From contig JALAGF010006284.1 in NCBI GenBank assembly GCA_030167865.1, positions 47,780 through 67,779 of the forward strand: a DNA stretch of 20,000 nt, in the 5' to 3' direction. The position numbers and the translations under genes are program-made. The first letter of the stretch is position 1. Every line of letters starts with the position of its first letter. The notes below the pieces were generated by a model. It saw nothing but the letters and a program-made list of their open reading frames with translations. It was not told where the DNA came from and did no database searches. This DNA is from Craspedostauros australis (lineage: Eukaryota). Of this stretch, positions 1-20,000 are shown piece by piece.

Positions 1-401
1 TGATCCGACGCGTCCTCCGTGGGCATGTCCAGCACGTACTCCAGACTCTGCGTGACGTACGGCACGGTGATCTTGGGCTTGTCGTAGGTCTGGTCCAGCA
101 GCAGGATGTGGAAGGGATCGTCGATCTCGCGCGATTCGTTGGGGTCGTCCTCGAGGTATTCCAGCGGTCCCTGCTTGCGGATGGCGTCGACCAGGTTCTC
201 ATCGGGGTTGCCGAGCAGGTCCTCGTCGCTGCGTCGCGTCTGTCGCTCGATGTCCTCCTTGGTGGGGGCGTCGATCACCGTGGAGTAGCGTTGCGTTGTG
301 CTCACGCGGAAGGAGGGCCGCGGTGCGAAGGCGGCCGTCTGGGTCAAGGTGCTGACGAGGCCCAGCGCCAACAGGAGGCAGGCGTTCATTGAGATTTGCA
401 T
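1..401 (-). CDS. Plastid-targeted ClpS-like N-degron adaptor protein (5' part; 3' end lies outside the window)
   Basis: Not in the ORF track because no stop is reached. Manual translation from ATG at 401 (second in-frame ATG at 389): MQISMNACLLLALGLVSTLTQTAAFAPRPSFRVSTTQRYSTVIDAPTKED...DDPFHILLLDQTYDKPKITVPYVTQSLEYVLDMPTEDASD. Signal peptide + AFAP motif + S/T/R-rich transit peptide. The last segment resembles the ClpS core start (Y/F-x-V-L-L-x-N/D...YV-x-x-x-L-x-x-V). Confidence 0.7.
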   Translation of the reverse strand, partial: MQISMNACLLLALGLVSTLTQTAAFAPRPSFRVSTTQRYSTVIDAPTKEDIERQTRRSDEDLLGNPDENLVDAIRKQGPLEYLEDDPNESREIDDPFHILLLDQTYDKPKITVPYVTQSLEYVLDMPTEDASD

Positions 402-977
402 GTTGCTGAATTACTATTAGAGTGCTATTGCTATTGCTCTTGTGCTTTGCCACGGAATTGTTTGAGGAACGATTGCAGAGTATAATATGTAGAATATGTG
501 CAATGACAATGTGCAATGACAATGTGGATGTCTGTGTCGATCGTCGCACCAAGTATGCGCTGTGCCTACTCTCTGCCTGATTGATCACGTGTGGAGAAGC
601 TGAGAGTGGCAACGAACAAGGATGATTGCAGGAGATGCCCAACGAAATGGATTCGCAACAACACGACACACAGATTCTTCTTTGTTGCTCTGCTGGCGTC
701 ATCAACACGCAGCTGTCAGCCTTGTTGCACGATCTTCCTTTGCCACACGTTTGCGCGCTTCGTCAGCAATTCTGTCAGTTTGTCTGGATGACCGGATGTG
801 TCGCCAGAGCGAAATGGAGAAGACTTCGCATTTCTTAAGTCTAAAAATGAATGTAGATCAAGATTCAAACAATGTCCTTGGCCAATACAACTACAATACG
901 CGATACGTACTCTATTGCATTGCATTGTATTATATTGTATAATGTAGTCTGAACTCATGGAGCAATCAATATCACCG

Positions 978-2606
978 CTACGGCCTCGGCACAGTCTGCT
1001 TCTTGGCCGGATCAAAGTAGTACATGTCGATGAAGAAACCGTTCTGCCATTTGTGCCAGTGCGTGGCGTCGTTCGGCATGTGCCAATGAAAGCTGAGGTA
1101 GGCCGCATTCCAGACGTTGAGCACGGGAACGTTGAGCTCCTCCATCAGCCGATTCTGCTCGTCGTGAAGGAACCGTGCCGTCGATATGCTGGTGTACTTG
1201 ACGCGTGCCATGCAGTCGGGCTTGCAATGAGCGCGTGGCAGCACCGACATGTGGAAGGGTTGGGGCAATTTCCAGAGCAACGTGACCTTGGGGTACGCCT
1301 CGCGGTAAAACTCGATGGCCTCACGGAACATGCGCATGCTGGCGGTGAAGTTGGTGTCTTGCGCGGGGCCCTCGTAGCCATTGATGTCCCAAGCGGCGCT
1401 GTTGAGGATCATGGCCACCTTCTTCGTCGGGTCGTTGGCCAGCTCCAGATCTTCTGCGTGCGTGCGATTCAGCACCTCCGGTACCTTCTCTCTCCATATG
1501 TCGTATCGGAAGATCGATCCGATGTTTTCATCGACCTTCAGGTTGGGATACTCGAAGAAGTTCTTGCGGCCGTAATACCTGCCACAAAAGTTGTCCAACA
1601 CGGAATCTCCAAAGCATATGACGCGGTCGTACGACGAGAAATCCACAGTTGCCCCGACGCGATTCTCGGAATCCTGAACTTCGGGCGGGTACTCGAACGG
1701 TTGGATCTCCGGCGTCGTCAAGTTGAGCGTGGTGTAGTTGGTGTACATGTACCCTCCGTCGTTCCAATCGTCCTTGGCGGGACGCGTGAGACGACCTATG
1801 CCGCACGTGTATTCGTAGTACAGCACGAAGGAGCCATGGCCGTACAGCTCCCCGATCGGCTTCTCGAAGGGCGGCTCTTCGAATCGCAGCACGTACGTGC
1901 CGTCGTTGTTGTCGTGCACGTGCGCGGTGGCCGATGGAATGACGCGACCGTACATGGGATTCATCTCCGTGCGTCTGGCATCGTAAAAGACGGGGAAGAA
2001 CTCATCGCCGCCCATCATCTTGAGCGTTCCTTTCTCGTCCAGCGATTGGATGACGTATCGAACCGTCGTTCGTTTCGATTCTGTGTCTTCGATCGTCTGG
2101 ATGTGGAGCTCAAATTGGGCCGTGGGCACGCAGGTGGCATTCTGCATGAATTCCTCGTATATCTCATCTGTTTTGAATGCGCGTTTCAGGTCCCTGATGG
2201 CGGTCTCATCCGGCGCCGATGGGATTCGAACCATCTCCGACGCGACAAGCCGTTCATTGTCTGCAAGATGCTGCTGCAGTCGTTTTTGTTGCAGACGCTG
2301 CCTTTGGCTTGGTGTCAATGCTTGCGGCAAGACTTTGTGCCTGCGCGGCACTTGCGTTGCATTGGTCACGTCGTCTGCATCATCAGTCGCCGCGACTTCC
2401 TTGCTCAACGGGATGTCGTTGATAGAAACCTGCAGAGATCCGGCCTTGGTCATGAACACTGTTGCCTTCAGCGGCAGGAACACTCCGCACAGAAAGGCAA
2501 CGACCAGCGCCGCAGCGACTTTCAGGTTCCCCCTGGTGTTTTGCTTCTTCTGGGTTGTGCGATGCGGTGGTCGCACACCGACTTTCGATGTTCCATTCGT
2601 CGGCAT
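978..2606 (-). CDS. Type II membrane NXPE/PC-esterase (SGNH-fold) family protein, putative glycan O-acyltransferase/esterase
   Basis: 542-aa ORF with a basic N-tail and one TM helix (VAAALVVAFLCGVFLPL). NXPE-like Ig/filamin segment 'GGDEFF...VHDNNDGTYVLRF', catalytic 'CFGDS' (~1602-1613) and C-terminal DxxH 'NDATHW' (~1059-1070). Confidence 0.75.
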   Translation of the reverse strand: MPTNGTSKVGVRPPHRTTQKKQNTRGNLKVAAALVVAFLCGVFLPLKATVFMTKAGSLQVSINDIPLSKEVAATDDADDVTNATQVPRRHKVLPQALTPSQRQRLQQKRLQQHLADNERLVASEMVRIPSAPDETAIRDLKRAFKTDEIYEEFMQNATCVPTAQFELHIQTIEDTESKRTTVRYVIQSLDEKGTLKMMGGDEFFPVFYDARRTEMNPMYGRVIPSATAHVHDNNDGTYVLRFEEPPFEKPIGELYGHGSFVLYYEYTCGIGRLTRPAKDDWNDGGYMYTNYTTLNLTTPEIQPFEYPPEVQDSENRVGATVDFSSYDRVICFGDSVLDNFCGRYYGRKNFFEYPNLKVDENIGSIFRYDIWREKVPEVLNRTHAEDLELANDPTKKVAMILNSAAWDINGYEGPAQDTNFTASMRMFREAIEFYREAYPKVTLLWKLPQPFHMSVLPRAHCKPDCMARVKYTSISTARFLHDEQNRLMEELNVPVLNVWNAAYLSFHWHMPNDATHWHKWQNGFFIDMYYFDPAKKQTVPRP

Positions 2607-2977
2607 CGTTTCGTTTGGTTTTGAGTCGCAATGGGATGCGCAGGTGGTGTATCGCCCAAGAGTGCTCTGCTCTGTTCTGCTCTGTTATTCTATTGTTCCA
2701 TTGGAAGTCGAATGTCCTGTCCAAGTGGCCGCAATGTGAGTGTTGTGAACCGTTGTGCGGCTCTTTGGTGCGTTGGGTGGTGGCGGCCATTGGCACTGTG
2801 GCCGTTGACATGACTCGGACAAACAAGAGCGATGGTCATTGGTCGTGACTCAAACGCGAAAGACCAAACGTGAAAGAAAAGAATCCTCGCAACACAGAAC
2901 AAGGATTCTCTCTCTTTGTGCCGGAGAGGAGGCGAACTTCGCGCACCAACGGAACAACCAGAGATCAGATCGTTCTG

Positions 2978-3012
2978 CATGGATCCATTCCATGGATCCG
3001 TTCCATGAATCC
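2978..3012 (+). repeat. 13-bp tandem repeat (CATGGATCCRTTC x ~2.7) in the divergent intergenic region
   Basis: catggatccattc catggatccgttc catgaatcc. Confidence 0.7.
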
Positions 3013-3066
3013 ACAAAAGGAACAACACGTCCCAACACACAAACGGAATTGTCGCAACACCACCAT

Positions 3067-3100
3067 CACATTCACACCCACATTCACACCCACATTCACA
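3067..3100 (+). repeat. 12-bp tandem repeat (CACATTCACACC x ~3) in the putative 5' leader
   Basis: cacattcacacc cacattcacacc cacattcaca, directly upstream of ATG 3128. Confidence 0.75.
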
Positions 3101-3127
3101 TCTCTGAACGGTGAACACAGCGCCAAC

Positions 3128-4573
3128 ATGGGATCCACTCCTTCCGCGCCCGAACCTCCCGCATCCCGCGCACTGTCTCCAACAGCGGCCTCGCCGGATG
3201 CAAGTTCTGCCACCGAACAGGCCGTCCCTCTCGCAGAAATCGAAGTCGCCGATTCCAGGTTCATCGCCTACTGCATGGATTGCCGCGCCCTCGACGACGC
3301 CTTCGTCCTCCAGAAGATCCTCAAGGCCCAGCACCCCGATGCCGCGCATGTGCCCGTCGTGGCACTGAAGCGCCAGCCCGACGTCGTCTGCAAATGGTCC
3401 GAAGATGGAGAACCGGAGAATTCGGTGCTGCCGGCCATCAAGGCGACGATCTTGGAGCAGCCGGGTGGCGCCATTCTGGCTGTCGGCGTCGTGCGCTACT
3501 TTGGAGACCAGCTGCTGGGTGTCACGTGCGGGCGGCTGTCGCAATGCTACGCTGCGGTGACGCGGTTGGCCTTGCACCGCCAGTTCCATGGCGCGACGAC
3601 GCCGATGCACTACGATCTCACGCAGTCCGCCATCACGAAGGATCTCTACGGAATCGCCGCTGGCGATGCGGAGCTCATCCTCAACGTCATCGAGGAGACC
3701 GCGCCCGACACCAGGTTCCTGCTGGTCTCCAAGCTCATCCACGAGCTCAACTTCGATGGCTTCCAGGGTGCCAAGGGAGAGGAGCTGCCGCGGTTGCAGA
3801 ACCTGCAAGCTACCTCGCTCGAGAACGGCGCCATCATTCCCGTGTACCGATACCCCGGCAACTACCAAGGCGACGAGTGGGATACGTTCGATTGGAGCCC
3901 CACTACGAAGAGGGTCAAGGCGCAAGTCGAGAAGCGATTGCAACCGCTCGTGCATCAGACCATGAACCACTGCGTCACCAACTTTTATCGTGATGGCAAG
4001 GATCACATCGCACACCACAGCGACAAGGATCTGGATCTGAATCATGCCAGCGTCATCGTCAGCGTCAGTCTCGGCGACGAGCGCATCCTGGAATTGCGAC
4101 GCCGTGCCGAACCGCGCGACATCACCCGCATCCGCCTGCCGCACGGCTCCATGCTCGTGATGGGACCCAAGACGAACAAGCGCTTCACGCACTCCATCCT
4201 GGCCAACGAGGACAGCACGATGCCGCGCATCAGCCTCACCCTGCGCAATGTCACCACCTACATGGATCTGCGGACGGGCCGGCTGTTCGGGCAAGGTGTC
4301 GAGACCAAGGACGTCGCCGACATTCGGAACATGGAGCTGGTCGAGAACGGTTGCTTCCTTGCCGGGTTCTGCGCGCTGTCCTCCATCCTTCTGTCCAAAC
4401 GGCGCGCACGCGGACGCGCATCGGATGTGCTGGTGGCAGGCGGGGTCACGGGGGCCTTCTTCTGCGGCATGCACTTCTATCGCAACCTGATTGAACGCGT
4501 GCGACGTTCGAAGCAGGAACGCGCCGCACGCGATTTCTTCTCCAAGGCCTCCACGACCGGGACCAAATACTAG
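3128..4573 (+). CDS. IMPACT/YigZ (UPF0029) domain fused to an AlkB-like 2OG-Fe(II) oxygenase, with C-terminal hydrophobic segments
   Basis: The ORF track starts at 2870 (GTG), but ATG 3128 (gccaacATG, after a CA-rich leader) is more likely, giving 481 aa. IMPACT motifs: 'EVADSRFIAY', 'SEDGEP', 'VVRYFG..LLG'. AlkB motifs: 'NFYRDGKDHIAHHSD' (HxD 4016-4024), 'SVSLG', 'LPHGSMLVM', 'HSI' (His 4190), 'RISLTLR'. Confidence 0.85.
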   Translation: MGSTPSAPEPPASRALSPTAASPDASSATEQAVPLAEIEVADSRFIAYCMDCRALDDAFVLQKILKAQHPDAAHVPVVALKRQPDVVCKWSEDGEPENSVLPAIKATILEQPGGAILAVGVVRYFGDQLLGVTCGRLSQCYAAVTRLALHRQFHGATTPMHYDLTQSAITKDLYGIAAGDAELILNVIEETAPDTRFLLVSKLIHELNFDGFQGAKGEELPRLQNLQATSLENGAIIPVYRYPGNYQGDEWDTFDWSPTTKRVKAQVEKRLQPLVHQTMNHCVTNFYRDGKDHIAHHSDKDLDLNHASVIVSVSLGDERILELRRRAEPRDITRIRLPHGSMLVMGPKTNKRFTHSILANEDSTMPRISLTLRNVTTYMDLRTGRLFGQGVETKDVADIRNMELVENGCFLAGFCALSSILLSKRRARGRASDVLVAGGVTGAFFCGMHFYRNLIERVRRSKQERAARDFFSKASTTGTKY

Positions 4574-5380
4574 ACGACGGAGACTGACAAAGACAGTGAT
4601 GGATGTTATGCATTATAACATCAGAATACATATCTAGGATGTGCGTGAATGTTGGTGGCAGCAGCCATGCGGGCATCAGATAGCCATGTTGGATGAACAA
4701 CAATGGTAACGACGATGATGAAATTGTGACCATGTTCTTGTTTCGTGGATTGTCAAAACTCGCGCCAAGACAGCTGAGTCTTAACTGCCAGCTAACGTCA
4801 CACATACATATAACACGCTTCTCAACCGTGGTTGACCGGATGACGATTTTGGACTGGCGGGAACAACACCGTGAACAGAAGGGTATTTGCCTCCTGTCGC
4901 ATTTGTTTGTTTGTTGTTGTTGTTGATCTTGTTCCAACCAGAGCTGACACAAAACAGGAGCAACACCAACTTCTTGGATGTAAGTTCAGCTATTGCGACG
5001 AGCGACGGCGATGGCGATGGCAATAGTGGGGGGATAGATTGTGCTGTTGTATGAATGACGGTTACCGTATGCTGTCCAGTTCATCGGATGCAACGCATGT
5101 ACACGGAGTACTTCTTGGATTGGAGGAATGCGCTCACGTTCTCACGGTTGTTCTACATGCTCTGCACACTCTTTGTCGTCATTTCTCCCATTTCTTGTCA
5201 TTGCTTTGACTTTGGATTGTTGCTGCGATGGCTATGGATGGTGCCAACGACGATCGCAACAACAGCAACGACAATCATACTCTATTCCTTCATTCTCATT
5301 GGTTCCAGAAGACACGAGGAATAACACGGCGCAGCAGATGAGCAGAGCAAACCGAGTCGATCAGGAGAGGATAGTCAATA

Positions 5381-5405
5381 AATTGAATTGAATTGAATTG
5401 AATTC
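5381..5405 (+). repeat. (AATTG)n pentanucleotide microsatellite
   Basis: aattgaattgaattgaattgaattc upstream of the methyltransferase; a GCAGA/GCATA pentamer run follows at ~5451-5498. Confidence 0.8.
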
Positions 5406-5511
5406 GACACCAGCAATCATCATAGCACAGTTGGGTTCCATTGTGAAGACGCAGAGCAGAGCAGAGCATCGCACAACATATCGCAGCATAGCATAGCACA
5501 TTCAAGACAAA

Positions 5512-6645
5512 ATGGCGCCAGTCGGAAGACCCATCAAATCGATAACGCGGAATGCAGGATCCCGGGCAAACAGGGTCCAACCAACGCTTCCCTTCGGAAT
5601 CAAACTCAGCACTTGCCTTGGCATTGCTGGCCTTGTCATCTTGCGCGCTGTGTACCTGCGACCGGTGCCAGTCTACGATTCCTTTGATTGGGCCGTTGAC
5701 ACTGCGAGCGGTGGTAGCATGAGAGGCAAACATTTCATGCTGTCAGATACCGACTTCGCTTCGATTGCCACGAGCAGCAGCGCGACGTCCACCAAGAAGG
5801 AGGATCTCTGCCTGCAGCGATCCTTCCAGCGCCTTTGCAGCGCATACGACACGGACAGCATCATGGTCGATTGCATGCAATCACCGCGTGAGTTCTTTCT
5901 GGAGGAGTACAGCGGCTACAAACCATCCGAGGAGGAGCTGGAGGCACGCAAAATCATGAAGACCGTCAGCGCGGTGTCCATCGGAGCCGGTCCCAAAGCG
6001 AGCGGTCTGTGCAATCATGCCACCATAAATTCCAAAACACTGTGCACGGACCGACCGCAGCTCGATCTCTTCTACTTCCAAAGCTGGCTCAGTCTCACCC
6101 ACTCGGCGAACAACGGTCTCCGCGTCGTCTTCGCGGAGCACGTGCTGGAGCATTTCGATCCCATCCAGGTCGAGCGCGTTGCCGCAGCCGCCTTCGCCAT
6201 GATGCGACCAGGAGGAACATTTCGTGTTGCCGTGCCGGATGGATACAAGCCCAGTCCCAGCTACCAGCAGTACATCCGCGCCGGTGGCACGAGCTCGGGG
6301 CATGGTCAGAAGCACATGGTGGCGTGGACCGTGGACAATCTGTGCCCCATCTTCCAATCGGTCGGCTTCCAAATCGTGCAGAGGGAGCATTACGACTACA
6401 AGGGCGATTTCTTCTCCGCCCCCGATGCCTACGACAAGGATGAAACCATCGGAAAGATCAAACGATCCCAGAAACACGACAAGCGCAACGCGGAGGACTT
6501 TGAGGTCAAGACCCAAAATCACATGGGTAGATTGTCAAGGGATGATCTCAAGGAGGGCGAGAACGTCTACACCAGCCTGTGGTTCGATGCCGTCAAGCCA
6601 AAGGACTGTACAGCGCACATGGCGGGGTTGGAACAGAGTACGTAG
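5512..6645 (+). CDS. Membrane-anchored class I SAM-dependent methyltransferase (Methyltransf_11-like)
   Basis: 377-aa ORF with acaaaATG context and an N-terminal TM segment (LSTCLGIAGLVILRAVYL). Motif I-like 'VSIGAG', plus 'VFAEHVLEHF' and 'MRPGGTFRVAVPD', typical of class I methyltransferases. Confidence 0.8.
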   Translation: MAPVGRPIKSITRNAGSRANRVQPTLPFGIKLSTCLGIAGLVILRAVYLRPVPVYDSFDWAVDTASGGSMRGKHFMLSDTDFASIATSSSATSTKKEDLCLQRSFQRLCSAYDTDSIMVDCMQSPREFFLEEYSGYKPSEEELEARKIMKTVSAVSIGAGPKASGLCNHATINSKTLCTDRPQLDLFYFQSWLSLTHSANNGLRVVFAEHVLEHFDPIQVERVAAAAFAMMRPGGTFRVAVPDGYKPSPSYQQYIRAGGTSSGHGQKHMVAWTVDNLCPIFQSVGFQIVQREHYDYKGDFFSAPDAYDKDETIGKIKRSQKHDKRNAEDFEVKTQNHMGRLSRDDLKEGENVYTSLWFDAVKPKDCTAHMAGLEQST

Positions 6646-6799
6646 AGCAATAGTATAGTTCTATATTTCACAATATTACAGAGTATGAAGGAATGTGGCA
6701 CTCCAAGAGTACTCGCATTATTCAGCAACTACCCAGCGACCATTCATACTCCTCTATGAGTACGTGGTAACTGTGTGTTGCAGTCGGACATTCATCATC

Positions 6800-8767
6800 T
6801 CATCGCTCCGCGTTGGTCGCTTCAGGACACATCTCCTCGTACGGCACATTCACTTGCGTCAGCGGGCAGCCGAAGATCAGCTCTTCCATGCGATGATGCG
6901 CCCGATGGTAGCCCATCGAAACCTCCCAACCGCGCTTGGCGATGTCTTGCCGTTCCTCGTCGTGCTCCAAATAGTACTCGATGTGGCGGGGCAATTCTTG
7001 CAAGTCTCGAAAGAACACGAGGCTCGTCCCATTCTGCAATCCTTTCGGCAGCGACAGCATGACATCCGATAGGACCATCGCACCGGCCGACAGCGCTTCC
7101 ATCAACCGATAATGATCTTCCCAATTGTCGCGCCCCGTCACGATCACGATCTTGGCCGACAACGTGGCTTCCGCGTAGGCCGACGAGGCCTCATTGCGTC
7201 CCTGTCGACCAGGCGCGCCGGACACCGCGGTGATGGTCTGGATCTTGGTGCCCTTGCCAGGCAGCACCGCGCCCTGCAAACGCTTCACGACGATCGTGAC
7301 GGCGTTGCGGTAGTGGCCGTAAGCGCTCTTCGTCATGGGCCAGAAATGCGCCACGTCGACGGCATCGCGGATGAGGCTGTAGGGCGGTGGCAGACACACG
7401 TCGGCCCGTATCTGTCGGCCATTGTAGATCGCGTTCCAATGCGCGGCGGGGTCGTCGGTGCCGTGGAACAGGTCCTGCAGGGACTGCGTTTCTCCCACCG
7501 CCGATACGCGGGAGCTAAGGATCTGCTTGATCTGCTGGACATGGTCCGTGCGGACGGTGTACGATGTGTGCTTCGTCGGTCCTCCCAACGTGTTCGCGTT
7601 CGTTGGCATCTCCACGTAACCAAGGTTGAGACGCTTCTTCTTTTCATCGTAGGAGCGGTGTCGAATGATCATCCTCGTGGCAGTTCGGATATGCGCTTTG
7701 TCCTGAATGCCCTGTTGGATGGACCGGTCCGTGATGTTGTCATGCACCAATATTTTGTTGTAAAAATTGCCGGCGTAGAACCGATCCGAGTAGTCCACCA
7801 GCAGCAGCTTCCAAGGCGAATCAACCCCGTCGAACCACAGCTGCTGCAGGAAGGTGTTGTTCGCAAACACCTTTTGGCTGCGTGCGCGGATGACATCCAG
7901 GACCCACAGCTCGACGTGCGTTTCGGCATGCACCGTACAGTTGTTGGGATGATCTCTGTGCTTGTGGATGATGGGTTTGGCCCGCTTCCTCGTGGTCGGT
8001 TCCTCCGTCGTGTTGATCCAGTTCTTCGTGACTAGATTGCACATCTGCACCATCTCCATGAAATTGGACATTTTGATGCCATCGTACATGACGTGGATGC
8101 TCTCGCCCTGCATGGGCAACGCGGTACCGAATGCAACTCGCAGAGGTCGGTACTGCGTGATGCCCGGCGCCGCGATCGGTCCTTCCAGTCGGAAGGCCGA
8201 GATGTTGAAGAATGGCTCCGTTTTGTGGACGCCGCATTTCATAAGTTCCGCAACTGTTTTTGAGGTTGCCGCCAATGGTTTCGTGGTCGTTGATTTCGTG
8301 GTGGGCTTTATGGCAACAGGTTCGATCCTGGCATGGATCGATTGCGCTGATTGCACTGTTTGCGCCGACGTCGCTGTTGAATTGTCGACGCTGCTCAACA
8401 TGGCAATGGGAGATTTTGGATCATCGAGGGGCGGCTCGAAACCAGCAGAGATGTTGCTGGAATCATCCACAGACAGCTGCAGGGTCGTGTAGACTACTCG
8501 AATGGTGATGATGAAGCTGGCTGCGAAGACTATCAGGAACAGCACCGGCTTGCCCTTGGAGGCAGGCCTGCCTTCTTGAGTCGACTTCTGTCGCTGCATC
8601 TGCTTCTGCTTGTGCCACTGCCTTGGCTTGTGCGATTTGTCGTGCCTCTGATGCTCTGCTTCCGACGCAGCAAGCTTCTCCATGCCTCGTTGGCTGCCAT
8701 TGTCCATGCTCGTATCTCCATCTGCATTGGCATCGGCCAATGCCGGACGGCCGCTGGAAACACTCAT
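6800..8767 (-). CDS. Type II membrane GT-B glycosyltransferase (Glyco_trans_1_2 / YkvP-CgeB-like C-terminal domain)
   Basis: The ORF is open to 9010 (GTG). The start is uncertain; ATG 8767 was chosen and other in-frame ATGs exist. TM helix PVLFLIVFAASFIITIRVVY, S/T-rich stem, and C-terminal 'YRLMEALSAGAMVLSD...LVFFRDLQELPRHIEYYLEHDEERQDIAKRG' matching the Glyco_trans_1_2 pattern. Confidence 0.8.
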   Translation of the reverse strand: MSVSSGRPALADANADGDTSMDNGSQRGMEKLAASEAEHQRHDKSHKPRQWHKQKQMQRQKSTQEGRPASKGKPVLFLIVFAASFIITIRVVYTTLQLSVDDSSNISAGFEPPLDDPKSPIAMLSSVDNSTATSAQTVQSAQSIHARIEPVAIKPTTKSTTTKPLAATSKTVAELMKCGVHKTEPFFNISAFRLEGPIAAPGITQYRPLRVAFGTALPMQGESIHVMYDGIKMSNFMEMVQMCNLVTKNWINTTEEPTTRKRAKPIIHKHRDHPNNCTVHAETHVELWVLDVIRARSQKVFANNTFLQQLWFDGVDSPWKLLLVDYSDRFYAGNFYNKILVHDNITDRSIQQGIQDKAHIRTATRMIIRHRSYDEKKKRLNLGYVEMPTNANTLGGPTKHTSYTVRTDHVQQIKQILSSRVSAVGETQSLQDLFHGTDDPAAHWNAIYNGRQIRADVCLPPPYSLIRDAVDVAHFWPMTKSAYGHYRNAVTIVVKRLQGAVLPGKGTKIQTITAVSGAPGRQGRNEASSAYAEATLSAKIVIVTGRDNWEDHYRLMEALSAGAMVLSDVMLSLPKGLQNGTSLVFFRDLQELPRHIEYYLEHDEERQDIAKRGWEVSMGYHRAHHRMEELIFGCPLTQVNVPYEEMCPEATNAER

Positions 8768-11164
8768 GGGAAGATAGATGGTCGCCTGTTTCTTTTCTTG
8801 TTCTTCTGCTGCTGCTCTGCTGTTTCTTCCACTACGACTCTCCAGTACTTCATTGACTTCCAAGCAACATCGACATGGGGTATCACCAGCACTTGGATTG
8901 TCACCGCCTGTTCTATTGCCTTGCGAAACAGTTGCGAGTGCATCCGCAAAGTGTGGGAGAGATGGTCTTGGCATCCGCAGGTTGTATGTCGTCTTTTCTC
9001 CCTTGTGCACAACACAACAACTTCACAACAACAAGAGGCCCGTTGAACGTCACGGTACCAACAACGCTGGTTTCGACTACCAAGATACCGTATCATGTCA
9101 GTGTCGATACCATCAACGAACAAACGGACAACACTCGAAGCGAACTCAACGAATTCGCTGGACAAGAAATGACGCACAGCAATGACATCTTCGGCCTCCC
9201 CAGCGATCGGAAAATTCCGCCACCCAAGATACGGAAATACTTGACAATCGGCGACGTTCTGTGGCGGAAACGGACGAAGGGAGGCTCGCCAGCCAAGCAT
9301 TTTCCCGACGCTGGGGAGTATCAGATCCATGTTCTGAACCAATGATGCGTTCTGATTGGTGCAGGAGTGCTCATATCTTTTTTCTGATGGAGACATGGTT
9401 TTGATGTGTGCTGTCTCGTGACACGTGGTACAATTCGCTCGTATGTGAGGGTTTAGTGGAATGAGTACTGGATCGCGATCACAAGTCATTGCTCTTCTTC
9501 TCTTTTGCGCGCGGATGCGCGATGTTGCCGACACCATCCTCACCAATGATGGATGGTATCCCTCTCCAATCCACACTCGTGCATCCACGCACAGTTCCTC
9601 ACGACGAACACGCTCGACGCCGCAAGAAACAACGGCGGCATTGGCGAACTTCAAACGACCCGTTGGCGAAGTACCAGAAGCGCCGTAGAAACCCAACTCC
9701 GAAACATTGACAAAACTTGACCCTCGCTCCCTCCATAATTTCATTTTTGCCACCAACCAATCCAAACGAGACGCTGTCGTTCGGTTTGGTCGGGTTGGCT
9801 GACACGTACGAGGTTTACTTTTTGCCTCACGAAACACAACAGCAAAGCAACGCAAAAACAACGACACACAAAACAACACACCAGAACAAGCGCGTTGTCG
9901 TACCGTGACGGTTCGAACCTCGCACCACCACCCAATCAATCAATCAATCACCACACAAGCCAATCGCAGAACAAAAAAGGAACCTGGAATCTCGATTCCT
10001 CCAAATTAGTCTCACGCAAGCCAAAGGTAAGCAAATTGTGGCACGATGCTTCGAAGGACTTCGCAAGTCCCGTTTCAGACTTGCGAGGATTCCGTCCTTG
10101 CCTGTTGTTGTCCGCCGCACCGGTTGTCCCTCACCCCTGACGAAGGCGAAACACAGGCCAGCCACCACCACACCACGATCAACAGAAGCCCTTTCACCAC
10201 CACCAACAACAACAACAGGCACAGGAAATCAAAGATCGACCATGGCGGGTTAGTCGTGCCTCCACCACCGCAACCACGAAAATCCGAAACCCGCCCACCT
10301 CCTCTCAACCATCCACCAAAAACGCCTGAAAAAAGGGACCCATCAAACAACCTCCCAACCCAACCAATACGATGCAACAACCAAAACATGCACATGCACA
10401 CACACATACACACACTGGATCATACCTGGCAACACCCGACGATGACGAGGTGCGTGATTGGTATCAGCTCCAGATAATTCCTCTCTGAGGAATTGATGAA
10501 TGGGTGCATGGTTGGGCCCATCTTCTCCCTTCGACGCGGATCATGACATCCTCGAACCCGCTGACTCTTCGAACCGCACCTCTTCGAGAAGACATGGTTT
10601 GGTCGGGTTACATGCCGGCGTCTGGTGGCTTGGTCAGTGGTGTGGATGCTCGACGGACTTCTTGGCCGTGATGGTGCATGAGTGAGGGTGGTGGTCTGCT
10701 TGTGTGTGTGTTGATGTTCTGATGCTGTGATGCTCTCTCTCTGTTTCTCTTCGTGTTTCGGCTTTGTGTTGCTTTGGCGTCTTGTTCGCATTTCTTTGTC
10801 ATTTTCTGTCTGTTTTTGGCTTTGTCGGTCTTGTTGTTCTCATTGGGTCCAATGCTGTGTGTAGCCTCCAGTACATTCCCCACGGACATCGCACTTCTCG
10901 TCGAGACGGACAGACCATTCAATTCCTCCAGCCACAAGCGTGACACAAACAGTCGCACCTTTGATTATCCACGTTTGGACGGGACATCAACCCAAACCAT
11001 AACAACAACACCAACAGGACTCGTGGAATCTTTTATGTCGCATCAACACGTCCCATTCCAGAACCACACTAACCCATTCTTCCATTGTTCCACTTGCATC
11101 CCCTTCTCTGCAACTTCATTGCCATCATGACGACAGACCATCCAACAGCAACGGCAACGCCAAC

Positions 11165-14100
11165 ATGACTGGCGATCAAGGGAACGGCGGCAACGATGGG
11201 CCCCATGCACCACAGTCAGCAGCGCCATCATCGTCCCCACATAAACAGTCTCAAGTGCTGGAACAGACGCTCGCATCCCCTGCGCTGGGTCGCAAGCGGC
11301 CCCGGATCTGCCGTCTCGTGTCCTACGACAACATCGTCTCCCCACTTCCGATGCAATATCCTAGCTGCGAGAAGAATGTCATCAAGGTGCCAGGACTTCA
11401 AACCCACATCGAGGACGCTGCGATGGTCGCCGCCCATGTGGATGAAAACAGAAAACCCAACTCGAAAGTGCTGCTGCCACCACTGTCAGCATCGATGAAC
11501 ACGCAACCATCGTCCGCTGACCCGCTACGCGATCGTCAGCTCCTGAGCCTTCATCTCACAGCAATCCGGCTGGAGGTTGAGCTGCAGCCAATGCGATCAA
11601 TCCTTTCAAAGCTGATGATGCATCAGGCACACAACCGCAAGGGGATCTTCAACTCTCCTGTCGATCCTGCAGCCCTCAAGCTCCCAGACTACTTACGCAT
11701 CATCGCACAACCCATGGATCTCGGAACCGTCAAACGCAGGCTCCATGCAGTCGCGTACAAATGCAGAAGCGACGTGGCGGCGGACGTTCGACTCACATTC
11801 CATAACGCCATGAAGTACAACCCACCGCACAACGCCGTCCACAACGCTGCCAAGCAGCTCCTGGTAATCTTTGAAAACGCCTACCAAACGCTGGATCCCA
11901 CACCCAGCGACCCACCAATCGCGCAGGCGGTTGCCGTAGCTGTCCCAATTGCCACCGTAGCTCCTTCCACAAGCAGTATCCCAGCATCTGCGCAGAGCCT
12001 ACCGACGGCAACAGCTCAATGCATGCCGGTTGCAGCCACCGCGCCTCCCACTGCATCGCAAGCTCTACCTGTACTGTCAGCACTGTCCCCGCGTGCAAGG
12101 CCAGCCGGGCGACGCACGTCCTTCCACCATAGCGAACTACCATCTGCCCCGACGCTCAAGCGCAAGCGATCCTGTTCGAGCTCCCTCTCGATCAGTGCCC
12201 ACAATCATCAACAGCACCGCTGCGACGAATGCCATGGACGCGAATGCGCCATGTGTCTGCAAGGGTGCCTGCTCCACGAACCGAGTTTGGTCATCTGCCA
12301 AGGACAGGCCTGCGCCGGAGCGAGACTTCGCAAGGGTGCCCAATACCACGTGACAAGAGACGGCACCCAGCAATACTGCCAACGATGCTACGCCAACCTC
12401 CCTCCGACGCTGCCACGCAATCCCAACGACCCCGTCATCTACAAGCAACATCTCCTCAAGAGAAAGAACGACGAGGAGGTGGCGGAGAAATGGATCACAT
12501 GTAGCAAGTGCGACATCGGCATGCATCAGATCTGCGCCATGTTCAACCCTGCCGTCCATTCGAGGGACAACTTCTTCTGTCCGCCGTGCAGAAACATCTC
12601 AGCAACGCCGAGCGTCAGCCACACAAACCAGAGCGAGGACGCCATCATTCCCGAGCACGCGCTGTACACGTACATGAGTGGGTATGACGCCCCCGTCCCC
12701 ATGTCGAGCATCGTATCTGACAACAGCACCACTCCCGGCGATGGCATGCCCACCGCAGACAGCCTCCCCAAGTGCGCCATCTCGTCTTTCATCGAAGACA
12801 AGGTGCGGTCCAAGGTGCAGGCCATTCCCAACGCTGGCGCAACCATCACCGTTCGCATCGTCTCTGACTGCGACCGATCATTCGTGGTCCCGGACGCCAT
12901 CCGTAGACATTTTCGCATGAATGCGGATGGTGCCGCACACCATGGAGGCCGCGTTGTGAAACCACCGAAGAGAGTGAATTACAACCAAAAAGCGATCATG
13001 CTGTTCCAGAGAATCGACGGCCACGACGTCTCCGTCTTCTCCATGTACGTCCAGGAATACGAAGGCAATGACGAATACGAGGTTGAGAACGAACAAACAG
13101 GCCAGCGCTGCACGACGGACAACCACACTGTCAAAGCACCCCACGCAAAGAGGGTGTACATCGCGTACCTTGATTCTGTGGAGCATTTCCGCCCCCGCAA
13201 GTGCCGGACGACCGTGTACCACGAGATCATCGTCGCGTACCTTGCAACAGCAAGAGAGCAAGGATTCGAGACGGCGCAGATTTGGGCGTGCCCACCATCG
13301 AAGGGGAGTTCCTTCGTTTTTTGGAATCATCCAGCATCGCAACGGACGCCCAACCAAGATCGGCTGACTGCGTGGTACAACTCCGTGCTCAGCCGTGGCG
13401 TTGATTGCGGGGTCATCACGGACATCAAGAGTCTGTACGAAAGCGAATTCCAAACTCCTCTGAACCAAGTCAAGCAGGCCTATGCACACCATGCAGCAGC
13501 TGCAGCAGCAGACGGATCTGCATCTGGCGTGTCTTTGCACGATGGACGCATGCTGGCCCCGCCACTCCTGGACGGCGATTTTTGGCTGGAGGAGGCTGTG
13601 CGAATTCACACGGCGAGTCTGCTTCGGTACCAGAAGAGCAAGTCAACGCATGAGGTCTGTGTGTGGAATGTCACCCCCACCAACTTCCAAGATCTGGATC
13701 CATGCCCCGCCGTTCAGATTGCCTCGCTGATCCGAGAGCGCATCATCACGCACCCATCTGCGGCGGCCTTCCGCAAACCGGTGAATGCGGCTGCTCTCAA
13801 GCTGAAGGATTATCACAAGATCGTCACCAAGCCCATGGACCTTGCAACCATCTACTCGAAGTGCACTATCGGAGAATACTACACACTTCGGGAGGTCATC
13901 GATGACGTGGAGTTGATGGTCGCCAATGCAAAGCGTTTCAACCCGCCTGGACACTTTGTGCACCTCAAGGCCACAGAAGTCTTGGACATCTTCTACCAAG
14001 AGCTCGATGCCCTGTGCATGCACTGGCCAACTGAGCAAGCATCATCCAGCACAGACCAGCACCAACAGGGACAGGGACAAGGACAGGCGCAAGTGCAGCC

Positions 14101-15385
14101 GTCCCGAAGCATGTTTACCTCGATGAATATGGCATTGGATCACATCATTGCCGTGCATGGGCCAAAGCAGGCATCGGCTACAGTCATGACGCCCCATGCG
14201 ACAACCAGTGTTGTCATTGAGGATGATCCATCGATCGATTGCTCCAAGTCTCTCGGTGGATCATCCATGGACACATCGACATTTTCCGCGCAGTCCATCA
14301 AGGACTCCAACTCTCACGCCAACACTCAGTCTGAACGTGAACTGTCGCCCGATGCGCAATCCCAACTCCACTCCGGTACCATCTACAGCACCAGCAGCAG
14401 CCAAGGTTGCCAACACTCCTCATCAGTGACAGTCGTATCAACCGGAGTCCTTCCGCCCAAACAGCAGCAGCAGCCCAAGAAGCTGGATTTGCTTACGGGC
14501 GGACCTGAGGCCGTCCATGAGCGCATGTGCGGCGACGACACATTTCTGATGAAGAAATCAAGCTCGCCATCCAGCAAGAACAACCCTGGCCGCACCTCTG
14601 CCAAGACCTCAAGCAAGAAATCCGGCGGCAAGAAACGCCGTGGCTCGACTTGCTGCGCAACATCATCCAACACGACTCCGTCAGCATCCGGAGGTGCATC
14701 CGTCACGACCGCGTCAACAGGCTCTGGCATGTCATCGGCTGCGAACAAAAAACGTCGACAATCATGGCTGGGTGAAGAAGTGGCAGACTGCGTGCGCCGG
14801 ATGCGTCTGACCCTGTTCACTTGCTCGTTGGGTGGTCCATCCAAACCTACTGACGCAAATACCTCAACCACCACGACATCGCCGACACCAACAACGAACA
14901 TGTCAGCGGTCGAGGCAAAGCAGGCCGAGTATCAACAGTACGCAGCCTCTTTCCGCACGAAGACAACAACAGCAGCAACAACAACGCCGTCGTCAACAGC
15001 ACCACCTACCTTCCGATCAAAGATTGCCGACGCCAGACACACTCTGTTGGAATTTTCCCAATACCGGCACTTCGAGTTCGACACTTTGCGACATGCAAAG
15101 TACAGCACGAAGATGCTGGTCTACTACCTCCAGAATGACGACGCTCCAGGCATCGTCCCGCATTGCACGAGCTGCAAAAAGACGATCCAAAAGGTGCGAT
15201 GGCACCGAACCAAGAAGCACGCAGAACGACAACGGCAACGATCATCGTCAGTCGGGAGCAAGAAGGCTGCGCAGACGCCAGTCACCACCGTCCCGTGGAC
15301 ACCGGAAGAATTGTGCGGATCATGTCATGAAATCCGCAACGACAATGATGACTTCATTCCGGTTCCGGTCTCCATCAAACCATGA
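11165..15385 (+). CDS. CBP/p300-family (KAT3) histone acetyltransferase: bromodomain, RING/PHD, HAT, second bromodomain, degenerate ZZ
   Basis: 1406-aa uninterrupted ORF. Bromodomain 1 'IFNSPVDP..LKLPDY..II.QPMDLGTV...NAMKYN'; PHD 'WITCSKC..MHQIC...FFCPPC'; HAT motifs 'MYVQEY', 'RVYIAYLDSV', 'IWACPP', 'RLTAWY', 'GDFW', 'FEFDTLRHAKYST'; bromodomain 2 'FRKPVN...DYHKIVTKPMDL...NAKRFN'. Confidence 0.93.
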   Translation: MTGDQGNGGNDGPHAPQSAAPSSSPHKQSQVLEQTLASPALGRKRPRICRLVSYDNIVSPLPMQYPSCEKNVIKVPGLQTHIEDAAMVAAHVDENRKPNSKVLLPPLSASMNTQPSSADPLRDRQLLSLHLTAIRLEVELQPMRSILSKLMMHQAHNRKGIFNSPVDPAALKLPDYLRIIAQPMDLGTVKRRLHAVAYKCRSDVAADVRLTFHNAMKYNPPHNAVHNAAKQLLVIFENAYQTLDPTPSDPPIAQAVAVAVPIATVAPSTSSIPASAQSLPTATAQCMPVAATAPPTASQALPVLSALSPRARPAGRRTSFHHSELPSAPTLKRKRSCSSSLSISAHNHQQHRCDECHGRECAMCLQGCLLHEPSLVICQGQACAGARLRKGAQYHVTRDGTQQYCQRCYANLPPTLPRNPNDPVIYKQHLLKRKNDEEVAEKWITCSKCDIGMHQICAMFNPAVHSRDNFFCPPCRNISATPSVSHTNQSEDAIIPEHALYTYMSGYDAPVPMSSIVSDNSTTPGDGMPTADSLPKCAISSFIEDKVRSKVQAIPNAGATITVRIVSDCDRSFVVPDAIRRHFRMNADGAAHHGGRVVKPPKRVNYNQKAIMLFQRIDGHDVSVFSMYVQEYEGNDEYEVENEQTGQRCTTDNHTVKAPHAKRVYIAYLDSVEHFRPRKCRTTVYHEIIVAYLATAREQGFETAQIWACPPSKGSSFVFWNHPASQRTPNQDRLTAWYNSVLSRGVDCGVITDIKSLYESEFQTPLNQVKQAYAHHAAAAAADGSASGVSLHDGRMLAPPLLDGDFWLEEAVRIHTASLLRYQKSKSTHEVCVWNVTPTNFQDLDPCPAVQIASLIRERIITHPSAAAFRKPVNAAALKLKDYHKIVTKPMDLATIYSKCTIGEYYTLREVIDDVELMVANAKRFNPPGHFVHLKATEVLDIFYQELDALCMHWPTEQASSSTDQHQQGQGQGQAQVQPSRSMFTSMNMALDHIIAVHGPKQASATVMTPHATTSVVIEDDPSIDCSKSLGGSSMDTSTFSAQSIKDSNSHANTQSERELSPDAQSQLHSGTIYSTSSSQGCQHSSSVTVVSTGVLPPKQQQQPKKLDLLTGGPEAVHERMCGDDTFLMKKSSSPSSKNNPGRTSAKTSSKKSGGKKRRGSTCCATSSNTTPSASGGASVTTASTGSGMSSAANKKRRQSWLGEEVADCVRRMRLTLFTCSLGGPSKPTDANTSTTTTSPTPTTNMSAVEAKQAEYQQYAASFRTKTTTAATTTPSSTAPPTFRSKIADARHTLLEFSQYRHFEFDTLRHAKYSTKMLVYYLQNDDAPGIVPHCTSCKKTIQKVRWHRTKKHAERQRQRSSSVGSKKAAQTPVTTVPWTPEELCGSCHEIRNDNDDFIPVPVSIKP

Positions 15386-15728
15386 AGTACCTCTCTGACA
15401 TGCGGGTACGTACGAGTACTCAATGCGTGTTGGTACCACTCACATCTCAAACACACAATCTGCAACATCGCACGAAAGCAACAAACCACATCCAACAATC
15501 CAGAAACAACAACATACCCACCAACCATCTCCATTTTCCACATCAAAGCACAACCATACCAATACAAAAATCAACTATCATAGACTCCATATCCATCGCT
15601 ACCTGCACTTTCACCTTCGTCGAACTGGCACTTTGCTCTGCATTCTTGCGTTGCTGCATAGATATTCTTGCAATACAAGTGTGCGCACAAGTATGTGTGG
15701 TGCAATTCTGATTGAGCAACGTGGTTGA

Positions 15729-17774
15729 TCATGCAGTCCACGCGAGAATCGGCAACTTTTGCGTTCGAAGATGCTGCGTCGTTGCACTCTCACCGGTCGT
15801 CGTTTTCTTCACTGGCTCCGGATTGCAGCACTTGGGGTCGGTAGGTGGTGGCGGCGGGCCATCCACGAACTCCACCGATTCCAACCACCATTCAGGATAC
15901 CCCACGATCTGCGCCAAGTTATCCGGCTCATTGATAAAGCCGTTGGCGTACTTGAACAGGAGCTGATCGGACAATTGCCACTGGGCATCGACGATGCGCT
16001 GCGCGTTGTCCAGGAGGAGCTGTGGCTGCAGCGGCGTATTTTGCTTGACAAGTTCGACGGATGCGGATTCCAGCTGCGACTGCAAGGCGCGAATGTCTTG
16101 GATCATGTAGGACCACTTGAGGTTGGAGATGTTGCTGATCACTGTGGTGGCCCAAAAGGCAGATGTGCGTTCCATTTTGTATGGATTGGCGCTGCGGAAG
16201 GTGGCGGGGATGTCCGGCATGCTTACGGTGAAGGGTGTGAAGACAGTGGACAGCGCTGCCGAGGGTCCGTACCACAAGACCGGTTCAGATGGAGACGCAG
16301 TGGTAGTGCCATCAGAATCAGCAACAACAGCACCCACCGATGTTTGTACGATGAATGTATCGGATGTTCGGAACATGGCGATAGCACGTTCCCACGCCCC
16401 GCCGACCTTGTCTTCGTTGCCGCCCTCCTTCCATCGGTCCGGCGACGAGAATGCTCCTCCGCCCAAATTGCCCGATTTCGTGAGATCGTACTTCGTCCCG
16501 GCGTAGTACTCGCGATGCAAGGCCATGATATCTTGCACGGCGACGTTGTTGGCCTTGCAGTACACGGGGAAGGCTGGATCGGACTGCAAATCCACGTAAT
16601 CGTCGCGCGTGATGACTTCGGGACACACCAGCCTGTAGGCACCCCACATGCGACGGCCGCTGTAGTACTTGTGGGAGTACTCTCCGTCGCTGTAGACCTT
16701 GGTGAAATCGAGCAGACCGTCGGTGTCCGCATCGTACCAGCCGTAGTCTGTGGCCACGGAATGCACGTTGTCGCTCATGAGGTAGTTTGCGGTGTCGTCG
16801 GGATCGATCTCGCGGATGACGAACATGTTGGCAAGCACGGCGAACCCGTCCGTGGGAATGCGCTGCGCGGCCCAGATGGCGGATGTCCCGGTGGGATCGG
16901 GCAAGATGTGGAACAGCCACCCTTCTCCCGTCTGGCTATCCGTGATGGCCAACGATTCGGCTGTGCCTTCAAATTGACCGGCACCGTAAAAGCCACCATG
17001 GTACTCCGCCAATTCCCCCATGAGCTGGACTGCCTCGCGCGCCGTGGCGGCACGCTCCATCGCGATCTGCGTGAGCTGATCGATGCTCCAAAGCGCTGTA
17101 CCGTCCTTCTGCCCCAACGGCACGGCACCGAACACGCCGGAGCAGGTGGATTCCCCCATCGCGAGCCCGGCCTCGTTGACGACGCCGTACGTGTCCTCCA
17201 GGTACGCGAATGTCGTGGCAGCATCACCATTGCCGAATTTCAATCCCAAGTTCGGTGCAGTGCCAATGGCTTCGAATGGAGTTGGATGGTCGGCAGTTGG
17301 GAAGTACTCCGGGATCAGGCCGCGCTCCGTGCCAACGTATCGTGGGTAGTCTTCCGGGGTGAAGTAGACTGGGCGCTTGTCACCATCCTGCGTGTAGGTC
17401 TTGGCGGGGATTCTGACCAAGCGCGGATCCGTATCCATTTCGCCATCGTTGGAATGCGTCACCATGCTGGATCCTTCGGAGCTGGCGTCTGTTGTTGCGA
17501 GTGGTGGGATGGGTGGAGAGTCAGCGGGTGTCACAGGATGGTGAGGAATTGGGAGGAGTCAGTATTCAGGCTCTGGCCTGCATGCGAGAGACAGCACTCT
17601 ACTATATCTGCTGAACAGGCAAGCGCTGCGTGGCACTCGCATTCGCATGTTCTGGCGTATGGTACTATGCCTTACGACAATATAATGCGTACCTTTGCCA
17701 ACGAGAAAGACCGAGCATGCGGACGCGGACGATGCCAGCACCACGGCCAGCAACGGTGGAAGGATCAAACGCAT
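15729..17774 (-). CDS. Secreted peptidase family C69 (dipeptidase/secernin-like Ntn hydrolase); two exons 17774-17693 and 17488-15729
   Basis: gccaccATG at 17774 encodes signal peptide MRLILPPLLAVVLASASASA followed by CSVFLVGK. Splicing gives VGK-DASSEGSSMVTHSND, the C69 N-terminal consensus. Downstream motifs: 'NEAGLAMGEST', 'TAREAVQLMGELAE', 'IWAAQRIP', 'YSGRRMW', 'WERAI'. The spliced CDS is 1842 nt (613 aa). Confidence 0.88.
17489..17692 (-). other. Spliceosomal GT-AG intron (204 nt, phase 1) in the C69 peptidase gene
   Basis: Donor AAAG|GTACGC at 17693/17692, branch-like GCTGAC near 17520-17525, acceptor CAACAG|AC at 17489/17488. The join restores the frame and the conserved motif. Confidence 0.85.
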
Positions 17775-18090
17775 GGTGGCAGCAGAGATGGAGCAACCTC
17801 CTGCTGTTGTTGTTATGCTGTTGTTGTGATGTTGTGTCTCTGTTTGGATTCGATTGAATGTTGTGCGAAGAAGGATGACGACTGACGAAACGAAAAGAAC
17901 GTTGATGGGTCTTTTGATCTGGGACACCCAACAAATTGTCCATTTCATGAGTTTTTCTGGGTCAACTACTCATTACGGGACTCGATAATGGAGGATTATT
18001 TCTGAGAAATTGTTCTCGAAAGGAAAAATGGATATTTTTGCTTCTTTGCAATTGTCATCTGAGATCCGAAATTGTGCCTGAAAATGAGTT

Positions 18091-18240
18091 GGACAATGGC
18101 AGACAATGTCAGACAAAATTTGACCGAATTAGACAAAATGAGACAAAGTGAGACAAAACCAGACAGAATCAGAAAGCGTCAGACAAAGTCAGACAGAAGT
18201 AGACAAAATCAGACAAAGCCGGACAAAGCGAGACTCAGGC
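18091..18240 (+). repeat. Degenerate 10-bp tandem minisatellite, ~15 units, consensus AGACAAARTC
   Basis: ggacaatggc agacaatgtc agacaaaatt tgaccgaatt agacaaaatg agacaaagtg agacaaaacc agacagaatc agaaagcgtc agacaaagtc agacagaagt agacaaaatc agacaaagcc ggacaaagcg agactcaggc; the 10-nt register is kept throughout with no indels. Confidence 0.9.
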
Positions 18241-18604
18241 TGATGACGGAAATTAGAGTGGGCGATGAATCAGTTGCTCTCTCCAGACTATGGACCTGCG
18301 ACTTTGCTCTGATATGAGTGATATTGTATTACAAATAGCAATTCCCACAGTACAATATAACCTCATCGAGATATTTTTGGAGGGGCAACATGCGAATTNC
18401 CCCCCCTCGGAAATTGAAACACAATCGAGTTTCACGTCGCAGTCCCGGCAATAGACCTTCCACATGTCGAAACGAAATAAACGCTCAATCATATCTCTTC
18501 ATGTACAATAGCGTTTCGTCATATTTGTCATACTGATGATGGATGCATTGGCATGCTCGCAAAGAAGAAGCTAGCATTCTAGTGTGAAGGATACATGGAG
18601 CAAT

Positions 18605-19788
18605 AGAGAGTGAAAGCAATGTTGGATATGCCTACAAACTTCATCTGTGATATTTGCGTGCAATTAGCAGCGACTCCCTTCATAGTCCAGCCAAGGAAGC
18701 TTTGCTCATTGCCCATTTCATCCGATGCATCATACATGGTGTGCTCCTGGATTCTCTGAGGATCGGTGCCCTCTGATATGACCAGGAACTTGGACCAACA
18801 CGCATTTTGCATCCTTTGGAGCTCCTGATTGCCATANNNNNNNNNNNNNNNNNNNNNNNNNNNNNNNNNNNNNNCATAGCAATAGTTCTGTGTAGACTGC
18901 ATGAGGAGCTTCTATTGGACAGCAAACTGCTGATCCATCTCCATGATATGGTGATCAAGAAGTCTCTGCCATCGATATTGGCAAGAGAGACTTGAACAAG
19001 CCAGGAAGTAGCAGGGACGAAATGCTTGCGCCTCTGTTATTGGACTTCTGGTAGTGGCAAAGTTGCGACAGAAGAGATGGCAACAAAAATCTCACAATAC
19101 TAGGCTATGAAGAGGAGAAAGAGAGATATGCATTGCATGCAACTCAGGACACACCCATTAATGATCCTACCNNNNNNNNNNNNNNNNNNNNNNNNNNNNN
19201 NNNNNNNNNNNNNNNNNNNNNAGAGAGTGAAAGCAATGTTGGATATGCCTGCAAACGTCATCTATGATATTTGCGTGCAATTAGCAGTGACTCCCTTCAT
19301 AGTCCAGCCAAGGAAGCTTTGCTCATTGCCCATTTCATCCGATGCATCATACATGGTGTGTTCCTGGATTCTCTGAGGATCGGTGCCCTCTGATATGACC
19401 AGGAACTTGGACCAACACGCATTTTGCATCCTTTGGAGCTCCTGATTGCCATANNNNNNNNNNNNNNNNNNNNNNNNNNNNNNNNNNNNNNCATAGCAAT
19501 AGTTCTGTGTAGACTGCATGAGGAGCTTCTATTGGACAGCAAACTGCTGATCCATCTCCATGATATGGTGATCAAGAAGTCTCTGCCATTGATATTGGCA
19601 AGAGAGACTTGAACAAGTCAGGAAGTAGCAGGGACGAAGTGCTTGCGCCTCTGTTATTGGACTTCTGGTAGTGGCAAAGTTGCGACAGAAGAGATGGCAA
19701 CAACAATCTCACAATACTAGGCTATGAAGAGGAGAAAGAGAGATATGCATTGCATGCAACTCAGGACACACCCATTAATGATCCTACC
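18605..19788. repeat. Direct duplication of a 567-bp unit (18605-19171 and 19222-19788) separated by a 50-N gap
   Basis: Offset is 617. By eye there are 9 substitutions in 529 called bases, and both copies carry a 38-N run at the same position (18837-18874 and 19454-19491). Confidence 0.95.
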
Positions 19789-19898
19789 ATCATTTTTGTC
19801 TCAACATGTGATGCGATAACATGCAACAGAGCATCCAGACCAGAGCAGTCTTGAAAGAGCACTACCGTAAAAATCACAAGGGGAAAGCAAAAGCAAAG

Positions 19899-19968
19899 TA
19901 CCATGCCAGGAGTCGAACTCGGAACCTCAGTGAGAATTACTGGCGCTCTACCATTGAGCTACAAGCGT
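19899..19968 (-). pseudogene. Degenerate tRNA-like sequence (tRNA pseudogene or tRNA-derived SINE head)
   Basis: Minus strand reads ACGCTTG TA GCTC AATGGTA GAGC G CCAGT AATTCTC ACTGA GGTT CCGAG TTCGACT CCTGG CATGGTA. The D-arm/A box and the GTTCGA B box are intact. The acceptor stem pairs poorly, the anticodon loop lacks U33, and the T stem has a mismatch. It is followed by CTTTGCTTTTGCTTT. Confidence 0.75.
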
Positions 19969-20000
19969 TGCAATTGCTGAACCAAACACAAGTGAAATAA

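Follow-up and report, generated by a model that had tools for sequence, protein, structure and literature searches.

The gene at positions 3128 to 4573 of the window, the 20,000-nucleotide stretch of Craspedostauros australis DNA analysed here, encodes a protein of three modules, in which a UPF0029 domain of the IMPACT/YigZ type is followed by an AlkB-type dioxygenase with intact Fe(II) and 2-oxoglutarate ligands and by a conserved hydrophobic C-terminal module. The protein may function as an active nucleic-acid dioxygenase, probably acting on RNA, with UPF0029 as an obligate partner and a hydrophobic hairpin lodged in a membrane; taken as a whole, this reading seems evenly poised between right and wrong. 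The original prediction described a fusion of two domains, both of which hold, while the third conserved module (residues 379-481, past about 4260) had been overlooked. The features of the locus are as follows.

3128..4573, + strand: intronless coding sequence for all three modules, 481-aa product, TAG stop (single frame; gap-free full-length match to 27 relatives)
3005..3127, + strand: possible 41-residue N-terminal extension (ATG 3005) or 5' UTR (absent from relatives)
3224..3592, + strand: UPF0029 / IMPACT-YigZ 'ancient' domain, residues 33-155 (Pfam PF01205, phmmer, superposition)
3251..3538, + strand: UPF0029 hallmarks S43, F45, H74, D93, E95, P96, R123 and G131 (alignment to 1vi7; family-invariant)
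3548-3550, + strand: UPF0029 hallmark Y141 (alignment to 1vi7; family-invariant)
3608..4258, + strand: AlkB-type Fe(II)/2-oxoglutarate dioxygenase, residues 161-377 (Pfam PF13532, superposition, Foldseek)
3980-3988, + strand: N285-x-Y287 motif (aligned to ALKBH2; invariant in 28/28)
4016..4024, + strand: Fe(II) ligands H297 and D299, HxD (aligned to ALKBH2; invariant in 28/28)
4190..4192, + strand: distal Fe(II) ligand H355 (aligned to ALKBH2; invariant in 28/28)
4226..4246, + strand: RxxxxxR, 2-oxoglutarate-binding arginines R367 and R373 (aligned to ALKBH2; invariant in 28/28)
4277..4297, + strand: post-AlkB strand motif GRLFGQG (conserved, also in standalone and reverse-order relatives)
4337..4393, + strand: hydrophobic helix 1, residues 404-422 (Kyte-Doolittle 19-residue mean 1.71)
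4421..4477, + strand: hydrophobic helix 2, residues 432-450 (Kyte-Doolittle 19-residue mean 1.21)
4511..4570, + strand: near-invariant C-terminal tail EE..AR.FFSK.S.SGTKY-COOH (alignment)

On the forward strand, the reading frame stays open between 2870 and its TAG stop (4571-4573), and a product begun at the ATG at 3128 is 481 aa long. As predicted, a single intronless ORF holds a complete UPF0029 and a complete AlkB domain, as judged by Pfam and by structure superposition. The predicted start at 3128 turns out to be the second in-frame ATG, another lying at 3005, yet it appears to be the more likely of the two, because relatives begin just before the UPF0029 domain; within the possible upstream extension, a (CACATTCACACC)-like repeat occupies about 3060-3100. 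An antisense ORF at 2690-4474 matched no Pfam family. Both Pfam families were found in the one protein above their curated cut-offs. Residues 42-149 score 43.6 bits against PF01205 (UPF0029; cut-off 27, E 3.1e-11), an alignment that takes in profile positions 2-107 of 107, and residues 200-373 score 92.2 bits against PF13532 (2OG-FeII_Oxy_2; cut-off 31.2, E 6.3e-26). A Pfam search of the 481-aa protein at E up to 1 returned nothing beyond these two, in agreement with the earlier remark that no RWD domain is visible. The motifs that had been quoted lie where they had been placed, with DSRF at 3251-3262, EDGEP at 3401-3415 and VVRYFG at 3488-3505 in the first domain, and HHSDKD at 4013-4030 (H297, D299), THSI at 4187-4198 (H355) and RISLTLR at 4226-4246 (R367, R373) in the second. 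The full-length AlphaFold model reaches a pLDDT of 82.8 and a pTM of 0.79, and the 10-residue blocks across the junction (141-170) have pLDDT 91-96. A complex prediction that paired the UPF0029 segment with the AlkB segment, run without controls, scored 0.00 and gave no verdict. The two domains would form one rigid unit.

The UPF0029 domain begins within about 35 residues of the N-terminus, and the predicted assignment is borne out both by the PF01205 profile and by the fold. Its strand and helix order is beta-beta-alpha-beta-beta-alpha-beta-alpha, the domain model has a pLDDT of 92.9, and phmmer aligns the domain with E. coli YigZ (1vi7) at E 2.6e-8. AlphaFold models of residues 33-155 superpose on 1vi7 with Z 16.0-16.1 (rmsd 2.1-2.2 over 120 aa), on 2cve with Z 15.3-15.4, and on the Yih1 ancient domain (6bqi residues 133-258) with Z 7.2, the next unrelated fold neighbours reaching Z 6.4 at most. 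The hallmark motifs SRF, AxH, DGEP, RYxG..LG and Y are all present in the alignment to YigZ and occupy invariant columns. The full-length YigZ families TIGR00257 and NF008600 scored below their cut-offs (47.5 vs 167.95 and 37.8 vs 298, respectively), and the YigZ NCBIfam match spans only profile positions 14-127 of 205. Papers on the UPF0029 'ancient' domain call its function unknown, and one of them describes a clustering on one face of the polar residues that are invariant here (S, H, D, E, R). The titles and opening lines of abstracts in the YigZ literature pointed to no biochemistry of YigZ, and the available part of PMC6822775 offers on PF01205 only a negative phyletic coupling with PF02594.

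The AlkB domain is a double-stranded beta-helix with an AlkB-type N-terminal extension (superposition; Foldseek E 2e-14), the extension carrying the motifs GAGDxE, LPRLQNLQ and YRYPGNY. Residues 161-377 of the AlphaFold model superpose on ALKBH3 (8jnr) with Z 20.9, on ALKBH2 (3h8o) with Z 19.3, and on E. coli AlkB with Z 16.8, and the best Foldseek matches are ABH2 and ABH3, the first being ABH2 bound to dsDNA. The complete HxD...H triad and RxxxxxR motif of the original prediction were recovered, with ligands aligned to those of ALKBH2 and invariant in 28 of the 28 aligned relatives. The N285-x-Y287 motif presumably has the role that it has in AlkB structures, and D301 lies in an H-x-D-K-D context that we take to be that of E. 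coli AlkB; the residue aligned to E. coli AlkB D135, presumably with the role of its counterpart, is conserved in the family alignment, as are H-x-D-K-D and the aromatic YRYPG lid residues. The E. coli AlkB equivalogs NF011930 and TIGR00568 scored below their cut-offs (26.8 vs 267 and 24.9 vs 231). ALKBH2-like and ALKBH3-like character were not separated by phmmer (1e-14 vs 2e-12), by superposition (Z 19.3 vs 20.9) or by the tied Foldseek E-values. In ALKBH2, a basic RKK loop contacts the second DNA strand; this loop is not kept in the diatom protein, where the aligned residues are N-E-D and vary within the family.

Two hydrophobic helices, followed by a C-terminal tail that hardly varies, make up the third module. 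In the full-length model, the helices that follow the AlkB domain extend over residues 396-423 and 433-472, and the named positions of the tail are 67-95% conserved among 144 proteins. At least one hydrophobic segment (Kyte-Doolittle at least 1.0) follows AlkB in 143 of these and at least two in 109, and a Kyte-Doolittle value of 1.6 is reached in only 57 of the 144, so that the segments are marginal; the segments of a Paulinella protein reach 1.68 and 2.29. A signal-like N-terminus was found in only 4 of the 144, and a search of the ESM Atlas with residues 378-481 returned no usable match. From hydropathy, the two helices probably form a hairpin in the membrane that tethers the enzyme, although they could instead serve as a helical hairpin for packing or dimerisation. 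The conserved hairpin and tail probably alter where the enzyme acts.

The architecture is conserved and not a local accident, since both Pfam domains are present in 115 of the 120 relatives among the matches listed. All three modules occur in 144 of the 291 proteins gathered, and the matches that carry an organism name are all from diatoms, except for one Paulinella record. At least nine entries labelled MMETSP hold both domains, several of them transcripts named 'ORF ... type:complete', which makes two separate products in orthologues less likely. The reverse order, AlkB followed by UPF0029, is found in dinoflagellates, and some of the reverse-order proteins also carry Methyltransf_32 or FHA. 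Sequence P0154 is the only complete-looking UPF0029-AlkB protein that lacks the C-terminal module, and a word-based search returned no close relatives of it. An ESM Atlas search with the dinoflagellate sequence P0157 yielded nothing beyond the diatom cluster and clusters of generic AlkB proteins, with scores no higher than 0.87. Pattern scans gave 28 matches in prokaryote genomes with a 28-protein family alignment, and, with P0154, 8 matches in viral contigs and 195 in metagenome contigs, with no relative confirmed in any of the three. Full-text literature searches retrieved no paper describing an AlkB and UPF0029 fusion, in keeping with the claim that the architecture is uncharacterised; no paper was retrieved that names both AlkB and UPF0029, nothing relevant was found on AlkB with isochorismatase, and the accessible part of PMC11312118 contains no IMPACT, UPF0029, ALKBH2 or ALKBH3 in a relevant sense.

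In trees of the AlkB domain, all UPF0029-linked AlkB domains fall in one clan, which is split from the other sequences with an SH-aLRT of 99 (45 vs 83 rows), and with a UFBoot of 100 and an SH-aLRT of 99 in a second sampling (45 vs 36 rows). UPF0029 is carried by 35 of the 45 clan rows and is undetectable in the remaining 10, vs none of the 83 on the other side. The clan leaves out the fungal-type isochorismatase-AlkB-GST relatives, and in the nearest outside clan AlkB is joined to isochorismatase (32/86 scanned), to thioredoxin-like domains and to GST. Such partners are small-molecule enzyme types, which makes it less probable that the wider subfamily works on nucleic acids alone. Within the clan, a region resembling RluA-type pseudouridine synthases was weakly matched in P0232 (E 1.4e-4) and P0229 (E 2e-3) and also appears in a JGI name, the matches lying far under the curated cut-offs (21 bits vs 192.7). 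The similarity to ALKBH2 and ALKBH3 was measured from structures and by pairwise comparison, apart from these trees.

The protein would thus be a catalytically competent Fe(II)/2-oxoglutarate dioxygenase of the ALKBH2/ALKBH3 structural type, most likely removing or hydroxylating alkyl groups on nucleic-acid bases. An RNA substrate, such as tRNA, rRNA or ribosome-bound mRNA, seems to be favoured over nuclear DNA, the pointers to RNA being the RluA-like regions of P0232 and P0229 and the N-E-D residues at the position of the ALKBH2 RKK loop. UPF0029 would keep its conserved polar face and act as an obligate partner for the recognition of a substrate or ligand, or for a coupled step, and, with the hairpin in the membrane, both the enzyme and its invariant tail would face the cytosol. 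The original suggestion that UPF0029 serves as a partner or substrate-binding module is strengthened by the reverse-order pair in dinoflagellates and by the restriction to one clan, and it still has the standing of a suggestion. A bolder possibility, to be entertained only tentatively, is that AlkB-UPF0029 constitutes an old two-component module of nucleic-acid (RNA) repair or modification in which the IMPACT/YigZ domain has a defined biochemical job. UPF0029 might then be the part that detects a nucleotide bearing a modification or damage, or that detects the tRNA or ribosome in which such a nucleotide sits; alternatively, it might catalyse a step coupled to oxidative dealkylation. In diatoms, the module would in addition be directed to a membrane surface.

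Several other explanations can be weighed against the reading of a membrane-tethered RNA dioxygenase. It is very hard to believe that the fusion is an artefact, either of two adjacent genes read as one or of a decayed N-terminal domain. The point on its side is that no contig of one sequencing run from C. australis, presumed to be RNA, spans the UPF0029/AlkB junction: the contigs cover 4048-4486 and 4502-4726, and a further 35 bases at 3066-3100 match a repeat. Nevertheless, the frame is uninterrupted, the same junction recurs in the relatives counted above, including complete ORFs derived from transcriptomes, and the UPF0029 domain exceeds its Pfam cut-off over the full profile, with invariant hallmarks and a confidently modelled fold. 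The protein could also be a DNA repair dioxygenase like ALKBH2, directed at 1mA/3mC-type lesions, perhaps in organellar or nuclear-envelope DNA, with UPF0029 as a DNA-binding or regulatory add-on. This proposal, which we consider unlikely, draws on the ALKBH2 chains that are the best sequence matches among solved structures (E 1e-14), on the dsDNA-bound ABH2 that heads the Foldseek matches, and on the conserved H-x-D-K-D and lid residues, but ALKBH3, an enzyme of ssDNA and RNA, fits at least equally well by Z, the position of the RKK loop is variable, and neither the hydrophobic C-terminus nor the absence of a signal-like N-terminus in 140/144 suggests an enzyme of the nucleus or of an organelle matrix.

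A comparably improbable reading is that the substrate of the dioxygenase is a protein or a small molecule and that UPF0029, as an enzyme or a ligand-binding domain, takes care of a neighbouring step, so that the whole would be a two-step metabolic or detoxifying membrane enzyme. The sister AlkB clan with its isochorismatase, thioredoxin-like and GST partners speaks for it, as do the invariant polar residues that the literature places on one face of UPF0029 and the GHMP kinases (Z 4.6-6.4) among the weaker fold neighbours of that domain. Nevertheless, similarity in this range (Z 4.5-6.4) is at the level of a common arrangement, a strongly supported branch parts the UPF0029-linked clan from the isochorismatase clan, the closest solved folds and sequences are those of nucleic-acid demethylases, and the residue aligned to AlkB D135 is conserved.

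UPF0029 spans bacteria, archaea and eukaryotes, and its fusion to a well-understood enzyme class provides an assayable hypothesis, namely that UPF0029 and an AlkB dioxygenase share a substrate. The fusion is kept across diatoms, reversed in dinoflagellates and limited to one AlkB clan, and, if the old two-component module is real, the fusions of opposite order would be the first direct handle on UPF0029 function. Moreover, the AlkB family gains a probably membrane-tethered member, and the AlkB subfamily that appears nearest to ALKBH2/3 has recruited a wide range of partners, namely UPF0029, isochorismatase with GST, FHA, RING, methyltransferase and a pseudouridine-synthase-like region. Automatic names such as 'IMPACT family translation regulator' and 'isochorismatase family' are misleading for such proteins.

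Among known systems, human ALKBH2 and ALKBH3 have the same double-stranded beta-helix and N-terminal extension (Z 19.3 and 20.9, respectively, over 189-192 residues, 22-27% identity) and the same HxD...H, N-x-Y and RxxxxxR ligands, but they have neither the UPF0029 domain nor the hydrophobic C-terminus of the diatom protein, which seems not to be an orthologue of either, because it belongs to a separate algal clan among the sampled relatives. E. coli YigZ (1vi7) and T. thermophilus TTHA1053 (2cve) match the diatom UPF0029 with Z 16.1 and 15.4 and 27-31% identity and have the motifs SRF, AxH, DGEP, VVRYxG and LLG in common with it, whereas the second domain of YigZ has no match in the diatom protein, where AlkB comes after UPF0029. 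In eukaryotic IMPACT and yeast Yih1, which share the 'ancient' domain, an N-terminal RWD domain binds GCN1; the diatom protein lacks RWD, and there is thus no basis for a regulation of GCN1/GCN2. ALKBH8, an RRM-AlkB-methyltransferase of tRNA wobble modification, is a precedent for an AlkB domain inside a multi-domain RNA-modifying enzyme, although only by analogy, since its AlkB domain (3thp, Z 13.6) belongs to another subgroup and has other partner domains.

ALKBH12 is listed for fungi plus diatoms in the ALKBH2/3 super-group (Table 3 of Mielecki et al. 2012, PMC3265494), a paper whose main text has no mention of IMPACT or UPF0029. The listing fits the fungal relatives as the next-nearest clan and, taken from Table 3 alone, makes the diatom protein a candidate member of ALKBH12. 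Another close counterpart is the group of uncharacterised dinoflagellate AlkB-UPF0029 proteins (e.g., Effrenium voratum P0269), which have the same two domains and an AlkB domain of the same clan, but in reversed order and without the hydrophobic hairpin or tail; some of them add Methyltransf_32, and a related reverse-order protein, P0181, carries an FHA domain.

The frame on the + strand is open from 2870 to a TAG at 4571-4573, and translation from the ATG at 3128 gives 481 residues (the window protein) in which Pfam matches both UPF0029 and an AlkB-type dioxygenase in a single ORF, as the original prediction had it, with every quoted motif found where it had been placed. Another in-frame ATG lies upstream at 3005 and would add 41 residues, crossing a CACATT-type repeat; the start at 3128 seems likelier, since relatives begin just ahead of the UPF0029 domain. 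The repeat, short and (CACATTCACACC)-like, occupies window positions 3060-3100, just 5' of the likely start codon, and would be translated if the ATG at 3005 were used; a 35-base piece of it matches an unrelated 2.5-kb contig in sequencing run X1. The antisense ORF at 2690-4474 has no match in Pfam. The region is gene-dense, with long intron-free ORFs, and GC drops to 0.40-0.46 at 17500-20000 vs 0.51-0.62 over most of the window. The neighbouring features are:

978-2606, - strand, 542-residue protein, no Pfam family
5512-6645, + strand, ORF with a weak Methyltransf_23 match under cut-off (23 vs 27 bits)
6800-9010, - strand, Glyco_trans_1_2 protein
11165-15385, + strand, uninterrupted 1406-residue ORF encoding a HAT_KAT11 histone acetyltransferase domain along with two bromodomain stretches, because of which its product is read as putatively p300/CBP-like
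15729-17534, - strand, peptidase C69 protein

The Pfam scan of the window protein, reported down to E up to 1, contained no family besides UPF0029 and 2OG-FeII_Oxy_2. UPF0029 (PF01205) covers residues 42-149 over the entire profile (E 3.1e-11, 43.6 bits, cut-off 27), and 2OG-FeII_Oxy_2 (PF13532) covers residues 200-373 (E 6.3e-26). An AlphaFold2 model was built from a 28-sequence alignment of the protein and its relatives (A1) and submitted to an all-against-representatives structural search; the full-length model has a mean pLDDT of 82.8 and a pTM of 0.79, and the blocks at the short domain junction (residues 141-170) reach pLDDT 91-96. In this model, residues 33-155 match E. coli YigZ (Z 16.0, rmsd 2.2 over 120 residues) and TTHA1053 (Z 15.3). 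Modelled alone (pLDDT 92.9), the N-domain again matches YigZ (Z 16.1) and TTHA1053 (Z 15.4), together with the Yih1 ancient domain (Z 7.2); its lower matches, at Z 4.5-6.4, are GHMP kinases, ribosomal uS9, EF-G domain IV, MutL, and RNase PH-type chains, which at this level share only a common general arrangement with it. Profile and structure both match, thus the identification of the N-terminal part as UPF0029 stands.

Residues S43, F45, H74, D93, E95, P96, R123, G131, and Y141 of this domain are invariant in the family (A1) and align to identical YigZ residues, so that UPF0029 here is constrained in the same way as its free-standing counterparts and is no decayed remnant. The relevant passage of a Yih1 paper (PMC4503747) describes what is invariant in Yih1 and YigZ as clustered on a single side of the domain, the function of which 'remains elusive', and a passage of a 2020 review (PMC7140605) calls the function of the UPF0029/ancient domain 'still unknown'.

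After the AlkB domain, a third module follows:

residues 384-390, conserved GRLFGQG motif after the last AlkB strand (A1)
residues 404-422, hydrophobic stretch 1, Kyte-Doolittle 19-residue mean 1.71, modelled as a long helix at 396-423
residues 432-450, hydrophobic stretch 2, Kyte-Doolittle 19-residue mean 1.21, modelled as a long helix at 433-472
end of the protein, C-terminal tail with consensus EE..AR.FFSK.S.SGTKY (A1)

At least one post-AlkB segment with a mean of at least 1.0 is found in 143 of 144 three-module proteins, at least two in 109/144, and 57/144 reach 1.6; the residues of the segments differ among relatives and their hydrophobicity is maintained. Conservation at the named tail positions is 67-95% across the 144, and a signal-like hydrophobic N-terminus occurs in only four of them. 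The two helices, with marginal hydrophobicity values, would probably form a membrane hairpin that leaves the enzyme and the tail cytosolic, and could possibly be instead a helical hairpin for packing or dimerising.

A word-based search scored 8000 candidates, of which 196 matched with an E of at most 1e-3, and both Pfam domains are present in 115 of the 120 matches listed, with 41-59% identity to the window protein. As for the taxonomic spread of the architecture, every readable organism name among the matches listed is a diatom: Cylindrotheca (2 records), Nitzschia (2, plus one incompletely named entry), Bacillariaceae, Attheya, Amphora, and Minutocellus; later look-ups added Seminavis, Discostella, and an MMETSP entry with a name starting 'Thalas'. 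MMETSP is a transcriptome project, and at least nine MMETSP-labelled entries carry both domains, several of them named 'ORF ... type:complete' transcripts; these entries supply the available evidence for a single product in the orthologues. Searching 1.84 billion representatives with a profile yielded 12,357 matches with an E of at most 1e-3 and 326 with at most 1e-30, with about 28 full-length clusters above roughly 380 bits and then a sharp drop to matches of the AlkB part only. A Paulinella chromatophora transcriptome supplies one full-length member, the hydrophobic segments of which reach Kyte-Doolittle 1.68 and 2.29, and the AT-rich singleton P0154 is a UPF0029-AlkB protein without the C-terminal module. 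The Seminavis robusta record P0127 is named 'isochorismatase family', Pfam finding UPF0029 and AlkB only, and this name was apparently carried over from fungal relatives.

In the representatives next in rank (P0156, P0157, P0158, P0162, P0167, P0170, and P0184), AlkB precedes UPF0029. With P0157 as query, 34 proteins matched with an E of at most 1e-10, and the best 17 form the reverse-order family; both domains are present in 15 of these 17 (precomputed Pfam column), and the organisms named are the dinoflagellates Effrenium voratum and Amphidinium carterae. P0271, P0274, and P0275 have an additional Methyltransf_32 domain at the N-terminus (Methyltransf_32-AlkB-UPF0029), their named family members being dinoflagellates, and P0181 is FHA-AlkB-UPF0029. 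A census with HMMs from three parts of the alignment sorted the collected proteins as follows:

Module orders among 291 collected proteins
UPF0029-AlkB-Cterm, 144
AlkB only, 107
AlkB-UPF0029, 18
AlkB-Cterm, 13
UPF0029-AlkB, 8 (seven resemble fragments)
UPF0029 only, 1

AlkB domains covering at least 190 HMM positions and spanning fewer than 330 residues were used for trees, comprising 17/144 three-module proteins (alternate A1 rows plus P0138, P0136, and P0291), P0154, 15/18 reverse-order proteins, and 95/107 AlkB-only proteins. When these 128 rows were placed in a quick tree under LG+G4, a branch with SH-aLRT 99 parted 45 rows from 83, and a careful PMSF tree of 81 rows (the 45 plus 36 randomly drawn from the 83) reproduced this split exactly (ultrafast bootstrap 100, SH-aLRT 99, branch length 0.51). 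The 45 include every forward-order and every reverse-order row. A mixed UPF0029 HMM also detected the domain in P0275 (full) and P0276 (start cut off), both first labelled AlkB-only, so that 35/45 clan rows carry it, the other ten being P0202, P0229, P0232, P0141, P0164, P0179, P0254, P0286, P0253, and P0178; it was detected in none of the 83 rows outside the clan, and a Pfam scan of 86 AlkB-only relatives gave no PF01205 match. In the clan's internal branching, a 22-row set (support 91/70) contains the forward group and a weakly supported 20-row set (42/71) the reverse group. Since the tree is unrooted and the sample consists of best matches to a diatom profile, UPF0029 linkage appears as a property of one AlkB clan, with no number of fusion events implied.

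The 86 scanned are part of the 107 AlkB-only relatives. An isochorismatase domain occurs in 32/86, many also having thioredoxin-like PF24470 and GST; a RING domain and a HopJ-family domain are each present in one, RING-AlkB and HopJ-family plus AlkB being among the subfamily partners (list including P0164 and P0248). A fungal-type order of about 1000 residues runs isochorismatase, AlkB, thioredoxin-like PF24470, GST (e.g., P0174, P0187, P0189, and P0205). Where isochorismatase-type proteins carry organism names, these are fungal (Pseudomassariella, Acarospora), and Sphagnurus supplies a fungal AlkB-only relative. The clan members P0202, P0229, and P0232, without UPF0029, adjoin the forward-order proteins in the tree. 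P0232 and P0229 are GC-rich and low-complexity, with a clan-type AlkB followed by a weak RluA-like region. P0232 is a pseudouridylate synthase by its JGI name; the NCBIfam RluA matches of P0232/P0229 are weak (E 1.4e-4 and 2e-3, far under cut-off), and the position of HRLD, the usual catalytic motif, reads PID or VE. This region is possibly a pseudouridine-synthase-like domain that is inactive and binds RNA. The ALKBH12 group, described in Table 3 of Mielecki et al. 2012 (PMC3265494) as fungi plus diatoms inside the ALKBH2/3 super-group, may be the same subfamily.

Public databases carry the automatic names 'putative IMPACT family translation regulator', 'alkylated DNA repair dioxygenase AlkB', and 'isochorismatase family', and a full-text literature search (subscription journals and closed supplements outside) found no paper describing or testing the UPF0029-AlkB architecture and none on isochorismatase-AlkB. 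The main value of the architecture is as a Rosetta-stone lead to the function of UPF0029, an orphan universal domain. The complete catalytic centre, the complete, constrained UPF0029, the short, confidently modelled junction, the conserved hydrophobic C-terminus, the conservation across diatoms, the reverse-order pairing in a second algal phylum, and the occurrence of the UPF0029-AlkB pairing in one AlkB clan only suggest that the enzyme would be active, dealkylating or hydroxylating nucleic-acid bases like its nearest solved relatives, that UPF0029 would be a required partner for recognition or a coupled step, and that the protein would be located on a membrane surface.

These nearest solved relatives are ALKBH3 (Z 20.9, rmsd 2.3 over 192 residues), ALKBH2 (Z 19.3), and E. 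coli AlkB (Z 16.8), all matched by residues 161-377, and the best Foldseek matches are ABH2 and ABH3. Alignment to ALKBH2 assigns HxD to H297/D299, the distal histidine to H355, and RxxxxxR to R367/R373; all of these and N285-x-Y287 are invariant in 28/28 sequences (A1). The H-S-D-K-D of the window protein is similar to the H-x-D-K-D of E. coli AlkB, the last Asp of which reads the exocyclic amine of 1mA/3mC. As substrate, we lean towards RNA on four points, each weak alone: nuclear DNA would be an unlikely beat for a membrane-tethered protein without targeting signals, the RKK loop with which ALKBH2 contacts dsDNA is not retained in the window protein, methyltransferase and pseudouridine-synthase-like regions have been recruited by clan members, and the sole known biology of the ancient domain is translation-linked.

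Follow-up and report, generated by a model that had tools for sequence, protein, structure and literature searches.

How are the reading and the writing of acetylation coupled, and can active chromatin be maintained by an acetyltransferase that transcription factors do not recruit? Both questions are raised by a gene of Craspedostauros australis located in a 20,000-nucleotide stretch of DNA (hereafter, the window). The central switch of p300/CBP enzymes is the autoinhibitory loop, a disordered basic segment that is released by autoacetylation. An earlier reading of the window (the sequence-only reading) had placed a complete second bromodomain at the position of this loop, where it would split the acetyltransferase (HAT) domain in two.

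The gene lies in a stop-free frame of 1460 codons on the forward strand (11003-15385), whose earliest in-frame ATG is at 11165. Its domains follow in the order bromodomain, RING/PHD, HAT N-terminal part, bromodomain 2, linker with a Lys/Arg-rich tract, HAT C-terminal part and degenerate ZZ finger (Table 1). The Bromodomain-RING-PHD arrangement ahead of the HAT was recognized by Pfam, by match to p300 chains and by a family profile. The LDGDFW motif occupies positions 13568-13585 and NAKRFN positions 13925-13942, while WLGEEV starts at 14765.

Table 1. Features of the TAZ-less two-bromodomain p300/CBP paralog (positions in the window)
Feature	Position	Strand	Remarks
CDS, TAZ-less two-bromodomain p300/CBP paralog	11165..15385	+	1406 aa from first in-frame ATG; start inferred; homologs start near there
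Bromodomain 1, usual position	11570..11896	+	Pocket Tyr and Asn retained
RING/PHD zinc module	12215..12592	+	p300-chain match, weak Pfam PHD, conserved Cys/His
HAT N-terminal part	12755..13630	+	Contains YLDS, IWACPP, L1 loop, AWY, LDGDFW helix
Inserted bromodomain 2	13697..14029	+	ZA-loop Tyr 13811, pocket Asn 13940; ZA loop basic in diatoms
Short conserved segment past bromodomain 2	14114..14140	+	Conservation; ordered in model, pLDDT 77-92
Ser/Gln-rich disordered linker, length variable	14141..14482	+	
Two-helix element within loop, diatom-conserved	14483..14551	+	Confident fold, pLDDT 93-94
Lys/Arg-rich tract	14552..14641	+	Found in most diatoms and Parmales, in few other members
HAT C-terminal part	14747..15148	+	KRRQSWLGEEV helix and strand, DARH helix, FDTLRHAKYS
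Degenerate ZZ finger	15149..15382	+	Two CxxC pairs remain (15164, 15314); no TAZ2 after

The Pfam profile PF08214 (HAT_KAT11) matched the HAT N-terminal part only (residues 655-800, E 4e-22) and left the C-terminal part unmatched; the split match that had been predicted on either side of bromodomain 2 was thus not obtained with this profile. The C-terminal part was retrieved by phmmer with p300 chains (residues 1323-1403, i-E 8e-4) and by the family profile (i-E 1.4e-21), and in the predicted model residues 580-1382 align as a single body with p300 1285-1664. All three agree with the earlier assignment of the downstream segment to the HAT C-terminal subdomain. The HAT of the window protein's predicted model overlays human p300 with Z 32 and 2.7 Å over 308 residues, and that of a non-diatom family member with Z 39.7 and 2.5 Å over 326 residues. 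As far as models can tell, and two independent ones concur, the HAT halves reassemble into the p300 fold. Foldseek by itself aligned ca. 300 columns at 6-7 Å, because it cannot skip the insert.

The Asp (YLDS, 13172), Trp (IWACPP, 13283) and Tyr (AWY, 13376) that had been pointed out as catalytic equivalents are each present in 120/120 close homologs. They align with D1399, W1436 and Y1467 of p300. Between the halves, the Trp-to-Trp interval measures 395 residues, just as estimated from the letters, and is near the top of the range found in the family (251-419, median 318). Judged by sequence and model, the window protein is a p300/CBP-type (KAT3/KAT11) HAT with both subdomains, split by an insert at the autoinhibitory-loop position. 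Acetyltransferase activity of this TAZ-less two-bromodomain paralog would be expected.

Two stretches of the frame were matched by the bromodomain profile PF00439, the better one at residues 912-991; on the insert alone the profile gave E 4.9e-19 (68.5 bits versus a cut-off of 21.7). Modelled residues 899-1009 superimpose on solved bromodomains with Z 15.1-15.5 and rmsd 1.2-2.1 Å over 103-109 residues. Profile and overlay both bear out a full second bromodomain with its pocket Asn kept. The pocket consists of ZA-loop Tyr937, BC-loop Phe979 and Asn980. Tyr and Asn are present in 202/202 aligned domains, in all of which the BC-loop aromatic is Phe or Tyr, and the Asn was found in 255/256 whole-insert matches (251 by pattern and four by eye among the five misses, the last being a gene model without the segment). 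By fold and pocket residues bromodomain 2 is thus of the putative acetyl-lysine-competent type. The tether between the GDFW Trp and the FxxPV motif of bromodomain 2 is short and varies within a narrow range (41-74 residues, n=271), and the site at which the second bromodomain appears to have been gained is the N-terminal root of the loop.

Alternatively, the insert might be an artefact (intron or misassembly) or a neutral passenger, a duplicate that is tolerated and put to no use. A whole insert was found in 256 of the 379 HAT-bearing matches and a partial one in 33 more, and in the 256 proteins it is in frame. Transcript-derived orthologs marked complete (P0054, P0265 and P0326) also carry it. 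Quick trees place the 289 insert-bearing matches in one clade that includes names of diatoms, Parmales, pelagophytes, chrysophytes, Pinguiococcus and brown algae, and its inner shape matches the accepted relationships of ochrophyte groups. Two gene models would fit an artefact or a passenger: P0244 (chrysophyte), nested in the clade, has no insert, and P0308 (pelagophyte) misses a part of it. Together with the invariant pocket, the in-frame inserts, the transcripts and the shape of the clade refute this explanation at the level of the family, and overall we find it hardly credible. No RNA run was listed as holding the sequence; the one run with a small share of it yielded a single contig (14961-15700) and nothing spanning the insert.

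The architecture is therefore not unique to the C. australis genome, and the guess that other stramenopiles share it proved right across ochrophyte groups. One match is labelled Telonema subtile, given which the insert form may be older than ochrophytes. Since the gene was found in Ectocarpus and in the cultured diatoms Cylindrotheca, Nitzschia and Ditylum, it is experimentally tractable.

With a TAZ profile, a TAZ finger was detected in 0/289 insert-bearing matches and in 57/83 matches without the insert. Pfam likewise detected no TAZ in the window protein, which places it outside the canonical CREBBP/EP300 co-activator architecture. Bromodomains also bind non-histone acetyl-lysines, and bromodomain 2 could read an acetylated non-histone partner and so replace TAZ in its recruiting role. 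The lack of TAZ throughout the insert clade and the invariant pocket would suit such a function. However, 26 relatives have neither TAZ nor the insert, from which it follows that TAZ loss is independent of the insert, and none of our results points to a non-histone partner; we consider this explanation highly unlikely. A search with a TAZ-less relative that has no insert, from this sister group, returned no named oomycete, and none was found among our other matches. The accessible part of one survey (PMC4030286) lists oomycete TAZ-less KAT11 types C and D as Bromodomain, [PHD], KAT11, with one bromodomain. Like the insert form, these are TAZ-less stramenopile p300 paralogs with an N-terminal bromodomain.

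Two ordinary TAZ-bearing p300 genes (G000:C5545) are present in the same genome besides the insert paralog. They share the Bromodomain-RING-PHD-HAT core with it; unlike the insert form, they have TAZ1, a full ZZ, TAZ2 and a Lys-rich loop of 53-60 residues, are ca. 50% identical to it over a 96-residue core and form a separate clade. We regard the insert form as a third, ancient p300/CBP paralog of ochrophyte algae, devoid of the TAZ fingers on which transcription factors dock and with an extra bromodomain at the loop root. The human p300/CBP core (PDB 6GYR, 4BHW, 5LKT and 3BIY) has the domain order, HAT fold (Z 32-40), catalytic Asp/Trp/Tyr equivalents, loop position and pocket-intact first bromodomain in common with it. 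The insert form differs by the second bromodomain inside the loop, by the lack of TAZ1, KIX and TAZ2, by a two-CxxC ZZ (in diatoms), by replacement of the L1 Asp-Asp and by the lack of the BC basic patch. No Pfam ZZ match was found in the window protein; the ZZ remnant has two CxxC pairs in 148/150 diatom/Parmales members and three in 76/87 others. The L1 loop carries an acidic Asp-Asp pair in 10/10 TAZ-bearing proteins scored, but in 0/115 non-diatom and at most 2/154 diatom insert-bearing proteins. The change of D1628 to His was considered as a distinguishing trait and dropped, since this acid is missing from the ordinary diatom paralogs too.

The canonical short Lys-rich autoinhibitory loop is absent from the window protein, the 395-residue interval with a folded domain standing in its place. 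Past the insert, eight Lys are found within 30 residues. When a Lys tract was scored as at least six Lys within 30 residues after bromodomain 2, it was present in 81% of 150 diatom/Parmales proteins and in 8% of 85 other members, whose loop is acidic (median net charge -8). In diatoms Arg makes up much of the tract, and four columns dominated by Arg are among its best-conserved basic positions; Lys1185 is kept in 108/121 and Lys1249 in 105/121 diatom rows. The tract could be a remnant of the autoinhibitory loop, a nuclear import signal, or both. Most members have probably lost the classical inhibition by a basic pseudosubstrate loop or retain it only weakly.

The sequence-only reading had offered two functions for a built-in reader: a latch, in which it captures the acetylated loop of the enzyme itself, or coupling to neighbouring acetyl marks. 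As a latch, bromodomain 2 would capture acetylated lysines of the loop of its own or a partner molecule, keeping the enzyme on or shielding the marks from deacetylases. There is a precedent, as the CBP bromodomain binds its own loop acetylated at K1596 (accessible part of PMC12547938). The Lys content of the window protein and of most diatom/Parmales members would also agree with a latch, for which one conserved Lys, such as Lys1185 or Lys1249, would suffice. However, the pocket is equally invariant in the other members, where the tract is rare and the loop net acidic, and the Arg-dominated columns of diatoms look nuclear-import-like. The invariance of the pocket is not matched by the Lys tract, which suggests an external ligand. 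Diatoms and Parmales, including the window protein, keep a Lys/Arg tract, and therefore self-binding is possible there; overall the latch seems to us unlikely. Of the two functions offered, coupling to neighbouring marks fits best.

Another view, which we regard as doubtful, is that bromodomain 2 is a folded stand-in for the disordered loop, a docked reader in place of a brake released by autoacetylation. It would pack against the substrate groove, covering or flanking it, and hold the enzyme down until an acetyl-lysine fills its pocket, gating the groove so that it opens only on an acetyl mark. Gated in this way, the enzyme would be self-sufficient, independent of transcription factors, and would copy acetylation solely to sites that already carry it, which would make it a candidate for maintaining active chromatin in diatoms and brown algae. 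Bromodomain 2 starts 41-74 residues past the helix with the equivalent of E1505, a residue of the p300 substrate pocket (accessible part of PMC9843983), both predicted models imply a fixed position, and a basic loop that could do this is missing from most non-diatom members. On the other hand, such gating does not obviously require an invariant pocket, and the accessible p300/CBP literature offered no precedent. The pTM is 0.79 in both predicted models, and a rough bound on this value makes a freely floating bromodomain 2 unlikely, suggesting indirectly that it is docked on the HAT; under the most generous assumptions the non-diatom model reaches 0.788 even with bromodomain 2 floating. In the same model bromodomain 1 is off its human p300 position (13-15 Å versus 3 Å without bromodomain 1). 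A complex prediction that took bromodomain 2 and each HAT half as an individual chain scored 0.00, with alignments unused and controls that did not fold, and speaks neither for nor against docking.

The reading we prefer, with about an even chance of being correct, is that the TAZ-less paralog reads acetylated chromatin with its two bromodomains and writes more acetylation with its HAT. Acetyl-lysines of histone tails would be bound by both bromodomains, which would thereby anchor the intact HAT to nucleosomes that are already acetylated; there the HAT would add further acetylation with no transcription factor needed. At the sequence level, the architecture, its confinement to one clade, the lack of TAZ, the invariant pocket and catalytic residues and the altered L1 loop are established; acetyltransferase activity, histone ligands, docking of bromodomain 2 on the HAT, bivalent binding and independence of transcription factors are presumed. 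In animal p300 the bromodomain pocket and the BC basic patch are both needed to read and write on nucleosomes (accessible part of PMC10352329). The patch is missing from both bromodomains of the insert form (median 0-1 K/R versus 4), so that the second reader could supply a second anchor; ordinary diatom paralogs likewise lack the patch, yet have one bromodomain only. An invariant reader at the autoinhibitory-loop site combined with the absence of TAZ amounts to a natural experiment on the two questions posed at the outset.

In plant HAC proteins a folded ZZ module, i.e., a zinc finger, interrupts the HAT C-terminal region one loop further on; our plant and green-algal matches have TAZ and no bromodomain past the HAT core. 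In the accessible literature on p300/CBP and stramenopile HATs we did not find the insert described, the available supplement text of PMC5499015 contained no match, and the accessible surveys of stramenopile CBP proteins mention a single, N-terminal bromodomain. The Phaeodactylum proteins PtiHAC1-3 (2426, 1728 and 1603 aa according to the accessible part of PMC5112689) are longer than most diatom insert forms.

BET proteins and TAF1 also carry two pocket-intact bromodomains per chain, and bromodomain 2 overlays BET-type domains with Z ca. 15; their readers are in tandem, whereas those of the insert form flank and interrupt a p300 HAT. A single origin of bromodomain 2 was not rejected (p-AU 0.74). 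In a tree of 151 bromodomains (113 columns) it grouped weakly with multi-bromodomain proteins, and by identity and profile scores it is nearest to bromodomain 1 of the TAZ-less lineage (30/37 nearest neighbours).

A frame scan of the window revealed 1460 stop-free codons coding for a TAZ-less p300/CBP paralog (hereafter, the window protein; coordinates of this and other features are collected in the table). Pfam detected two bromodomain stretches and a HAT_KAT11 domain at residues 655-800. The sequence-only reading had proposed that the HAT domain is split by a second bromodomain at the position of the autoinhibitory loop, and this interval, searched alone, matched the bromodomain family with an E value of 4.9e-19. 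Solved p300/CBP chains align to the window protein in four ordered pieces (215-298, 421-534, 584-825 and 1323-1403), and the distance between the Trp of GDFW and that of WLGEEV is 395 residues. The predicted split HAT match was not obtained, Pfam returning a single HAT_KAT11 match to the N-part; the downstream segment was recognised as the HAT C-part, as had been proposed, by the family profile (i-E 1.4e-21 against p300) and by structural alignment.

Residues 580-1460 were modelled with AlphaFold2 (106 alignment rows, pLDDT 74.8, pTM 0.79); in this model the HAT halves reassemble into one body on human p300 1285-1664 (Z 32, 2.7 A over 308 residues). Residues 899-1009 superpose on solved bromodomains (Z 15, 1.2-2.1 A), and two further short segments within the insert folded with confidence. 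The model of a full-length non-diatom member, P0288 (m3a07d3cae04a; 88 rows, pTM 0.79), agrees, its HAT matching p300 with Z 39.7 and 2.5 A over 326 residues. PHD and HAT together fit p300 at ~3 A over 420-432 residues, and the rmsd becomes 13-15 A when bromodomain 1 is included; this placement of bromodomain 1, unlike that in human p300, may be genuine or may reflect an error of the model. A rough calculation with three assumed error sets gave pTM values of 0.63-0.75 and 0.69-0.79 for a floating bromodomain 2 versus the modelled 0.79. Since a pTM of 0.79 thus appears hard to reach if bromodomain 2 floats, the models give a hint, not proof, that it is docked on the HAT. That bromodomain 2 gates the active site as an acetyl-dependent lid is a rather unlikely reading.

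A search with the HAT-bromodomain junction retrieved 277 matches, the best 120 of which contained the whole insert (118) or part of it (2). Our pooled set comprised 403 distinct proteins, the query and its cluster members left out, and was drawn mostly with insert-bearing queries (three of four seeds), so that the following counts are not frequencies: 379 proteins had a HAT core, with the insert whole in 256, partial in 33, absent in 83 and unclear in 7. The suggestion that other stramenopiles may share this architecture was borne out, with carriers in Cylindrotheca, Nitzschia, Grammatophora, Ditylum, Proboscia, Leptocylindrus, Triparma, a pelagophyte (CCMP2097), Chrysophaeum, Aureococcus, Mallomonas, Pinguiococcus, Chrysoparadoxa, Phaeothamnion and Ectocarpus. 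A carrier labelled Telonema subtile may be genuine, making the origin older than ochrophytes, or prey-derived. Splicing does not remove the insert in the family, since the transcript-derived orthologs P0054, P0265 and P0326, marked complete, contain it. The feature is real and conserved, and an artefact is scarcely credible.

In a quick HAT tree of 72 chosen rows, from whose alignment the insert columns had been removed, the 40 rows with an insert all fell into one branch (SH-aLRT 96), with one insert-less gene model nested inside; the protein labelled Telonema subtile belongs to a deep branch of insert carriers (P0310, P0160 and P0309). The sub-branches, which we take to correspond to ochrophyte groups, were diatoms with Parmales (97), chrysophytes (96), brown algae and kin (100) and pelagophytes (100), as expected under vertical descent. 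The window protein groups with pennate diatoms. Of the TAZ-less relatives without the insert (P0213, P0218, P0233, P0235, P0337 and kin), several carry a long Lys-rich loop immediately after the GDFW helix and two carry PF13325; these relatives possibly represent the pre-insertion state.

The insert form is a separate paralog from two ordinary p300 genes of the same genome, both with TAZ, bromodomain, RING/PHD, HAT with a Lys-rich loop of 53-60 residues, ZZ and TAZ2. TAZ fingers were found in none of the 289 insert-bearing matches and in 57 of the 83 matches without the insert. The ZZ region has two CxxC pairs in 148/150 diatom/Parmales members and three in 76/87 others. Equivalents of the catalytic Asp, Trp and Tyr are present in 120/120 close homologs each; the latter two presumably correspond to p300 W1436 and Y1467. 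The Asp is numbered D1399 in the accessible part of PMC9843983. The L1-loop Asp-Asp (D1444-D1445, anchored on the available text of PMC9828244) is kept in all ten TAZ-bearing proteins scored; insert-bearing proteins mostly have Asn-Ser (126/154 diatom) or, elsewhere, Asp-Asn or Asn-Asn (99/115). We infer a role for this pair in binding the autoinhibitory loop. The window protein is a p300-type HAT family member outside the canonical TAZ-bearing co-activator architecture.

The ZA-loop Tyr and pocket Asn are conserved in 202/202 aligned bromodomain 2 domains. Among whole-insert matches the Asn was found in 255 of 256 (251 by pattern, four by eye), the exception being an Aureococcus gene model without that segment. 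The tether to the HAT keeps to a narrow range of 41-74 residues (n=271), and the downstream linker varies widely in length. For 30/37 bromodomain 2 domains the nearest relative was bromodomain 1 from this TAZ-less lineage, which suggests internal duplication; the bromodomain tree did not recover this duplication, and a single origin was not rejected.

According to the accessible portion of PMC10352329, human p300 recognises acetylated H4 and acetylates H2B and H3 through its pocket and a BC basic patch on DNA. The insert clade has this patch in neither bromodomain, and ordinary diatom paralogs lack it as well; in diatoms the ZA loop of bromodomain 2 is basic (median 5 K/R). As the best explanation, with about an even chance of being right, the two bromodomains would form a bivalent chromatin reader and the HAT its writer. 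The sequence-only reading had suggested that bromodomain 2 could be a latch on the enzyme's own acetylated loop or could couple activity to neighbouring acetyl marks. The available text of PMC12547938 offers a real precedent for the latch: the basic loop of human p300 (1532-1564) obstructs the site as long as it has not been acetylated in trans, and K1596ac in the loop can serve as a ligand for the CBP bromodomain. The window protein has the Lys tract, two lysines of which are conserved in 105-108/121 diatom rows. Of 150 diatom/Parmales proteins, 81% have at least six Lys in the 30 residues that follow bromodomain 2. The share is only 8% among 85 (of 87) other members, in which the median net charge of the loop is -8 and yet the pocket is equally invariant. 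These other members speak against the latch as the general function, and the tract of the window protein speaks for it; we consider the latch rather unlikely. Recognition of a non-histone partner by bromodomain 2 is distinctly improbable. In the non-diatom P0152, P0156, P0159 and P0164 the loop following bromodomain 2 is rich in Ser, Arg and Asp and repeats RxxS-like words, so that it may be under phosphorylation control; non-diatom members often have small Lys patches in the next loop.

The open-access literature searched, which excluded subscription papers, figures and some supplements, does not describe a bromodomain within the HAT of a p300 protein. In the parts available, PMC5112689 gives HACs of oomycetes and diatoms "a" bromodomain, PMC4030286 lists one in TAZ-less oomycete types, versus two in the window protein, and PMC10421102, PMC4751559 and bioRxiv 10.1101/364604 add nothing on architecture. 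The arrangement is apparently undescribed, though possibly noticed before, since public databases annotate both Pfam families on insert-form proteins and literature coverage was partial.

The 13-codon frame upstream of the HAT gene could be a regulatory uORF or a sign of a different true start. The tandem array and the duplicate are probably repeat or assembly structure.

Features of the window and of other contigs of the same genome
Feature	Position	Strand	Remark
Frame of 568 codons	978-2684	-	no Pfam match
UPF0029 (IMPACT/YigZ-type) domain	2849-4573	+	fused to AlkB-type 2OG-Fe(II) oxygenase
Methyltransferase	5497-6645	+	weak match
Glyco_trans_1_2 protein	6800-9022	-	
HAT gene frame	11003-15385	+	first in-frame ATG at 11165
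Frame of 13 codons (possible uORF)	11127-11168	+	stop overlaps HAT gene ATG
GDFW Trp	13583	+	
WLGEEV Trp	14765	+	
Peptidase C69 gene	15729-17558	-	converges on HAT gene
Tandem array	18080-18244		10-base unit, AGACA-containing
Duplicate	18605-19521		98%, 617-base spacing, interrupted by N runs
Ordinary p300 genes (L004, L005)	G000:C5545:31000-56900	opposite	~18 kb apart, converging; one with two N-terminal TAZ fingers
Single frame of 1489 codons	G000:C1599:10866-14474		six bromodomain matches
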